DNA of 64,000 nucleotides from an uncultured Brevundimonas sp. Its GTDB lineage: Bacteria > Pseudomonadota > Alphaproteobacteria > Caulobacterales > Caulobacteraceae. The translations under genes and the position numbers were made by a program. Shown here in pieces: positions 1 through 64,000 of the stretch. The stretch spans positions 255,721 to 319,720 of the forward strand of contig NZ_CAXBOQ010000003.1 of assembly GCF_963977465.1 (NCBI RefSeq), read 5' to 3'. The first letter of the stretch is position 1. The number at the start of each line of letters is the position of its first letter. The notes beneath the pieces are model-generated. The model saw only the letters and a list, made by a program, of their open reading frames with translations. It had not been told where the DNA came from and made no database searches.

Positions 1-396
1 GGCACCGGCGGCACCATCACCGGCGTCGGTCAGGCCTTGAAGGCCCGCAAGCCGTCGGTCCGGATGATCGCCGTGGAACCGTCCGCCTCTCCGGTCCTGT
101 CGGGGGGTGAGCCGGGCCCGCACAAAATCCAGGGCATTGGAGCCGGCTTCATCCCGACCATCGTCGACCGTTCGGTCATTGACGGGGTTGAGCAGGTCAC
201 GAACGAGGATGCGTTTGACATGGCTCGCAAGGTCGCGCGGGTCGAGGGCATTCCGGTCGGCATCAGTTCGGGCGCGGCGCTTGTCGCGGCCTTCCGACTG
301 GCCGCGTTGCCGGAGAATGCCGGCAAGACCGTCGTCGCCATCGTGCCCAGCTTTGCCGAACGCTACCTGTCCACGGCGCTGTTCGAGGGCCTGTAG
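1..396 (+). CDS. cysK: Cysteine synthase A, C-terminal part (5' end outside window)
   Basis: Frame 1 from base 1 reads [10 protein letters not shown]...[12 protein letters not shown]...GISSGAA...[10 protein letters not shown], the PLP-binding and C-terminal motifs of CysK. Confidence 0.95.
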
Positions 397-443
397 CGGC
401 CGTCATTCGCGGTTAACCGAACCGCGTCTAGTCTCAGCCTGAT

Positions 444-1661
444 ATGTCCGATGCTGCGGCCCTTATTGAAGAAGGTGCATACCCCACGGGGTTGCGCGCT
501 CGCCATGCGCTGTTGAAGCGCCTGGCAGATGTCGTGTCGCTGCCGGGCAGCCGTATCAATGCCTTCGAGCGGTCCGTGACCGGTGACCTGCTGGTCGAGA
601 TGCTGCGGCTGGCCGCGCCGCTGGAACGCAAGCGGGTGGCGACGCGACTGGCCCCGCTGGCGGAGCTGCCCAATAGCCTGACGCGGATGCTGCTGCGCGA
701 CGAGCCCGAGATCGCCGGTCAGTTGATCGAGTTTTGCGGCTCGCTGACCGACGCCGACCTGGTGTCGTGCGCACGCGATGCCGGGCCCGAACATCGGCTT
801 ATGATCGCCCACCGGCGAAGCCTGTCCGAAGTCGTGACCGAGACCCTGCTGACCTTCGAGGAGGCGGCGCTCACCGAGGCGGTGCTGCGCAATACGGCGG
901 CCCGACTGAGTCAGACCGCGATCGAAAGTATCGTCAGCCAGAGCCGCCGGATTCCCGACTTCTGCGGCCTGCTGCTGAAGCGACCAGAACTGAGGCCGGC
1001 GGGAGCCTATGTGATGTTCTGGTGGTGCGGGTCCGAGGACCGGGGCACCATTCTGCAGCGTTTCGCCGTATCGCGTGAAGTCATGCAGGAGGTCTCCGAA
1101 GACGTCTTCGCCATGGCGGCGGCGGAGGGCTGGAACGACCCGGTGTCGCGCAAGGCTCTGCAGTTCATCGAGCGTCGGCAACGCAACCGCTCGGCCATCG
1201 ACAAGAGCCCCTTTGACAGTCTCGAGCACGCTGTCGCTGTGGCAGAGGCTGACGGGCTAAAGCCGGACACCGCTTCGGAAATCGCCTATCTGGCAGGGAT
1301 CAAACCGCTGACCGGGGCCAAGATCATCGGTGATGTCGGGGGCGAGCCGCTGGCCATCCTGTGCAAGGCAACCGGCATGGGGCGTACGGATCTTCAATCC
1401 CTGTGGCGCTCGATGCGGCGGCCTGAAGTGGGGGCGGACGGTGCTGTGGCTCCAGACTGGGACCGTGTTCAGACGACCTTCGAGATGCTGGCGGTCGATC
1501 GGGCCCAGACCGTGCTGCGTTACTGGAACTGGTCGTTGTCGTCGGCCCTGACACCGGCTTTGATGCGCGCGATCCGGGACGGCGAGGATGATGCCATCGA
1601 CGAATATTCAGCGCCTGAACGTGCTGCCATGATGGCCCTGGCTGAAAACTTCGGACGTTAG
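444..1661 (+). CDS. DUF2336 domain protein
   Basis: 405-aa helical ORF with the DUF2336-like pattern RKRVATRLAP...LLRDEPEIAGQLI...LTDADLV...HRLMIAHRRSLS. Confidence 0.75.
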   Translation: MSDAAALIEEGAYPTGLRARHALLKRLADVVSLPGSRINAFERSVTGDLLVEMLRLAAPLERKRVATRLAPLAELPNSLTRMLLRDEPEIAGQLIEFCGSLTDADLVSCARDAGPEHRLMIAHRRSLSEVVTETLLTFEEAALTEAVLRNTAARLSQTAIESIVSQSRRIPDFCGLLLKRPELRPAGAYVMFWWCGSEDRGTILQRFAVSREVMQEVSEDVFAMAAAEGWNDPVSRKALQFIERRQRNRSAIDKSPFDSLEHAVAVAEADGLKPDTASEIAYLAGIKPLTGAKIIGDVGGEPLAILCKATGMGRTDLQSLWRSMRRPEVGADGAVAPDWDRVQTTFEMLAVDRAQTVLRYWNWSLSSALTPALMRAIRDGEDDAIDEYSAPERAAMMALAENFGR

Positions 1662-1820
1662 GTAACGGTCAGGCCCGATATCCGGGGTTGTGGGGTCGTG
1701 CACTTCTACGTACGTATACAGGCTGGATTGCCATTATTGACGAACATCATTATTGAACCCGTGGGCGACGGGTCGATGTTGATCAGTCAAGAACATAATC
1801 AAACGGGCGAGGCTGAGCTT

Positions 1821-2252
1821 ATGGAAGAAAATTCCCAACTGTTGGAAATGACCGCAGACATTGTGTCGGCCTATGTCGGCAACAACAACGTCCAGGCTAC
1901 CGAGCTGCCGTCATTGATCGCGAACATCCACGCAGCCCTGACCCAGGTCTCCGGCGGTGCACCCGAGCCCGAGCCCGAAGTCAAGGAGCCGGCTGTGCCT
2001 ATTCGCAAGTCGATTACGCCCGACTTCCTGATCTGTCTCGAGGATGGTCGTAAATTCAAGTCGCTGAAGCGGCACCTGCGCACCAAATACAATATCAGCC
2101 CGGAAGAGTACCGGGCCAAATGGGGTCTTGCGAAAGACTACCCCATGGTTGCGCCCAACTATGCCAAGGCGCGCTCGGACCTGGCCAAGCAGATGGGCCT
2201 GGGTCAGGGCGGCCGCAAGCCGGCCCGGACACCGGCGCGCGCCAAGAAATAG
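1821..2252 (+). CDS. mucR: Ros/MucR family transcriptional regulator
   Basis: MTADIVSAYVGNN, PAVPIRKSITPDFLICLEDGRKFKSLKRHL, YRAKWGLAKDYPMVAPNY; start moved from 1698 to ATG 1821. Confidence 0.95.
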   Translation: MEENSQLLEMTADIVSAYVGNNNVQATELPSLIANIHAALTQVSGGAPEPEPEVKEPAVPIRKSITPDFLICLEDGRKFKSLKRHLRTKYNISPEEYRAKWGLAKDYPMVAPNYAKARSDLAKQMGLGQGGRKPARTPARAKK

Positions 2253-2271
2253 GCGACGGCCCGCGAAGATT

Positions 2272-2308
2272 GAAAACGCCCGTCTCCGCAAGGAGGCGGG
2301 CGTTTTTC
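2272..2308. terminator. Bidirectional intrinsic terminator
   Basis: GAAAACGCCCGTCTCC-GCAA-GGAGGCGGGCGTTTTTC between convergent mucR and DUF2336 genes. Confidence 0.85.
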
Positions 2309-2324
2309 ATTGCAGGAGTGAGAG

Positions 2325-3419
2325 TCAGGCGGCCTGGGCGGTGCGACGCATGCGCCAGAAGCGAAGGGTGCGCTGGGTGGCCTCAGTTGTCAGTTCCGCA
2401 TACATCCGCGCATAGGCATGAGCCTTGCCCATGGCATCGCCATCGTCATTCAGCAGAACAACGGCGTAGGTCAGAAACAGGGCCCGGTCGAGGTCGGCCG
2501 AACGGCAGACAACAGCCAGGGCGTCCAGGTCGCGACGTTCCACGATCTGGTTGGCTGTGTGGAAGTCGATGTCGGCGAGTTGCGACAGCGCGATCAGGAA
2601 GGACGTCTGGCCACCCGAGCGGAGGAAGCGGGCCAGCACCTGCGGGGTCAACTGTCCGGCGGCCTTGAGTTCCTCGACGTAGGCGAGGCTTTCATTGTAG
2701 TCGGCAGGCAGAGCGCCGTCGCCGGTGGCGACGCGGACCCGGCCGGCGGCCAGGGCTGTTTCCAGCAGTGCAGGATCCATCTGTGCATTCTGTTCGAGGA
2801 TCTGCTGACGCAGCCGCGCCTCGACCACGAAATACATGTCGTTGAGCAGGTCTGCGGGCAGGGCGCTGCGTTCGACCGCGTCCTGGTGCAGGGTCGGGTT
2901 GACCTTGGCCCGTTCGACGGCCGCTTCGGAGGCCGCGCGTGACAACTGGGCTCCGTCGTTGCGCAACAGGGTGCCCAGGGTCACGTCGTCTCCCCGCTCG
3001 ACGATGACGTCGGAAACGGCCTCGGACACGGTCGGCCGGATCGACACGGCACGGAGGTGTTCCTGCCCGTGCGTGCGGACCACGGAAAGCAGATCCTCGT
3101 CGGTGAGAACGGGTGAGGCGCGGAGCACCGCCCCGGCCACCGAGGCCTCGTCATTGGCCAGCCGTCGGATCAGGCTGACGGGCGCGTCGGCCACGTCGGC
3201 AAAGCGGGCGGCCAGCTCGGCGCGGACCGCGGTCTCCATGTCGACGGTCAGGCTGACGAGCACGGCGTCGTAAAGGCTGTCTTCGGCGGCCGTACGCGTC
3301 GGATTGCCGAAGAAACTCTCCGTCAGTTCGCGCAGCAGCTTGCGACGGTTCTCGCTCGAGCCCTCGGCGGCCATGGCGATCAGGTCGGGTAGGCGGGAGG
3401 CAGGCGCGGCGTCGCTCAT
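2325..3419 (-). CDS. DUF2336 domain protein (second paralogue)
   Basis: 364 aa; VRAELAARFA...LIRRLANDEASVAGAVLRASPVLTDEDLLSVV...HLRAVSIRPTVS. Confidence 0.8.
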   Translation of the reverse strand: MSDAAPASRLPDLIAMAAEGSSENRRKLLRELTESFFGNPTRTAAEDSLYDAVLVSLTVDMETAVRAELAARFADVADAPVSLIRRLANDEASVAGAVLRASPVLTDEDLLSVVRTHGQEHLRAVSIRPTVSEAVSDVIVERGDDVTLGTLLRNDGAQLSRAASEAAVERAKVNPTLHQDAVERSALPADLLNDMYFVVEARLRQQILEQNAQMDPALLETALAAGRVRVATGDGALPADYNESLAYVEELKAAGQLTPQVLARFLRSGGQTSFLIALSQLADIDFHTANQIVERRDLDALAVVCRSADLDRALFLTYAVVLLNDDGDAMGKAHAYARMYAELTTEATQRTLRFWRMRRTAQAA

Positions 3420-4240
3420 AGCTGATCCGGAGTGGAGGTGTCGGGCATGGCCTGAAGCCGTCCCTGGGCATTGCGGATCAGGGTCGGGGGCTCAGGCGGT
3501 GCGGCGAGGTCCTGGGAGGCCAGGGAGGTGGGCAGATCGACAGCGATGGCGTCGACATAGGTTGCGGCCGGCAGCGGCGTCGGGTCCGGCTGGCGATTGT
3601 TCTGGCGATGCACCGAATAATAGCGTGCGCCCTGCTCTGCGGGGCCGTTGGTCGAGGCCGCCACCGGGGTGCGCGTCGGCGCGACGGTCGGTGCCTGGAG
3701 GCGGGGCTGCGGTGCCGCGGCGGGGGTTGGGTCGGGTGTACCCTGCATGTGGAATATCAGGGCGTCGCGCCGCGGAGCCATTGGATCGGGAGCGGTCAGA
3801 GGGACCGGGCCGGTCGCGACGGGCGTGGCCGGCGGCGGGGCCATGGCCGGCGGCGGAGCCGACGGGGCCGGAGGTGTCGGCACCAGAGCCGCAGGGGTCA
3901 TCCAGGCATTGGCCGGGGTCAGGCCCCCGGAGGGGGCGGACATCGTGCCGGTCGCCGCCTGGGCGGGCGGGGTGCCGTGCGGGATAATCGCGGGCGTCGG
4001 ACGGCGGGTGGGGGCCGGAACGGGGGCGTTTGTGGCGATGCGGCGCACCGGGGTGGTCGCGGGGCGTTCCGGGGTCGTCCGCGCGGGCGTGGTACGGCCG
4101 GGCCAGGTCAGATAGCGCAGACCCAGACTCTGGCCGTCGTTGCTCGCCCGCGCCGGCGGTTGCTGGGCTGCGGCCGGAGTCGCGGCGACGAGGGCTGCGA
4201 CAGCAAAAAGGGTAATCGACAGGGCACGACGCACAGGCAC
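3416..4240 (-). CDS. Pro/Ala/Thr-rich exported hypothetical protein
   Basis: Signal-peptide-like N-terminus (LFAVAALVAATPAAA); low-complexity body with islands LRYLTWPG and YYSVHRQ; 4-nt overlap with the DUF2336 start. Confidence 0.65.
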   Translation of the reverse strand: MPVRRALSITLFAVAALVAATPAAAQQPPARASNDGQSLGLRYLTWPGRTTPARTTPERPATTPVRRIATNAPVPAPTRRPTPAIIPHGTPPAQAATGTMSAPSGGLTPANAWMTPAALVPTPPAPSAPPPAMAPPPATPVATGPVPLTAPDPMAPRRDALIFHMQGTPDPTPAAAPQPRLQAPTVAPTRTPVAASTNGPAEQGARYYSVHRQNNRQPDPTPLPAATYVDAIAVDLPTSLASQDLAAPPEPPTLIRNAQGRLQAMPDTSTPDQL

Positions 4241-4285
4241 GACTCCCGCTGCAAGGACTGGAGTCGCACGGTAGTCGGGGCGAGC

Positions 4286-4301
4286 TTAACCTGCCGCTAA
4301 C
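4286..4301. promoter_or_regulatory. Putative CtrA box
   Basis: TTAA-CCTGCCG-CTAAC, one mismatch to TTAA-N7-TTAAC, 45 nt upstream of the 3416..4240 gene. Confidence 0.5.
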
Positions 4302-4334
4302 AACCAGGGTTGAATCCGCGAGTCCGGCAGGATG

Positions 4335-5366
4335 TCAGCCGCGACCTGGCAGATACTGGGTGGTGAAGGCCTCGCGCCAGTTCAGGGGGGCCGGATAGAC
4401 GCCGGCTTCGGACATGATCTCGAAGAAGGCCCGCCAGCGGTCCTCGGTCATGGTGCCGAGGCCGTAAAGGGCGGCGTCGCCTCCGTCGACGATGCCGTTC
4501 TCTTTCAGCGCCTGCCGGGCATGATCGAGCTCGGCCTGGGACATCTGCGGATTGTCGCGGCGGATCAGGAGGTCGGCGGCCCGGGCGTCACCGTGGATAT
4601 AGTCGCGCCAGCCCTCGGCCGAGGCGGCGATGAAGCTGCGCAGGGCGGTGGCATTGTCACGGGCGAAGGCGTTCGGGGCCAGCACCAGGGCGGCGTAGGA
4701 CGGATAGTCCTGATCGGCCAGCAGGAAGGAATGGGGCGTGAACCGGGCCGTCTGTTCAATCGCGTAGGCGTCGGCCCCGAGATAGCCCTGTTGCACGGCG
4801 CTCGGGTCGGCGATGAAGGCGGCCGGGTCGACATCATACGGGCGCAACTGGTCGTCGCTGAAATCGTAACGGGCCTTGAGCCAGATCCAGAAGGTCGCGG
4901 CCGCGGCGTCGGTCAGCAGGAAGGGCCGCCCCTTGAGGTCGGCAATCGACTTCAGCGCGGGATCCGGATGGGCGAGCAGCACCCGGGGATCCTTCTGGAA
5001 GAAGGCGGCGACCGCCTTTACCGGGGCACCCTCGGCCACGAGATTCAGTGGCATGAAGCTGTCGGAGCCCATGCCCAGTTCGACCGTGCCGGACGCCAGC
5101 AGCTGAGGCACGTCGATGTCGGGTTTACCCTGAATGATCTGGACGTTGAGCCCCCGTCTGGCATAGGCCCCGCCGGCGAGGGCCTGGTAGAAGCCGCCGT
5201 GTCCGGCGCGGGCATGCCAGTCTGTGGCGAAGCGCAGGCGCACGCGCCCTTCCTCGTCGACCGGGGCTTCTGCACGTCCGCAGGCCGCCAGTGTCGTGGC
5301 CGCAAGGGCCCCCGCGAGGAGGCTGCGACGGCTGGCGAAAGAGGGGCGATTCTGGTCCCGCGACAT
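4335..5366 (-). CDS. ABC transporter substrate-binding protein, NMT1/THI5 (SsuA-like) family, Tat/lipoprotein signal
   Basis: SRRSLLAGALAATTLAAC signal; RLRFATDWHARAGHGGFYQA and FFQKDP motifs; start moved to ATG 5366. Confidence 0.85.
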   Translation of the reverse strand: MSRDQNRPSFASRRSLLAGALAATTLAACGRAEAPVDEEGRVRLRFATDWHARAGHGGFYQALAGGAYARRGLNVQIIQGKPDIDVPQLLASGTVELGMGSDSFMPLNLVAEGAPVKAVAAFFQKDPRVLLAHPDPALKSIADLKGRPFLLTDAAAATFWIWLKARYDFSDDQLRPYDVDPAAFIADPSAVQQGYLGADAYAIEQTARFTPHSFLLADQDYPSYAALVLAPNAFARDNATALRSFIAASAEGWRDYIHGDARAADLLIRRDNPQMSQAELDHARQALKENGIVDGGDAALYGLGTMTEDRWRAFFEIMSEAGVYPAPLNWREAFTTQYLPGRG

Positions 5367-5373
5367 GGGCGGG

Positions 5374-5402
5374 AGCCTAGGGCGACGGTGCGGCCTTGGA
5401 AA
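5374..5402 (-). promoter_or_regulatory. Putative sigma70 promoter giving a leaderless transcript
   Basis: Minus strand TTTCCA-N17-TAGGCT, then 7 nt, then ATG. Confidence 0.4.
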
Positions 5403-5421
5403 GGCGGACCGGCAGCAATTC

Positions 5422-5826
5422 GGATGCCGGAATTGAGCGAGGGGACGCACGCCCGGTCGAACCGTTGCTTACGTCCCCTCGCCAAGTCCGGGTTGGGACT
5501 TGGCCATTGAGGTTCAGGGCCTTTGCGTCAGCACCAGCGGGCGAACCCGGCGATGGTCAGCGGTTTCCTGGCGACTCCTGGTCTTTGGCGTTCCGTCGGG
5601 TTTGACCCCGTCGTCGTCCATCGATCCCGGTCTGGTTCTCCGTCGCCCCGCACCGAAGCGCTAAAGACGGGGAGCCTGGACCCTGCCCGGTCTTTCCATG
5701 TCCCCCGAAGAGGTCAGGAACCCTTGGTCAGAGAGCCGGACCGGTTCGCTTGAGCCCCGGGTCTCCCCGGTTTTCCGCGCCGCCGTGTCCCTCGGCCTGA
5801 TCAAGCTCGCTCCAATCCGCCGATCC
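5422..5826 (-). ncRNA. Candidate large structured ncRNA, class unknown
   Basis: No credible ORF; 5' and 3' ends pair; nested 6-7 bp helices; three UUCG and two GNRA-type tetraloops, with G-U pairs, that work only on the minus strand. Confidence 0.65.
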
Positions 5827-5981
5827 CGCAAGCGCCCACGGGCATCCAATTGTGGATGTTTTGGTGGACGAATTTACCAATCTCGCGAACCAATCCGTGG
5901 ATGATTGGAAAACTTTCACAAGAGACCAAGGGTTTGGACGATCGTGCACAAGCAGATTCCTGGCGGTCGAAATTCGTCCGG

Positions 5982-7817
5982 TCAGGCGCTTTGCAGGGCC
6001 TCGCGCCGGGCCTCAAGCGCGAGCCATTCCTCCTCGGCGGTGACCAGCATGGTGCGGGCGCGGTCGGCGTTGGTGGTGGCGCGGTCAAAGGCCTTGCGGT
6101 CGCGGGCGTAGAGGTCGGGGTCGGCCAGGGTGGCCTCGTGGCGGGCGATGTCGGCGGGCAGGGAGGCGAGCAGGCCTTCGAGCTCCTTGAGCCGGTGGGT
6201 GTCCTTGAACGACATCTTGGCGGGCTTCTTCGATGGGGCGGGGGCCATGATCGTCGCCGGAGCGGGGCTGGCCGCGGCGCGACGCTGGGCCTCGGCGTCC
6301 TGGGGGCGCTGGTGGGTGCCGGGCTTGAGGAAGCCGGGGTTCTGACGGATGAAATCAGTCCAGCCGCCGGGCGTTTCGACGATGTCGCCGCGGCCGTTCA
6401 TGGCGATGGTCGAGGTGGCGAGACGGTCGACGAAATCACGATCGTGGCTGACCAGGATCAGGGTGCCGTCATAGGTTTCGAGCAGCTCTTCCAGCTTGTC
6501 GAGCGTGTCCATGTCGAGGTCGTTGGTCGGTTCGTCGAGGACCAGCATATTGGCCGGCTTGGCCAACGCCCTTGCCAGAAGAAGGCGGTTGCGCTCGCCG
6601 CCGGACAGGGTCGAGATCGGCTGGCGGAGCTGGCCTTCCTGAAACAGGAAGTCCTTGGCGTAGGCCGCGACGTGCTTGGACACGCCGCGCACGAGGATGG
6701 AGTCGCCGCCGCCCGGGGTCAGGGCGTCCCAAAGCGTCATGTCGCTGCGCAGCCCCTCACGCGACTGGTCGAGATAGACCGGGTCGAGATTGGCTCCCAG
6801 CTTGACGGTGCCGTCGTCGGGGGCGAGTTCGCCAAGCAGGATCTTGACCAGGGTGGTCTTGCCCGCGCCGTTGGGGCCGACGATGGCGAGCCGGTCGCCG
6901 CGGACAATGCGGGTGGTGAAGGGCTTGATGACGGTGCGCGGGCCAAAGGCCTTGGACACGCCCTTGAGGTCGGCAACCAGCTTGCCGGAGGTCGCGCCGG
7001 AATCGACGCCGAGATAGAGCTCGCGAGGGACATCCTTGAGCCGCTCGCTCCGGTCTGCCCGCAGGGCGTCGAGCGAGCGGGCGCGGCCTTCGTTGCGGGT
7101 GCGGCGGGCGGTGATGGAGCGGTAGAAGGTCTCAGTCTCACGCTCGATGGTTTTGGTCAGCCGTTGCAGGGACTGGGCCTCTTCCTCGGTGACCTTGGTC
7201 GACCATTCGTCGAAGGCGTCGAAACTCTTGTTCAGGCTGCGAACGCGACGGCCCTCCAGCCAGTGACAGGTCTGGGTCACGCGGTTGAGGAAGGCCCGGT
7301 CGTGGCTGACCACCAGTACGGCGCAGCGGGCCGAGATGAGTTCTTCCTCGAGGAGCTCGATGGCGAGGATGTCGAGGTGATTGGTCGGCTCGTCGAGGAG
7401 CATCAGGTCCGGCTCTTCGGCGAAAGCCTTGGCCAGGGCGGCGCGGCGGATCTCACCGCCCGACAGGTTGACCGCCGGCTTTTCCGGATCAAGGCCGAAG
7501 GTGTGGAGCCAGGCCTCGGCGGTCCAGGACTCGGCGTCTCCGGAGACGGCGTAGTCCGCCAACGTCTCGCCGGTGATGACGGGTTCCTGGGGCACATAGG
7601 CGAAGCGGACGCCGGACTGGACGGCCCGTTCGCCCGAGTCGGGCTCGACCTGACCCATGATGATCTTCATCAGGGTGGACTTGCCGGCACCGTTGCGGCC
7701 GACGAGACAGGCGCGGGTGCGCGGCTCGATGGCGAGATCGACGCCATCGAACAGGGGACGTTGACCGTCCTGGAGACGGACGCCTTTGAGGGCGATGAGG
7801 GGGGGACGGGCTGCCAT
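5982..7817 (-). CDS. uup: ABC-F family ATPase Uup
   Basis: Two ABC cassettes (GRNGAGKST/LSGGE/LLDEPTNHLD and GPNGAGKTT/LSGGE/VLDEPTNDLD), no TM segments, C-terminal coiled coil; start moved to ATG 7817. Confidence 0.9.
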   Translation of the reverse strand: MAARPPLIALKGVRLQDGQRPLFDGVDLAIEPRTRACLVGRNGAGKSTLMKIIMGQVEPDSGERAVQSGVRFAYVPQEPVITGETLADYAVSGDAESWTAEAWLHTFGLDPEKPAVNLSGGEIRRAALAKAFAEEPDLMLLDEPTNHLDILAIELLEEELISARCAVLVVSHDRAFLNRVTQTCHWLEGRRVRSLNKSFDAFDEWSTKVTEEEAQSLQRLTKTIERETETFYRSITARRTRNEGRARSLDALRADRSERLKDVPRELYLGVDSGATSGKLVADLKGVSKAFGPRTVIKPFTTRIVRGDRLAIVGPNGAGKTTLVKILLGELAPDDGTVKLGANLDPVYLDQSREGLRSDMTLWDALTPGGGDSILVRGVSKHVAAYAKDFLFQEGQLRQPISTLSGGERNRLLLARALAKPANMLVLDEPTNDLDMDTLDKLEELLETYDGTLILVSHDRDFVDRLATSTIAMNGRGDIVETPGGWTDFIRQNPGFLKPGTHQRPQDAEAQRRAAASPAPATIMAPAPSKKPAKMSFKDTHRLKELEGLLASLPADIARHEATLADPDLYARDRKAFDRATTNADRARTMLVTAEEEWLALEARREALQSA

Positions 7818-7878
7818 GGGACGCGGCATATAGACTGCGAATGTGCCCGATGCGAGACACAGCGGACCGATCGGCGTA

Positions 7879-8349
7879 ATGAGCCGCCCGATGACCGAGC
7901 CGTTCTGGGAAACCAAGACCCTGTCCGAGATGTCCCGCGACGAGTGGGAGAGCCTGTGTGACGGGTGCGGTCTGTGCTGCCTGATCCGGTTCGAGGACGA
8001 GGACACGGGGGCGGTCACCCCGACGCGGGTGCATTGCAAGTTGTTCGATACGCACGCCTGCACCTGTATCGACTACGCCAATCGGCGCGAGCAGGTGCCC
8101 GATTGCATCAAGCTGACGCCGTGGAATATCGAGGCCCTGAAGTGGATGCCGCTGTCGTGCGGGTATCGCCGGGTGCACGAGGGGCGTGGGCTGGCGGCCT
8201 GGCACCCGCTGGTCTCGGGGGATCCCGAGAGCGTCCATGCGGCGGGGGTATCGATTCGCGGGCAGACGGTGTCGGAACTGTCGCTGGCCGAGCCCGAAGA
8301 CGCCCTGGCCTTCGAGGCCCCGGAGTGGATTCCCGAACGGGGTCGGTGA
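7879..8349 (+). CDS. ycgN: YcgN (UPF0260) cysteine-cluster protein
   Basis: EWESLCDGCGLCC...C..Y.NR...VPDCIKLT...WMPLSCGYR...WHPLVSG; start 7879 or 7891. Confidence 0.9.
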   Translation: MSRPMTEPFWETKTLSEMSRDEWESLCDGCGLCCLIRFEDEDTGAVTPTRVHCKLFDTHACTCIDYANRREQVPDCIKLTPWNIEALKWMPLSCGYRRVHEGRGLAAWHPLVSGDPESVHAAGVSIRGQTVSELSLAEPEDALAFEAPEWIPERGR

Positions 8350-8426
8350 ACTGCGTGCGTCGGCGGTAACGAAGCCTTTCCGTGTCCCTGATAACCGTGG
8401 AGGTTCCATCGACCCGGAGACCGTGA

Positions 8427-10829
8427 ATGCGCCGTACGGCCAAACACGCCATCAGCCTGGACAGTCCTTTTGACCGACTGACGGCGCTGTTGTGCAACAC
8501 TTTCGGTATGCCGTTCGGGCTGGTCTCGGTGCTGGACGGCGACGAGGCGGTGTTTCGCTCGGAAATCGGCCTGGGCGAGGCGTCGATGCCGCGCGACCAG
8601 AGCGTGAGCAATGTTCTGGTCGCGATGGGGGCCGGTGCCAGTCTGGTGATCGAGGATACGCTCGAACATTCGAAATTTCGCCACCATCCGATGGTGACCG
8701 GGGCTCCGCACATTCGCTTCTTTGCAGGCGCGACAGTGACGACGGCTGACGGCTGTCCGGTCGGCGCGGTCGGCGTCATGGACGTGGAGCCGCATCCGGC
8801 CCTGACGGTCGAACAGACCGACACCCTGCAACTGATTGCGCGCCTCGCCGGGGACATGGTGGACCAGACGGCGGCGGCACGGACCCAGGCTGAACATCTG
8901 CAATTGCTGGAGATGGCGGAGACGGTGACCGGCATCGGTCACTGGCGCCTGGACCGGACCACGAACCGGGTGGTGTGGTCGGATGAAGTGTACCGGATTT
9001 ACGGGGTCGACCGGACGACCTTCGATCCGACTCTGGACGACGCGCTGAAGTATTTTCATCCGGATGGTCGGGCCATACTGGAAGGTCTGCTGCAGCGGGC
9101 GGCGGAGACCGGCGAGGGGTTCGAGGTCCGACTTCGACTGACACGCGACGATGGCGAGACGCGGAACGTGATCTCGCGCGGAAGCGGGGAGCGTCTGGAG
9201 GACGGGAGCATCGGGGCCCTGTTCGGCGTGTTCCAGGATCTGACCGAGGCTGACCGGGCCCACGAGCGACTGGTCCGGAGCGAGGCCCAGTACCGGCTGC
9301 TTGCCGACCGCGCGACGGACGTCATCGTCACCTATGACCTTGAGGCGAAATTTACCTATGTCTCGCCGTCGATTGAAACGGTCCTGGGGCATAGGCCGCA
9401 GGATCTGATGGGGACACCGATCCTGTCGCTGATCCTGCCTGAGGACATTCCGGACCTGACCACCCGGTTCCGGGCCATGGTGTCCGGAAAGACGGGGGAC
9501 GAGCAGAATCGCCTGCGCTACCGGGGAATCACCAAGACGGGCGAGATTCGCTGGTTTGAGGCCCGCACCACGATCATCCGTGACGCGGACGGGTTGGCTG
9601 TCGAGTTTCAGGATGTGATCCGCGACATCTCCGAGACCAAGCAATTGGAAGATCAGCTGATCAGGGCGCGGGACCGGGCTGAGGCCGGGGCGCAGGCCAA
9701 GTCGGAATTCCTGGCCAATATGAGCCATGAACTGAGGACGCCGCTGACCAGTGTGATCGGCTTTTCCGACCTGCTGCAGGCCAGCAAGCGTTTGCCGGCG
9801 GTCGAAAGGGGCCATGCCGAACGCATTCACACCGCCAGCGGGGCCCTGTTGAGCGTGATCAACGACATTCTCGACTACTCCAAGCTGGAGGCCGAGGCAG
9901 TCGATATGGAGCCACGGGCGTTCGCGCCGCGGGGACTGGCCGAGGGGGCGGCGGCGATCGTCGAGACCCAATGCGAGGACAGGGGTCTGGACCTGGTCGT
10001 CGAGATCGATCCAGCCCTGCCGCAAGCCCTGACCGGCGACGAAGGTCGGTTGCGGCAGGTGATGCTGAACTTCCTGTCCAACGCCGTGAAATTCACGCCG
10101 CGCGGCCGGGTTCACCTGGCTGTCGGCGGTTGTCCGGCCGGAGATGGGCAATGGATGTTGAAGGTCTCGGTAACCGACACCGGGATCGGTCTGTCCGCGG
10201 ATCAGGTCGCGACCATGTTCGAGCGGTTCACCCAGGGCGACGCCTCGACGACACGGGTGTACGGCGGCACGGGACTGGGGCTGGCCATCTCGCAGCGGCT
10301 GATTGAGTTGATGGGCGGTCAGGTCGGAGTCGACAGTGTGCCGGGAGAGGGTTCGACCTTCTGGCTGGAAGTGGTTCTGCCGACGGCGGATGCGGTCAAT
10401 CACGCGGACACGGACGACGTGACGATTGCGGGTACGGGCCATCGTATTCTCGTCGCCGATGACGCGGGTGCCAATCGCGAACTGATCGTCGCCATCCTGG
10501 CCGGTCTGGGTCTGGAGGCGGACGCGGTCTGTGACGGGGCCGCGGCGGTCGATGCGGTACGGTCCGGCCGCTATGATCTGGTGCTGATGGATATGCAGAT
10601 GCCGGTGATGGACGGGCTGGCGGCGACGCAGGCCATCCGGGCCATGGACGGGCCGGTGGCGGGCGTGCCGATTCTGGCCCTGAGCGCCAATGTCCAGCGT
10701 GAGCAGATCGACCGCTGCCTGGCGGCGGGCATGGATGACCATCTGGGCAAGCCGATCCAGATCCCCGCCTTGGCCGAGGCCCTGGGCCGCTTCTTGCAGC
10801 CGGCGGCGACCGACAATCAGGCCGCCTGA
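8427..10829 (+). CDS. Hybrid sensor histidine kinase (GAF-PAS-PAS-HisKA-HATPase-REC)
   Basis: H-box [14 protein letters not shown]-box [26 protein letters not shown], receiver [14 protein letters not shown]. Confidence 0.92.
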
Positions 10830-10947
10830 TCCGGGTGCGCTGAAAAATCCTCCGGATTCTTCAGAAATTGCCCTGCACGAACAACGGGATGAGCTTTTCT
10901 AGCGGCTAAATTCCCGCACTGGGGCGCTGCTGGCCTATGATTCAGCC

Positions 10948-11328
10948 ATGCCGGAAAAAAAGGTTCGATACGGGAAGATGAGCCCGCGGGAATTTGCCGA
11001 CCGGGTGCGGGAGATGCTGGGCGCGACGGGAGACATGCCGCCGGACGAGGTCGAGCAGCGGTCCCGGGCGACGCTGGCCCTGGCCAGGGCCGCCAAGGTG
11101 CTGGATGAGGTCGAGCCGGCGGGGGGAGCGTTCGACACTGATGACGATCAACTGGATGCCGCCGGAGAACAGCGGCTCAGGGACGAGCTCCTGCATCGAA
11201 TCGTTGCGCTCAATGCCGATCTCGAGGCTGAGGAAGGCGCTGGCGAGCCTGAACCAGACTCAGCTGAGGCTGATCGAGAACGACTGGGACGGCTGGTCGC
11301 ATCGGGCGCAGCAACCGCCCCAGAGTGA
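10948..11328 (+). CDS. Hypothetical protein, putative GTA small terminase subunit
   Basis: 126-aa charged helical ORF directly upstream of and overlapping the large terminase; assignment by position only. Confidence 0.55.
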   Translation: MPEKKVRYGKMSPREFADRVREMLGATGDMPPDEVEQRSRATLALARAAKVLDEVEPAGGAFDTDDDQLDAAGEQRLRDELLHRIVALNADLEAEEGAGEPEPDSAEADRERLGRLVASGAATAPE

Positions 11329-12460
11329 CTGGGCGACCTGGCTGTTTCTGGGCGGACGCGGCGCGGGCAAGACCCGGGCCGGGGCCGAATGGCTGACGCG
11401 GCAGGCGGTGCGGGGTGCGCGGCTGGCGCTGGTCGGCCCGACCCTGCACGATGTGCGCGAGGTGATGATCGAGGGGCCGTCCGGTCTGAGGGGTATCGCG
11501 CCCTGGCACCGGCGACCGGTCTATGAGATCAGCCGGCGGCGGCTGGTCTGGCCGAACGGGGCGGTGGCCCATGCCTTTTCGGCCGAGGATCCGGAGAGTC
11601 TGAGGGGGCCGCAGTTTCACGCGGGCTGGGCCGATGAATTCTGTGCCTGGAAACGCCCGGGCGATGCGCTGGCAATGTTGCGGCTGGGGATGCGGCTGGG
11701 GGCTGATCCGCGGCTGGTGATCACCACGACACCGAAGCCGATGAAGGCCCTGACCCGACTGATGGCTGAGCCGACCACGGTCTCGACCCATGCGCCGACC
11801 CGGATCAATGCGCGCAATCTGTCGCGTGGCTTTCTGGCCGGGCTCGAGGCGCTGTACGGCGGGACCCGGCTGGCGGCGCAGGAGGTAGACGGCCGGATCC
11901 TGACGTCGGGCGAGGCCCTTTGGACGCAGGAGATGCTGGATCGTTGCCGGGGCGGGACGCCGACGGCGTTTCGCAAGGTGGTGGTCGGGCTGGATCCGAC
12001 GACGACGGCCGAGGGGGACAGTTGCGGCATCGTCGTCGTGGGGCTGACCGACAAGACGGCCTATGTGCTGGCCGACGAGAGTGTCAGCGGCAAACGGCCC
12101 CGCGACTGGGCCCATGCGGTGGCGCAGACCGTGGCCCGGCACGAGGCCGACTGGGTCATCGCCGAGACCAACCAGGGCGGCCAGATGGTCGAGGACCTGT
12201 TGCGGGTCGCCAAATGCGGGGCGCGGATCAAGCCGGTGTTCGCCACCCGCTCGAAACGGGCCCGGGCCGAGCCGGTGGCCCTGTTGTACGATCAGGGAAA
12301 GGTCATCCACTGCGGCTATTTCGCCCGGCTGGAGGATGAGCTGATGGGGCTGGGTCTGGGGACGGGCGAGGCCAGTCCCGACCGGGCCGACGCCCTGATC
12401 TGGGCCGTCAGTCATCTGCTGCTGAACACCCGGGACAGCCCGAGTATCCGGTCCCTCTGA
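11213..12460 (+). CDS. GTA terminase large subunit
   Basis: Walker A LGGRGAGKT, Walker B AGWADE, nuclease motifs VVGLDP and SPDRADAL; start moved from 10994 to ATG 11213. Confidence 0.92.
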   Translation: MPISRLRKALASLNQTQLRLIENDWDGWSHRAQQPPQSDWATWLFLGGRGAGKTRAGAEWLTRQAVRGARLALVGPTLHDVREVMIEGPSGLRGIAPWHRRPVYEISRRRLVWPNGAVAHAFSAEDPESLRGPQFHAGWADEFCAWKRPGDALAMLRLGMRLGADPRLVITTTPKPMKALTRLMAEPTTVSTHAPTRINARNLSRGFLAGLEALYGGTRLAAQEVDGRILTSGEALWTQEMLDRCRGGTPTAFRKVVVGLDPTTTAEGDSCGIVVVGLTDKTAYVLADESVSGKRPRDWAHAVAQTVARHEADWVIAETNQGGQMVEDLLRVAKCGARIKPVFATRSKRARAEPVALLYDQGKVIHCGYFARLEDELMGLGLGTGEASPDRADALIWAVSHLLLNTRDSPSIRSL

Positions 12461-12482
12461 CCCTTATCAAGGACGTTGAGAC

Positions 12483-13655
12483 ATGAATGGACTGCGCTGG
12501 CCCTGGGGCCGTCGCGGGCGCATCGCTGCGCCCGAAACCAAGGACAGCCGGGTCGGGGCCCTGATCGCCATGACCGGCCCGGGTCGTCCGCGCTGGACGC
12601 CGCGCGACTATGCGCATCTGGCGCGCGAGGGGTTTGGACGCAATGCGGTGGCCTATCGCTGTGTGCGGATGATCGCCGAGGCGGCGGCCTCGACGCCACT
12701 GACGGTGTTTCGCGACGGGGTGCGCGACGATGAGCACCCGCTGGCGCGGCTGCTGGACCGGCCCAATCCGGAACAGTCGGGACCGGAGTGGCTGGAGGGC
12801 GTCTATGGCGCGCTGCAGACGGCGGGTAATGCCTATGTCGAGGCGGCCGGCGACGGTGACGGGGACGGCGCGCCGGACGAACTGTGGAGCCTGAGGCCGG
12901 ACCGGATGGCGGTGGTGCCGGGGCGGCACGGTTGGCCCGAGGCCTATGTCTATGAGGTGGACGGGCGGCGGCTGCGCATCGGGCGAGGGGCCGACGGCTG
13001 GATGCCGGTCATGCATCTGAAGCTGTTTCATCCGTTCGACGATCACTATGGTTTTTCGCCGCTGGAGGCTGCGGCGGTGGCCGTCGATGTGCACAATGCC
13101 TCGGGGGCCTGGAATAAGGCGCTGCTGGATAACGCGGCCCGGCCCAGCGGGGCGCTGGTCAGCAGCGGGCGCGACGGCGAACGGTTGACGACTGAACAGT
13201 TTGAGGCACTGAAGCTGCAGCTGGGTGACGCCTATACGGGGGCCGCCAATGCCGGGCGGCCGCTGTTGCTGGAAGGCGGGCTGGACTGGAAGCCGATCAG
13301 CCTGACTCCGGCCGAGATGGACTTTATTGCCGGCAAACACGCGGCGGCGCGCGAGATCGCTTTGGCCTTCGGCGTGCCGCCGCAGCTGCTGGGGATTCCG
13401 GGCGACGCCACCTATGCCAACTATCGCGAGGCCAATGCAGCCTTCTGGCGGGCGACGATCGCGCCGCTGGTGCGCAAGACGGCGGGGGCGCTGACCGGCT
13501 GGCTGGGGCCGCGCTTTGCCGGGACGCGGATTGCGCCTGATCTGGACGGGGTGCCGGCCCTGCAGCCCGAACGCGATGCCCTGTGGGCGCGACTGGGGGC
13601 GGCAAGCTTCCTGACCGATGCCGAGCGGCGGCGCATGGCGGGGGTGGGCGAATGA
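12483..13655 (+). CDS. HK97-family portal protein
   Basis: GFGRNAVAYRCVRMIAEAAAS, LLDRPNPEQSG, YGFSPLEAA, FGVPPQLLGIPGDATYANYREAN. Confidence 0.95.
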   Translation: MNGLRWPWGRRGRIAAPETKDSRVGALIAMTGPGRPRWTPRDYAHLAREGFGRNAVAYRCVRMIAEAAASTPLTVFRDGVRDDEHPLARLLDRPNPEQSGPEWLEGVYGALQTAGNAYVEAAGDGDGDGAPDELWSLRPDRMAVVPGRHGWPEAYVYEVDGRRLRIGRGADGWMPVMHLKLFHPFDDHYGFSPLEAAAVAVDVHNASGAWNKALLDNAARPSGALVSSGRDGERLTTEQFEALKLQLGDAYTGAANAGRPLLLEGGLDWKPISLTPAEMDFIAGKHAAAREIALAFGVPPQLLGIPGDATYANYREANAAFWRATIAPLVRKTAGALTGWLGPRFAGTRIAPDLDGVPALQPERDALWARLGAASFLTDAERRRMAGVGE

Positions 13656-13882
13656 GCACGCCGGGCTGGAAGGTGCCCGCCGCCCTGGTGGTGGCGCTGG
13701 GCGTGCAGACGGTCGGCGGGCTGGTCTGGGCCGGGGGCGCGGCGGCACGGATCGCGGCGCTGGAGGAAAGGGTCGGTGAACAGCGACTGGTGGCCGAACG
13801 GCTGGCCCGGCTGGAGGAACAGGGGATTGCGACACGGCAGACGGTGGAACGGATCGAGCGGCGGCTGGAGGCAGGACGGTGA
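13652..13882 (+). CDS. Small GTA membrane/coiled-coil protein
   Basis: ATGA overlap with the portal stop; hydrophobic N-terminus then coiled coil (RIAALEERV...RLARLEEQ). Confidence 0.7.
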   Translation: MSTPGWKVPAALVVALGVQTVGGLVWAGGAAARIAALEERVGEQRLVAERLARLEEQGIATRQTVERIERRLEAGR

Positions 13883-14376
13883 GGGGGACGGGCGGGTGTG
13901 ACCCCTCACCCGACCGCGCCAGTACGACGGCTGCGCCGCCGTGCGCCGTCTCCCTCTCCCGCAAGGGGCGAGGGAGCGTTGAAATCAGCGGCTATGCCTC
14001 GCTGTGGGGTGTGGCCGATCTGGACGGGGATGTGGTGGCGCGCGGGGCCTTCGCCGACAGTCTGGGCCGGACCGGTGCGGCCGGGGTGCGGATGCTGCAC
14101 CAGCATGAGGCGCGGGCGGTGGTCGGGGTCTGGGACAGGCTGGTCGAGGACGACCGTGGGCTGTTCGTCCGCGGACGGATCATGGACTGGTCGGCCGAGG
14201 CGCGCTTCGCCGCCGCCCTGGCCCGGGCCGGGGCGCTGGACGGACTGTCGATCGGGTTCAGGGCGGCCAGGGCAAGGCGCGAGGGGCGGCTGCGGGTGTT
14301 GAGTGCGGTTGCGCTGTGGGAGGTGTCGCTGGTGACCTTTCCGATGCTGCCGGGCGCGCGGTTCAGTGTGGTTTGA
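13879..14376 (+). CDS. HK97-family prohead protease with repeat-derived N-terminus
   Basis: ISGYASLWGVADLDGDVVARGAF, MLHQH, LDGLSIGFR, EVSLVTFPM; GTG start overlaps the upstream stop. Confidence 0.9.
   Translation: MRGTGGCDPSPDRASTTAAPPCAVSLSRKGRGSVEISGYASLWGVADLDGDVVARGAFADSLGRTGAAGVRMLHQHEARAVVGVWDRLVEDDRGLFVRGRIMDWSAEARFAAALARAGALDGLSIGFRAARARREGRLRVLSAVALWEVSLVTFPMLPGARFSVV
13902..13975. repeat. Palindromic REP/CIR-like arm (family A), inside protease ORF
   Basis: CCCCTCACCCGACCGCGCCAG...GTCTCCCTCTCCCGCAAGGGGCGAGGGA closely matches the reverse complement of 18442-18516. Confidence 0.85.
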
Positions 14377-14379
14377 CCC

Positions 14380-15765
14380 CTACTGCGCCAGGTCGCGGAG
14401 CAGGGCGTCCCACTGGCGGACGCCGGGGGCGAGGGTGGCGACGGGCAGGCGTTCGTTGAGACCGTGGGCGAAATTGTCCGAGGGCTTCATGAACACGGAG
14501 GAGACCCCGTAGCTCGGCATGCCGAGGGCGCGGAAATGCATGCTGTCGGTGGCGCCCGCCGTCATGGTGGGGACCACGGTCAGGCCGGGCGCGCGGGCGT
14601 GGACCACGGCGGTGATGGCCGCCATCAGGTCGGGCCGAAGCGGCGAGGACGGGGCGTCGACGGTGCCGGAGTCCTGATAGGCCACGATGACGCCGGGATC
14701 GGCCATGATGCCGGTCAGGGTGGTGCCGATCTGGGCCATGGTCGTGCCGGGGAAGATGCGGCAGTTGATGTTGGCCGTGGCCCGTTGCGGCAGGGCGTTG
14801 GGGGCGTGGCCGCCGTTGATCATCGTGGTCAGGCAGGTGGTGCGGATCAGGCCGACATATTCGGGCTCGGCATCGAGCACGGCGATGGCATCGGCGTCGG
14901 CGGGATCGACCGCCAGACGACGCAGGGCGACGCCGGTCGGACCGTCCACCTCGGGGCCGGTGGCGGCGATATAGGCGGTGGTGATCGGGCTGTAGGTGAC
15001 CGGGAATTTGTAGGCGGCCAGCCGGGCCAGGGCGGCGTTGAGCCGGTAGATGGCATTGGTCGGGCCGGGGCGGCTGGAATGGCCGCCGGGATCAGTGACG
15101 GTGACGGTGTAGTCGGCATAGGTCTTTTCCGCCGCCTGCAGCTTGTAGACGGTGGGGCTTCCGTCCTCGGCCAGCAGACCGCCGCCGCCGTCGGCGTTGA
15201 GGACCATCTCGGCCCCCTGGAGCTGTTCGGCCAACCAGCGACTGGTTGCCATGGCTGTCTCCTCGTCGCCGGACAGGGCCAGGACGATGGAGCGGCGCGG
15301 GGTCCAGCCGGACCGGCGCAGCTGGATCAGGGTGGCCACGACGACCGAGAGGTCGGCCTTGTTGTCGAGCGAGCCGCGTCCGTAGACGTAGCCGTTCTCG
15401 ACCACGGCGGTGAAGGGATCACGGGTCCAGTCGGCGGGGTCGGCCTGGACCACATCCATATGGGCCAGCAGGACAAGCGGTTTGAAGTCAGGGTCGCTGC
15501 CGGGCCAGCGGGCGATCAGGGCGGCGGTTTCGCCGATTGGCTGGATCTGCACATCGCTGTCGGCATAGCCGCCGTCGACCAGCAGGCCCTTCAGATACGC
15601 CGCATAGGCCGGGACCTGGCCGGCCCCCTCGACGGTGCGGAAACCGATCGAGCGGGTCAGAATGTTCAGGGCATTGTCGGCGGCCGTCGCGGTCTGGGCG
15701 GTGGCGCAGGCGGGGGCGAGTAGCAGGGCGAGGGCGGCGGTGCCGCCGGCGAGGGAACGGATCAT
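14380..15765 (-). CDS. M20/M25/M40 family metallopeptidase, exported
   Basis: Signal peptide; LLAHMDVV, YGRGSLDNKA, GDEE, GATDS, AHGLNERL metal-ligand motifs. Confidence 0.9.
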   Translation of the reverse strand: MIRSLAGGTAALALLLAPACATAQTATAADNALNILTRSIGFRTVEGAGQVPAYAAYLKGLLVDGGYADSDVQIQPIGETAALIARWPGSDPDFKPLVLLAHMDVVQADPADWTRDPFTAVVENGYVYGRGSLDNKADLSVVVATLIQLRRSGWTPRRSIVLALSGDEETAMATSRWLAEQLQGAEMVLNADGGGGLLAEDGSPTVYKLQAAEKTYADYTVTVTDPGGHSSRPGPTNAIYRLNAALARLAAYKFPVTYSPITTAYIAATGPEVDGPTGVALRRLAVDPADADAIAVLDAEPEYVGLIRTTCLTTMINGGHAPNALPQRATANINCRIFPGTTMAQIGTTLTGIMADPGVIVAYQDSGTVDAPSSPLRPDLMAAITAVVHARAPGLTVVPTMTAGATDSMHFRALGMPSYGVSSVFMKPSDNFAHGLNERLPVATLAPGVRQWDALLRDLAQ

Positions 15766-15854
15766 GGAAGACTCCGGCGCTGGCGGTCAGCGTGACTGAA
15801 CGGGTGTGACCGTAGCGGTTGCTGTCGGCATGTCCAAACGCGCCGGGAAGACGG

Positions 15855-16448
15855 TCAGGCTCGGGCGCGGGGGCCGCGGCGGGGTGGTTCGGCAGCGCGG
15901 ACCGGGGCGGCCATACAGTCGATCCAGTCGAGCGCGGCGGTCATGCCGTTGAGGGTGAAATAGGCCGCCTGCGGACGGCCGGATTCGGTCTGGTAGGTCC
16001 AGCGCACGAGGCGCTGACGGCGCAGGCCCGCGACAATGGAACGGGCGGTGATGGGGTCGGTGACTCGGTATTCATTGGTGCCCGGCGAGGTCGGGGTGAC
16101 GAGCGACGTCAGATCGATCGACTGGCCGGGGAAGGTCAGGGACATCGGCAGGCCGGTGCCCGACGGCATGGGTTCGGCGGCGACGAACTCGACCTGTCGT
16201 TCCGCCCCGGCCGACGGGCGGGCCACGCGCAGCTGCTGGGTATAGGCGGCCTGGCCCGACAGATCGGGCAGGGCGACGACGACCGAGCAATAGCCGTCGG
16301 GACGACAGGCGGCGAGGACGTCAGTGAAATAGGCCCGGGTCTCGCCGAAGCGGCTGTGGGTCGTGGCACCGCAGCGTTCGGCGGCGGCCGCGCCGCCGGC
16401 GGCGAACAGCAGAGCCGTCGCAGCCATCGTCGACATCAGTCTGGTCAT
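15855..16448 (-). CDS. Exported hypothetical protein
   Basis: Signal peptide (MAATALLFAAGGAAAA), Cys pairs, C-terminal FTLNGMTAALDWIDC; start moved to ATG 16448. Confidence 0.7.
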   Translation of the reverse strand: MTRLMSTMAATALLFAAGGAAAAERCGATTHSRFGETRAYFTDVLAACRPDGYCSVVVALPDLSGQAAYTQQLRVARPSAGAERQVEFVAAEPMPSGTGLPMSLTFPGQSIDLTSLVTPTSPGTNEYRVTDPITARSIVAGLRRQRLVRWTYQTESGRPQAAYFTLNGMTAALDWIDCMAAPVRAAEPPRRGPRARA

Positions 16449-16546
16449 CGGTTCGTCCCCACAGGCGCTTGCCGTCAGCGGGATCACGCGGGTCGGTGAC
16501 TGTCAATCAGATGCGCCCGGGTCGCGAGCGGCCAGGGGAGGCGAGT

Positions 16547-17134
16547 CTATTGCGGCGCGAGCAACTTGCGCTGCGTCGAGGCCCAGCCCCGAACCACAGA
16601 GGCTGCAATGAATGCGAGACAGCCCAATGCCGGAAGCAGGCGCGCCGAGGGTTTGGCGAGCGCCGGATAGAGTCTCTGCCAGACATCAGAACCGGCGAAG
16701 CTCAGGAGAAAGAGCAGACCCATGGCCGCCAGTGCCACGGTGACCTCGAGCCCGCGTTCTTCCTGTTCGGGATGCATGCCGATCAGGGTCACGATTCCTC
16801 GCATGAGCGGTGGGGGTCTGAGGCCTTCGGTCGGGAGTTCGGACCAGGCTTCGAACCCGTTGGCCGCCTGCGGTGGCGGGTCCAGCTGCAGGGCGTGCAG
16901 GGGGGACAGGCGACGGGGACGCCGATTGGCGACGGCACCGACAAGCCACGCCATAAACGCGGCGACGATGATCAATCCGAACAGCGGAAGACCGATCCAC
17001 GGAACGGTCTCGTGCGGGGTCAGGTGAATCGCCAACGGTACGAAGGGCATCACCCCCGTCAGAATAGCCAGGAAAAGCGACCCGAGCAGTGAGTGCTGGA
17101 TCGCATCGATGAGTTTTCGGGCGAGGTTTCCCAT
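16547..17134 (-). CDS. Hypothetical membrane protein
   Basis: 195 aa with about four hydrophobic segments. Confidence 0.6.
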   Translation of the reverse strand: MGNLARKLIDAIQHSLLGSLFLAILTGVMPFVPLAIHLTPHETVPWIGLPLFGLIIVAAFMAWLVGAVANRRPRRLSPLHALQLDPPPQAANGFEAWSELPTEGLRPPPLMRGIVTLIGMHPEQEERGLEVTVALAAMGLLFLLSFAGSDVWQRLYPALAKPSARLLPALGCLAFIAASVVRGWASTQRKLLAPQ

Positions 17135-17180
17135 GCCCGAATTCTAGCCGCGTACCGCGGCCTCTACAACCGGAGATACC

Positions 17181-18434
17181 ATGAAAGAGACCAAACAGGC
17201 CCCGGCCACGCCGGGGGCGCGCGCCGCCATGCACGAGATGATGGCGGCGTTCGAGGCGTTCAAAGGGGCCAATGACGCCCGGCTGGACGAGATCGAGAAG
17301 AAGGCGTCGGCCGATCCCCTGCTGGAGGCCAAGGTGGCGCGGATCGACCAGGCGGTGGCCAGCGCCCAGGCGCGGCTGGACCGGGTGGTTAGCGAGGGAA
17401 GGCGGCCGGAGCTTGGGGGCGGCTCCCCCTCCGACGGCTTCGCCGCCACCTCCCCCGAGAGGGGAGGAGTGGAGGAGACGAAGGCCGCGTTCGACGGCTA
17501 TCTGAAGACCGGGAATTCGAGCGGGCTGGAGCTGAAGACGGGGCTGTCGTCGGCGACGGATTCGGGGGGCTATGTGGTGCCACCGGAGACTGAGCGAGCC
17601 ATCGACCGGCGGCTGATGGCGGGGTCGCCGATGCGCGAGATCGCCACGGTGCGCACCATCGGGGCGGGCGTGTTTCGCAAGCCGGTGTCAACGGCCGGGG
17701 TGACGGCGGGCTGGGTCGCCGAGACCGCGCCGCGGCCGGAGACGGACCCGGCGACCCTGGCCCTGCTGGAGTTCCCGGCGGCCGATCTGTACGCCTCACC
17801 GGCGGCGACCCAGAGCCTGCTGGACGATGCCATGATCAATCTGGACGAATGGCTGGCGGCCGAGGTCGAGGATGCCTTCGCGGCCCAGGAGACCACGGCC
17901 TTTGTCAGCGGCGACGGGATCAACAAGCCGAAGGGGTTCCTGAGCTATGACATCGTCGCCGAGGCGGGCCATGGCTGGGGCGAGATCGGCTATGTGGCCT
18001 CGGGCGCGGCGGGGGCCTTTGCGGCTTCGAACCCGGGCGACCGGCTGATCGATCTGGTCTATGCGCCCAAGGCCCGCTACCGGCCCAACGGGCGGTTCGT
18101 GATGAACCGGCGGACGGTCTCGACCGTGCGTAAATTCAAGGACGCCGACGGCAACTATATCTGGCAGCCGGCGACGCGGGCTGGAGAGACGGCCTCGCTG
18201 CTGGGCTATCCGGTGACCGAGATCGAGACCATGCCGGACATCGCTGCCGACAGCGCCGCCATCGCCTTCGGCGACTTCCAGCGCGGCTATCTGATCGTCG
18301 ACCGGGCCGGGGTGCGGGTGCTGCGCGACCCGTATTCGGCCAAGCCCTATGTGCTGTTCTACACGACCAAGCGCGTCGGCGGCGGGGTGCAGAATTTCGA
18401 CGCCATCAAGGTGATGAAGTTTGCGGTGAGCTAG
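17181..18434 (+). CDS. HK97-fold major capsid protein
   Basis: DSGGYVVPPETERAIDR, SPMREIATV, FVSGDGINKPKGFL, AIAFGDFQRGYLIVDRAGVRVLRDPYSAKPYVLFYTTKRVGGGV; RBS GGAGA. Confidence 0.96.
   Translation: MKETKQAPATPGARAAMHEMMAAFEAFKGANDARLDEIEKKASADPLLEAKVARIDQAVASAQARLDRVVSEGRRPELGGGSPSDGFAATSPERGGVEETKAAFDGYLKTGNSSGLELKTGLSSATDSGGYVVPPETERAIDRRLMAGSPMREIATVRTIGAGVFRKPVSTAGVTAGWVAETAPRPETDPATLALLEFPAADLYASPAATQSLLDDAMINLDEWLAAEVEDAFAAQETTAFVSGDGINKPKGFLSYDIVAEAGHGWGEIGYVASGAAGAFAASNPGDRLIDLVYAPKARYRPNGRFVMNRRTVSTVRKFKDADGNYIWQPATRAGETASLLGYPVTEIETMPDIAADSAAIAFGDFQRGYLIVDRAGVRVLRDPYSAKPYVLFYTTKRVGGGVQNFDAIKVMKFAVS
17423..17469. repeat. Palindromic arm (family A-related subfamily), in frame in capsid gene
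   Basis: CTCCCCCTCCGACGGCTTCGCCGCCACCTCCCCCGAGAGGGGAGGAG; same CCCCTC-hairpin-CACCTCCCC-GGGGAG layout as 20505-20558 and 37825-37876. Confidence 0.7.
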
Positions 18435-18441
18435 CTACGGA

Positions 18442-18600
18442 TCCCTCTCCCCTTGCGGGAGAGGGAGACTGCGCCCGGCCGCGACAGCGGCCGTTCTGGC
18501 GCGGTCGGATGAGGGGTCGAACAGACGCCTGACGATCGCTCGGTTTGACCCCTCATCCGACCCGCTTCGCGGGCCACCTTCTCCTGCAAGGGGAGAAGGA
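18442..18600. repeat. Two-armed palindromic element (family A) without a gene
   Basis: Left arm TCCCTCTCCCCTTGCGGGAGAGGG...GGATGAGGGG; ~30-nt spacer; right arm CCCCTCATCCG...CACCTTCTCCTGCAAGGGGAGAAGGA. Confidence 0.9.
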
Positions 18601-18621
18601 CAGGAAAAACGGAGACATCCC

Positions 18622-18888
18622 ATGACCGCACCGGTGAGCCTCACCGAGGCGAAACTGTTCCTGCGCGTCGAACATGACGCCGAGGACGGACTGATCCAGA
18701 CCCTGATCGACGCGGCCCAGGCGCGGGTTGAGGGGGAGGTCGGGGCGCCGCTGGACGACACCTCGGCGGCCCCGCTGAGGCTGGCGGTGCTGATGCTGGT
18801 GCTGCGGGCGTATGAGCGGGGCGAGCGCGACATGCCGATCGCCCCGGTCACGGCCTGGATCGCGCCCTATCGCGGGGTGCGGCTGTGA
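18622..18888 (+). CDS. GTA head-tail connector (adaptor)
   Basis: PVSLTEAKLFLRVEHDAEDGLIQTLIDAA...PLRLAVLMLV...IAPYRGVRL. Confidence 0.9.
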   Translation: MTAPVSLTEAKLFLRVEHDAEDGLIQTLIDAAQARVEGEVGAPLDDTSAAPLRLAVLMLVLRAYERGERDMPIAPVTAWIAPYRGVRL

Positions 18889-19193
18889 GCGGGCGGCGGC
18901 TGGCGGAACTGCTGGCGGCGACCGGGACACAGACGCCGCAGGGCGGGCAGGCCGTCAGTTTCGAACCGCTGGGCTGGGTCTGGCTGCGGTCAGGTGCGCG
19001 ACGGCGACGTGAGCGCACCGAGGCCGGGATGGCGCGAACGATCGAGACGATGCGGGTCGAGACCCGGGCCGATCCACGGCTGGTCGCGGGTCGGGTGCTG
19101 CGCTTTGACGGTGACGACTGGACGGTGGTCGCGGTCGAGGTTGATGCAGACCGGCCGGGCCGGGTGCATCCGGATCTGGAGCGTCGGCCATGA
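18885..19193 (+). CDS. GTA head closure/stopper protein
   Basis: Position and coupled overlaps; VSFEPLGWVW...GRVLRFDGDDWTVVAV pattern. Confidence 0.75.
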   Translation: MSGRRLAELLAATGTQTPQGGQAVSFEPLGWVWLRSGARRRRERTEAGMARTIETMRVETRADPRLVAGRVLRFDGDDWTVVAVEVDADRPGRVHPDLERRP

Positions 19194-19597
19194 GCGATCA
19201 TGAGGGCGCGCTGCAGACGGCGCTGATCGCCCATTTGACGGCGGACGCCACCCTGTCGGCCCTGCTGGACGGGCGGGTATGGGACGCGCCGCCGCGCGAC
19301 GCCGGGTTTCCGCAACTGTTGATCGGGCGCAGCGCCAGTCGGCCAGTGGCGGCGGACGGGTGCGGGATCGAGCACAGACTGTCGCTGACCGTGGCTTCGC
19401 GCTTTCACGGCACCGAGGAGGTGCGGGCGATCGTGGCGGCGGTGCGGGCGCGGCTGGAGGGGGCGGTGCTGGAGGCAGAGGGCATCCGCACGGTGTCGCT
19501 GGGGGTGACCCTGGCCGATGTGTTCCGCGGCGTGGACGGGGCCCGGACCTGGGCGGTGATCCGGGTGCGGGCGGTAACCGAAGCGATCGGCGGCTGA
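19190..19597 (+). CDS. DUF3168 tail terminator protein
   Basis: ALQTALIAHLTADATLSALLDGRVWDAPP...AVIRVRAVTE. Confidence 0.88.
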   Translation: MSDHEGALQTALIAHLTADATLSALLDGRVWDAPPRDAGFPQLLIGRSASRPVAADGCGIEHRLSLTVASRFHGTEEVRAIVAAVRARLEGAVLEAEGIRTVSLGVTLADVFRGVDGARTWAVIRVRAVTEAIGG

Positions 19598-19619
19598 TCT
19601 AAACAGAAGGACGACGGAC

Positions 19620-20030
19620 ATGGCCGCACAGCGCGGGAAGGACATCTTGCTGAAGATTGAGGACGGGCCGGGGGTGTTCGTCACCGTCGCCGGACTGAGG
19701 GCGCGGACGATCTCACTGAATGCGCGGACGGTCGATGCGACCGACGGTGACAGCGCCGGTCGCTGGCGCGAACTGCTGGCCGGGGCCGGGGTGCGGTCGG
19801 CGGCGGTGAGCGGTCAGGGCGTGTTTCGCGACGCCGCCTCGGACGCCCTGATCCGCGAGGCCTTCTTCGCCCAGACGGCCCCGGGCTGGCAGCTGATCGT
19901 GCCCGATTTCGGGGTGCTGGAAGGGCCGTTCCTGGTGGCGGCGTTGGAATATGCCGGGGAGCATGAGGGCGAGGCCAGTTTCGCGATCAGCCTGGCGAGT
20001 GCCGGTGAGATCGGGTTTACGGCGCTGTGA
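19620..20030 (+). CDS. Major tail tube protein, TP901-1 family
   Basis: MAAQRGKDILLKI, VAGLRARTISLNARTVDAT, WRELLAGAGVRSAAVSGQGVF, LEYAGEHEGEA. Confidence 0.93.
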   Translation: MAAQRGKDILLKIEDGPGVFVTVAGLRARTISLNARTVDATDGDSAGRWRELLAGAGVRSAAVSGQGVFRDAASDALIREAFFAQTAPGWQLIVPDFGVLEGPFLVAALEYAGEHEGEASFAISLASAGEIGFTAL

Positions 20031-20323
20031 CCCGAGCCAATGGTGCGCGCGGTGAGGTGGTGGCGACCCTGGCCGGGGTCGAGCGGCGGCTGTGCCTGAC
20101 GCTGGGCGCGCTGGCCGAGATCGAGACCGGGCTGGGCGTGAGCGGGATCGCAGCGCTGGGCGAGCGGATGCGGGTGTTGTCGGCGCGGGATCTGCTGGTC
20201 GTGCTTGCAGCTCTGTTGCGCGGGGGCGGCGAGGGGAACCTGGCCGATGATCTGCCACGAGCGGCGGTGGATCCGCGTGAGGCGGCAGAAGCTGTCGCCC
20301 TGGCATTTGCAGCCGCCGCATGA
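20027..20323 (+). CDS. GTA-gp10 tail assembly chaperone
   Basis: ANGARGEVVATLAG...RLCLTLGALAEIETGLG. Confidence 0.88.
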   Translation: MTRANGARGEVVATLAGVERRLCLTLGALAEIETGLGVSGIAALGERMRVLSARDLLVVLAALLRGGGEGNLADDLPRAAVDPREAAEAVALAFAAAA

Positions 20324-20568
20324 CGCCGTGGGGCGAGATGCTGCGGGTGGCGGCGCGGGCCGGGGTGACGCCTGCGGCCTTCTGGCAACTGTCGCTGAAG
20401 GAATGGCGGATGCTGACGGACCGGCCGCAGGGGCTGGTGCCGATGGGGCGGGACGGGTTCGAGCGGATGATGACGGCGTGGCCGGATGAGGCGGGTGGGG
20501 AGCATTCCCCTCCACCGCTACGCGGTCCCCCTCCCCATCGCTGCGCGACGGGGAGGAGACAGACGTGA
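20320..20568 (+). CDS. Phage tail assembly chaperone with repeat-derived C-terminus
   Basis: WGEMLR...GVTPAAFWQLSLKEW...MMTAWPD core. Confidence 0.8.
   Translation: MTPWGEMLRVAARAGVTPAAFWQLSLKEWRMLTDRPQGLVPMGRDGFERMMTAWPDEAGGEHSPPPLRGPPPHRCATGRRQT
20505..20558. repeat. Palindromic arm (family A-related subfamily), in frame in chaperone gene
   Basis: TTCCCCTCCACCGCTACGCGGTCCCCCTCCCCATCGCTGCGCGACGGGGAGGAG. Confidence 0.75.
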
Positions 20569-21101
20569 CGGAGTCATTTGAGCCCAACGGGCTGGAGGCG
20601 GTGCCGGAGCGGGCGGCCGAGGCGGCGGCAGCGCTGGAGGGGTTGCGGGAGCCGGCGGAGCAGGCGGCGAATGCGATTGGTGAGGCCTTTGACCGGGCCG
20701 GCGAGAGTCTGGCCCGGTCGCTGGCGCGGGCCGCGTCCGACGGGGAGGTCAGTCTGGCCGAACTGGCGCGGGCGGTGCTGGCGGCCGTCAATTCAGGACT
20801 CGGGGCCGGAAGTGCGAAGGGCGGCGGACTGGGCGCGGCCCTGGCGGCGGCGCTGGGCGGGCTGTTCGGCGGCACGCGGGCCGACGGCGGGCCGGTGTCG
20901 GCGGGCGCGGCCTATCTGGTCGGGGAGCGGGGCCCGGAGGTGTTCCGACCGGATGGTGGCGGAAGCATCGAACCGGTGACCGGCCCGGGGGTGACCATCA
21001 ATGTCAGCGTCGACGGCGGGGCCCCGGCCCTGCTGCGGTCCGAGGCCCAGATCGCCGGGATGCTGGCGCGCGCCGTGTCGTTGGGCGCGCGCCGGTTGTG
21101 A
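20565..21101 (+). CDS. Short tail tape measure protein
   Basis: Ala/Gly-rich; C-terminal GGTRADGGPVSAGAAYLVGERGPEVFRP...SEAQIA motif. Confidence 0.85.
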   Translation: MTESFEPNGLEAVPERAAEAAAALEGLREPAEQAANAIGEAFDRAGESLARSLARAASDGEVSLAELARAVLAAVNSGLGAGSAKGGGLGAALAAALGGLFGGTRADGGPVSAGAAYLVGERGPEVFRPDGGGSIEPVTGPGVTINVSVDGGAPALLRSEAQIAGMLARAVSLGARRL

Positions 21102-21115
21102 AGAGCATTCTTGTG

Positions 21116-21185
21116 GCGCTAACGCGCTTCGCGCTGCTTGAGCGCATTGCTCGTTGCGCTACCGCGCTTCGCGCTGCTTGAGCGC
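21116..21185. repeat. Tandem pair of 30-nt palindromic units
   Basis: GCGCTA(A/C)CGCGCTTCGCGCTGCTTGAGCGC at 21116 and 21156 (29/30 identical, period 40). Confidence 0.85.
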
Positions 21186-21189
21186 GGGG

Positions 21190-21678
21190 TCAGCCTGCCG
21201 CCTTGGGGTCCGATCCATAGCGGTTGTCACCGTTGGTTCCGGGCGTCAGCCCGATCCACAGCATGAAGCCGAGATTGACCAGGCAAATCACCGCGAACAT
21301 GCCCATCGCCGGGGCGATCAGGGCGAATATCGCAGCGGGATCTTCATTCTCGAGGGCAGCCGAGTTGGCGATGGCCGAAATGCCGACCGTACCGAAGCCG
21401 ACGACCAGGGCGACGATGGTCACCACCCAGGGAATGGCCACCAGCCAGCCGCTCTGACCGATGTCGTGCAGACGCTTCACGGCGATGGCGAGGTGAGGCC
21501 AGATCAGGGCGAGGAGGATCAGCGGGCCCAGGATCGGAATGTATTTCGCGACGACGCCGGCTCCGAGCAGAATCAGCCAGCCGATCCAGAAATGCTGTCG
21601 CCGGATGCGGCCCTGGAATGAAAACAGCAGCACCTTCCAGTCGAAACCCGGAACCTGGGTAGACGTGTCGATGGTCAT
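21190..21678 (-). CDS. DUF805 membrane protein
   Basis: FSFQGRIRRQHFW, LAIAVKRLHDIGQSGW, PGTNGDNRYGSDP; start moved to ATG 21678. Confidence 0.9.
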   Translation of the reverse strand: MTIDTSTQVPGFDWKVLLFSFQGRIRRQHFWIGWLILLGAGVVAKYIPILGPLILLALIWPHLAIAVKRLHDIGQSGWLVAIPWVVTIVALVVGFGTVGISAIANSAALENEDPAAIFALIAPAMGMFAVICLVNLGFMLWIGLTPGTNGDNRYGSDPKAAG

Positions 21679-21755
21679 TTGGCGGCCCTCCAGCGCGATC
21701 AGGAGGCGAGGCTGACGGAACATTGCTCTCCGAACAAGTTAAAAGGAGCACACAT

Positions 21756-22373
21756 ATGGCCTTCCACGAGGTGAGCCTGCCCGCGCGGCTGGCCTTCGGT
21801 TCGACCGGGGGTGTCGAACGGCGGACCGAGGTGGTGACCCTGGGCTCCGGCTTCGAGCGGCGGTCGACACCCTGGGCCCAGGGGCGGCGGCGCTATCTGA
21901 TCGGGGCCAACCTGAGGTCGCTGGACGACATGGCGACCCTGACCGCCTTCTTCGAGGCGCGACGGGGACGGCTGTACGGGTTCCGGTTTCGCGATTTCGC
22001 CGATTTCAAATCGTGTGCGCCGGGAGGAGTGGTGACGGCGACAGACCAGCCATTGGGCACCGGCGACGGGACGACCACGATGTTTGCTCTGGGCAAGGTC
22101 GATGGCGATCAGGTTCGGGACATCACCAAACCGGTGGCGGGGTCGGTGCGGGTGGCGGTGGATGGCGTTGAGCTGGACGGGACAGCGTTCGGCGTCGAGG
22201 TGCCGACCGGGCGGGTGACCCTGGCGATGCCGCCGGACCCGGGGGCAGCGGTGACGGCGGGCTTCGACTTCGACACGCCGGTGCGGTTCGACGCCGACCG
22301 GATCGAGGTGACGCTGGAAACCTTCGGCGCGGGCCGGATGGTGGCCATGCCGCTGATCGAAATCAGGGTCTGA
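21756..22373 (+). CDS. DUF2460 (TIGR02217) distal tail protein
   Basis: FHEVSLP...GSTGGVERRTEVVTLGSGFERR, FFEARRGRLYGFRFRD, TAGFDFDTPVRFD; RBS AAGGAG before ATG 21756. Confidence 0.92.
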   Translation: MAFHEVSLPARLAFGSTGGVERRTEVVTLGSGFERRSTPWAQGRRRYLIGANLRSLDDMATLTAFFEARRGRLYGFRFRDFADFKSCAPGGVVTATDQPLGTGDGTTTMFALGKVDGDQVRDITKPVAGSVRVAVDGVELDGTAFGVEVPTGRVTLAMPPDPGAAVTAGFDFDTPVRFDADRIEVTLETFGAGRMVAMPLIEIRV

Positions 22374-22377
22374 ACCC

Positions 22378-23031
22378 ATGCGCGACATGCCCGAGGAGAT
22401 GGCCACCCGTATCGAGAGCGGGGCGGCAACCCTGTGCCATGTCTGGCGGCTGAGCCGGAACGACGGAGTCGAACTGGGCTTCACCGATCACGACCGCGAC
22501 CTGACCGTCGACGGGGTGGTGTGCAAGGCGGCGAGCGGCTGGACGGCGGGTGCGGGCGAGAGCGCCGTCGGTCCGCCGGCCGGGAGTTTCGTCGCCAGCG
22601 GCGGGCTGGACGATGACGCCCTGACCGAGGCCGATATTCGCGCCGGCCTGTATGACGGCGCCCGGGTTGAGCTGTGGCGAGTCGACTGGAGCGAGCCGAC
22701 ACTGGCGGTGCGGTTGTGGACCGCGACCCTGACCCGACTGCGGCGCGAGGGTGAGCACTTCGTCGCCGAGATGGACGGGCCGCTGGCCGCGCTGGAGCGG
22801 GTGGTCGGGCGGACCTATGGTCGTGACTGTGACGCGGTGCTGGGGGACGTGCGGTGTCGGGTCGATACGGCGGCCTATCCCGGACAGACCTGCGACAAAC
22901 GCTGGGCGACCTGTACCGGGGTGTTCGGCAACGGGCTCAACTTCCAGGGCTTTCCCGACATTCCCGGCGACGACTTCCTGACGGCCCATCCGGCCGGGGG
23001 TGGTCGCCATGACGGCGGGAGCCGGCGATGA
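22378..23031 (+). CDS. DUF2163 baseplate hub protein
   Basis: TLCHVWRLSRNDGVELGFTDHDRDL, CDAVLGDVRCRV, CDKRWATC...FGNGLNFQGFPDIPGDD. Confidence 0.92.
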   Translation: MRDMPEEMATRIESGAATLCHVWRLSRNDGVELGFTDHDRDLTVDGVVCKAASGWTAGAGESAVGPPAGSFVASGGLDDDALTEADIRAGLYDGARVELWRVDWSEPTLAVRLWTATLTRLRREGEHFVAEMDGPLAALERVVGRTYGRDCDAVLGDVRCRVDTAAYPGQTCDKRWATCTGVFGNGLNFQGFPDIPGDDFLTAHPAGGGRHDGGSRR

Positions 23032-23477
23032 GGCGGGCGGCGGTGACCGCAGCGCGCGGATGGCTGAGCACGCCCTATCGGCATCAGGCCAGTGTGAAGG
23101 GCGAGGGGGCCGACTGTCTGGGACTGGTGCGCGGCATCTGGCGTGAGCTGTACGGGACAGAGCCGGAGGCCGCCCCGCCCTACAGTGCCGACTGGGCTGA
23201 AGTCGGGGGTGAGGAGACCCTGCTGGCGGCGGCGCGACGCTGGTTGATCGAGATCCCGACCGGGCAGGCGGAACCGGGGGATGTGCTGCTGTTCCGCATG
23301 AGTGCCGGGGCCCCGGCCAAACACTGTGCGGTGCTGAGCGATGTCGCGGGGGCCGAGCCGCGGATGATCCATGCCTATTGGGGCCGGTCGGTGGTCGAGA
23401 GCTGGATGGGCTCGTGGTGGCGGCGGCGGCTGGTCGCGGCCTTCACCTGGCCGGATGTGACGGACGGAGGCAGCTGA
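23028..23477 (+). CDS. NlpC/P60 family tail peptidase
   Basis: WLSTPYRHQASVKGEGADCLGLVRG, AKHCAV, MIHAY. Confidence 0.92.
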   Translation: MRRAAVTAARGWLSTPYRHQASVKGEGADCLGLVRGIWRELYGTEPEAAPPYSADWAEVGGEETLLAAARRWLIEIPTGQAEPGDVLLFRMSAGAPAKHCAVLSDVAGAEPRMIHAYWGRSVVESWMGSWWRRRLVAAFTWPDVTDGGS

Positions 23478-26400
23478 ATGGCGCAGGTGGTGCTGGGCGG
23501 GATCGGCGCGGTGGTCGGCGGCGGCGTCGGTCAGGCGATCGGGGCGGCGCTGGGCGGGATGGTCGATCGCAGTCTGGTGGCGTCGCTGTCACCCGCGCGG
23601 CAGCGAGGCCCGCGGCTGGAGTCGCTGAAGATCCAGTCGTCGGCCGACGGTGCGCCGATGGCCTGTGTGTTCGGTCGGGCGCGGGTGACCGGTCAGGTGA
23701 TCTGGGCGGCACGGTTCCAGGAGCGACGGACCACGTCGTCGGGCGGCAAGGGCGGGCCTAAGATTGTCGATTACGACTATTCGCTGAGCTTTGCCGTGGC
23801 CCTGTGTGAGGGGCCGATCGACGGGGTCGGCCGGGTCTGGGCTGACGGGCAGCCGATGGATCTGACCGGGGTGACCATGCGGGTCTATCGCGGCACCGAA
23901 GAGCAGACGCCCGACCCGCTGATCGAGGTGGTCGAGGGGACGGCGCCAGCCTATCGCGGCACAGCCTATGTGGTGTTCGAGGACTTGGCGCTGACGCCCT
24001 ATGGCGACCGGCCGCCGCAGCTGGCCTTTGAGGTGTTCCGGCGGGCGCGGGGCAGCGAACCGCGGCTGGAGGACCGGCTGGAGGGGGTCTGTCTGATCCC
24101 CGGGGCCGGGGAGTTCGTGCTGGCCACGGAGGCGGTTCTGCGGCGTGAGGGTTTGACCCGAACGGCGGCCGAGAATGTCAGCAACGGCCAGGGGCACCCC
24201 GATCTGCTGGTGTCGCTGGATCAGTTGCTGGTGCAGTGCCCGAACCTGAAGCGGGTCAGTCTGGTGATCGGCTGGTTCGGCGATGACCTGCGCGCCGGGG
24301 TCTGTACCATCAGGCCGGGGGTCGAACGGCGCGACAAGCCGACCGCACCGATGGACTGGTCGGTGGCGGGGCTGGACCGGGGCGGGGCGCATCTGATTTC
24401 ACAGGCGGGCGGTGGACCGGCCTATGGCGGCACGCCGTCGGACGAGACCGTGCGGCAGGCGGTGGCGGCACTGCAGGCGCGCGGGCTGGCAGTGACCCTG
24501 TATCCGTTCGTGTTCATGGACATTCCGGCCGACAATGGCCTGCCCGACCCCTATGGCGGGGCGCGGCAGGCGGCCTATCCGTGGCGCGGGCGGATTCGCG
24601 GCACGGATGGGGCCGGGGCGGCGGCCGAGGTGGAGAGTCTGTTCGGGGCGGCCAATGGCTGGGGCTTGCGGCGACTGGCGCTGCATTATGCCGGGCTGGC
24701 GGCCCAAACCGGGGCGGACGGGTTGCTGATCGGCTCGGAGATGCGGGCCCTGACCTGGACGCGGGACGCGGACGGCGGCCATCCGGCGGTGGCGCAGCTG
24801 CGGGCGCTGGCGGCCGAGTGCCGGGCCGTGGTGGGGCCGGAAGTCGCCCTGTCCTATGCCGCCGACTGGTCGGAGTATTTTGGTCACCATGATGGCGACC
24901 ACGTGATCTTTCATCTGGATCCGCTGTGGGCCGACGCCAACATCGATTTCGTCGGCATCGACTGGTATCCGCCGCTGGGCGACTGGCGCGGAGGCGACGG
25001 CGGCGTCGATGCTGTGAACCATTCGGGGCCGGACGAGCCGGCCTATCTGGCCGGTCAGATCGCCGGAGGCGAGGGGTTCGACTGGTTCTACGCCGATGCG
25101 GCGGACCGGGCGGTTCAGCTGCGGACGCCGATCCAGGACTTGGCCCACGGCGAGGACTGGGTGTTCCGGCCCAAGGATCTGAGCGGTTGGTGGTCGAACC
25201 TGCATCATGACCGGCCGGGCGGGGTGCGGGCGGTTAGTCCGACGGCCTGGGTGCCGGGGATGAAGCCGGTCCGCCTGACCGAGTTTGGCTGTGCGGCGGT
25301 GGACCGCGGCGGCAATGCGCCAAACCTGTTCCAGGACCCCAAGAGCACGGAGAGCGGCCTGCCGCCGTCCTCGACCGGGGTTCGCGATGACCGGATGCAG
25401 CGCCGTGCGCTGGAGGCGGTGCTGGGACATTTCGGCGATCCCGCGCGCAATCCGGTGTCGCCGGTCTATGGCGGAGCGATGCTGGGCGGGGCTGATGCCT
25501 GGTGCTGGGACGCGCGGCCCTGGCCGGAGTTTCCGGCTCGGCTGGAGCGCTGGGCCGATGCCGCCGCCTGGCGGGCGGGGCACTGGCTGAACGGGCGGAT
25601 GGGCGGAGACACGACCGACCTGCTGGCCGCAATTCTGGAGCGGGGCGGGGTGATCGCGGACGGGTACACGATCGGACCTGTGACGGGAACGGCAGCGGGC
25701 TACGTCATCGACCGGCCGATGCGCACGCGGGACGCGCTGGAGCCGCTGCTGACTGCTCTGGACCTGATTGTTGCCGAACGGGACGGGCGGATCGCGATCC
25801 AGGGCGCGCCGGAGGCTATCCTGACCCTGGGTCCCACCGAGCTGGCGCTGGGCGATGAGGGAGCGGGCTGGACCGAGAGCCGCGATCTGGAGCCGCGGCC
25901 GAGCGTGGTGCGGGTGCGGTTCATCGATGCCGACGGCGATTATCAGACCGGATCGGTGACGGTGCGGTCGGACGGTGACGGCGGTGGGGTGGATCTGGAC
26001 CTGCCCGCCGTGTGCGGCACGGGGCTGGCGCGGGCCACGGCCGGTCGACTGATCGACGGGGACGAGGTGGAGACCCTGATCCTGCGGCCGGGGCCGTTGG
26101 CGGCCTTGCGGCTGGAACCGGGCGACGGGGTCAGTCTGGCGGGCGTGCCGGGTCTGTGGCGGGTAGCCCGGGTGTCCCAAGATGAAAACCCGACAGTGGA
26201 GGTGCGGCGTTACCACAGCCCTGCAGCTGCTGCGGAGGACGCCGCCGTGCGGACCGGGGACGCGGCGGTGGTGATCGGCGCACCGCTGTTGCGGATGCTG
26301 GACCTGCCAGCCCTGCCGGGGCGGGAGGCCGACGGGCGGCCGGTGGCGGTGGTGGCAGCCGAGCCGTGGTGGCCGATGGCCGTGCACGTGGGACCGACGG

Positions 26401-27209
26401 CTGAGGCGCTGACGCCAAGGGTCGTGATCGATAGACCGGCCACGGTTGGCAGTCTGGTCGCGGACCTAATGCCCGGTGTTCGCCATCGCTGGGACGCGGT
26501 CAACAGCCTGACGGTCCGGGTCGAGGGAGGAGCCCTGCAGAGCCGGACAGGGGCAGCGGTGCTGGGCGTTGGCAATCTGGTAGCGGTCGAGAGCGCCGGC
26601 GGATGGGAGCTGATCCAGTTCCGCAGCGCCACCCTGATCGGGGGCGAGGCCTGGCGGCTGGAGGGCTTGCTGCGCGGACAACAGGGTACGGAGCGGGAAA
26701 TGGCTGCCGGAGCCGGGATCGGGTCGCTGGTGGTGTTTCTCGACGACAGTCCCGGGCGGGCCGATATCGGACCGGGGGAGCGGGGGTTGGCGCTGCACTG
26801 CCGGGCCGGGCCCGTGGGTATGCCGCCGGGCGGGGCGGGGTTCAGCGCAACGGATTTCACCTTCGAGGGCTTGATCGACCGCCCGTGGAGCCCGGCGCAT
26901 CTGCGCGTGGGGGCGGATGGGGCAGGCGGGCTGAGGATCGACTGGATCCCGCGGGTCAGGCTGTACGGGGATCGCTGGGACAGGGAACCGGTACCGGTGG
27001 ATGCGGCACGCTTCCGGCTGCGGGTCCTGGAGGCGGGGGTCGAGCGGCGGGTGATCGAGACGGAGGCGGCGGAGGCTGTCTATCCGGCGGCGGCGCTGAT
27101 GGAGGATTTTCCCGGTGGACCCGGAGCGGGGGCCGTCATGGCTGTGTGCCAGTGGAACCCGGCTTTCGGCTGGGGGACAGAGGCCATGGTTTCGATCCCG
27201 GCGGCGTGA
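23478..27209 (+). CDS. GTA baseplate multidomain protein (megatron; GTA TIM-barrel plus tail domains)
   Basis: 1243 aa; FGRARVTGQVIWA, PAYRGTAYVVFEDL, YAADWSEY, WDARPWPEFP, LLRGQQGT. Confidence 0.92.
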   Translation: MAQVVLGGIGAVVGGGVGQAIGAALGGMVDRSLVASLSPARQRGPRLESLKIQSSADGAPMACVFGRARVTGQVIWAARFQERRTTSSGGKGGPKIVDYDYSLSFAVALCEGPIDGVGRVWADGQPMDLTGVTMRVYRGTEEQTPDPLIEVVEGTAPAYRGTAYVVFEDLALTPYGDRPPQLAFEVFRRARGSEPRLEDRLEGVCLIPGAGEFVLATEAVLRREGLTRTAAENVSNGQGHPDLLVSLDQLLVQCPNLKRVSLVIGWFGDDLRAGVCTIRPGVERRDKPTAPMDWSVAGLDRGGAHLISQAGGGPAYGGTPSDETVRQAVAALQARGLAVTLYPFVFMDIPADNGLPDPYGGARQAAYPWRGRIRGTDGAGAAAEVESLFGAANGWGLRRLALHYAGLAAQTGADGLLIGSEMRALTWTRDADGGHPAVAQLRALAAECRAVVGPEVALSYAADWSEYFGHHDGDHVIFHLDPLWADANIDFVGIDWYPPLGDWRGGDGGVDAVNHSGPDEPAYLAGQIAGGEGFDWFYADAADRAVQLRTPIQDLAHGEDWVFRPKDLSGWWSNLHHDRPGGVRAVSPTAWVPGMKPVRLTEFGCAAVDRGGNAPNLFQDPKSTESGLPPSSTGVRDDRMQRRALEAVLGHFGDPARNPVSPVYGGAMLGGADAWCWDARPWPEFPARLERWADAAAWRAGHWLNGRMGGDTTDLLAAILERGGVIADGYTIGPVTGTAAGYVIDRPMRTRDALEPLLTALDLIVAERDGRIAIQGAPEAILTLGPTELALGDEGAGWTESRDLEPRPSVVRVRFIDADGDYQTGSVTVRSDGDGGGVDLDLPAVCGTGLARATAGRLIDGDEVETLILRPGPLAALRLEPGDGVSLAGVPGLWRVARVSQDENPTVEVRRYHSPAAAAEDAAVRTGDAAVVIGAPLLRMLDLPALPGREADGRPVAVVAAEPWWPMAVHVGPTAEALTPRVVIDRPATVGSLVADLMPGVRHRWDAVNSLTVRVEGGALQSRTGAAVLGVGNLVAVESAGGWELIQFRSATLIGGEAWRLEGLLRGQQGTEREMAAGAGIGSLVVFLDDSPGRADIGPGERGLALHCRAGPVGMPPGGAGFSATDFTFEGLIDRPWSPAHLRVGADGAGGLRIDWIPRVRLYGDRWDREPVPVDAARFRLRVLEAGVERRVIETEAAEAVYPAAALMEDFPGGPGAGAVMAVCQWNPAFGWGTEAMVSIPAA

Positions 27210-27288
27210 CGGATTTGCATCGCCCCTTTGCGTGGCCCGGTGCATGGCTTAACTGACGCTCTGGCACTGGATGGAGCGAAGAGCGAAC

Positions 27289-28200
27289 GTGGCTGGCGAT
27301 CCCTACAAGGAACTTGGCGTATCCAGGGGCGCGAGCGCGGACGAGATCAAGAAGGCTTTCCGCAAGCTCGCCAAGGAACTCCATCCCGACAAGAATCCCG
27401 GCAACACCACCGCCGACGAGCGTTTCAAGCGCATCACCGCTGCCTTTGACCTGCTGGGCGACGCCGAGAAGCGGGCCAAATTCGACCGCGGCGAGATTGA
27501 TGCCGACGGCCGTGAGCAGTTCCGCGGCGGTGGCGGACGCAGTGGCCCCGGCGGATTCGGTGGGGGTTCGCCTGGGGCCGGCGGTGCCGGTGGTGCCGGA
27601 TTCGAGAACATCGACCTCGACGAACTGTTCGGCATGTTCGGCGGGCGACCGGGTGGCCGTCCCGGGGGGCGATCCGGCCCGGTACGGGGGCAGGATATTC
27701 GCGCGACCCTGGAGATCAGTCTCGAGGATTCGATCGCGGGGGCCACGCGCCGCATCCAGTTTTCCGACGGACGCACCCTGGACGTAACCATTCCCAAGGG
27801 GGCGGCAGACGGCCAGGTGATCCGGCTGCGCGGACAGGGCGCGCCAGGGCGGGGCGGGGCGGCCGGTGACGCCCTGATCGAGCTGAAGATCGCACCGCAT
27901 CCCGTCTACAGCCGCGACGGGGGTGACCTGACCATGGACCTGCCGGTCTCGGTGCCTGACGCGGTACTGGGCGGCAAGATTCCGGTTCGGACCCCGGAGG
28001 GCACGGTCAGCATGACCATTCCCAAGGGATCGAACTCGGGACAGGTGCTGCGACTGAAGGGACGGGGAGCCTTTGCCGCCGGCAAACGCGGTGACCTGTT
28101 GGCCCGTCTGGTCGTGACCCTGCCGGAAAAGCCGGACGACCCTTTGGTCAAATTCGCCACCGAATGGCGCAACAAGCGTCCGTACCGGCCGGGGAAATAG
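27289..28200 (+). CDS. DnaJ class II (CbpA-like) co-chaperone
   Basis: J-domain DPYKELGV...HPDKNPG, G/F-rich linker, C-terminal domain, no zinc finger; GTG start 27289. Confidence 0.9.
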   Translation: MAGDPYKELGVSRGASADEIKKAFRKLAKELHPDKNPGNTTADERFKRITAAFDLLGDAEKRAKFDRGEIDADGREQFRGGGGRSGPGGFGGGSPGAGGAGGAGFENIDLDELFGMFGGRPGGRPGGRSGPVRGQDIRATLEISLEDSIAGATRRIQFSDGRTLDVTIPKGAADGQVIRLRGQGAPGRGGAAGDALIELKIAPHPVYSRDGGDLTMDLPVSVPDAVLGGKIPVRTPEGTVSMTIPKGSNSGQVLRLKGRGAFAAGKRGDLLARLVVTLPEKPDDPLVKFATEWRNKRPYRPGK

Positions 28201-28201
28201 G

Positions 28202-29362
28202 ATGCCGATCCGACCGACGGTGAAACCCGCACGACCGTGGTTTTCGGCCGGTCCGACAGCCAAGCGACCGGGCTGGACGTCACAGGGCCTTTCGCACGCG
28301 CTGCTGGGCCGGGGCATCCGCGCGCCCGAGGTGGTGGCGCGCTTTGCCCATGGGCTGAAGTTGACGCGCGCGGTGCTGCGTCCGCCGGAGGACTGGGTGC
28401 TGGTCTATACGCCCGGATCGGACACCGGCGCGGTTGAGGCGGCGATGTGGTCGATACTGGGTCAGCGACCCGTGCAGGTTCTGGCCTTCGAGAATTTCGG
28501 TCAGCAGTGGGCGATTGACGCGCGCGATCACCTGAAGCTGGAGCCGGAGGTGCTGGAGGCCCCGTGGGGGGAACTGCCGGATCTGTCGCGCGTCGATCCC
28601 GCCAAGGATCTGGTGTTCCCATGGAACGGCACGACCTCGGGCGTGCGCATGCCAAACGGGGATTTTATCGCCCCTGACCGCGAGGGGTTGGTGATCTGTG
28701 ACGCCACCTCGGCGGCCTTCGCCATGGCCCTGCCGTGGGATCGGCTGGATGTGGTGACCTTCTCGTTCCAGAAAGCGCTGGGCGGTGAGGCGGGTATCGG
28801 CATTGCGGCCCTGTCGCCGCGGGCGGTGGCGCGGCTGGATGCGTTCGTGCCGCCGCGACCGGTGCCCAAGGTGCTGAGGCTGCGTGACGGCAAGGGCTTT
28901 GACCGGTCGCTGGCGTCCGGATCGATGATCAATACGTTTTCGGTCTGGACCATCGAGGACTGGATCGACGGTCTGGAGTGGGCGACCGCAGTCGGGGGAC
29001 TGGATGCCCTGATCGCCCGCACGGACGCCAATGCCGCCGCGCTCGGAGCCTGGGTCGAACGCACGGACTGGATCGACTATCTGGCCACGGACCCGGCGAG
29101 CCGGTCGACCACCTCGGTTTGTCTGAAGATCGTCGATGCGCGGGTCACGGCGCTGGACGAGGCCGGGCGGCAGGCCTTCGTCAAGCGCATGAAGGCACTG
29201 CTGGAAGCCGAGGGCGCGGCCTTCGATGTGGAATCGCATCGTAATGCGCCGGCAGGGCTGCGGCTGTGGTGCGGCTGCACGGTCGAAACGGCTGATATCG
29301 TGGCGGCCACGCCGTGGCTGGATTGGGCGTTTGCGCGCGCCGTTGCCGAACTGACCGGATGA
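28202..29362 (+). CDS. serC: Phosphoserine aminotransferase family protein (divergent SerC)
   Basis: FSAGPTAKRPGW, SDTGAVEAAMW, WNGTTSG, DATSAAFA, FSFQKALGGE (PLP lysine), GLRLWCG. Confidence 0.75.
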   Translation: MPIRPTVKPARPWFSAGPTAKRPGWTSQGLSHALLGRGIRAPEVVARFAHGLKLTRAVLRPPEDWVLVYTPGSDTGAVEAAMWSILGQRPVQVLAFENFGQQWAIDARDHLKLEPEVLEAPWGELPDLSRVDPAKDLVFPWNGTTSGVRMPNGDFIAPDREGLVICDATSAAFAMALPWDRLDVVTFSFQKALGGEAGIGIAALSPRAVARLDAFVPPRPVPKVLRLRDGKGFDRSLASGSMINTFSVWTIEDWIDGLEWATAVGGLDALIARTDANAAALGAWVERTDWIDYLATDPASRSTTSVCLKIVDARVTALDEAGRQAFVKRMKALLEAEGAAFDVESHRNAPAGLRLWCGCTVETADIVAATPWLDWAFARAVAELTG

Positions 29363-29448
29363 GAATTCGTCCAATGGGACGACATCAGGTGATTCCCCGG
29401 CTATAGGCTGCGCCCGCATTCCCCAAACCCGGACAGCGGAGAACGATC

Positions 29449-30741
<1,293 letters not shown>

Positions 30742-30743
30742 AT

Positions 30744-30851
30744 CGAAATCGGCCGGGTCGGACGCAGTCCAAGCCGGCTCAGATTTCGTTCCAGCTTGAT
30801 GCTGGACCATTTTTTGGTTTCGGGTCGATTCGACCCGAAACCAAAATGATC
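30744..30851. repeat. Double-hairpin intergenic repeat (family B), copy 1
   Basis: CGAAATC...GGACGCAGTCCA...GATTTCG then GACCATTTTTTGGTTTCGGGTCGATTCGACCCGAAACC; collinear copy at 56573-56683. Confidence 0.85.
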
Positions 30852-30918
30852 TGGCGAGCACGTTCAACGCGTCTTAACCGACGTCTGCTATCCGGAGCTT
30901 TGTTCTGGAGAGCGTTCC

Positions 30919-31734
30919 GTGTTCGCAGCCGATACTCGCAAGTTGGCCCGTCTTGAGCCGACCGTCAGGCGTACCCTGATCGTTGAGCCCAATCTGCATG
31001 CCGCGCGCCTGCTGGTTGACATCATCAAGGGCCTGGGTGCGCGCGAGATTCATGTCGAGCAGACCGATGCGAAGGCCATGATCATGGCCCGTGAGCTGGA
31101 GCCGGGCCTGATTTTTACCGAACGGGGCGGTGCTGCGCTCGACGGCGAGGCCTTTGTGCGTCAGTTGCGTCGGTCGCATCTGGGCTGCAGGAACGCACCG
31201 GTCATCATGGTGACCGCCGACGCTACCGCCAATACGATCAAGGGCGCGCGCGACGTCGGCGTGCACGAATTCCTGCGCAAGCCCTTTACCTCTGCGGACC
31301 TGCTTAAACGGGTCGAGAACGTGGCCCTGAAGCCACGGGACTGGATCGAGGGCATCGCCTATGTCGGTCCGGACCGGCGGCGGTTCAACTCCGGCGAATA
31401 CGCCGGTCCCCAGAAGCGAAAGAATGATCGGCCAACCGGTGCGATTGCCGTTGCGGCGGCCGTCAAGGATCAGGCCCTGCGTATCCTCGCAGCGGCGCTG
31501 GATCAGTTCGACACGGATCCGGTCCAGGCCGCCCGCGCCGCGCGGCAACAGGCGGTAACCCTGAAGCAGCTGGCGATGAAAACGTCCGACGCCCGAATGG
31601 CTGTGGCGGTGTCTGCCCTCGACGTGGCCCTGTCTGGGACGACGACATCCAAGGCCAGCCTGGCCGGCCCGATCGGCGGCCTGCTGGCCCTTGCCGATCC
31701 CGCTGACCCGGCCGCCACGCGGAAGACCGGCTGA
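30919..31734 (+). CDS. CheY-like c-di-GMP effector (Cle family)
   Basis: Receiver domain with non-canonical acidic pocket (VEPN; LIFTE) followed by Arg-rich WIEGIAYVGPDRRRFNSGEYAGPQKRK. Confidence 0.75.
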   Translation: MFAADTRKLARLEPTVRRTLIVEPNLHAARLLVDIIKGLGAREIHVEQTDAKAMIMARELEPGLIFTERGGAALDGEAFVRQLRRSHLGCRNAPVIMVTADATANTIKGARDVGVHEFLRKPFTSADLLKRVENVALKPRDWIEGIAYVGPDRRRFNSGEYAGPQKRKNDRPTGAIAVAAAVKDQALRILAAALDQFDTDPVQAARAARQQAVTLKQLAMKTSDARMAVAVSALDVALSGTTTSKASLAGPIGGLLALADPADPAATRKTG

Positions 31735-31746
31735 GGCCCTTCCGCG

Positions 31747-32634
31747 TCAGGCGTCGACGAGGTTGCGCTCTTCCGCTGCCGCCCGCATCGCCTTCTGCAG
31801 CTTCTCGAAGGCGCGGACCTCGATCTGGCGCACGCGCTCGCGACTGACGCCATACTGGCCGGCCAGCTGTTCCAGGGTGACGGGGTCATCCTTGAGCCGG
31901 CGTTCGGTCAGGATGTGCTTCTCGCGGTCGGTCAGCTCTTCCATGGCTTCCTGAAGCAGGCCCATGCGCAAGGATTTTTCCTCGCTCTCGGCCAGGGCGG
32001 TTTCCTGGGAGACGGCGGTGTCGTCCGAGAGCCAGTCCTGCCATTCACTTTCCCCGTCCGAGCGCAGCGGTGCGTTCAGCGAGGCGTCGCCGTTGAGGCG
32101 ACGGTTCATATTGGTGACCTCCTGCTCGGACACGCCCAGCTTGGTGGCGATGGCCGACAGATGTTCCGGGTGCAGGTCACCTTCCTCGAAGGCCGAGATC
32201 TGGCTCTTGGCCTTGCGCAGGTTGAAGAACAGCTTCTTCTGCGCGGCGGTGGTGCCCATCTTCACGAGCGACCAGCTACGCAGGATGTATTCCTGGATCG
32301 AGGCGCGAATCCACCACATGGCGTAGGTGGCCAGGCGGAAGCCCTTGTCCGGATCGAATTTCTTGACCGCCTGCATCAGGCCGACATTGCCCTCGGAGAT
32401 CACTTCACCGATCGGCAGGCCGTAGCCGCGATAGCCCATGGCGATCTTGGCCACGAGGCGCAGGTGGGAGGTGACGAGGCGGTGAGCGCTCTCGGAATCT
32501 TGATGCTCGCTCCAGCGCTTGGCCAGCATGAATTCCTCATCCTTGGTCAGCATGGGGAATTTGCGGATTTCAGTCAGGTATCGCGACAGTCCCTGTTCAG
32601 GCGACATCACCGCGAGAGATTTAACAGCAGCCAT
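31747..32634 (-). CDS. rpoH: RNA polymerase sigma-32
   Basis: HLRLVAKIAMGYRGYGLP, EGNVGLMQAVKKFDP, RpoH box QKKLFFNLR, GVSRERVRQIE; start moved to ATG 32634. Confidence 0.97.
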   Translation of the reverse strand: MAAVKSLAVMSPEQGLSRYLTEIRKFPMLTKDEEFMLAKRWSEHQDSESAHRLVTSHLRLVAKIAMGYRGYGLPIGEVISEGNVGLMQAVKKFDPDKGFRLATYAMWWIRASIQEYILRSWSLVKMGTTAAQKKLFFNLRKAKSQISAFEEGDLHPEHLSAIATKLGVSEQEVTNMNRRLNGDASLNAPLRSDGESEWQDWLSDDTAVSQETALAESEEKSLRMGLLQEAMEELTDREKHILTERRLKDDPVTLEQLAGQYGVSRERVRQIEVRAFEKLQKAMRAAAEERNLVDA

Positions 32635-32810
32635 ATTCGTGGTCCCTCCGACCCAGATGCGAGCGGGTCCTTCGGTTCCGGCCACATTGCGTGCACCGGT
32701 TCCTCACCCCTCAACGAAACAAGTAGCGACGGGTTTCCGCCATTGTTAGAGGCGGATCGTCACAGGCTCTCGCGAGCGTGGCCGTGGCGCCACGGGTTCG
32801 TCTGAAGACA

Positions 32811-32839
32811 GCTATACCCGAGAGTAAGTCCTTTTTCAA
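32811..32839 (-). promoter_or_regulatory. Putative rpoH promoter
   Basis: Minus strand TTGAAA-N17-TATAGC about 180 nt upstream of rpoH. Confidence 0.55.
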
Positions 32840-33159
32840 GACGCACTGTCGGCGAGCCCAAGACTCGTGCGGTATTGGCGATGAAGGACGTCGGCCTCCT
32901 CAGGGTGTTTCTGGAAGAAGGCGGCGAAGAAGGGGCAGACGGGCAGGATCAGCAGCTGCCGGGCCCGGGCGTCGGCGATGACGTGGCGCGCCATACGGCT
33001 GGCGATGCCCTGTCCTTCCAGCGCCTGGGGCACCAGCGTCTCGGTAATCATCAGGTTCGGCGGGGACAGGTTGTAAACGACAACCGCGATCTGATCGTCG
33101 ATCGGCAACTCGTAGCGGTGGGCATCAACGTTGTCGCGAATGTCCGCAGCGTCGGTCAT
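32836..33159 (-). CDS. Small GNAT-fold acetyltransferase (YjdJ-like)
   Basis: IRDN...HRYEL, TETLVPQALEGQGIAS, ILPVCPF. Confidence 0.85.
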   Translation of the reverse strand: MTDAADIRDNVDAHRYELPIDDQIAVVVYNLSPPNLMITETLVPQALEGQGIASRMARHVIADARARQLLILPVCPFFAAFFQKHPEEADVLHRQYRTSLGLADSAS

Positions 33160-33193
33160 CGGTTTCTCCCGGAATATCGGACCGCAACGTCTA

Positions 33194-34198
33194 TCAGATT
33201 TGGGAAAGAAGGTCTGCCAGCCGGGCCATGTCGTCCGGGAGCGGCGTCTCGAAGCGGAGCGCCTCGCCGGTGACCGGGTGGACGAAGCCCAGTACTGCGG
33301 CGTGCAGAGCCTGACGGGTCAGGCCGGCCTCGGCGATCAGGGCCCTCACGACCGCGGCCGGGCTGCCGGAGCCATAGACGGGGTCGCCGAGCAGCGGCGA
33401 GCCCCTGGACGCCAGATGGACCCGGATCTGGTGGGTACGTCCGGTATGCAGGGTGCAGGCGACGCGGGCGGCCAGCGGCGCTGCCCCGGCCCTGGCTGGG
33501 ACGCCGAAGCGGGTCTGGACCCGGTAGTCGGTGATGGCGTCGCGCCCGCCGCTCTTCAGCACCGCCATCTTCTTGCGGTCGGCCGAAGAGCGGCCGATGC
33601 GGGTCTCGATGCGTCCCCACTCCGGCGACGGGGCCCCGCGGGTCAGGGCGATATAGGTGCGTTCGATGTCGTGAGTGGCGAACAGGGTCGACAGGCCGGC
33701 GTGGGCCCGGTCGGTCTTGGCCGCAACCATGACGCCCGAGGTGTCCTTGTCGAGCCGGTGAACGATGCCGGGGCGGGCCACGCCGCCGATGCCGGACAGG
33801 GAGGCCCCGCAATGGGCCAGCAGGGCGTTGACCAGGGTGCCGGTCTCGCAGCCCGGGGCCGGATGGGCGGCCATGCCGGCGGGCTTGTCGATGACGATCA
33901 GCTCAGCGTCCTCGTACAGGACGGTCAGGGGGATGGCCTCGGGTCGGGGCTCGGCGGCGATCACGGCGGGCGGGGTGATGCGGTACAGGCCGGTGCGGGC
34001 CTTGGCCGAGCCGTCGCGCACGACTTCCCCTTCGAACGAGACCTCGCCCTGGGCCATCAGGGCCTGGAGGCGCGCGCGCGACATGCCGGGCAGGGCGGCA
34101 GCCAGGGCCTTGTCCAGCCGTTCGCCGGGCGCGTCGACATGGGCTTCCAGCGCCTCGGGCCGGTCGTCATCTTCGGACAAAATGGGTTCGTCGGACAC
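33194..34198 (-). CDS. rluD: RluA-family pseudouridine synthase (RluD-like, S4 domain)
   Basis: ERLDKALA, IDKPAGM, GIVHRLDKDTSG, TGRTHQIRVH, RQALHA. Confidence 0.92.
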   Translation of the reverse strand: MSDEPILSEDDDRPEALEAHVDAPGERLDKALAAALPGMSRARLQALMAQGEVSFEGEVVRDGSAKARTGLYRITPPAVIAAEPRPEAIPLTVLYEDAELIVIDKPAGMAAHPAPGCETGTLVNALLAHCGASLSGIGGVARPGIVHRLDKDTSGVMVAAKTDRAHAGLSTLFATHDIERTYIALTRGAPSPEWGRIETRIGRSSADRKKMAVLKSGGRDAITDYRVQTRFGVPARAGAAPLAARVACTLHTGRTHQIRVHLASRGSPLLGDPVYGSGSPAAVVRALIAEAGLTRQALHAAVLGFVHPVTGEALRFETPLPDDMARLADLLSQI

Positions 34199-34327
34199 AG
34201 GGCGCTCCGCCGCGGGCGAGCGGTCGCCCCTTGTCTAGCATGGCGGCGCGGGGCCGTGCCAATGACCCAAGCTTGGCCGTGAGGGCGTCTTGGCCTACAC
34301 TGCGGGTCTCTCGGGGGAGACCGAACC

Positions 34328-34966
34328 ATGCGCAATCTGATCATTATCGCTGCTGCGACGGCGTCCGTCCTGATGCTGGGCAGTTGCGCCACCATGAGCG
34401 AGGACCAGTGCCTGGCCGGGGACTGGGGCAATCAGGGCTATGCCGACGGGCGGTCCGGACAGCCGGTCAGCCGTCTGGAATCCCACACGGAGGCCTGTGC
34501 CAAATACGGGGTCGTCCCCGATGCCCCAAGCTATTATTCGGCCCGTGAGGACGGGCTGCGCGAATACTGTACCCCGGCGCGCGGCTTTCAGGTCGGACGC
34601 GAGGGCAGCGGCTATGCCGATGTCTGTCCGCCGCAGCTGGAGGCGGATTTCCTGCCTGCCTATCGCGACGGGCAGATCGTCTATGCGGCGGAGCAGGCCC
34701 TGTCGTCGGCGCGATCCAGCGTTTCGAGCCTGGGGTCGCGGGCCGAAGATCTGGATGACAAGATCCGCGCCAAGCGCGCCGAGATGCGCGCCGATGGCCT
34801 GACCGATGAGCAGCGGGAGCAGATCCGCAACCGTATCGGCGAAATCCGGCGCGAGCGCGAAGGCGTGCTGCGGGACTGGCGACGGGCCCAGGACGAGGTC
34901 GACGACGCTGAACGGCGCGTGCGCGACGTTCACTATCGCTTCGTCGATCACTACGGTCGCTGGTAG
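34328..34966 (+). CDS. DUF2799 lipoprotein
   Basis: Lipobox LGSC; MSEDQCLAGDWGNQGYADG...GLREYCTPARGF. Confidence 0.85.
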   Translation: MRNLIIIAAATASVLMLGSCATMSEDQCLAGDWGNQGYADGRSGQPVSRLESHTEACAKYGVVPDAPSYYSAREDGLREYCTPARGFQVGREGSGYADVCPPQLEADFLPAYRDGQIVYAAEQALSSARSSVSSLGSRAEDLDDKIRAKRAEMRADGLTDEQREQIRNRIGEIRREREGVLRDWRRAQDEVDDAERRVRDVHYRFVDHYGRW

Positions 34967-35003
34967 GGCGAACAGGCGGCGGTCATGACCGCCGCCCGAT
35001 GGC

Positions 35004-36089
35004 TCAGGAGGCCGCGCGCAGCTGCTGGCCGAAATGCGGGTCCAGTTCACCCGAGGCGTAGCGTTTGGCCATCTGGGCGACGGCCAGCGGCTTGATCTTC
35101 GACGCCTGACCTTCGCAGCCGAACTGTACGAACCGTTCCTGGCAGAGCTTACGCATCGCCTCCTTGGCGGGCTTGAGATAGGCGCGCGGGTCGAACTCGC
35201 CCGGCTTCTCGGCCAGCACCTTCCGGATCGCGCCGGTCATGGCCATGCGGTTGTCGGTGTCGATGTTGATCTTGCGCACGCCGTTCTTGATGCCGCGCTG
35301 GATCTCGGCGACCGGCACGCCCCAGGTCTGGGGCATCTTGCCGCCGTATTCGTTGATGATGTCCTGCAGGTCCTGCGGCACCGAGGATGAGCCGTGCATG
35401 ACCAGATGGGTGTCGGGCAGGCGGCGGTGGATTTCCTCGATCACGTTCATGGCCAGGACGGCTCCGTCCGGCTTGCGGCTGAACTTGTAGGCCCCGTGGC
35501 TGGTGCCCATTGCGATGGCCAGCGCGTCGACCTTGGTCTCGCGCACGAAGTCCACGGCCTGGTCCGGATCCGTCAGCAGGGCGGAATGGTCCAGCTTGCC
35601 CTCGAAGCCGTGGCCGTCCTCGGCCTCGCCCATGCCGGTCTCCAGCGAACCCAGTACGCCCAGTTCGCCCTCGACCGAAACGCCGCAGCTGTGCGCCATC
35701 TGAACCACCCGCCGGGTAACGTCGACGTTGTACTCGTAACTGGCCGGGGTCTTGGCGTCCTCTTCCAGCGAGCCGTCCATCATCACCGAGGTGAAGCCGT
35801 ACTGGATGGCGGTCGCGCAGGTCGCCGGGCCGTTGCCGTGGTCCTGGTGCATACAGACCGGGATGTGCGGATATAGTTCGGCCAGGGCGTCGATCAGCTT
35901 GGCCAGAACGATGTCATTGGCATAGCTGCGGGCGCCGCGGCTGGCCTGGATGATGACCGGCGCGTTGACGGCCTCGGCCGCCTCCATGATCGCCAGGCCC
36001 TGCTCCATATTGTTGATGTTGTAGGCGGGCAGGCCGTAGTCGTTTTCAGCGGCGTGATCGAGCAGTTGTCGCAGGGTGATGCGGGCCAT
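35004..36089 (-). CDS. fba: Fructose-bisphosphate aldolase class II
   Basis: [47 protein letters not shown]; start moved to ATG 36089. Confidence 0.97.
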
Positions 36090-36192
36090 GGGGGAACTCC
36101 TGAAGCGCATGACATATTGCCGAAGGTCTAGCCTCGACGCGCCGCGAAGTCACGCAATGTAACGGCTTGTCCGACCTTGTCGCGACCGCGGA

Positions 36193-37404
36193 TCAGGCGC
36201 GACGCAACGCCTCGACACCGGGCAGGGGCTTGCCCTCCATCCACTCAAGGAAGGCCCCGCCGGCGGTGGAGACGAAGGTCATGTCGTCGACCACGCCTGC
36301 ATGATTCAGCGCCGCGACGGTATCGCCGCCACCGGCCACGGCGACCAGGGCTCCGGCCTTGGCCAGCTTGGCCGCGGCCTGGGCCGCCTTGACCGTGGCG
36401 GCGTCGAACGGCGGCACCTCGAACACGCCCAGCGGGCCGTTCCAGATCAGGGTGCGCGACAGGGCCATGGCCTTGATCAGCTTCTCGACCGTCAGCGGCC
36501 CGGCATCGAGGATCTTCTCGTCGTCACCGATCGGCTCTCGGGCCAGGACGGTACGGGTTTCGGCCCCCGGCTTCACCTCGGTGGCAATGACCACATCGAT
36601 CGGCAGCAGGATCTCGCAGCCTTTTTCGGCCGCCTCGGCCAGGATGGCGCGGGCGGTGTCGGCCAGGTCCTTCTCGCACAGCGATCCCCCCACATCGACG
36701 CCCTGGGCGTGCAGGAAGGTGTTGGCCATGCCACCGCCGATGGCCAGCCGGTCCAGCTTGCTGACGAGGTTCTGCAACAGGTCCAGCTTGGACGAGACCT
36801 TGGAGCCGCCGACGATGCCCAACACCGGCTTCTGCGGATTGCCGAGGGCGGCATCCAGCGCGTTCAGCTCGCGCCGCATCGATTCCCCGGCATAGGCGGG
36901 CAGCAGGCGCGCCAGCCCCTCGGTCGAGGCGTGGGCGCGGTGCGCCGCCGAGAAGGCGTCGTTGACATAGAGGTCGCCCAGTTCGGCCAGCTGTGCGGCA
37001 AAGGCCGGGTCGTTGGCCTCCTCACCGGCATGGAACCGGACATTTTCCAGCAGGATGACGCCGCCGATATCGAGGTCGGCGATCATGGCTTTCGCCTCAT
37101 CCCCCACGCAGTCAGGTGCGAACCGGACCGGCCCACCCAGGATGATCTCCAGATCATCGACGACCGGCTGCAGGCTCATCGACGGCACGACCTTGCCTTT
37201 CGGCCGGTCGAAATGGGCCAGCAACGCAACCTTGGCCCCGGCGTCTCGCAGCCGCTGAATCGTCGGCACCGCCACGCGCAGCCGGGTATCGTCGGTGACC
37301 TTGCCGTTCTCCATCGGCACGTTGAAGTCCACGCGAACCAGCGCGGTCTTGCCGGCGAGGCCACCGTTGGCCTTTGCGGCGTCGTCGAGGGTGCGGAAGG
37401 TCAT
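36193..37404 (-). CDS. pgk: Phosphoglycerate kinase
   Basis: [56 protein letters not shown]. Confidence 0.98.
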
Positions 37405-37440
37405 GGGCGGCTCCGGTAGAAGGGGGTCGGCTGTTGTTAT

Positions 37441-37876
37441 CCCTTCTCCCCTCGTGGGAGAAGGTGGCTCGCGCAGCGAGACGGATGAGGGGGATGGCAG
37501 GCCAGCCCAATCGTTTGAGAGCGACGATGACCTTCGCCGAGATGGCGATGTGGGCGTTGCTGCGTCGGCGCGGCTTTGAAGGCTGGAAATTCCGTCGCCA
37601 GACCCGCATCGGCCCGTGGATCGCCGACTTCTGCTGCTACGATCTGAAACTGGTCATCGAGCTGGACGGCGGCGTGCATCGCCTGCGCGAGGCCGAGGAC
37701 AGGGCGCGTGACGCCGATCTGGCCCGGAGAGGTTTTACTGTTCTGAGGTTTGGTAATGAGGCGATCCTGACCAATCCGAACCTGATGCTGGAGGCCATCC
37801 GCCGCCATGCTGCGGACCGACCACCCCCTCATCCGTCAGGCTCCGCCTGACACCTTCTCCCACGAGGGGAGAAGGG
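37441..37876 (+). mobile_element. DUF559 gene bracketed by inverted palindromic arms (putative autonomous element)
   Basis: Arms 37441-37492 and 37825-37876: outer 26 bp and inner 13 bp are perfect inverted repeats around different internal hairpins. Confidence 0.7.
37485..37850 (+). CDS. DUF559 (Vsr-like) endonuclease-domain protein
   Basis: [29 protein letters not shown]...RDADL...GFTVLRFGN; start 37485 or 37494. Confidence 0.9.
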
Positions 37877-37881
37877 ACGGT

Positions 37882-37983
37882 TTAGATGACCGTGCCGCCC
37901 TGCAACGGCGCGTTGAAGCCCACGCGGACCAGGGCGGTCTTGCAGGCGAGGTCATTGGCATCGTCGAGGGTGCGGAAGGTTAT
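37882..37983 (-). pseudogene. Decayed duplicate of the pgk 5' end
   Basis: Reads ATA(I)[36 protein letters not shown] versus pgk [37 protein letters not shown]; 20 nt after the start codon are identical. Confidence 0.85.
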
Positions 37984-37987
37984 GGAA

Positions 37988-38274
37988 TCAGATTCCAACA
38001 TCAAAGCCGGCGATTACACCGATCCAAAACAAACTGTAGCCGACGACCCAGATGAATGCGGCTTTTCCAACCTGCATGGCGACCTCGTGGTGCCGCATCC
38101 CTTTTGCATCGCCTGAAACGGAGGCTGACCTCCATCGATGCCCGATGAAGACTATTGCCAACGCACCTGCCGCCAGCAACGTTGCCACCATGGCAGGGCC
38201 GAACGGCGGCCAGGCACCAAAGCCCATGACGTAAGCCCAACCCAGCAACGTCAGGCCAGCCGCAATCCTAATCA

Positions 38275-38275
<1 letters not shown>
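37988..38275 (-). CDS. Small membrane protein, lower GC than flanks
   Basis: 95 aa, about three hydrophobic segments; ATG overlaps the gap stop (TGATG). Confidence 0.6.
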
Positions 38276-39282
<1,007 letters not shown>

Positions 39283-39387
39283 GGGCGGGGCTCCTGAAGC
39301 GGTGTGTGTGATTGGCGCTTCAATGCGACCGACGGGCGCGCGGATCAACCCCGGGCCGCATAACAAGGGGTGGCGGAGTGTAACGCT

Positions 39388-40923
39388 TCAGGCCAGCGGT
39401 AGGGTCAGCCGGGCCGTCAGCCCGCCGCCCGGCCGGGCTTCCAGAACCACGTCGCCGCCGTGCGCCCGGGCCGCCTGACGGGCGACGCTGAGGCCGAGGC
39501 CGGCCCCGCCCGTCTCGCGGTTGCGCGAGCGTTCACCGCGATAGAAGGGCTCGAACACCGCCTCCAGCTCGGATTCAGCCAGACCGGGGCCGTCATCTTC
39601 GACCGTGATCACGGCGGTGCCGTCGATGGTCGCGGCGTCGACGCAGGCCCCGCCGCCGAATTTGACGGCATTGGCGATCAGATTGGCCAGGGCCCGGCGC
39701 AGGGCGGCCGGATCAGCGACGACCGGCAGGGGCGAAATGCCGCGGAAGATCACGCTGGCCCCGGTCTCGCTGAAACCGGTGGCGCAGTCCGCCCCCAGCG
39801 CGGCCAGATCGAAGGGTTCGCTGCGGTCCGGTGCCACCTCGCCACGCACATAGGCCATGGCCGTCGCGATCATGGCGTCCATCTCCTCGATGTCGGCGGC
39901 CATGCGGTCACGCACATTGTCAGGGGCCTGTTCGGCCCGGAAACGCAGCCGGGTCAGGGGCGTGCGCAGGTCATGGGCGATGGCGGCGACGGTCTGGCTA
40001 CGGCGGCGCATATGGTCGCGCAGCGCGGCCTGCATGTCGTTGAAGGCGTGGATGGCGGTGCGGACTTCGGTGGGGCCCGAGGCGACCATGGGTTCGGCAT
40101 CGGGGTCGGCCCCCAGCCGTTCGGCCGCCTCGGCGAAGACCCGGATCGGCCGGGTCAGCCGCCGCGCCATGAACCAGACGAGCGGCGCGAGCAGCAGCAG
40201 GGAGATGCCCAGGGCGATCAGGATCCGCACCTGCCACGGCGACAGCAGGCCGTGCGGCGGGGTGACCGAGGCCCAGCGTCCGTCCGGCAACCGCAGGGCC
40301 GCGCTGAACGGGGCGAAGGTCAATTTGTCGGTGACCACGGTGAACTGATGGGTGGTGGTGTCGATCGTGATGGCCTCGGCCCCGGCCGGGGCCACGCGGC
40401 GCATGTGCACCTCGGCCCGGACCTCGCGGGTGGGCCTGTCGGGGTCGACCGTCTCGTCGGGACCGGCGCGTTGGTTCCAGTGCAGCGACGCCCCGTCGGG
40501 GGAGGCGGGCTCCGGGCCTCCGGGGCGGACGAAGACGAACTCGGTGCGCCTGTCTCCCGATTGGGGCGGAGGCGGCTGACGTTCGGGGCCCGGGCCATGG
40601 CTGACCGTGACCCGCAGGGCGTCGGGCGCAACCTGAAGGCGCTGGGCCAGTCCGGCGCTGATGGCCAGGGCCAGCGACTCGCGCGGATTACCCGCCAGTT
40701 GCGGGGCCTCGTCCGACAGATGGCGTTTCAGCGCGCGCCCGTCTGAGGTCTGGGCCGGACGCCCCTGCAGGGCCTCGGCAGCGGCCTCGATGCTGAAGCC
40801 CGCGGGGCGGGGCTCGGGGGCCAGCAGCACCACGCCGAAGGCCACGGCCTGGGACATGACCACGGCCAGGGTCGCCAGGGCGGCGACCTGGATAAGGACG
40901 GGCAGGGCGGTGGGCGATCTCAT
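39388..40923 (-). CDS. Membrane sensor histidine kinase with HAMP domain
   Basis: Two TM segments, AIAHDLRTPLTRL, NLIANAVKFG, EDDGPG, GGAGLGLS. Confidence 0.92.
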   Translation of the reverse strand: MRSPTALPVLIQVAALATLAVVMSQAVAFGVVLLAPEPRPAGFSIEAAAEALQGRPAQTSDGRALKRHLSDEAPQLAGNPRESLALAISAGLAQRLQVAPDALRVTVSHGPGPERQPPPPQSGDRRTEFVFVRPGGPEPASPDGASLHWNQRAGPDETVDPDRPTREVRAEVHMRRVAPAGAEAITIDTTTHQFTVVTDKLTFAPFSAALRLPDGRWASVTPPHGLLSPWQVRILIALGISLLLLAPLVWFMARRLTRPIRVFAEAAERLGADPDAEPMVASGPTEVRTAIHAFNDMQAALRDHMRRRSQTVAAIAHDLRTPLTRLRFRAEQAPDNVRDRMAADIEEMDAMIATAMAYVRGEVAPDRSEPFDLAALGADCATGFSETGASVIFRGISPLPVVADPAALRRALANLIANAVKFGGGACVDAATIDGTAVITVEDDGPGLAESELEAVFEPFYRGERSRNRETGGAGLGLSVARQAARAHGGDVVLEARPGGGLTARLTLPLA

Positions 40924-41636
40924 CGGCGCTCGACCTTCGCGTCGAACATATAGCCCTCGCCGCGCAGGGTCTGGATCAGCTCCAGGCCCGAGCCGTCGTC
41001 CAGCTTGCGCCGCAGCCGGCTGATCTGCACGTCCATTGCCCGGTCGAATACATCGGAGTCCGCCCCCCGCGCCCGTTCCAGCAGCTGGTCGCGGGTCAGC
41101 ACCCGGCCCGGGCTGTCGACGAAGGCTCGCAGCAGGGCGAACTCGCCCGCCGACAGGGTGGCGACCTCGCCGTCCGGACGCGTCAGTTCCCGCCGCATCA
41201 GGTCCAGACGCCAGCCGGCAAAGACCAGCGCGGCCCCGTCGTCCGGGCCGTCCTCGCGCGGGCGGCGCAGCACGGCGCGGATACGGGCCAGCAGTTCCCG
41301 GGGATTGCAGGGCTTGGCCAGATAGTCGTCGGCTCCCAGCTCGAGGCCGATGATCCGGTCGGTGTCGCCGCCCATGGCGCTGAGCATGACGATCGGCGGC
41401 CCCTTACCGGACAGGCGGCGGCAGACGGACAGGCCGTCCTCGCCCGGCATCATCAGGTCCAGCACGATCAGGTCCGGGGCTCGCGTGGCCACGACCCGGT
41501 CCATCTCGGCGGCGGTCGCCGCGCCGGTGGCCTCATAGCCGTGCTGAACCAGATAGTCGCACAGCACCTCGCGGATGCCGGGGTCATCGTCGACGACCAG
41601 AATGCGGGGGGCGGAGGGCGGGTTCATCCCGGCCAT
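40920..41636 (-). CDS. OmpR-family response regulator
   Basis: ILVVDDD, LIVLDLMMPGEDG, GADDYLAKP, winged helix IQTLRGEGY; start 41636 or 41627. Confidence 0.93.
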   Translation of the reverse strand: MAGMNPPSAPRILVVDDDPGIREVLCDYLVQHGYEATGAATAAEMDRVVATRAPDLIVLDLMMPGEDGLSVCRRLSGKGPPIVMLSAMGGDTDRIIGLELGADDYLAKPCNPRELLARIRAVLRRPREDGPDDGAALVFAGWRLDLMRRELTRPDGEVATLSAGEFALLRAFVDSPGRVLTRDQLLERARGADSDVFDRAMDVQISRLRRKLDDGSGLELIQTLRGEGYMFDAKVERR

Positions 41637-41758
41637 AGTGACGGGGTCCGGCGTCGGCGTCATTTCAGCACTGAAACAATTCTCTCTGTCCCTGCAACAT
41701 GGCGGCAAGGACGCCGTGGTCCAAAGGGGGTCATAGCTTCACTGCAGAGAGATACGCC

Positions 41759-42409
41759 ATGCTGACCCTACTGAACCTCGCCGCCGTCCTGACCATGCAA
41801 ACGTCGCCGGCCCCGCCCCCGCCGCCGCACATGCGCACCGAGACCCGAGTCGTTGTCATGGGCGACCATGACGGCCCCGGCGGTCTGGACAAGGACGGCG
41901 ACGGCCAGCTGACCCGCGAGGAATTCGCCGGACCGATGAATGACGCCTTCGCCCGGATGGATGCCGACGGCAACGGTCGTTTGTCGTCCGAGGAACTCCG
42001 CGCCGGTCACGGCCAGGGCGGCGATCACGAGATGATCTTTCGCCGTGGGCCTGACGGCGGGCCGGGCGAACGGCACGAGGAACGCATCATGGTGATTACC
42101 GATGGCGCACGGGGCGACGGGGGCGGCGAGCGCAATGTCTTCGTGCATCGTACAGGCCCCGGGGATGGCCCGATGACCTGGCACGACGCGGAGGGCGGCA
42201 GCCGCATCGAGATTGAACGGACCGGCGGCGATGATCTCGACACCGACGGCAACGGCAGCATCTCTGAAGCTGAGTTTCTCGCCCCGATGCGGGCGGCCTT
42301 TGCCCGGATGGACGCCGACCACTCAGGGGCCCTCGAGGCTTCGGAAAATGGCGGCGAACGTCAGGTTCGGGTCATCACTCGCCACCGCGAAGGTCCGGGC
42401 GGCCAATAG
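41759..42409 (+). CDS. EF-hand repeat protein, probably exported
   Basis: Four DxDxDG loops (DKDGDGQLTREE, DADGNGRLSSEE, DTDGNGSISEAE, DADHSGALEASE); start moved to ATG 41759. Confidence 0.85.
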   Translation: MLTLLNLAAVLTMQTSPAPPPPPHMRTETRVVVMGDHDGPGGLDKDGDGQLTREEFAGPMNDAFARMDADGNGRLSSEELRAGHGQGGDHEMIFRRGPDGGPGERHEERIMVITDGARGDGGGERNVFVHRTGPGDGPMTWHDAEGGSRIEIERTGGDDLDTDGNGSISEAEFLAPMRAAFARMDADHSGALEASENGGERQVRVITRHREGPGGQ

Positions 42410-42466
42410 ATCAAGGTCGGGCGCGATCGGGTCGAGAGCCGCACCCGCTCGCACGACGTGAGAATT

Positions 42467-42502
42467 AGGGGGGCTGCGCCGGACGGTGCAGCCCCCTTTT
42501 TT
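42467..42502 (+). terminator. Intrinsic terminator
   Basis: GGGGGCTGC-loop-GCAGCCCCC followed by T6. Confidence 0.8.
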
Positions 42503-42504
42503 GT

Positions 42505-43701
42505 CTAGCCCGCGACGACCCGAACGCGTGAGGCCGCCTCGCGCGCCCGTTCGCGGGCCTGTTCCACCGTCTCGCCGCGCGCCGTGGCCACGCCCATGCG
42601 GCGGCGCTCGTAGCTCTCGGGTTTGCCAAACAGGCGCAGGTCGGCGGTCGGCACCACCAGGGCCTCGGCCACGCCCTCGAAGGCGATACCGACGGCGTCC
42701 ATGCCGCCATAGATGACGGCGCTGGCCCCAATGTCGCGCTGGCTGACGTCGACGGGCAGGCCGAGGATGGCGCGTGCGTGCAGCGCGAACTCACTCATCG
42801 TCTGGGTGGCCAAGGTGACCAGCCCGGTGTCGTGCGGGCGCGGTGACACCTCCGAGAACCAGACCTGATCGCCCTTGACGAACAGTTCGACCCCGAACAC
42901 GCCGAGGCCACCCAGCGCATCCGTGACCTTGCCGGCGATGTCCTGGGCATTGGCCAGGGCGGCGGGCGTCATCGCCTGCGGCTGCCAACTCTCGACATAG
43001 TCGCCCTTGACCTGACGGTGGCCGATCGGGGCGCAGAAGTCGGTGCGCACGGTTCCATCGCGCATCGACCGAACCGTTAGCAGGGTGATCTCATAGTCGA
43101 AATCGATGCGGCCCTCGACGATGACCCGGGTCGTCTCGACCCGGCCGCTGGACTGGGCCCAGGCCCAGGCGTTGCCCGCATCCTCCAGCGCCTCGATGAA
43201 GGACTGGCCCTTGCCGGACGACGACATCACCGGCTTGACGAACACCGGCAGGCCGATCCGGTGCGCGGCCTCGGCCAGCTCGGCCGCCGAACTGACGAAG
43301 GCATAGGGACTGGTCGGCAGGCCCAGCTCTTCGGCGGCCAGACAGCGGATGCCCTCACGGTTCATGGTCAGTTGCGTCGCCCGTGCGGTGGGGATGACCA
43401 CCGCATGACCCGCCGCCTCGATCTCGGCCAGGACGTCGGTGGCGATGGCCTCGATCTCGGGCACGATGATGTGCGGCATCTCGGCGGCGATGACCCCGAC
43501 CAGCACCTGCGGATCGGTCATCGGGATCACATGGCTGCGATGCGCCACCTGCATGGCCGGGGCGTTGGCATAGCGATCGACGGCGATTACCTCGACCCCC
43601 AGCCGCTGAAGTTCGATGGCCAGTTCCTTGCCCAGTTCCCCGGCCCCCAGCAGCATCACGCGGGTGGCGGAGTCGGACAGGGGGGTGCCGATACGGGTCA
43701 T
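42505..43701 (-). CDS. purT: Formate-dependent phosphoribosylglycinamide formyltransferase
   Basis: [56 protein letters not shown]. Confidence 0.97.
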
Positions 43702-43705
43702 GGGG

Positions 43706-44101
43706 TCAGTCCTCGTTGCGGGCCGGTTCGATCAGGTCCCAGGCATTGCCGTACAGATCCTCGAACACCACCACCTTGCCATAGGGTTCGTGGCGCGGAA
43801 CCTCGCGGAAATGAACCCCGGCCGCTGACCACGCCGCATGGTCACGCAACAGGTCGTCCGTCTCGAGGAACAGCCAGACCCGGCCGCCGGCCTGGTCGCC
43901 GACGCGGGCCAGCTGCTCCGGCGTCGCGGCCCGGGCCAGCAACAGGGAGGTCTGGCCGCCTTTCGGTGTCACCCGCACCCAGCGTTTGCCGCCGCCCATG
44001 TCGGTGTCTTCGCTGAGGTCGAACCCCAGCGTGCCGACATAGAAGGCGATGGCGGCGTCATAGTCGCGGACGAGGAGCGAGACGGCCCCCAGGTGCGCCA
44101 C
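43706..44101 (-). CDS. VOC/glyoxalase family protein
   Basis: [45 protein letters not shown]. Confidence 0.9.
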
Positions 44102-44104
44102 GGT

Positions 44105-46099
44105 CTAGAGCCGGACCTTGACCGCCGCCACCACCGCCTCGGCGGTGATGCCGAACTCGCGGTACAGGACCTCGGCCGGGGCAGAGGCCCCGAACGACGA
44201 CATGCCGACGAAGGCGCCGTCCTCGCCGATGAACCGTTCCCAGCCCTGTTTGATGCCGGCCTCGACGGCGACCCGCACCGTGCCGCGACCGATGACCGAG
44301 GCCTGGTATTTGGCGTCCTGCTGTTCGAACAGTTCGAAACAGGGCGCCGAGACGACCCGGGTCGGGGTGCCTTCGGCCTCCAGGGCGTCGGCGGCGGCCA
44401 GGGCCAGGGCCAGCTCGGTGCCGGTGCCGAACAGGGTCACCTTCGCCGTGCTGGAGGCGGAGCGGATCTCATAGGCCCCGCGGCTCGACAGGTTTTCCGA
44501 CGCGGCGACGGTGCGCACCGCCGGGGTTTTCTGGCGCGACAGGGCCAGGGCCGAAGGGCTGGTGCGATGCTCAAGCGCCAGTTTCCAGCACTCCATAGCC
44601 TCGATCGTATCGGCCGGGCGGAACACCAGCAGGTTGGGAATGGCGCGCAGGGCGGCCAGATGCTCGACCGGCTGGTGGGTCGGCCCGTCCTCGCCCAGGC
44701 CGACGGAGTCGTGGGTCAGCACATGCACGACCCGGATACCCATCAACGCGGCCAGACGGATGGCCGGACGGCTGTAGTCCGAGAACACCATGAAGGTGCC
44801 ACCGTAGGGGATGACTCCGCCGTGCAGGGCCATGCCGTTCATGGCCGAGGCCATGCCGTGCTCGCGGATGCCCCAGTTGACGTAGCGACCGTCATAGGTC
44901 GGCGCGTCGAGGATGGCGGTACCCTTGACGAAGGTGTTGTTGGAGCCGGTCAGGTCGGCCGAGCCGCCGATCAGCTCGGGGATGGCCCCGAACAGCTGGT
45001 CCAGCGCCGCACCGGACGACTGGCGCGTGGCTTGGGCCGGCTTGGTCTCGACCAGACCGGCGATGGCGGCCTCCAGCGCATCGAACGCTCCGGCGGGCAG
45101 GTCACCGGCCATGGCCCGGGTGAATTCGGTGGCCTGGGCCGAGGCGGAGAGGCGGGCCTCCCAGGCCTTGCGGTGTTTCGCGCCATGCTTGCCGACCTTG
45201 AGCCAGGCCTTGCTGATCGCTTCTGGCACCTCGAACGGACCCGCGGTCCAGTGCAGCGCCTTGCGGGTCGCCTCGATCTCGGTGGCCCCCAGCGCGGCCC
45301 CGTGGGTCTTGTGGCTGCCTTCCATCGTGGCCGCGCCACGGCCGATCTTCGTCTTGCAGGCGATCAGGGTCGGCTTCGACTGTTTCGTCGCCCAGGCGAG
45401 CGCCTTCTTGATCTCGCCCATGTCGTGACCGTCGATGGTCTTCACGGCCCAGCCGCTGGCCTTGAAGCGCGCCTGCTGGTCGGTCGTGTCTGACAGGGCC
45501 ACGGCTCCGTCGATGGTGATCGAATTGTCGTCCCACAGCACTGTCAGTTTGTTCAGCTTGTAGCGACCGGCCAGGGCGATGGCTTCCTGCGACACGCCCT
45601 CCATCAGACAACCGTCGCCGGCGATGACCCAGGTGCGGTGGTCGACCAGCTCATCGCCGAAGCGTGAGGCCATATGGCGCTCGGCCATGGCGAAACCGAC
45701 CGAATTGGCCAGACCCTGTCCCAGCGGGCCGGTCGTGGTCTCGACGCCGGGCATGTGACCGTATTCCGGGTGACCGGCCGTCTTCGACCCGAATTGGCGG
45801 AAATTCTCAAGCTCGGCGCGGGTCGCGGCCTTGTAGCCGGTCAGGTGCAGCAAGCTGTAGATCAGCATCGAGCCGTGGCCGGCCGACAGGATGAAGCGAT
45901 CCCGATCCGCCCAGTCGGGCTGGCTTGCATCAAACTTCAGAAATTTGGAAAACAGCACCGTGGCCACGTCGGCCATACCCATCGGCATGCCGGGGTGACC
46001 GCTCTTGGCCTTCTCGACGCCGTCCATGGCCAGGACGCGGATGGCGTCGGCCATCTGCTTGTGGGACGCCTTTTCGGGTGCGGGGGAGGAATTGCTCAC
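44105..46099 (-). CDS. tkt: Transketolase
   Basis: SGHPGMPMG, SAGHGS, GHPE, TTGPLGQG, GDGCLMEG, GEDGPTHQPVEH. Confidence 0.98.
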   Translation of the reverse strand: MSNSSPAPEKASHKQMADAIRVLAMDGVEKAKSGHPGMPMGMADVATVLFSKFLKFDASQPDWADRDRFILSAGHGSMLIYSLLHLTGYKAATRAELENFRQFGSKTAGHPEYGHMPGVETTTGPLGQGLANSVGFAMAERHMASRFGDELVDHRTWVIAGDGCLMEGVSQEAIALAGRYKLNKLTVLWDDNSITIDGAVALSDTTDQQARFKASGWAVKTIDGHDMGEIKKALAWATKQSKPTLIACKTKIGRGAATMEGSHKTHGAALGATEIEATRKALHWTAGPFEVPEAISKAWLKVGKHGAKHRKAWEARLSASAQATEFTRAMAGDLPAGAFDALEAAIAGLVETKPAQATRQSSGAALDQLFGAIPELIGGSADLTGSNNTFVKGTAILDAPTYDGRYVNWGIREHGMASAMNGMALHGGVIPYGGTFMVFSDYSRPAIRLAALMGIRVVHVLTHDSVGLGEDGPTHQPVEHLAALRAIPNLLVFRPADTIEAMECWKLALEHRTSPSALALSRQKTPAVRTVAASENLSSRGAYEIRSASSTAKVTLFGTGTELALALAAADALEAEGTPTRVVSAPCFELFEQQDAKYQASVIGRGTVRVAVEAGIKQGWERFIGEDGAFVGMSSFGASAPAEVLYREFGITAEAVVAAVKVRL

Positions 46100-46195
46100 G
46101 GCGCTGACCTTTCGGCGAGTCGAGGGAAATGGAGGCGGGACGCTTTACCGCGACGCGCTGGCGGGTTCTATACGAAATCTGGAGGATGCGACCCG

Positions 46196-46465
46196 ATGGC
46201 TGATGCGACCACCACCGCTAAGGACCGGATCGACCGTGCGCTCGCGACGCTGGAGCGCAAGGTGCTGGAGCTGAAGGCCCGCCCGGCGACGGCCCCGGCG
46301 GTCGGCGACGACGATCTGTTCGCCCCGCGCGCCGGCCTGCCCGAGGACGCCGAACGCATTGCCGCGCTGGAGACGGCCGGTCGCGACGCGGCCGGGGCCC
46401 TGGCCCTCGCCGCCGACACGGTGCGCGATATTCTGGATCAACAAGCACGGGACGGGCAGGGCTGA
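46196..46465 (+). CDS. Small coiled-coil protein upstream of zapA (ZauP/DUF4164-like)
   Basis: DRIDRALATLERKV; overlaps the zapA start; not called separately in the ORF track. Confidence 0.7.
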   Translation: MADATTTAKDRIDRALATLERKVLELKARPATAPAVGDDDLFAPRAGLPEDAERIAALETAGRDAAGALALAADTVRDILDQQARDGQG

Positions 46466-46788
46466 TGGCTACGGTCACGGTCGAAATCAACGGACGCCCC
46501 TATGCCGTGGGCTGCGCCGACGGTCAGGAGGACCGCGTGCGCATCCTCGGCAAGCAGTTCGACACCAGCGTGCGTCAGGTAGCCGGCGATGTCGGCCATG
46601 TCGGCGACGTGCGCCTGTTCCTGATGGCCGCCCTGATGCTGGCCGATGAGCTGCACGAGGCCCGGCTGGCCCTGCAAAATGGTACCGGAGCAGCGACACC
46701 GGCCCCGGCCGCTCCTGGTGGAGACGGCGTGGCCGAGGCGCTGAACGCCGTGGCCGCCCGCATCGAGAAGATCACCCTGGGTCTGTGA
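46465..46788 (+). CDS. zapA: Cell division protein ZapA
   Basis: VTVEINGRPYAVGCADGQE...RLFLMAALMLADEL. Confidence 0.93.
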   Translation: MATVTVEINGRPYAVGCADGQEDRVRILGKQFDTSVRQVAGDVGHVGDVRLFLMAALMLADELHEARLALQNGTGAATPAPAAPGGDGVAEALNAVAARIEKITLGL

Positions 46789-46798
46789 AGACGGGCCA

Positions 46799-46827
46799 TT
46801 GTCCGGACACAGGCGAACGCCTATATT
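46799..46827 (+). promoter_or_regulatory. Putative sigma70 promoter of 6S RNA
   Basis: TTGTCC-N17-TATATT, 7 nt before the paired RNA 5' end. Confidence 0.6.
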
Positions 46828-46834
46828 CTATCCC

Positions 46835-47000
46835 GGCGGGTCTTGCTGCGGCCCTCGTCGAAGGCAACATTCCTCGCGACCTTAATTCACTCAAAGGGAT
46901 CTGTCCCTGTCCGGGCTCGAGGGCCTGGGCATATGGAGCCCACCTGGCTACCCAGGTCTGAGAGGATTTCAACGCTCTTCACGGTTCTTGCGGCGCCGCC
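46835..47000 (+). ncRNA. ssrS: 6S RNA
   Basis: Canonical zapA-ssrS-ygfA position; GGCGG/CCGCC paired ends; AAAGGGATCTGTCCCTG and GCCCACCT resemble alphaproteobacterial 6S; ends approximate. Confidence 0.8.
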
Positions 47001-47063
47001 AACCCATTCTTCCGAGCGCGCTCCCGTTCGCCGCGCGGCAGCCCTTCGTTCGAGCGCGCCTTT

Positions 47064-47630
47064 ATGACCGACAAGAGCGAACTCCGGGCCGCGATGCGCG
47101 CCACCCGCAAGCAGCTGGCGGCGCTGGATCCCAAGGCAGCGCACAGCGTCGCCGGGTACGCGGATGATATTCCGGGCGTGGTGGTCCACGCCCTCTACTG
47201 GCCGATCGGCTCGGAACTCGATCCCACGCCACTGGCATGGAGACTGGCCTATGAAGGCTATGATCTCTGTCTCCCGGTCGTCATCGCGCTGGACGAACCG
47301 ATGATTTTTCGTCTCTGGAGACCGGGCGATCCGCTGGAGCCGGATGCGGCGGGGGTGCCGGCACCCCTTCCTCTGGCGAAGGTGGTGGAACCGGAACTGA
47401 TCCTGACCCCCTTGCTGGCGTTCGACGCCGTGGGTGGTCGGTTGGGGCAGGGCGGCGGCCACTACGATCGCACCTTCGCCGCGCTTCCCGATGCCCTCCG
47501 TATCGGCCTCGCCTATGAAGGGCAGCGCGTCGATCGCGTCCCGATGGAAGCCCATGATCAGGTCTTGCAAGGTGTTTTGACCGAGGTCGGCTATACCCGC
47601 ATCCGTGGGCCGCACGGCTATGAGGACTGA
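47064..47630 (+). CDS. ygfA: 5-formyltetrahydrofolate cyclo-ligase
   Basis: KSELRAAMRA, YWPIGSELD, TPLLAFD..GGRLGQGGGHYDRT. Confidence 0.92.
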   Translation: MTDKSELRAAMRATRKQLAALDPKAAHSVAGYADDIPGVVVHALYWPIGSELDPTPLAWRLAYEGYDLCLPVVIALDEPMIFRLWRPGDPLEPDAAGVPAPLPLAKVVEPELILTPLLAFDAVGGRLGQGGGHYDRTFAALPDALRIGLAYEGQRVDRVPMEAHDQVLQGVLTEVGYTRIRGPHGYED

Positions 47631-47632
47631 GT

Positions 47633-48457
47633 ATGCGTTTGGCGTTTTTTGGCGATGTGGTGGGCAAGTCCGGCCGTGATGGCCTCTCTGACCACCTGCC
47701 CGGCCTGAAGCGGGACCTGAAGCTCGATTTCGTCGTGGTCAATGCCGAAAACGCCGCCGGCGGCTTCGGCATCACCGAGAATACGGCCAAGGAACTGTTC
47801 ATGGCCGGGGCCGACTGCCTGACGCTGGGCAACCACAGCTGGGACCAGCGCGAGGCCCTGACCTATATCGTGCGCGAACCGCGCATGATCCGCCCGGCCA
47901 ACTATCCGCGCCTGATGGATGCGCCGGGGGCCGGGGCCAATCTGTTCGAGACGCCCAGCGGCAAGACCGTACTGGTGATGAACGTGCTGGGCCGTATCCA
48001 CATGGACCCGATGGACTGCCCGTTCGGCGCGGTTGAACGCGAACTGGCCGCCTGCCCGATGGGCATGGCCGCCGATGCGATCATCGTCGACATGCATTGC
48101 GAAGCCACCTCCGAGAAGATGGCCATGGGCCATTTCTGCGACGGCCGCGCCAGCCTGGTGGTCGGCACCCACACCCATGTCCCGACCGCCGACTGCCAGA
48201 TCCTGCCCGGCGGCACCGCCTACCAGACCGACGCCGGCGGCTGCTGTGACTATGACAGCGTCATCGGCAACGAGAAGGAAGAGCCGCTGCGGCGCTTCAC
48301 CACCCGGCTGTCCGGCGGGCGCTACAGTCCCGCGTCAGGCCCGGCCACCGTCTGCGGCGTCTATGTCGAGACCGACGACAAGACCGGCCTCGCCACCCGT
48401 GTCGAGCCGATCCGTGTCGGCGGCCGTCTGAGCCAGGCGGTGCCGGTCGTCGCCTGA
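47633..48457 (+). CDS. TIGR00282/YmdB metallophosphoesterase
   Basis: FGDVVGKSG, VNAENAAGG, TLGNH, DMHCEATSEK, VGTHTHVPT, TDAGGC. Confidence 0.92.
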   Translation: MRLAFFGDVVGKSGRDGLSDHLPGLKRDLKLDFVVVNAENAAGGFGITENTAKELFMAGADCLTLGNHSWDQREALTYIVREPRMIRPANYPRLMDAPGAGANLFETPSGKTVLVMNVLGRIHMDPMDCPFGAVERELAACPMGMAADAIIVDMHCEATSEKMAMGHFCDGRASLVVGTHTHVPTADCQILPGGTAYQTDAGGCCDYDSVIGNEKEEPLRRFTTRLSGGRYSPASGPATVCGVYVETDDKTGLATRVEPIRVGGRLSQAVPVVA

Positions 48458-48487
48458 CGAACCGTCACCGTCTCTCCGCCACCGACA

Positions 48488-48859
48488 TCAGTCGGTCGCG
48501 GGCATCCAGGCCTGCATTTCAGCGATCTCGCGCGTCTGCCGGTCCTTGATGGTCCGGGCCATGCGGCGGACGGCCGGGTCGGACGACTGCGCCAGGGCGG
48601 CCTCGGCCATGGCCACGCCCGCCTGCTGGTGTGTAATCATCCGGGCCGCGAACGCCTGATCGGCCTGCGAGGGGGCGGGGCGGTCCATGTCTCGTGTCGC
48701 CGTGGTCGCTGCCCCATCCTTGACCGCCGCCGCCTGATGGGCGGCGGAAGCTTCACGCAGGGCTTGCTGAACGGGGTCGCCCCCGCCGTCGCACGCCGTC
48801 AGCACAACGGCGCAGGCGAGGAGCAGACAGCCGGCGCCCGTCCGCGCGGAGTTCCGCAC
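48488..48859 (-). CDS. DUF305 lipoprotein
   Basis: Lipobox LTAC; DQAFAARMITHQQAGVAMA...QTREIAEMQAW. Confidence 0.8.
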   Translation of the reverse strand: MRNSARTGAGCLLLACAVVLTACDGGGDPVQQALREASAAHQAAAVKDGAATTATRDMDRPAPSQADQAFAARMITHQQAGVAMAEAALAQSSDPAVRRMARTIKDRQTREIAEMQAWMPATD

Positions 48860-48862
48860 GGA

Positions 48863-51061
48863 TCAGCCCTCGATCCAGTTCGGCATCCAGCCCTCATGGA
48901 TCTCGCGCAAATGCGTCAGCGGAATGCTGAACAGCTCGGTCGAGGCGAAGGCGTCGCCCCCGGCCTTGCCGACGACTGAGGCGTGCAGACCGGCTTCGCG
49001 CGCGGCGGCGATGATGGTGTCCGGATCGGGCACGGCGACCAGATAGCGGGCCTGATCCTCGCCGAACAGGAAGATGTGGGCGTGGGTGTCGCTGGTCGCG
49101 TCCAGCGTCACGCCGATGTCTGAGGCCAGGGCCAGGTCGGCGGCCGCGCCGATCAGCCCGCCGTCCGACAGGTCATGGACGCAGGTCAGGCCACCGGTCA
49201 CGATCAGCTCGCGCACAAAGTCACCGGTCTTGCGTTCCAGTGCCAGATCGACCGGCGGCGGCGCGCCGTCCTCGCGGCCCAGCACCTCGCGCAGATAGAT
49301 CGAGGCCCCCAGTTCGCCGACGGTCTCGCCGATCAGCACCAGGGTCTCGCCTTCGGTCATGCCGCCGAAGCCGGTGACCACGTCATAGTTGGTCAGCAGG
49401 CCGACCGCCCCGACCGTCGGGGTCGGCGGGATCGCTGCGCCATTGGTCTCGTTGTAGAGGCTGACGTTGCCGCTCACGACCGGGAAGTCCAGCACCCGGC
49501 AGGCCTCGGCCATGCCGTCGATGGCACGGACGATCTGGCCCATGATCTCGGGCCGCTGCGGATTGCCGAAATTGAGGTTGTCGGTGATGGCGATGGGCAG
49601 GCTGCCGACGGCGGTCAGGTTGCGCCAGGCCTCGGCGACCGCCTGTTTGCCACCTTCATAGGGGTCGTTCTGGACATAGCGGGGCGTACAGTCGCTGGTC
49701 ACGGCCAGACCCTTGTCGGTGCCGTGCACCCGCACCACGCCAGCGTCGGCGCCGGTCGCGGAATCCTGCAGCGTGTCGGCCATCACGTGCCGGTCATACT
49801 GTTCCCAGATCCAGCGCTTCGAGGCCATATCGGGACAGGCGATGACCTTGAGCACCGCGTCCTCCCAGTTGGCAGGGGCGGGCACGTCGGCCGGGGCCAG
49901 ACGGGGGTGCAGTTCGGGCTGGACCCATGGGCGTTCGTACAGGGGGGCGTCGTCGAACAGCGGGGCCAGCGGCACGTCGCACACGACCTTGCCGTGGTGG
50001 TTCAGGATCAGCCGACCGGTGTCGGTGGTCTTGCCGATCACGGCGGCGTCCAGACCCCATTTTTCGAAGATGCGGTGGCCGTCAGCCTCGCGGCCCGGCT
50101 TCAGCACCGCCAGCATCCGCTCCTGGCTTTCCGACAGCATCATCTCATAGGCGGTCATGCCCTCTTCGCGCTGGGGCACCATGTCCATGTTCAGCTCGAC
50201 GCCGACGCCGCCCTTGCCGGCCATCTCGACCGAGGAACTGGTCAGGCCCGCCGCGCCCATGTCCTGAATCGCTGCCACCGCGCCCGAGGCCATCAGCTCC
50301 AGCGTCGCCTCGATCAGCAGCTTCTCGGCGAACGGGTCGCCGACCTGCACGGTCGGGCGCTTGTCGTCAGAGTCCTCGTCGAACTCGGCGCTGGCCATGG
50401 TCGCGCCGTGGATGCCGTCACGCCCGGTCTTGGAGCCGAAATAGACCACCGACATGCCCGCGCCCGGGGCGGCAGAGTAAAAGATGCTGTCGGCCCTGGC
50501 CACGCCCACACACATGGCGTTGACCAGGATGTTGCCGTTGTAGCCACGATGGAAATTGGTCTCGCCGCCCACGGTCGGCACGCCGACGCAGTTGCCGTAG
50601 CCGCCGATCCCCGAGACCACGCCCTTGACCAGACGTTTGGTCTTCTCGTGCGACGGATCGCCGAAACGCAGGGCATTCAGCAGGGCCACGGGCCGTGCGC
50701 CCATGGTGAAGACGTCGCGCATGATGCCGCCCACGCCCGTGGCCGCGCCCTGATAGGGCTCGATGTAGCTGGGGTGGTTGTGGCTTTCCATCTTGAAGAT
50801 GCAGGCGTCGCCGTCGTCGATGTCGATGACCCCGGCGTTCTCGCCCGGCCCGCAGATCACCCGCGGTCCGGTGGTCGGGAATTTGGAGAGATGGATCTTC
50901 GACGACTTGTACGAGCAGTGCTCGCTCCACATCACCGAGAACACGCCCAGTTCGACGTCATTGGGCTCGCGCCCCAGACGGTCGAGGACGACCTGGTATT
51001 CGGCGGGGGACAGGCCGTATTCGGCGGCCAGTTCGGCGGTGGTCTTTTGCGGAGCGCTCAT
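48863..51061 (-). CDS. purL: FGAM synthase subunit PurL
   Basis: [54 protein letters not shown]. Confidence 0.98.
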
Positions 51062-51072
51062 GGAGCGCGCTT

Positions 51073-51909
51073 CTAGCGACTCGGGGCCGATGTGTCAGCC
51101 TTCACGTGGTCGGGGGCGGCGCGAACGCGGGGGGCGAGGCGAAATACCAGGATGACGGCCCCGATCAGGACCGCGATGGCCGCGGCAAGGGCGGTGAAGG
51201 CCAGCACGGCATTGCGTGGCTGTTCGGCCGAGAACACACCGATCAACCCCCACGCCACCGGCAGGGCAAAGGCCGGGGTCCGCAGCCGGGCCGTCACCCC
51301 CAGCGCGAGCGCGGCGACGACTGCCACGGCCAGAATGGCCCAACCGGTCGGTGGCAGGGCCGCCGGCAGGTCGCCGTTGCCGGTCACCACGGTCAGCAGA
51401 TTGACCGGGGCGGCGATGCTGAGCCACCCGGCCAGCAGCGCCAGCGGCCACACGGTCATCCAGCGATCAGGGTCGCCGCGCGGCAGGGCCCGGATCGCCG
51501 CGGCCTTGGCCAGCAACGGAATCAGCAGGACCAGCAGGGCCCCGAAGATCAGCACGATGGTGCCGGTCTCCCAGTCAAGGGCCGCGGCCACGATCCACCA
51601 GCCGATGGCCAGAAGGGCGGCGATCGACGGCCATCCCAGAACCTTCAGCAACGGCGACTCGACGGTCGCGGGAAGGGTCTGGCGCACCGCATAGACCAGC
51701 AGCCACGCATAGATGATGCCCCAGATGGCGAAGGCGAAACCGGCTACCCGCAGGGTCGCGTCGCTGTCGGCGGCGAACTCGGCCGGGCTCTGGCCCCAGC
51801 CCATGAAGATCTGGGCCTGGCCGATGATCACCGCGAACAGGGTGCTGGCGAGGACCAGCAACCGGCGCGTGGTCGTGGCCGATGTGGGGACGGGGGAAGT
51901 CACGGTCAT
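51073..51909 (-). CDS. Multi-pass membrane protein
   Basis: About seven hydrophobic segments; [12 protein letters not shown] and LLAGWLSIA motifs; start uncertain. Confidence 0.75.
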
Positions 51910-51992
51910 CTCCGGGGACGGTGCTGGGGACGGAGCAGATACGTATGGAAACGGCAAAGGTTTCAGCGGCGGCCCTCACTGGACGCCGGTCG

Positions 51993-52017
51993 GGAACTCC
52001 AGGCCGGTCGCACGGTT
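51993..52017 (+). promoter_or_regulatory. Putative SigT/EcfG general-stress promoter
   Basis: GGAAC-N16-GGTT, close to the GGAAC-N16/17-CGTT consensus. Confidence 0.55.
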
Positions 52018-52045
52018 AGACTCCTGTAGTTCAGGAGACCCGACC

Positions 52046-52234
52046 ATGGCCGATGAAAAACCCGTATTCGAGACCGACGACGTCGCTGCCAGCCGCGTAC
52101 GTGAGCAGGGACTGGGCATCGGGGCCCGCGAACTGGCGGCCCAGCGCGATCCCGGCGACGTTCAGTCGCGCGATGATGAGGATGTGCACGTCGAACCCGA
52201 CGACGAGGCGCTGAAGACCGACGACGACGCCTGA
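52046..52234 (+). CDS. Small acidic hypothetical protein (62 aa)
   Basis: RBS AGGAGA; MADEKPVFETDD...DDDA; fills the gap between two minus-strand genes. Confidence 0.7.
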   Translation: MADEKPVFETDDVAASRVREQGLGIGARELAAQRDPGDVQSRDDEDVHVEPDDEALKTDDDA

Positions 52235-52238
52235 CGGT

Positions 52239-52901
52239 TCAGGCGGCGTCCATCACGCTGCGGAACAGGATGGCCCCGTCGGCGGAACCCAGTTCGGCCT
52301 CGAAGGCCCGGTCCGGGTGCGGCATCATGCCCAGCACATTGCCGCGCGCGTTCTGGATGCCGGCGATGTCGGCCATCGAGCCGTTGGGATTGTCGACATA
52401 GCGGAACACGACCTGTCCATCGCCTTCGATCCGGGCGAGGGTTTCGGCGTCGGCGAAGAAGTTTCCGTCGCCATTGCCCTGGGTCATCACCACCTCGCGC
52501 TGGCCCTGAAAGCCGGCGGTGAACCGCGTCTGGGCATTGGTCACGGTCAGGCTGACCGGCTTGCACACATATTTCAGCCCGGCGTTGCGCAGCAGGGCCC
52601 CCGGCAGCATCCCGGCCTCGCACAGGATCTGGAAGCCGTTGCAGATGCCGACCACGGCCACGCCGTCGTCGGCGGCCTTCTTCACGGCCTGCATGATCGG
52701 CGACTGGGCTGCCATGGCCCCGCAGCGCAGATAGTCGCCATAGGAAAAGCCGCCCGGCAGGACGATCAGGTCCAGCCCGTCGGGCAGGGTGGTGTCCTGG
52801 TGCCAGACCATCTCGACCTTTTCGCCGGTCGAGCGTTCGATCGCGACCTTGCAGTCGCGGTCACAGTTGGAACCCGGGAAGACAATGACAGCTGCGCTCA
52901 T
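52239..52901 (-). CDS. purQ: FGAM synthase glutaminase subunit
   Basis: [38 protein letters not shown]. Confidence 0.97.
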
Positions 52902-52947
52902 GGCGCGGCCACTTAGCAGGCTTCGGCGGCCTTGTCAGGGGCGGGTG

Positions 52948-53427
52948 TCAGCCCCGGCCGGTGTTCTCGTAAATCGCAGTAAGGGACGCCTTCGCCAGCG
53001 TATGGAAATGCAGGTTGAAGCCGTACACCGCCCCGGAGTTGTCGGGCGTGACGTCCAGCTGCGGCACGTCGACGGCGAACACTGTGAAGATATAGCGGTG
53101 CGGCCCGTGTCCCGGGGGCGGGGCGGCCCCGCCGAAGCCGGGTGCTCCGAAATCCGTGCGTCCCTCGACCGCGCCTCTCGGCAGACCGCCGGATGAGGCG
53201 TCCTCCAGCAGTTCGGTGACATCCGCGGGAATGTTGGCCACGGTCCAGTGCCAGAAGCCTGATCCGGTCGGCGCATCGGGATCGAAACAGGTGACGGCAT
53301 AGCTCCTGGTGCCGTCGGGCGCGCCGGACCATCGCAGGTGGGGCGAGACATTGCCCTTCGCCTGAACCTGGGCGTCGGGCAGGGTGTCGCCGTCGCGAAA
53401 ACTGTTGGAGGTCAGGGTGAAGGTCAT
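52948..53427 (-). CDS. YbhB/YbcL (PEBP/RKIP-like) protein
   Basis: SPHLRWS, DPDAPTGSGFWHW, GAAPPPGHGPHRY. Confidence 0.92.
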   Translation of the reverse strand: MTFTLTSNSFRDGDTLPDAQVQAKGNVSPHLRWSGAPDGTRSYAVTCFDPDAPTGSGFWHWTVANIPADVTELLEDASSGGLPRGAVEGRTDFGAPGFGGAAPPPGHGPHRYIFTVFAVDVPQLDVTPDNSGAVYGFNLHFHTLAKASLTAIYENTGRG

Positions 53428-53527
53428 GCTCGGCTCCGGGTTGGCTGCGGCGCACCGCGATGGGGACCCGGCTTGCGGCGCGCGACGACGCGTCTAGGTT
53501 AGGGTGAGTGGCAGAGGACGCAAGCCC

Positions 53528-54688
53528 ATGCTCAAGGCCCTGGCGGATCGGGTGTTCACCTCGCGCGCCGTGCACATCCGCGTGGCGGGAACGGGATTCA
53601 CCGCCGGTCCGGGCGAACCGGAGCTGACGGTCCATCTGGCCGACGCCGCCACCGCCATGGCCGTCGCGGTCAATCCCGAACTGGCGGTCGGCGAGGCCTT
53701 TATGGACGGGCGGCTGACGATTGAGGACGGCGACATCTATGATTTTCTGCAGCTGGTGGCCTCGCAGCTGGCGGTCCGGCCGATGCCGCGAGGCCCGCTG
53801 TGGCGCTGGAAGCGACGACTGGCCCAGACCAACGACCGGCTGCGGGCGCGGCGTAATGTGCATCACCACTATGACCTGACGCTGGAATTCTATCGCCTCT
53901 TCCTCGACGACGACCTGCAGTATTCCTGCGCCCTGTTCGAGACCCCCGACGCCACCCTGGAGCAGGCCCAGGCCGCCAAGAAGCGGCGGCTGATCGACAA
54001 GCTGGTCCTGCGGCCGGGCCACAGCGTGCTCGACATCGGCTGCGGCTGGGGCGGGCTGGGGCTGTCACTGGCCCGGGCCGGCGGACAGGTCACCGGCGTG
54101 ACCCTGTCGACCGAACAGCATGCGACCGCACAGGCCCGCGCCACGGAGTCAGGCCTGGCGGATCGGGCCGACTTCCGCCTGCAGGACTATCGCGATCTGG
54201 ACGGGACCTTCGATCGCATCATTTCGGTCGGCATGTTCGAACACGTCGGCCTGCCCAACTACCAGACCTATTTCGATGCGGTGGCGCGGCTGTTGAATGA
54301 GGACGGCGTGGCGGTGATTCACGCCATCGGCCGCCGCAAACCGCCCAGTCGGACCCAGCCGTGGATCGCCAAACACATCTTTCCCGGCGGCTATATCCCG
54401 TCCCTGTCCGAGGTGTTCCCGGCGATCGAGCGCGCGGGCCTGTGGGTCACGGACATGGAGATCCTGCGCCTGCACTATGCCGAGACCCTGCGGCTGTGGC
54501 GCGAACGGTTCCTGGCCCGACGTGACGAGGCTGTCGCCCTGTATGACGAGCGCTTCTGCCTGATGTGGGAATTCTATCTCGCGTCCAGCGAGGTCGGCTT
54601 CCGCGACCTGGGCCATATGGTCTTCCAGATCCAGCTGTCGAAACGTCAGGACGCGGTGCCGCTGACGCGGGCCTATCTGTGCGACTGA
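53528..54688 (+). CDS. cfa: Cyclopropane-fatty-acyl-phospholipid synthase family methyltransferase
   Basis: NVHHHYDL, QYSCA, LDIGCGWGG, SVGMFEHVG, IFPGGYIP, LHYAETL; start 53504 or 53528. Confidence 0.9.
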   Translation: MLKALADRVFTSRAVHIRVAGTGFTAGPGEPELTVHLADAATAMAVAVNPELAVGEAFMDGRLTIEDGDIYDFLQLVASQLAVRPMPRGPLWRWKRRLAQTNDRLRARRNVHHHYDLTLEFYRLFLDDDLQYSCALFETPDATLEQAQAAKKRRLIDKLVLRPGHSVLDIGCGWGGLGLSLARAGGQVTGVTLSTEQHATAQARATESGLADRADFRLQDYRDLDGTFDRIISVGMFEHVGLPNYQTYFDAVARLLNEDGVAVIHAIGRRKPPSRTQPWIAKHIFPGGYIPSLSEVFPAIERAGLWVTDMEILRLHYAETLRLWRERFLARRDEAVALYDERFCLMWEFYLASSEVGFRDLGHMVFQIQLSKRQDAVPLTRAYLCD

Positions 54689-54837
54689 GCCCCTGCCGGA
54701 TCAGCCGGTGCCGCGGCAGGATGCGCCCCGACGGTGAAGGCATCGCTGTCCATCAGGCCGCCGGCCAGGGCCACAACGAAGATCAGCACGCCGACCAGCA
54801 CGAAGGCCGCGATCGAGAAGCGGATCAGCCGTTTCAC
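54673..54837 (-). CDS. Small single-TM protein coupled to purS
   Basis: GTG start overlaps the purS stop (GTGA); one strong hydrophobic segment; 54 aa. Confidence 0.5.
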   Translation of the reverse strand: MKRLIRFSIAAFVLVGVLIFVVALAGGLMDSDAFTVGAHPAAAPADPAGAQSHR

Positions 54838-55070
54838 GCGATTTCTATGCGGTAGCTTTCGATCACGGTGTTGGCCAGCAGCGTGTCGCACATCGACTTC
54901 ACCTCGGCTTCCGCGTCCTTCGCGTCGGCCAGATCGAATTCGATCAGCTTGCCGACCCGGGCGTTGCTCGCGCCGGTCCAGCCGAGCCCGTGCAGCGCGC
55001 CCTCAACGGCCTTGCCCTGGACATCCAGCACCCCGGGCTTGAGGAACACGTGAACCTTGACCTTCGCCAT
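54834..55070 (-). CDS. purS: FGAM synthase subunit PurS
   Basis: VFLKPGVLDVQGKAV...GKLIEF...LLANTVIESY. Confidence 0.96.
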   Translation of the reverse strand: MAKVKVHVFLKPGVLDVQGKAVEGALHGLGWTGASNARVGKLIEFDLADAKDAEAEVKSMCDTLLANTVIESYRIEIA

Positions 55071-55828
55071 CAGTGCAGACCTCCCTGAATCACGGTGGGC
55101 ATATCCTTCATGATGCCCAGCCGCTTGGCCACTTCGGTATAGCTTTCAATGACATTGCCCAGGTCGCGACGGAAGCGATCCTTGTCCAGCTTCTCGCCGG
55201 TGGCGGTATCCCACAGACGGCAGGAGTCGGGGCTGATCTCGTCGGCCAGGATGACCCGGGCGAAATCATTCTCCCAGACGCGACCGAACTCGATCTTGAA
55301 GTCGATCAGGGTGATGCCGACCGCGCCGAACATGCCCGACAGATAGTCGTTGACCCGCACGGTCATGGCCAGGATGTCGTCCAACTCCTGGGTCGTGGCC
55401 CAATTGAAGGCGGTGATGTGCTCTTCGGTGACCATCGGGTCGTTGAGCTCATCCTTCTTGTAGTAGAATTCGATGATCGAGCGGGGCAGGGGCGTACCCT
55501 CCTCGATGCCGAGGCGCTGGCTCATCGAGCCGGCCACGATGTTGCGGCACACGACTTCCAGCGGAATGATCTCGACTTCGCGGATCAGCTGCTCGCGCAG
55601 GTTCAGCCGCTTGATGAAATGGTTGGTGACGCCGATTCCGTTCAGCCGGCTCATGATGAACTCGCTGATGCGGTTGTTGATCACGCCCTTGCCTTCAAGC
55701 TGCGCCTTCTTCTCGCCGTTGAAGGCGGTGGCGTCGTCCTTGAAATACTGGATCAGCGTGCCCGGCTCGGGCCCCTCGTAGAGGATCTTGGCCTTGCCCT
55801 CGTAGATTTTCTTGCGCTTGGAATTCAT
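55070..55828 (-). CDS. purC: SAICAR synthase
   Basis: [50 protein letters not shown]; start moved from 56440 to ATG 55828. Confidence 0.97.
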
Positions 55829-56101
55829 GGTCGTGTCCCGGCGGGGGAGAGATAAAAACCTGTCCGGAAACAAAAATCGCGCGGCCAGAACCTCGGTCTG
55901 GGCGGCGCGACAGCGGAATCCGGCGGGCGGGGAGATAAGGCGCGCGGACACTAGCGGAACGCGGACTGTGATACAAACGACAGTCCCGGTCGTAGCGGCG
56001 CAGGAACCGCCCTGCTCGCGGTTGCGTTCAGCGTGGAGCGGTCTATAGACCTCCGCGACTGCGGGCCTGCTGATGTCCGCGACTGGAGCTTCTGAACGCG
56101 T

Positions 56102-56425
56102 ATGACGACCTTTGACGAACGGGAATCCGGATTCGAGTCCAAGTTCGCGCTCGATCAGGATCAGGAATTCAAGGCCATGGCCCGCCGCAACAAGCTCTTG
56201 GGCCTGTGGGCGGCCGACAAGATGGGCCTGTCCGCGGAAAGCGGCGAACAGTATTCCAATGCCGTCGTGCGGGCGGACTTCGACCAGCCGGGCGAAGAGG
56301 ACGTGTTCCGCAAGATCGCCGGTGACTTCAAGGGATCCGGCATGACCGTCTCCGAGGGCGAGATCCGCTCCAAGATGGACGAACTGGCCTCCATCGCCCG
56401 CGACCAGATTCGCGCGGGCGACTAA
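56102..56425 (+). CDS. DUF1476 / F1FO-ATPase zeta inhibitor subunit
   Basis: [15 protein letters not shown]...[16 protein letters not shown] matches the zeta N-terminal inhibitory pattern. Confidence 0.88.
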
Positions 56426-56469
56426 TATCCGGACGGGCAACGCCCGCGCCCTATGATTACCGTGACATC

Positions 56470-56504
56470 AAAAGGGCCGCTCCAGCAATGGAGCGGCCCT
56501 TTTT
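56470..56504. terminator. Bidirectional intrinsic terminator
   Basis: AAAAGGGCCGCTCCA-GCAA-TGGAGCGGCCCTTTT. Confidence 0.88.
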
Positions 56505-56572
56505 GCCGGATGACGACGGGGCAGTCCGTCCTCCGGTGTCCAGCGTGCCCGTCGGGCACCCGGAAAGGCTTG

Positions 56573-56683
56573 GAGCGAAATCGGTTGAGTTGGACGCAGT
56601 CCAACTCGGCGCAGATTTCGCTCCAGTTTGAGTTGGGACCATTTTTTGGATTCAGGTCGATTCGACCTGAAACAAGAATGGTC
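56573..56683. repeat. Double-hairpin intergenic repeat (family B), copy 2
   Basis: Collinear with 30744-30851, with compensatory stem changes. Confidence 0.85.
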
Positions 56684-57294
56684 TACGGCATCAGAACCGT
56701 GTCGATCACATGGACCATGCCGTTCGACTGGGCGACGTCGGCCTGGGTGATGGTCGAGGTGCCACCCTTGGCGTCGGTGATGATCCAGGTGCCGTTGGGG
56801 CCGGCCGACACCTTGAGCGACTCGCCCTGTACCGTGGTCAGGGTCGCCGTACCGCCGTTGGCCGAGGCCTGGGCCGCGATGTCCGCGGCGGTCAGACGGC
56901 CGGGCACCACATGATAGGTCAGAATCTTGGTCAGGTCGGCCTTGCCGGCGGGGGCCATCAGACCGTCAACCGTGGCGGACGGAAGCTTCTGGAAGGCCGC
57001 ATTGTCCGGCGCGAACACCGTGTAGGGGCCCGGTCCGTTGAGGGTCTCAACCAGGCCGGCGGTCTGGACCGCGCTGACGAGGGTCGTCAGGTTTGAGGCC
57101 TTGCTGGCGTTGGTGACGATGGTGGCGGTGGGGCTCATCGAGGCACCGCCGACCATGGGTTCAGCGGCGGCAGGGGCCATGGTGTCCGCCGGCGGGGTGT
57201 CTTGGACTGGGGTTTCGTTGTTGTTGCAGGCGGTCAGGGCCAGCAGGGCGGCCAGTGAAACGCCGGCGAGAATGGTGGGGCGTGTGAATGTCAT
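56683..57294 (-). CDS. Fasciclin (FAS1) lipoprotein
   Basis: Lipobox LTAC; GPYTVFAPDNAAF, ILTYHVVPG, NGMVHVIDTVL; start moved to ATG 57294. Confidence 0.92.
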   Translation of the reverse strand: MTFTRPTILAGVSLAALLALTACNNNETPVQDTPPADTMAPAAAEPMVGGASMSPTATIVTNASKASNLTTLVSAVQTAGLVETLNGPGPYTVFAPDNAAFQKLPSATVDGLMAPAGKADLTKILTYHVVPGRLTAADIAAQASANGGTATLTTVQGESLKVSAGPNGTWIITDAKGGTSTITQADVAQSNGMVHVIDTVLMP

Positions 57295-57376
57295 CGGGTC
57301 TCTCCTGTAAAGCCGCGCAACGGCGACGTTACCGACAGCTACTGTCGCGGGCCGAAATGGATGCATCGGGGCCTGG

Positions 57377-57937
57377 CTATGGGGCGCGACATTCTGGCGC
57401 ACCCACTGTCGGGCCGCCGGTGAATTCGCCCAGCACGGCCCAGGCCCGGGCCTTCTGCGCAAGCGGTCGCGCATGGGCCGGACTGGAGGACGGCAGGTCG
57501 ATCAGGGCCAACTCACCCGTGCTCGCGGCCAGCGCCCGCCGCCCGGCCCGGGCCGCCGTCGCGCCGTTGAAGGCCACTGCCCGCAGTTTGGGCAGGGTCG
57601 CCACCAGACCGCTCAGGTCGGCGAACTCCGGGTCGCGGATCGCTGTGTCCAGACTGCCGGCTCGGTGCGCGGTGGTGATCACGTCCCACAGGCCGATCCC
57701 GGCGGCCTTCAGCGCCGCCAGCCGCTGCGGATAGGCCAGGTCGACCAGATCACGCCCGATCAGCCCGCCGGTCAGTCGCCAGAAGCCGTTACGCGGATGG
57801 GCATAGTATTGCTCGGCGGCCAGCGACGCGTCGCCCGGCAGGCTGCCCAGGATCAGCAGCCGCGTGTGCGCGTCGACGACGGGGGCAAAACCGACCCGCC
57901 GTTGCGCCGCCGGCTCAGCGGGCGGCGGAACCGGCAT
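57377..57937 (-). CDS. DNA-deoxyinosine/hypoxanthine glycosylase (UDG superfamily)
   Basis: LILGSLPG..SL...QYYAHPRNGFW, GLWDVI, LPSSSPAH. Confidence 0.88.
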   Translation of the reverse strand: MPVPPPAEPAAQRRVGFAPVVDAHTRLLILGSLPGDASLAAEQYYAHPRNGFWRLTGGLIGRDLVDLAYPQRLAALKAAGIGLWDVITTAHRAGSLDTAIRDPEFADLSGLVATLPKLRAVAFNGATAARAGRRALAASTGELALIDLPSSSPAHARPLAQKARAWAVLGEFTGGPTVGAPECRAP

Positions 57938-58655
57938 CCCTCAGCCAGCCGACAACCGACAGCCGCGTGCCCTTGGCATAGGCGGCGACCGGTGCGACCG
58001 AATGCAGCTGCGGCACCCGGAACAGGGTCAAGGCGTTCCAGCGCGGGGCGTGGCCGCGGGTCACGTCACCGGCCTCGTCATGAAACAGCAACTGGCCGCC
58101 CCAGTCAGGTCGCCACTCGCGGGTCAGACCCAGCGTATAGGCGGTCAACCGGTCGCTGACCTCGGTGCCCACGTCATTGTGCAGACCGATGAAGTCGCCG
58201 GGCCGATAGCGGGTCGCCTGACCGTCGGCCTTGACCACCTGGGGCTGGCCGGTGACTGCGGCACCGAAGCGGACGAACTCCTGGTTCAGCCATTCGGTCA
58301 GGCCGTGGATCGCATGGCCGGGGTCGCGACCGGCCAGATAGGCGCTGATCAGCGGATAGCTCAGATACATGAAGCCATACTGGCCACCGGCGCGCGCCAG
58401 CATGGCCTTCAGCCGCTCGCGCAGCACCGGTTCACCCACCGCCGCGATCTGGGCCCGGGTCAGAACGGCGGGACGGCCGTCCTCACCCTCGAAGGCCAGA
58501 TCCCAGTCCAGCGCCGTCTCCAGCAGGCTGGCCAGCGATTCCGCGATCGCCGGCTCGAACACATCGGGAATCTGGACAAAACCGTCCCGGGCATAGGCAC
58601 GGGCGGCGGCCTCGAAATCGATCGCCGGATTGAGCCGCAGCGCCAGCCCGGTCAT
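57915..58655 (-). CDS. 2OG-Fe(II) oxygenase family protein
   Basis: HND...H iron triad pattern (GLHNDV...LHSV), WGGQLLF, RLSVVGW; ATG overlaps the purB stop. Confidence 0.82.
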   Translation of the reverse strand: MTGLALRLNPAIDFEAAARAYARDGFVQIPDVFEPAIAESLASLLETALDWDLAFEGEDGRPAVLTRAQIAAVGEPVLRERLKAMLARAGGQYGFMYLSYPLISAYLAGRDPGHAIHGLTEWLNQEFVRFGAAVTGQPQVVKADGQATRYRPGDFIGLHNDVGTEVSDRLTAYTLGLTREWRPDWGGQLLFHDEAGDVTRGHAPRWNALTLFRVPQLHSVAPVAAYAKGTRLSVVGWLRDAGSAAR

Positions 58656-59956
58656 CAGCTGGCTCCGAACACCCGCGCGAACACCGTGTCCACGTGTTTG
58701 GTGTGATAGCCGATGTCGAACAGGGCCTCGAGCTGGGCCTCCGGCAGGGTCACCCGCGCGTCGGCCTTGAGGAAGTCGAGGAACCGGCCCTCGCCACGCC
58801 ACACCTTCATAGCGTTCTCCTGCACCGCGGCATAGGCATCCTCGCGCGATACGCCCGCCTGGGTCAGAGCCAGCATGACCCGTTGCGAATGTACCAGGCC
58901 GCCCAGCAGGTTGAGGTTCTTCTCCATATTGGCCGGATAGACGTTCAGCCGCTCGACCACGCCGGCCAGACGATGCAGGGCAAAGTCCAGATGGATGGTG
59001 GCGTCGGGCCCGATGCCGCGCTCCACCGACGAATGGCTGATATCCCGCTCGTGCCAAAGGGCGACGTTTTCCATCGCAGGCACCACGGCCGAGCGCACCA
59101 GCCGGGCCAGGCCGGTCAGGTTCTCGGTCAGGATCGGGTTGCGCTTGTGCGGCATGGCCGACGAGCCCTTCTGGCCCTTGTCGAAAAATTCCTCGGCCTC
59201 CAGCACCTCGGTGCGCTGCAGGTGACGGATCTCGACGGCCAGCCGTTCGACCGAACTGGCCACCACGCCCAGCGCCGCGAAGAAGGCGGCGTGGCGGTCG
59301 CGCGGGATCACCTGGGTCGAGACCGGCTCGACGGCAAGGCCCATCTTCTCGGCGACATAGACCTCAACCGCCGGATCGACATTGGCGAAGGTGCCCACGG
59401 CGCCGGAGATGGCGCAGGTGGCGATCTCTTCTTTCGCCGTCAGCAGGCGGCGTCTGGCCCGCTGGAACTCGGCGTGATAGCCGGCCAGCTTCAGCCCGAA
59501 GGTCACCGGCTCGGCGTGGATGCCGTGGCTGCGACCGACGCAGGCGGTCAGCTTGTGTTCGCGGGCGCGCTTCTCCAGCGCCGCCAGCACCCGGTCGATG
59601 CCCTCGACCAGCAGGTCCGAGGCCCGCGCCAGCTGCACCGAGAAACAGGTGTCCAGCACGTCGGATGAGGTCATGCCCTGGTGCAGGAAACGCGCCTCCT
59701 CGCCGACGATCTCCGACACATGGGTCAGGAAGGCGATGACGTCATGTTTGGTGGTGCGTTCGATCTCGTCGATGCGGTCGGCGTCGAACACGACGTCCTT
59801 GCCCTTGGCCCAGATGGCCTCGGCGGCGCTGGTCGGGATGGTGCCCAGCTCGGCCATCCGCGTAGCGGCATGGGCCTCGATCTCGAACCAGATCCGGTAT
59901 TTGGTCTCTTGCGACCAGATGGCGACGGCTTCGGGGCGGGAATAACGAATGATCAT
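58655..59956 (-). CDS. purB: Adenylosuccinate lyase
   Basis: HDVIAF, GMTSSDVLD, GRSHGIHAEP, GSSAMPHKRNP, WHERDISHSSVER; start moved to ATG 59956. Confidence 0.98.
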   Translation of the reverse strand: MIIRYSRPEAVAIWSQETKYRIWFEIEAHAATRMAELGTIPTSAAEAIWAKGKDVVFDADRIDEIERTTKHDVIAFLTHVSEIVGEEARFLHQGMTSSDVLDTCFSVQLARASDLLVEGIDRVLAALEKRAREHKLTACVGRSHGIHAEPVTFGLKLAGYHAEFQRARRRLLTAKEEIATCAISGAVGTFANVDPAVEVYVAEKMGLAVEPVSTQVIPRDRHAAFFAALGVVASSVERLAVEIRHLQRTEVLEAEEFFDKGQKGSSAMPHKRNPILTENLTGLARLVRSAVVPAMENVALWHERDISHSSVERGIGPDATIHLDFALHRLAGVVERLNVYPANMEKNLNLLGGLVHSQRVMLALTQAGVSREDAYAAVQENAMKVWRGEGRFLDFLKADARVTLPEAQLEALFDIGYHTKHVDTVFARVFGAS

Positions 59957-60070
59957 GGGCGCGGGGTGTCGGTCCAAGACCCCCGTGAGTCAAGGCGTTG
60001 CCGGGTCACACGCTTGCATCGGAACCGGGCCCGGCTCAGGAAAGAGGCGTCCACGACAGGAGAGACCGGC

Positions 60071-60724
60071 TTGGAACTGATCATCGGCCCGCGGCTGTAT
60101 TCGACCTGGTCACTGCGCCCCTGGCTGGTGCTCGAGCGCTGCGGCGCAGACTTCACTGTGCGCGAGATCAACATCTATGCCTCCGAGGGTCAGGCCGAGC
60201 TGGCGCGCATCTCGCCATCGCGACTGGTGCCGCTGCTCAAGGTCGAGGGCGAGACCATCTGGGATTCCATGGCCATCTCGGTCTGGTGCGCCGAACGTTA
60301 TCCCGAGGCGAAGCTGTGGCCCGCTGACGCCCACGCCCGCTGGCTGGCCCGCTCGGCCGCCTGCGAGATGCATGGTGGCTTCATGGCCCTGCGGACCGAA
60401 TGCGGCATGGGACCGGACCATACGATGGTCGGGCCTGACCGCTCACCCGCCCCGACCGGCGAGGCCGTGGCCCGCGACCTGCGCCGCCTCGTCAATCTGT
60501 GGTCGGGAATGCGCAGCCGTTTCGGCGCGTCCGGTCCGTATCTGTTCGGAGACTGGTCGGTGCCGGACGCCTTCTTCACCCCGGTGGCGACCCGAATTCG
60601 GCACTATCAGATCGACCTGTCCGAGCATGGCGACACCGACGGCGTCGCCCGCGCCTATGTCGAGACCCTGCTCGCCCAACCCGACCTCGCGACCTGGACG
60701 GCCGAGGCGCTTAAGTCGGGTTAA
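60071..60724 (+). CDS. Glutathione S-transferase family protein
   Basis: LIIG..YSTWSLRPWL, SPSRLVPLL, IWDSMAI, SAACEMHGGF, FFTPVATR; TTG start. Confidence 0.88.
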   Translation: MELIIGPRLYSTWSLRPWLVLERCGADFTVREINIYASEGQAELARISPSRLVPLLKVEGETIWDSMAISVWCAERYPEAKLWPADAHARWLARSAACEMHGGFMALRTECGMGPDHTMVGPDRSPAPTGEAVARDLRRLVNLWSGMRSRFGASGPYLFGDWSVPDAFFTPVATRIRHYQIDLSEHGDTDGVARAYVETLLAQPDLATWTAEALKSG

Positions 60725-60803
60725 CCGCGCGTACGAACCCGGACTTAACCGAACGACGTTAGCTTTATGCCTGCGCTCGAAACCGCTTGCGCAGGAGTCG
60801 ACC

Positions 60804-60923
60804 ATGGCTGTCCCGCACGCCCAGCATCCGGCCATCGCCCAACGCCCGGGCCTGCGGGTCTATGGTCTGCTGATCCTGGTGGCCGGCTGCCTGCCCGCCC
60901 TGCTGATCGCCAGCCTCATCTGA
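60804..60923 (+). CDS. 39-aa single-TM small protein
   Basis: RBS GCAGGAG; hydrophobic C-terminal half; not called separately in the ORF track. Confidence 0.55.
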   Translation: MAVPHAQHPAIAQRPGLRVYGLLILVAGCLPALLIASLI

Positions 60924-60927
60924 TGGC

Positions 60928-62598
60928 CTAGCGCCCGCCGTCGACCGACGGTGCCTGGGCAATTTCCAGCGGAACCGGCGGCGGCGCGACATAGTCCAGA
61001 CTGATCGGCACCAGGGTCGCGCCCGAGGCGATGGCATCCAGGGTATTGAGCGGCGCGCCCAGCATCCGCTGATAGATCCAGTAGGCGGAGACCACCTTCT
61101 CCACATAGTCCCGCGCCTGCGGCACATCGATCGTCTCGATCAGCAACAGCGGATCGGCGTCCTGACCCAGTTTGCGGATCGCACCCAGCATCGGGCCCGG
61201 CCCGGCGTTGTATGAGGCCGCAGCGCGCAACAGGTCGCCCTGCAACGCCGACATCTGCAGCATCCGGTTGATATAGGCCTGACCCAGCTTCAGGTTCACC
61301 GCCGGCTGCAGCAACCGCTGTGGATCGCTGACGAAGCCGCGGTCGCCGGCCAGTTCGGCGGCGGTGGTCGGCATCACCTGCATCATGCCATAGGCCCCGG
61401 CGCTTGAGCGCGCCTGCGAGTTGAAGCCGGTCTCCTTGCGCGCGATCGCATAGACCAGCGCCCGCTCGATGGTGAACCCACCCTCCGGCTCCAGCACCGG
61501 CATCGGATAGCGCCGCGCGTCGATCCGCTCGGCCTCGTCGTTCGATCCGGTGACGCGCGGGCCCAGTGCCCGGGCCAGCCCGACCCAAAGGCGGCGGGCC
61601 GCATCGCCCACGGCACCGTGCAGGCCGCTGCGCAGTTCGTTCTGGGCGTCCGAACGGCGGCCGATCTCGAAATAGGCCACGGTACGGCGCGCCCGATCGT
61701 CTGAACGGATGAAATCGTCCAGCTCGTCGACCTCGACCCCGATCGGCTCGTCGTTGCGGCTCAGCGCGGGCTGCAACGTCGCCTCATAGGCACGGGGGCC
61801 CATGTTCTCGATCTCAGGCTCCTCGCCCAGCTGGCGCAGGGCGATCTGACCATAGAAGGTCGCGGGCCAACGGCTCGCCAGTCGCAGGAAATGCTGCACC
61901 CGGTCCTGCTGACCGGCCTGAGCGGCGGACTTGGCGCTCCAGACGGCGGCCCCGGCGCGCACCCAGGCGTCTTCGGTCGGATCATTGGCGACGCGTTCAA
62001 AGGCGCGCAGCGATCGGCCGAACTCGGCCTGGCGATAGGTCGCCAGCCCGACGACCCACCAGTCGCCGATCTGCTCGCCGAGGGTGATCGCGCCGGGCAG
62101 GTCGTTGGCGTTATAGGCGATCCGGGCCGCCTTCATCGGGTCGCCGGCGGCCGGGCCGCCGTCCGCGGTGGTGATGCTGTCCCAACTGCGTTCGCTGACG
62201 CCCGGCGGGCGTTTCGGCTCGGGTGCGCCGTCGGGGCGGCGTCGCAGGGCCAGGTCATAGGCGCGCGGCGCGTCCGGCAGGTCGCTGAATTCCTCGAGCC
62301 AAGCGTACAGATCGTCATAGGTGGCGACATAGTCGCGGTGGAAAAGCCGCTCGAACTCGACCTGTCCGACCAGCACATGGTCGTTCGCCTGACGCGCCGA
62401 GGCGCGGGCCAGCTCGAGATCACCCCGACGCAGGGCGTCAAAGGCGGTGGTGTAGCTGAGGCGGTCGGCCGAGCTCAGGGTGCTGGGGGTGTTGCGGGTG
62501 TTGCGGGGTTCATCGGGCTCCGCGTTCGCGCTCGCGGCGACAGCCGCAAGGGCCAGAACCAGCACGGGCGCAATGAGTGCACGGCAGAAACGATACAT
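60928..62598 (-). CDS. Soluble lytic transglycosylase (SLT domain)
   Basis: Signal peptide; YAIARKETGFN...SSAGAYGMMQVMP, ASYNAGPG, ARDYVEKV; start moved to ATG 62598. Confidence 0.9.
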   Translation of the reverse strand: MYRFCRALIAPVLVLALAAVAASANAEPDEPRNTRNTPSTLSSADRLSYTTAFDALRRGDLELARASARQANDHVLVGQVEFERLFHRDYVATYDDLYAWLEEFSDLPDAPRAYDLALRRRPDGAPEPKRPPGVSERSWDSITTADGGPAAGDPMKAARIAYNANDLPGAITLGEQIGDWWVVGLATYRQAEFGRSLRAFERVANDPTEDAWVRAGAAVWSAKSAAQAGQQDRVQHFLRLASRWPATFYGQIALRQLGEEPEIENMGPRAYEATLQPALSRNDEPIGVEVDELDDFIRSDDRARRTVAYFEIGRRSDAQNELRSGLHGAVGDAARRLWVGLARALGPRVTGSNDEAERIDARRYPMPVLEPEGGFTIERALVYAIARKETGFNSQARSSAGAYGMMQVMPTTAAELAGDRGFVSDPQRLLQPAVNLKLGQAYINRMLQMSALQGDLLRAAASYNAGPGPMLGAIRKLGQDADPLLLIETIDVPQARDYVEKVVSAYWIYQRMLGAPLNTLDAIASGATLVPISLDYVAPPPVPLEIAQAPSVDGGR

Positions 62599-62738
62599 GT
62601 CTGGCGGCCCCCCTGGCGGTCGTGGTGCGGTGCGTCTCGAAACGGACCCGTGACACACCCGTGTTCGGTGATCAGGCAACATCGGTGCCAGACCCTGCAT
62701 CCGGTTCCAACGTGTTCGCCTTTTGGGGCGATATTGAG

Positions 62739-63536
62739 TCAGTCAGTCGAGGAATGTCCGTCCAGCCGGGCCGTCAGGGCCAGCAGATCGGCCCAGACCT
62801 GCCGCTTGGCCTGGGGCTGCCGCAGCAGGAAGGCCGGGTGCAAGGTCGGCATGACCGGAACGGCAAAGCCGCCTTCGGGCAGGTGCCAATCCTTCCACTG
62901 GCCGCGCAGCCGCATGATGCCCTCGTCGAGGCCCAGCACCGAGCGCGCCGCTGCCGCCCCGACCAGCAGCACGACCTTTGGCCGCATCAGGTCGCAGACC
63001 CGGTCGACGAACGGGGCGCACACGGCCTGTTCCTGCGGCGTGGGGCTGCGGTTGCCGGGCGGTTTCCAGTAGACGGTGTTGGTGATGAAGACCCGGTCCG
63101 TCAGGCCGGCGGCCTCCAGCATCCGGTCCAGCAGTCGTCCCGCCTGGCCGACGAAGGGCGCGCCCCGGGCGTCCTCCTCGGTGCCCGGTCCCTCGCCGAT
63201 AATCAGCACCGGCGCGGCGGGGTCGCCACGGGCGAATACCGACTGGGTCGCGCCCTGGCCACTCAGCGGGCAGCCCTCGAAACCGGCGACGGCCTTGGCC
63301 AGATCTTCCATGGTTTCGGCGGCCGCCGCCAGCTGGCGGGCATCGGTCTTGGCCGCGTCAGTATCGGGCCGGGCCACGACCGCGGCCGTCGCCCGCGCCA
63401 CGGCCTTCAGGGCCGGTGGGGGCTGGACATGGGTGCGGTCGACCGGGGCATCCTCGAAACAGGCGTCGACCCCCGCATCGCGCCAGAAGGCGAGCAGGCT
63501 TTCGGTCGCAGCGGTGTCGGTGGGCGCGTGGGTCAT
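62739..63536 (-). CDS. Uracil-DNA glycosylase family 4
   Basis: IIGEGPG..ED..G.PFVGQAG.LLD, KPPGNRSP, TLHPAFLLR. Confidence 0.92.
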   Translation of the reverse strand: MTHAPTDTAATESLLAFWRDAGVDACFEDAPVDRTHVQPPPALKAVARATAAVVARPDTDAAKTDARQLAAAAETMEDLAKAVAGFEGCPLSGQGATQSVFARGDPAAPVLIIGEGPGTEEDARGAPFVGQAGRLLDRMLEAAGLTDRVFITNTVYWKPPGNRSPTPQEQAVCAPFVDRVCDLMRPKVVLLVGAAAARSVLGLDEGIMRLRGQWKDWHLPEGGFAVPVMPTLHPAFLLRQPQAKRQVWADLLALTARLDGHSSTD

Positions 63537-63622
63537 CAGTGCCGACAGGGATAAGCCTTGACCGCCCCCACGTCACGTTCCGATAAGACGGGGTTCACAC
63601 AAACCATCGGGAATGAAGCGGT

Positions 63623-64000
63623 ATGGCCGAGCAAGCGATCGAGGGCGGTGCCGTCAACACGGCGCAGGAAGCCATCATCGACAACCTGCCCCCGCTGGAG
63701 GCCCTGGCCGGCGTCGAGCGTGAGGTGATGGAGTATGACGTGGTCATCGTCGGCGGTGGCCCCGCCGGCCTGTCCGCCGCCATCCGCCTGAAGCAGCGGG
63801 CGGCAAAGGACGGCAAGGAGATCTCCGTCGCCGTTCTGGAAAAGAGCGCCGAGATCGGCGGCCACATCCTGTCCGGCGCGGTCATCGACCCCAGGGCCCT
63901 GAACGAGCTGTTCCCCGACTGGAAGGACCGCGGTGCGCCGCTGGAGACCCCGGTCACCAAAGACCGCTTCATGGTGCTGAGCCCCAAGGGCCAGATGAGC
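63623..64000 (+). CDS. ETF-ubiquinone oxidoreductase, N-terminal part (runs off window)
   Basis: [26 protein letters not shown]...[19 protein letters not shown]; absent from the ORF track because it has no stop. Confidence 0.92.

Follow-up and report, generated by a model that had tools for sequence, protein, structure and literature searches.

A single-copy structured RNA candidate beside a DnaA-box-like array in Brevundimonas

What occupies the long noncoding gap between uup and a gene for a periplasmic binding protein in Brevundimonas? In the 64,000-nt stretch of DNA from an uncultured Brevundimonas sp. that was analysed here (contig NZ_CAXBOQ010000003.1, positions 255,721 to 319,720; referred to as the window, in which all positions below are given), this gap spans 5366-5982, with uup on its 5′ side and the binding-protein gene on its 3′ side when read along the minus strand. 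The original prediction had placed a minus-strand structured RNA of ~405 nt without a credible open reading frame at 5422-5826, and had suggested that it might represent an undescribed class of large noncoding RNA. The locus therefore raises three questions: whether an RNA is encoded there, whether it belongs to a known family, and whether it is a gene in its own right or the leader of the gene that follows it.

Inspection of the open reading frames across the gap revealed no credible one. In the alignment of homologues, codon periodicity was absent (variability by position mod 3 of 0.194, 0.212 and 0.204), and the lengths of gap runs left a remainder of 1 in 830 cases, of 2 in 373 and of 0 in 258. 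A protein-coding gene was rejected on these grounds, as there is neither a conserved open frame nor period-3 variability and the indels are not multiples of three. The block is thus conserved and noncoding, at about the place where the original prediction had put it. The binding-protein gene, whose product has distant PDB relatives in 4nmy and ThiY (3ix1), is separate from the RNA.

BLAST located a block 73-86% identical and equivalent to positions 5426-5837 in 22 of 24 congeneric genomes; of 16 genomes taken from five further families of the order, none gave a BLAST match. A motif scan with an invariant 21-mer, CCAACCCGGACTTGGYGRGGG, matched at least 120 species representatives of GTDB and, among metagenomes, at least 118 contigs. 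Among the matches listed, the carriers were almost all Brevundimonas or unnamed Caulobacteraceae/Caulobacterales MAGs, and the metagenome matches listed were all genomic, with no transcript-like short contigs among them. An nhmmer profile search recovered the element in every motif-scan locus, full-length unless the contig ended within it. The source genome of the window holds a single copy, and each related genome has one full copy, constantly at the same syntenic place. Because there is one copy per genome and dispersed copies are absent, the element is not a MITE, one of the outcomes that the original prediction had named as refuting it; REP and other mobile repeats were likewise rejected on the single copy at a fixed syntenic place. 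A divergent subtype, comprising B. aveniformis (L081) and four MAGs (L039, L094, L116 and L168), retains the architecture, and a scan with a 20-mer of this subtype contributed one member, L168. The same 20-mer also matched 28 loci in unrelated phyla; these were discarded as chance matches in G+C-rich DNA, since their flanks have nothing in common. Across the genomes covered, the predicted RNA family is single-copy and nearly universal in Brevundimonas.

Evidence for structure comes from a curated fold built on the window's sequence, in which RNA position p corresponds to window position 5802-p, and from a covariation set of 47 non-redundant sequences that are mutually <88% identical. From 20 sequences, RNAalifold predicted 95 pairs, and compensatory changes occurred at 31 of these. 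On MAFFT alignments of 127 and 47 sequences its long-range pairs were partly spurious, and these predictions were replaced by the curated fold, which has nine domains (Table 1). In this fold 90.1% of cells were paired, compared with 31-49% when the 3′ partners were slid by 1-3 columns; the number of pairs with double changes was 46 versus 24-34, and the number of cells with double changes was 307 versus 62-105 (n = 47). None of 500 shuffles reached the observed value of any measure. Furthermore, a mutual-information scan of 127 sequences independently ranked the pairs of the curated fold highest, and length variation was restricted to the hairpin tips of P2, P7 and P9 (n = 47). Covariation among homologues, which had been proposed as a check, is therefore strong. 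Of the paired cells, 8.1% were G-U and 2.6% A-C, and this excess identifies the minus strand as the RNA strand, as had been claimed.

The block might also be conserved as DNA, or its structure might have arisen by chance in G+C-rich sequence, with no RNA involved. The single-sequence folding z of only -2.0 would fit such an explanation; it is weak evidence on its own, so that the structural support comes from the comparison between species. In that comparison, the compensatory changes at 46 pairs, the prevalence of G-U over A-C on one strand only, the UUCG and GAGA caps that are readable on one strand only, and the confinement of insertions to hairpin tips all speak for RNA and make the DNA-only explanation extremely improbable. 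We consider the element to be, very probably, a real and independently maintained structured RNA.

Table 1. Coordinates of the features at the locus (window positions), with the consensus motifs of the upstream array
Feature	Position	Strand	Description
uup, upstream neighbour	5982..7781	-	ABC-F ATPase Uup; Pfam ABC_tran x2 and ABC_tran_CTD; NCBIfam Uup, E = 1.9e-151
DnaA-box-like array	5851..5950	-	Degenerate in source genome; TGTGCACGA 5942-5950, inverted; TCATCCACG 5896-5904; TTCGTCCACC 5863-5872; ACATCCACA 5851-5859
Box A			CTGTGGAcAA, inverted; consensus, n = 127
Box B			cgTCCACAG; consensus, n = 127
Box C			TnCACAG; consensus, n = 127
Box D			TTgTcCACc; consensus, n = 127
Box E			cgCACAg; consensus, n = 127
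Candidate RNA promoter	5803..5831	-	Putative; TTGCGG (5826-5831), 17-nt spacer, GAGCTT (5803-5808)
Structured RNA gene	5430..5797	-	From conservation and covariation; P1-P9 core of ~362 nt, then tail CAAUUC; predicted ends
P1, tentative	5502..5797	-	Closing helix around P2-P7; 5793-5797/5502-5506 and 5789-5791/5510-5512
P2	5737..5785	-	Three 3-bp steps split by 2-nt bulges, then GAGA-capped hairpin 5757-5770
P3	5574..5736	-	Long-range helix around P4, P5 and P6; 5732-5736/5574-5578
P4	5683..5731	-	Variable arm; UUCG hairpin cap 5702-5713
P5	5629..5682	-	Inner UUCG hairpin 5650-5661
P6	5582..5624	-	Stepped hairpin; pairing 84-99%, double changes at 9 pairs (n = 47)
P7	5525..5561	-	3′ of P3, within P1; UUCG hairpin 5538-5549
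P8	5484..5501	-	Hairpin outside P1; loop and 3′ strand CCAACCCGGACUUGG invariant; best-conserved part of the RNA
P9	5436..5483	-	Long G+C-rich 3′ hairpin outside P1; variable tip; 96% paired, 5 pairs with double changes (n = 47)
Tail and hairpin	5409..5435	-	CAAUUC and a sequence-variable hairpin without U tract; possibly a 3′-end/termination structure
Promoter-like block of downstream gene	5364..5405	-	CGCCTTTCC (5397-5405); -10-like TAGGCT (5374-5379), 7 nt before ATG 5364-5366
Binding-protein gene	4335..5366	-	NMT1/THI5-like periplasmic binding protein with twin-arginine-type N-terminus; Pfam PF09084, E = 3e-21

The domains differ in how they are supported. P1 (88-94% of cells paired) is nearly invariant, with one double change only, and P3 is 95% paired, with double changes at 2 pairs (n = 47 for both). 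Because they are nearly invariant, P1 and P3 fit the data but are little tested by them, and the global fold that they would set is supported mainly by invariance, not covariation. P2 is 88-95% paired, with double changes in its tip hairpin (n = 47), and in some lineages this tip is exchanged for a longer insert. In P4, UA↔CG and CG↔UA swaps occur at two pairs and all four hairpin-stem pairs covary (n = 47); its pairs 72-118 and 75-116 (RNA numbering) stand near the top of the mutual-information ranking (n = 127). In P5, canonical pairing reaches 98-99% at 120-123/170-173, where AU↔GC and UA↔CG swaps occur, and pair 248-269 of P7 has the highest mutual information of the alignment (GC 64, AU 46, UA 8). 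The invariant P8 segment is identical in 47 of 47 non-redundant sequences, the divergent subtype included, and the hairpin is 98% paired. Invariant unpaired junctions are GAGGGACAC, GGAAA, GAGAACC, CGGGAUCGA, GGAACGCC, GACCAGGAG and CAGGAUACAGC. The invariant ACCC of the P8 loop could also form a pseudoknot with the invariant GGG of CGGGAUCG at 5626-5628.

Comparison with the original prediction showed that its local hairpins stood and its long-range helices did not. Its four tetraloop hairpins, the GAGA-capped one in P2 and the UUCG-capped ones in P4, P5 and P7, are real, and their stems covary. The predicted 9-bp hairpin 5481-89/5496-5504 corresponds to P8, and the 11-bp helix 5437-47/5472-82 is part of P9. 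The terminal helix GAGCGAG/CUCGCUC, on the other hand, is present in the source genome and unconserved, with many positions only 0-31% pairable, and its CUCGCU belongs to the covarying P9. Helices 5801-06/5748-53, 5739-44/5687-92 and 5618-23/5551-56 are likewise unconserved. The central 5 bp of helix 5679-85/5515-21 are pairable (79-100%) with zero covariation, and this helix competes with the covarying P5 (n = 127 throughout). Also on 127 sequences, a helix joining the conserved 5′ flank to the 3′ tail was rejected.

All 4227 models of Rfam 15 were scanned, and the element in the window matched none, whether the cut-off was the gathering score or E = 10; when 5200-6100 was scanned permissively, two chance-level matches with E > 1 came up. 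Four other members (L081, L013, L007 and L030), which include the divergent subtype, likewise had no Rfam match at the element with a cut-off of E = 5. The only gathering-score match in the window was 6S RNA at 46840-47000 (49.6 bits, RF00013), in agreement with the original prediction, which had put 6S elsewhere in the window. The element is not 6S RNA itself, being a branched multi-domain fold and not a long rod with a central bubble. ARAGORN found no tmRNA in 4000-7000, and tmRNA, including its two-piece alphaproteobacterial form, was rejected since ARAGORN and Rfam were both empty. Also rejected were raiA, OLE, ROOL, GOLLD, HEARO and the other large Rfam families, for want of a covariance-model match, and type A RNase P RNA (RF00010), which gave no such match and whose conserved P4 strands are absent. 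Nothing similar to the element occurred in plasmid and phage collections, and no earlier description of it was found in the literature searched.

A very divergent member of a known family (RNase P, tmRNA, 6S, raiA, ROOL, GOLLD, OLE, HEARO or a group I/II intron) might nevertheless have been missed by the covariance models. Extreme variants can escape such models, and a length of ~365 nt with a multi-domain fold is within the range of RNase P RNA. Yet the Rfam scans remained empty at the thresholds given above, in the window and in the four other members; the tmRNA search was negative and the 6S RNA lies elsewhere; and in the sequence read directly, the P4 consensus strings of RNase P were all absent. 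Membership in a known family is, on this evidence, scarcely credible. The claim that the element lacks known signatures is thereby borne out, and the suggestion of an undescribed large RNA class is supported, for the element covaries, is single-copy and matches no Rfam family. The family is new to the literature and databases searched.

Where does the RNA begin and end? The structured core occupies 5436-5797, with the tail reaching down to ~5430, and sequence conservation extends to ~5834. The stretch 5798-5834 looks like a promoter rather than RNA. The minus-strand structured block of the original prediction thus holds, and its 5′ limit is revised, lying ~30 nt further inside. An element GCGCTTGCC-N17-GAnCnT (TTGCC-N17-GAnCnT) is invariant directly 5′ of P1 in both subtypes, its invariant columns being TTGC and G34, A35, C37, T39, A41 and C43. 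If it is read as a -35/-10 pair, the RNA would start at ~5796 ± 3, at the first nucleotide of P1. With its unorthodox proposed -10, GAnCnT, this is not a textbook promoter; a sigma-70 consensus scan called no promoter in the window, the promoter-like element included. Upstream promoters of the sigma-54 or EcfG type were rejected because their spacing does not fit by eye, and CcrM GANTC was rejected as a conserved feature, its commonest position being occupied in only 24 of 119 sequences. On the opposite strand, most relatives have a candidate TTGACG-N14-GCTATGAG promoter that points into the 3′ end of uup; it is absent in the window's subtype and was likewise rejected.

At the other end, most of 128 sequences have a hairpin whose start is 4-8 nt inside the tail, and in 21% at least three U come after it. 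In B. aveniformis, a canonical hairpin with a U6 terminator stands directly after the RNA, and a consensus scan called no intrinsic terminator in the window. Because most species are without a U tract and the window is without a called terminator, we infer the 3′ end only: the RNA would end just after the P9 hairpin.

The position of the RNA raises the question of whether it serves the gene downstream. As a cis-acting leader, it would be a giant riboswitch or protein-bound 5′ UTR for co-directional genes of exported proteins: that of the NMT1-type binding protein and those for secreted proteins that have been inserted in some species. The binding-protein gene is indeed co-directional downstream of the RNA in 116 of 118 informative loci, at a distance of ≤130 nt in 67, 131-700 nt in 28 and further in 21. 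Wherever an insertion between the two is clearly a coding gene, it is co-directional and encodes a signal-peptide protein, and most species lack a U-tract terminator after the RNA; these observations speak for a leader. Against it stands a promoter-like block that belongs to the binding-protein gene, with the consensus CCCTTyCC, ~17 nt, TAAACC, 6 nt, ATG; within it, 72% of sequences have T at -12 and 84% have A at -11. The pattern TAnnn[TC]-N5-7-ATG was found in 79% of binding-protein gene sequences compared with 3.9% of control ATGs, and the block accompanies the gene at RNA-to-gene distances of 55 as well as 1000 nt. The -10 is only 6-7 nt from the ATG, Shine-Dalgarno spacing is absent, and the geometry is that of a leaderless mRNA, which would have no 5′ UTR to regulate. 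That the downstream gene has a promoter of its own had been part of the original prediction, and the conserved block at leaderless distance, moving with the gene, agrees with it.

The spacer itself also argues against a leader, since it tolerates palindromic repeat elements and whole secreted-protein genes, inserted in many species; the clade with an inserted gene has a -10-like CGCTAGACA of its own and a UTR with GGAGA. In three lineages the RNA is followed by a convergent gene (mutM in L007 and L071, dapE-like in L118) with the binding-protein gene not nearby, and the RNA helices are kept intact with lineage-specific compensatory changes. Moreover, a canonical terminator follows the RNA in L081, and the size and architecture of the RNA are far beyond known riboswitches. 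A leader function is on these grounds very unlikely, and the RNA is probably free-standing. The RNA appears independent of the downstream gene; as its linkage to the binding-protein gene is tighter than that to uup, the two may still have a functional tie.

Upstream of the candidate promoter lies a second conserved feature. Across 134 loci, 9-mers with ≤2 mismatches from TTATCCACA occurred at 6.5 per kb in the 240 nt upstream and at 0.16 per kb elsewhere in these loci. These DnaA-box-like 9-mers are thus 40-fold enriched, at fixed positions with peaks at -106 (inverted), -64, -54 and -20, so that several clustered, positionally conserved TTATCCACA-like 9-mers, as expected of a DnaA-box cluster, were found across the loci. 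The consensus of 127 sequences contains five motifs in fixed order (Table 1), of which boxes B-E share one orientation and are 10-12 bp apart, while box A is inverted. Some species have a perfect TTATCCACA, and the divergent subtype retains the five-box consensus as TTGTCCCCA, TTATCCACC and CGCACA. In the source genome only one box is within 2 mismatches of the consensus, and the RNA is intact; the inverted TGTGCACGA of this genome is the inverted form of TCGTGCACA. Where uup is displaced by 1-4.5 kb, for example by an esterase gene, the array stays beside the RNA. From this arrangement, control of RNA transcription by DnaA may or may not apply, and we hold both outcomes to be evenly balanced; alternatively, another factor that recognises TSCACAG could act at the array.

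The array may instead be primary and the RNA serve it. The site would then titrate or reactivate DnaA in the manner of datA or DARS, or be an accessory initiation site, gated by strong transcription or an RNA-DNA hybrid, or the RNA would bind DnaA. With five boxes in fixed order, the site is closer in appearance to an array for DnaA oligomerisation than to a lone operator, and array and RNA move as one unit, present once per genome and almost throughout the genus. However, GC skew keeps its sign across the site, at +0.09 to +0.13 to either side of 5.8 kb, so that the site is not the main origin, and a chromosomal replication origin was rejected. Obvious A+T-rich unwinding repeats were not seen there either, and the boxes of the source genome are degenerate although its RNA is intact. 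The covarying helices and invariant junctions of the 365-nt RNA imply that selection acts on the RNA as such, and not only on the act of transcription. A primary role for the array is hence unlikely.

Taken together, we favour, with moderate confidence, the reading that a free-standing gene encodes a noncoding RNA of ~365-370 nt, stable, trans-acting and highly structured, which belongs to an uncatalogued Brevundimonas family and is linked to DnaA in its transcription. Transcription would start near 5796 from TTGCC-N17-GAnCnT and stop just after the P9 hairpin. DnaA, which is both the replication initiator and a cell-cycle transcription factor, would set this transcription from the box array, and the level of the RNA would thereby track the replication-initiation state of a dimorphic bacterium. 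The RNA itself would work in trans through its invariant unpaired junctions and the P8 loop, with no cis regulation of the adjacent gene. As these junctions and the P8 loop point to specific macromolecular contacts, a role as a ribonucleoprotein or protein-binding scaffold is favoured, which is our guess at its mode of action. A bolder and quite doubtful extension would make RNA and array one replication-control module, with RNA output proportional to DnaA occupancy and a feedback of the RNA on initiation; for this, it would bind DnaA or one of the regulators of DnaA, or its transcription would gate a datA- or DARS-like site. If true, this would bring a large structured RNA into a bacterial replication-initiation circuit for the first time; we know of no link between any large structured RNA and DnaA.

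Large, ornately folded bacterial RNAs are rare, and to our knowledge nearly all classes whose function was later solved turned out to have unexpected roles, such as catalysis, membrane biology and cages. The RNA described here is kept across a genus of dimorphic relatives of Caulobacter, which are cell-cycle models, and is single-copy and housekeeping-like in appearance. The conserved DnaA-box-like array offers a directly testable regulatory handle. The family would be an addition to Rfam, covering a 400-bp stretch that is currently unannotated in Brevundimonas genomes.

Among known systems, type A RNase P RNA resembles the element in its similar length, in a closing helix around several stem-loop domains, in UUCG and GNRA caps, and in being present as one copy per genome and nearly universally in its clade. 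Unlike it, the element has no RF00010 match at any threshold tried, no P4 sequences and a narrow phyletic range. The TPP, HMP-PP and guanidine-I riboswitch leaders of NMT1/ThiY-type genes likewise stand upstream of, and co-directional with, an NMT1-family gene. The element differs from these leaders in that it matches no model, is 3-5 times larger, precedes an apparently leaderless gene and persists where that gene is absent.

The array, for its part, is comparable to DnaA-box clusters outside the origin (E. coli datA and DARS1/2, and the clusters of B. subtilis) and to the DnaA-activated promoters of Caulobacter gcrA, ftsZ and podJ, in that it is intergenic, contains several TTATCCACA-like 9-mers in fixed order away from the skew switch, and adjoins a transcription unit. 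Unlike those named clusters and promoters, the DnaA sites here are candidates; we know of none of the former that drives a large structured RNA gene or lies beside one.

The closest likeness is to raiA motif RNA, OLE, ROOL, GOLLD and HEARO. The element differs from this group in having no sequence or structure match to it, in its occurrence in one alphaproteobacterial genus as far as tested, and in lacking a phage or mobile-element association, and we know of no description of an upstream DnaA-box array for any of these RNAs. Like them, it is long, multi-domain and strongly covarying, with invariant junctions; it is probably also free-standing, is likewise an orphan found by comparative genomics, and its size of ~365 nt places it between raiA and OLE.

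The gene downstream of the RNA, which encodes an NMT1/THI5-like periplasmic binding protein, has a promoter-like block at its 5' end. A -10-like TAnnn[TC] element lies only 5-7 nt 5' of the ATG, with a CCCTTyCC block also upstream, and Shine-Dalgarno spacing is absent between the -10-like element and the start codon. This pattern of CCCTTyCC, TAnnn[TC] and ATG is kept in ~110 species, and the binding-protein gene appears to be leaderless. Its -35-like element has an uncommon sequence, CTTCCC, perhaps one recognised by an alternative sigma factor or a regulator. In several species, the spacer that separates this gene from the RNA carries inserted palindromic repeats of the type listed in the table.

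Upstream of the RNA, ~30 species have an additional co-directional gene between uup (ABC-F ATPase) and the array of DnaA-box-like motifs; it encodes an alpha/beta-hydrolase and shows an HGGG motif. The adjacency of uup and the RNA seen in the window is therefore not universal. At the B. aveniformis locus, two long near-perfect hairpins precede the RNA locus. Both give sub-threshold matches, on either strand, to models of microRNA precursors from plants and animals; in all likelihood these hairpins are palindromic repeats.

Features in the window and at related loci (L-numbers, loci from other genomes collected by motif scans)
Feature	Position	Strand	Remarks
Promoter-like block of NMT1-type binding-protein gene	window 5364-5405	minus	pyrimidine block CCCTTyCC, -10-like TAnnn[TC]
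Palindromic repeat elements CCTCCCCC...GGGGGAGG(TGG)	spacers of L016, L041, L080, L035, L056, L029, L114		
alpha/beta-hydrolase gene	L064 2763-3770 and equivalent loci		HGGG motif
Two long hairpins	L081 3865-3975 and 4589-4684		B. aveniformis
Canonical 6S RNA	window 46840-47000	plus	RF00013, 49.6 bits
TTGACG-N14-GCTATGAG	equivalent of window 5799-5835, just 5' of RNA	plus (opposite RNA)	relatives, e.g. L013, L014

The RNA itself is expanded in some lineages, among them L030, L110, L112, L117 and L119. The GAGA-capped tip of its P2 domain gives way in some lineages to a ~26-nt insert, CCAAACCAGCAAUGGCGACGG; an extra ~55-nt hairpin adjoins P7 in L030, L110 and L119, and the P9 tip is longer in L010, L012 and L112. 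The original prediction placed 6S RNA elsewhere in the window, and the RF00013 match bears this out.

An exact-pattern scan of a 596-Gb genome-contig collection with a 20-nt G+C-rich query yielded loci L141-L170. Unrelated phyla accounted for 28 of the matches, and the sequences flanking these had nothing in common. Chance 20-mer matches in this collection are commoner than a uniform-composition estimate predicts.

Finally, most relatives carry TTGACG-N14-GCTATGAG beside the 5' end of the RNA, while the window's own subtype lacks it. Rather than facing the RNA, the motif is oriented toward the box array and the 3' end of uup. It is a good fit to the Caulobacter sigma-73 consensus, and may be either a divergent promoter or a coincidence.

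Follow-up and report, generated by a model that had tools for sequence, protein, structure and literature searches.

A DUF559 endonuclease gene between inverted triplex-type repeats in the gap-pgk-fba operon of Brevundimonas: a candidate nuclease partner of TM/BoxC repeats

The cassette between gap and pgk

The window, that is, the whole stretch of 64,000 nucleotides of Brevundimonas DNA that was analysed, contained a cassette of approximately 436 bp in which an intact DUF559 endonuclease gene was enclosed by two inverted arms, each with the layout of an intrastrand-triplex motif. The gene lay antisense between gap (38275..) and pgk (..37404), with fba located after pgk. The elements of the cassette and of the adjoining pgk leader were as follows.

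37405..37439, - strand: pgk leader, 35 nt from the left arm to the pgk start codon, with GGAG as the likely ribosome-binding site; the leader is common to the relative G053
37440..37493, + strand: left arm, a single intrastrand-triplex motif in + strand orientation
37442-37450 and 37456-37464, + strand: outer hairpin of the left arm, CCTTCTCCC and GGGAGAAGG, respectively, with the loop CTCGT
37469-37481, + strand: linker mini-hairpin of the left arm, CTCGC-GCA-GCGAG
37483-37493, + strand: G-rich third strand of the left arm, GGATGAGGGGG, containing ATG 37485
37494..37850, + strand: DUF559 (Vsr-like PD-(D/E)XK) gene, 118 aa from ATG 37494 or 121 aa from ATG 37485
37824..37877, - strand: right arm, the same triplex motif as in the left arm
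37824-37834, - strand: third-strand complement of the right arm, CCCCCTCATCC
37835-37851, - strand: linker mini-hairpin of the right arm, GTCAGGC-TCC-GCCTGAC
37853-37875, - strand: outer hairpin of the right arm

The arms (37440-37493 and 37824-37877) were 54 nt each and 89% complementary. Their outer 26 nt, CCCTTCTCCCCTCGTGGGAGAAGGTG, occurred exactly twice in the window, at 37441-37466 (+) and 37851-37876 (-), with 0 occurrences expected from shuffled sequences, and their inner 13 nt, GACGGATGAGGGG, were found as perfect copies at 37480 (+) and 37825 (-) and as one-mismatch copies at 18504 and 18549. The central 13-17 nt were unlike between the left and right arms and had a mini-hairpin fold of their own in each. 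The first in-frame ATG (37485) was inside the left arm, followed by a second ATG at 37494, and the last nine codons of the gene (tail PPPHPSGSA) together with the stop codon TGA (37848-37850) were encoded by the right arm. A sequence-only reading of the same DNA had described perfect outer (26 bp) and inner (13 bp) inverted repeats with differing hairpins between them, a start codon in the left arm, the PPPHPSGSA terminus in the right arm, and an antisense position within a gap-pgk-fba operon; the exact matches on both strands, the dissimilar middles that each pair, the coordinates, and the gene order are all in agreement with that description. An Rfam scan of the window revealed no family matching the arms, its single match being a 6S RNA (RF00013, 49.6 bits, 46840-47000 (+)).

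The ORF ending at 37850 was assigned to the Pfam family DUF559 (PF04480; E-value = 9e-33, 112.9 bits, the curated cut-off being 20.6; match to profile positions 7-106 of 109), as had been supposed when the gene was first called a Vsr-like DUF559 nuclease. The D...ExDGxxH core was intact, and residues D45, E56, D58, and H62 were invariant across all six paralogues of the genome. The cassette protein was similar to PDB 3HRL (E-value = 3e-18), and a profile built from the six local DUF559 proteins retrieved 3HRL, PvuRts1I, and I-Bth0305I (PDB 3R3P), with which the same four residues aligned. PvuRts1I, a restriction enzyme, and I-Bth0305I, a homing endonuclease of the Vsr-like 'EDxHD' family, are both active endonucleases. 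DUF559 proteins form a very large family to which, as far as we know, no function has been assigned, and PD-(D/E)XK nucleases hydrolyse DNA, with no strand-transfer activity that we know of. The Caulobacter DUF559 protein VsrA triggers an SOS response in vivo, which is indirect evidence for a putative endonuclease activity of the family, and has been tied to a cytosine methylase (PMC12907096).

Triplex-type arms and their distribution in the genome

By Watson-Crick folding of the single strand, each arm gave a 9-bp pyrimidine/purine hairpin (CCTTCTCCC-CTCGT-GGGAGAAGG), a mini-hairpin of 5-7 bp, and an unpaired G-rich tail (GGATGAGGGGG); the folding was modelled with Watson-Crick pairs alone, and the triplex was read from the sequence rule. 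The tail corresponded to the reversed purine stem with A kept as A or replaced by T, as is required of a third strand in the antiparallel purine motif (G for G, A or T for A), and the third strand GGATGAGGG was the reverse of GGGAGAAGG. A perfect (9/9) antiparallel third strand was located not more than 70 nt away from 29 of the 31 hairpins of this family (family A) in the genome, compared with 1/31 in the parallel control, a contrast that was clean in family A only; the remaining two of the 31 hairpins had no third strand. By eye, each of the four arm families has a third-strand motif that is its purine stem read backwards (GGGTG[AT]GGG for GGGAGAGGG, GGGATGGGGG for GGGGGAAGGG, and GGAGGGGG for GGGGGAGG). 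The linkers of the 31 family-A arms were represented by 22 distinct sequences, of which a perfect stem of at least 5 bp was formed in 81% of arms versus 6% of shuffled linkers. Genome-wide, the linker loops of family-A arms were mostly GNA triloops closed by C-G (GCGAAGC, GCGCAGC, CCGAAGG). Since GNA triloops of the GCGAAGC type form an exceptionally stable DNA mini-hairpin, such linkers hint at a structure of the DNA rather than of RNA.

The genome (Brevundimonas, 3.15 Mb) contained six DUF559 genes, all six of which were located between inverted arms of the same design, belonging to four arm families. A scan for pyrimidine/purine hairpins revealed 102 of them, as against 1 in the reversed sequence, and besides the six cassettes their grouping gave approximately 33 gene-less two-hairpin elements (130-170 bp) and 23 hairpins that stood alone. 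At least one DUF559 gene belonged to each of the stem families A-D, and gene-less pairs outnumbered DUF559 genes by about 10 to 1. Arm-bearing sites in the window besides the cassette included the following.

13902..13975: single arm belonging to sister family B (CCCCTCACCC ... CTCCCTCTCCC-GCAA-GGGGCGAGGGAG), inside a coding sequence
17423..17469: single family-D arm (CCCCCTCC ... CCTCCCCC-GAGA-GGGGAGG), within the capsid gene
18442..18600: gene-less two-armed element located downstream of the GTA capsid gene, with the left arm from family B, a 32-nt centre, and the right arm from family A
20505..20555: single looser arm of the family D type

The gene-less arms noted earlier at 13902, 17423, 18442, and 20505 exist. 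The one at 18442 is a two-armed B/A element, and the other three are single arms that belong to sister families (B and D) and not to the family of the cassette arms. The arms at 13902-13975 and 17423-17469 were read in frame inside GTA head genes (the N-terminus of the prohead protease and the major capsid protein, respectively), so that the repeats are tolerated within coding sequence.

No centre of a gene-less pair had significant similarity to the DUF559 gene when tested against shuffled sequences, and the centres also differed from one another; they are thus neither internal-deletion derivatives nor recent copies of a master element. One centre, taken by eye for a remnant of the gene start, was rejected as such on the same test. 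The single RAYT-like Y1 transposase gene (Y1_Tnp) of the genome was located on contig C4 (166126-167115) and did not adjoin these arms. It sits between two CoA-transferase subunit genes and is apparently bordered by its own GGGCCGTC-type repeats, with RGPSGP in the translation on both sides; RAYT was rejected as an alternative mobiliser because this sole Y1-type gene has flanking repeats of its own that are different from the arms.

According to their sequence, the arms represent a variant architecture of the published intrastrand-triplex class known as TM/BoxC, the triplex itself being putative. Holder et al. (2015; NAR 43:10126, PMC4666352) described G/C-rich intrastrand triplex motifs, often arranged in inverted pairs, from more than 260 genomes, and the TM or TM_ECO repeats are also named BoxC or PIT elements (Hoyne and Maher 2000; Bachellier 1999; both as cited in PMC4666352). 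Similarly to the E. coli motif (CCCTCGCCCC-TCTG-GGGAGAGGG-TTA-GGGTGAGGGG), the arms have a homopyrimidine-loop-homopurine hairpin (9-bp CCTTCTCCC/GGGAGAAGG stems) followed by a G-rich third strand that obeys the antiparallel purine-motif rule; both kinds of repeat are present in many copies, frequently as inverted pairs, in many bacteria, and at loci unusually rearranged between close strains. They differ in that the linker of approximately 3 nt and the unit of approximately 36 nt of TM_ECO are replaced here by a mini-hairpin linker of 14-20 nt and a unit of approximately 54 nt, and in that four families coexist in one genome. TM loci were significantly more rearranged between E. coli strains (Holder 2015, PMC4666352); the same paper states that no transposase or integrase was found near TM repeats, and DUF559, ycjD, and 'endonuclease' are absent from its text, whereas here every DUF559 gene of the genome was inside an arm pair. 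The sequence-only reading had thus given the anatomy of the arms correctly but had overlooked their triplex (TM/BoxC) class, which is published as unstable.

CIR elements (CcrM-associated intergenic repeats), described in Caulobacter and its relatives (Chen and Shapiro 2003, as presented in PMC2229807), are likewise gene-less and consist of two long inverted-repeat arms and a linker (approximately 110-190 bp in total). Compared by description, the local elements resemble them in their paired inverted arms and in that several centres carry GANTC; they differ in that CIR elements, in the account given in PMC2229807, are not linked to a nuclease. The GANTC sequences, i.e., the CcrM methylation site, were seen as GAGTC or GATTC, e.g., in the centres at C1:451621, C2:387375, and C5:305950.

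The way in which the arms overlap the ends of the gene could also mean that they serve as a cis-regulatory frame, insulating the gene, terminating or attenuating read-through, supplying the ribosome-binding site, start, or stop, or holding a toxic nuclease at a very low level, with gene-less arms as leftovers of dead cassettes. The third strand GGATGAGGGGG carries a Shine-Dalgarno-like GAGG and an ATG, the stop codon is in the right arm, a search for a promoter-like site for the DUF559 gene found none, and cassettes decay in place to single arms. Such a frame is nevertheless highly improbable, given that the tenfold more numerous gene-less pairs have centres with no gene remnant, that the triplex rule and the linker fold are kept even far from any gene, and that the start codon is 60-100 nt from the arm in the other cassettes of the genome.

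Recurrence of the gene-arm unit and turnover of arm sites

Eighty DUF559 loci were taken from species-representative genomes, the sample including Acidobacteriota, Binatia, Chloroflexota, Cyanobacteria, Bacteroidota, a CPR bacterium, Nitrospinota, and several proteobacterial classes, and 78 of these loci were scorable. A flanking inverted repeat with a score of at least 16 was found at 55 of the 78 loci versus 0 of 146 control windows shifted by 900 bp within the same loci, and an arm motif of the form CCCTCTCCC-loop-GGGAGAGGG...GGGTGAGGG was common to multiple phyla. The enterobacterial copies in the sample mostly had no inverted-repeat score, and BoxC-type hairpins were present beside two of them (L034 of Serratia and L042 of Erwinia). 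Across phyla, DUF559 genes and arms recur together as a unit. The earlier view that gene and arms belong together thus holds both in this genome and beyond it, and the general lack of arms at DUF559 genes, which had been named as evidence against it, is the contrary of what was found, with 55/78 loci and 6/6 local genes framed. A literature search for a described link between DUF559 and a repeat found none, returning only a table row that names DUF559 among predicted inversion targets.

Co-variation of the gene with free repeats, proposed at the outset as a check, was also found. Among 201 Alphaproteobacteria drawn across families, a strong DUF559 match and at least three hairpins were found together in 35 genomes, the gene alone in 14, the hairpins alone in 10, and neither in 142 (odds ratio 35.5, Fisher 5e-19, phylogeny not corrected for). 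Within 41 Brevundimonas genomes, the number of hairpins (1-148) increased with the number of genes (0-8; Spearman 0.51, p = 7e-4, phylogeny not corrected for). Hairpin-rich genomes with no DUF559 gene included G183, G232, G036, and G007 (52, 70, 36, and 18 hairpins, respectively), and 14 of the 49 DUF559-bearing genomes had none or at most one hairpin of the searched pattern. In a tree of 46 DUF559 proteins, the arm families were clustered (10 changes compared with 17.6 in shuffles, 0/1000 being as low); at least 10 changes of arm family on this tree mean that the sequence-specific pairing of enzyme and arm is loose, i.e., inherited but not rigid.

In five family-A cassettes (two from this genome and three from other Brevundimonas), the arms were 91-100% identical and the genes 69-83% identical; the constraint on the arms is thus much stronger even than that on the protein sequence. 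The genes of these cassettes had dS values of 0.6-2.3 and dN/dS values of 0.08-0.19, which means that they are old copies and that the protein is functional and under purifying selection. In this genome, the family-A genes were two ancient paralogues (dS 1.3); thus, no recent copying of the gene was seen.

The gap-pgk spacer was compared in 19 genomes, G053 and several other relatives being metagenome bins. The family-A cassette was found in the antisense orientation in this genome, in B. diminuta 470-4, and in one MAG, while the gene in G001 and G018 was in the sense orientation, belonged to another DUF559 subtype, and had arms of family B (left) and family A (right); this difference in subtype and arms led to the rejection of the idea that the G001/G018 cassette was the same gene inverted. 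A gene-less pair was found in G004, one lone hairpin in G053, only a degenerate hairpin relic in G003, and nothing of the kind in eleven genomes. The locus, whose fixation across the genus had been offered as an argument against mobility, is thus not fixed. In B. sanguinis and G001 (L022 and L018, positions 941-1515), where the spacer holds this other subtype in the opposite orientation between arms of two families, one cassette appears to have been replaced by another with the pgk-side arm kept. The gap-pgk spacers of relatives contain unrelated small membrane-like ORFs, and a small hydrophobic ORF (approximately 95-114 aa) with no Pfam match is present in the window at 37988-38332 (-), between gap and a dead pgk start.

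The flanks of the site in G053 were 90-95% identical to those of this genome, and GTTGTTA-[hairpin ... gene ... hairpin]-CGG here corresponded to GTTGTTA-TCCCTTCTCCCCTCGTGGGAGAAGGGA-CGA in G053. The lone hairpin of G053 was exactly at the cassette position and combined the loop of the left hairpin of this genome with the tail of the right one. Since each outer hairpin is itself palindromic, the two are direct as well as inverted repeats, and a crossover inside the 9-bp purine stem would give exactly the G053 product. The G053 state is read as cassette loss and not as an unoccupied target, because hairpins with no third strand are rare (2/31). The cassette would then be old at gap-pgk, a position common to the B. 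diminuta group, and G053 would have lost it via recombination between the two outer hairpins.

The right arm was directly followed by a further trace of rearrangement.

37882..37983, - strand: dead copy of the first approximately 33 pgk codons, with ATA for ATG and an in-frame stop, abutting the right arm

This dead pgk start was 84% identical to the live 5' end, was devoid of the 12-nt insertion of the live gene, and directly followed a native-looking small membrane-protein ORF, as live pgk does in several relatives. The bases between the right arm and dead pgk (CGGTTTAGAT) resembled the spacer from the arm to the gap stop in B. diminuta (CGGTGTTTCAGAT). In B. diminuta-type genomes, the gap stop and the pgk start had the same cassette directly between them, and no duplication was present, and G053 had a different dead-pgk-plus-small-ORF segment at the same place. 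The dead pgk start as a scar of the cassette entering pgk was rejected on these grounds, namely, the missing 12-nt insertion, the continuity with the upstream ORF, the absence of duplication in B. diminuta, and the different segment in G053. Dead pgk may instead be a foreign gap-ORF-pgk' fragment captured beside the resident cassette through homologous recombination on the side of gap and illegitimate joining at the edge of the hairpin; the difference between the segments of this genome and G053 suggests repeated capture of gap-ORF-pgk' DNA at that edge.

Fourteen arm-bearing loci of this genome were compared with G053, and the same element was present in both genomes at only a minority of them. 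All that was left of the C6 cassette in G053, after a deletion with CGCCG microhomology, was its right arm with the terminal 35 nt of the gene, and the family-C cassette was a pseudogene there. Gene-less family-A pairs were replaced in situ in G053 by a B/A element at C4:19766 and by a C/D-like element at C6:162631; three arm sites held unrelated DNA in the comparison, and one was empty, with the neighbouring genes overlapping. The cassette at C1:301526 was 96% identical in both genomes, with homology stopping exactly at the outer edge of the left hairpin, and homology between close genomes often broke exactly at an outer hairpin. The C5 cassette had a tandem array of extra arm pairs alongside; at its orthologue in G053 (L121, G053:C51:11550-14100), four to five hybrid arm pairs (B + A, with a period of approximately 270 bp) adjoin the cassette. 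Arm-bearing sites turn over very fast between a cassette, another cassette, a gene-less pair, a lone hairpin, and unrelated DNA, which matches the published instability of TM loci (Holder 2015, PMC4666352).

The sequence-only reading had proposed that DUF559 is a true mobiliser, excising and reinserting arm pairs as RAYT does for REPINs, with the gene-less pairs as the non-autonomous members of the system. The cassette is laid out like a RAYT gene between inverted copies of the RAYT repeat, a nuclease gene resides in all four arm families, hairpin number climbs with gene number in the genus, and presence or absence is precise at the outer hairpin. As in REPIN-RAYT systems, an enzyme gene of low copy number, vertically kept and under purifying selection, is flanked by inverted hairpin repeats, and the same repeat is dispersed as tens to hundreds of gene-less singlets or doublets. 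The enzyme, however, is a Y1/HUH tyrosine transposase there and a PD-(D/E)XK hydrolase of the DUF559 family here, and the repeat is of the triplex type here. No target-site duplication was found at approximately 15 inspected element ends, and the gene-less centres, unrelated to the gene and to each other, are not its internal-deletion derivatives, so that neither mark of a MITE and its autonomous transposon was seen. A transposase-like mobiliser is therefore very unlikely, the gene copies being ancient and under purifying selection and the PD-(D/E)XK fold having no known strand-transfer activity. Of the earlier mobile-system proposal, the gene-arm unit, its roughly tenfold excess of gene-less copies, and the polymorphic locus stand, whereas the autonomous/non-autonomous transposon relation is not supported, given the unlike centres, the lack of target duplications, the dS of 0.6-2.3 with purifying selection, and the chemistry of the enzyme.

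A possible action of the nuclease on folded arms

To our knowledge, neither a partner enzyme nor an account of their spread and conservation has been found for the BoxC/TM repeats in the roughly thirty years since their discovery. DUF559 is the best candidate for such a partner. The nuclease may recognise or cut the folded arm, a structure that would form on single-stranded DNA, after which arms and whole cassettes would be copied, homogenised, exchanged, or deleted at arm sites through host recombination and repair, in a process resembling homing or gene conversion and not transposase chemistry. That the nuclease acts on folded arms in this way, with host repair doing the rest, is suggested by the sequence comparisons and is held here tentatively, at somewhat less than an even chance. 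The more specific proposal, that DUF559 is the missing TM/BoxC partner, cutting the folded single-stranded arm and driving break-induced copying by which arms are kept alike and multiplied and cassettes exchanged, must be placed on the unlikely side.

The homing-like character of the proposal agrees with the presence or absence of the cassette at a fixed site and with its decaying copies among relatives. The homing endonuclease I-Bth0305I (PDB 3R3P), of the Vsr-like 'EDxHD' group, shares with the present case the nuclease core and the occurrence of intact, decaying, and lost copies at one site. In contrast to it, no intron or intein is involved here, the cassette being free-standing between palindromic arms, and the putative target is a dispersed repeat and not a conserved gene.

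The observed turnover needs no dedicated nuclease, because triplex and hairpin repeats are unstable by themselves. The gene could then be a passenger among arms that spread and rearrange alone by slippage and template switching, with the nuclease having an unrelated task, e.g., one linked to mismatches or methylation in the manner of Vsr, as proposed for Caulobacter VsrA. Consistent with this, TM repeats have been tied to genomic instability with no enzyme involved (Holder 2015, PMC4666352), VsrA is linked to a cytosine methylase (PMC12907096), many-hairpin genomes with no DUF559 gene exist, the gene copies are old and vertically kept, and the G053 deletion is explicable by 9-bp direct repeats brought together by the palindrome. 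A mere passenger would, however, leave unexplained why DUF559 specifically is framed (6/6 here, and 55/78 against 0/146), why the arms overlap both start and stop, and why the co-occurrence odds ratio is 35; moreover, the two longer arm-bounded stretches that were examined contained ordinary genes with an arm at each end and were not tight cassettes. We consider the passenger explanation unlikely.

If the nuclease does act on the arms, this would be a second nuclease-repeat partnership, independent in origin from REP/RAYT and operating by homing-like repair instead of transposition. Four arm families, each with a nuclease gene, together with a close relative differing at most of the compared arm sites, make this genome a convenient test bed. 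A firm link between DUF559 and the repeat would give a function to both. If true, it would represent a new kind of selfish or domesticated nuclease-repeat system and would account for local genome instability beside housekeeping operons, as here in gap-pgk-fba.
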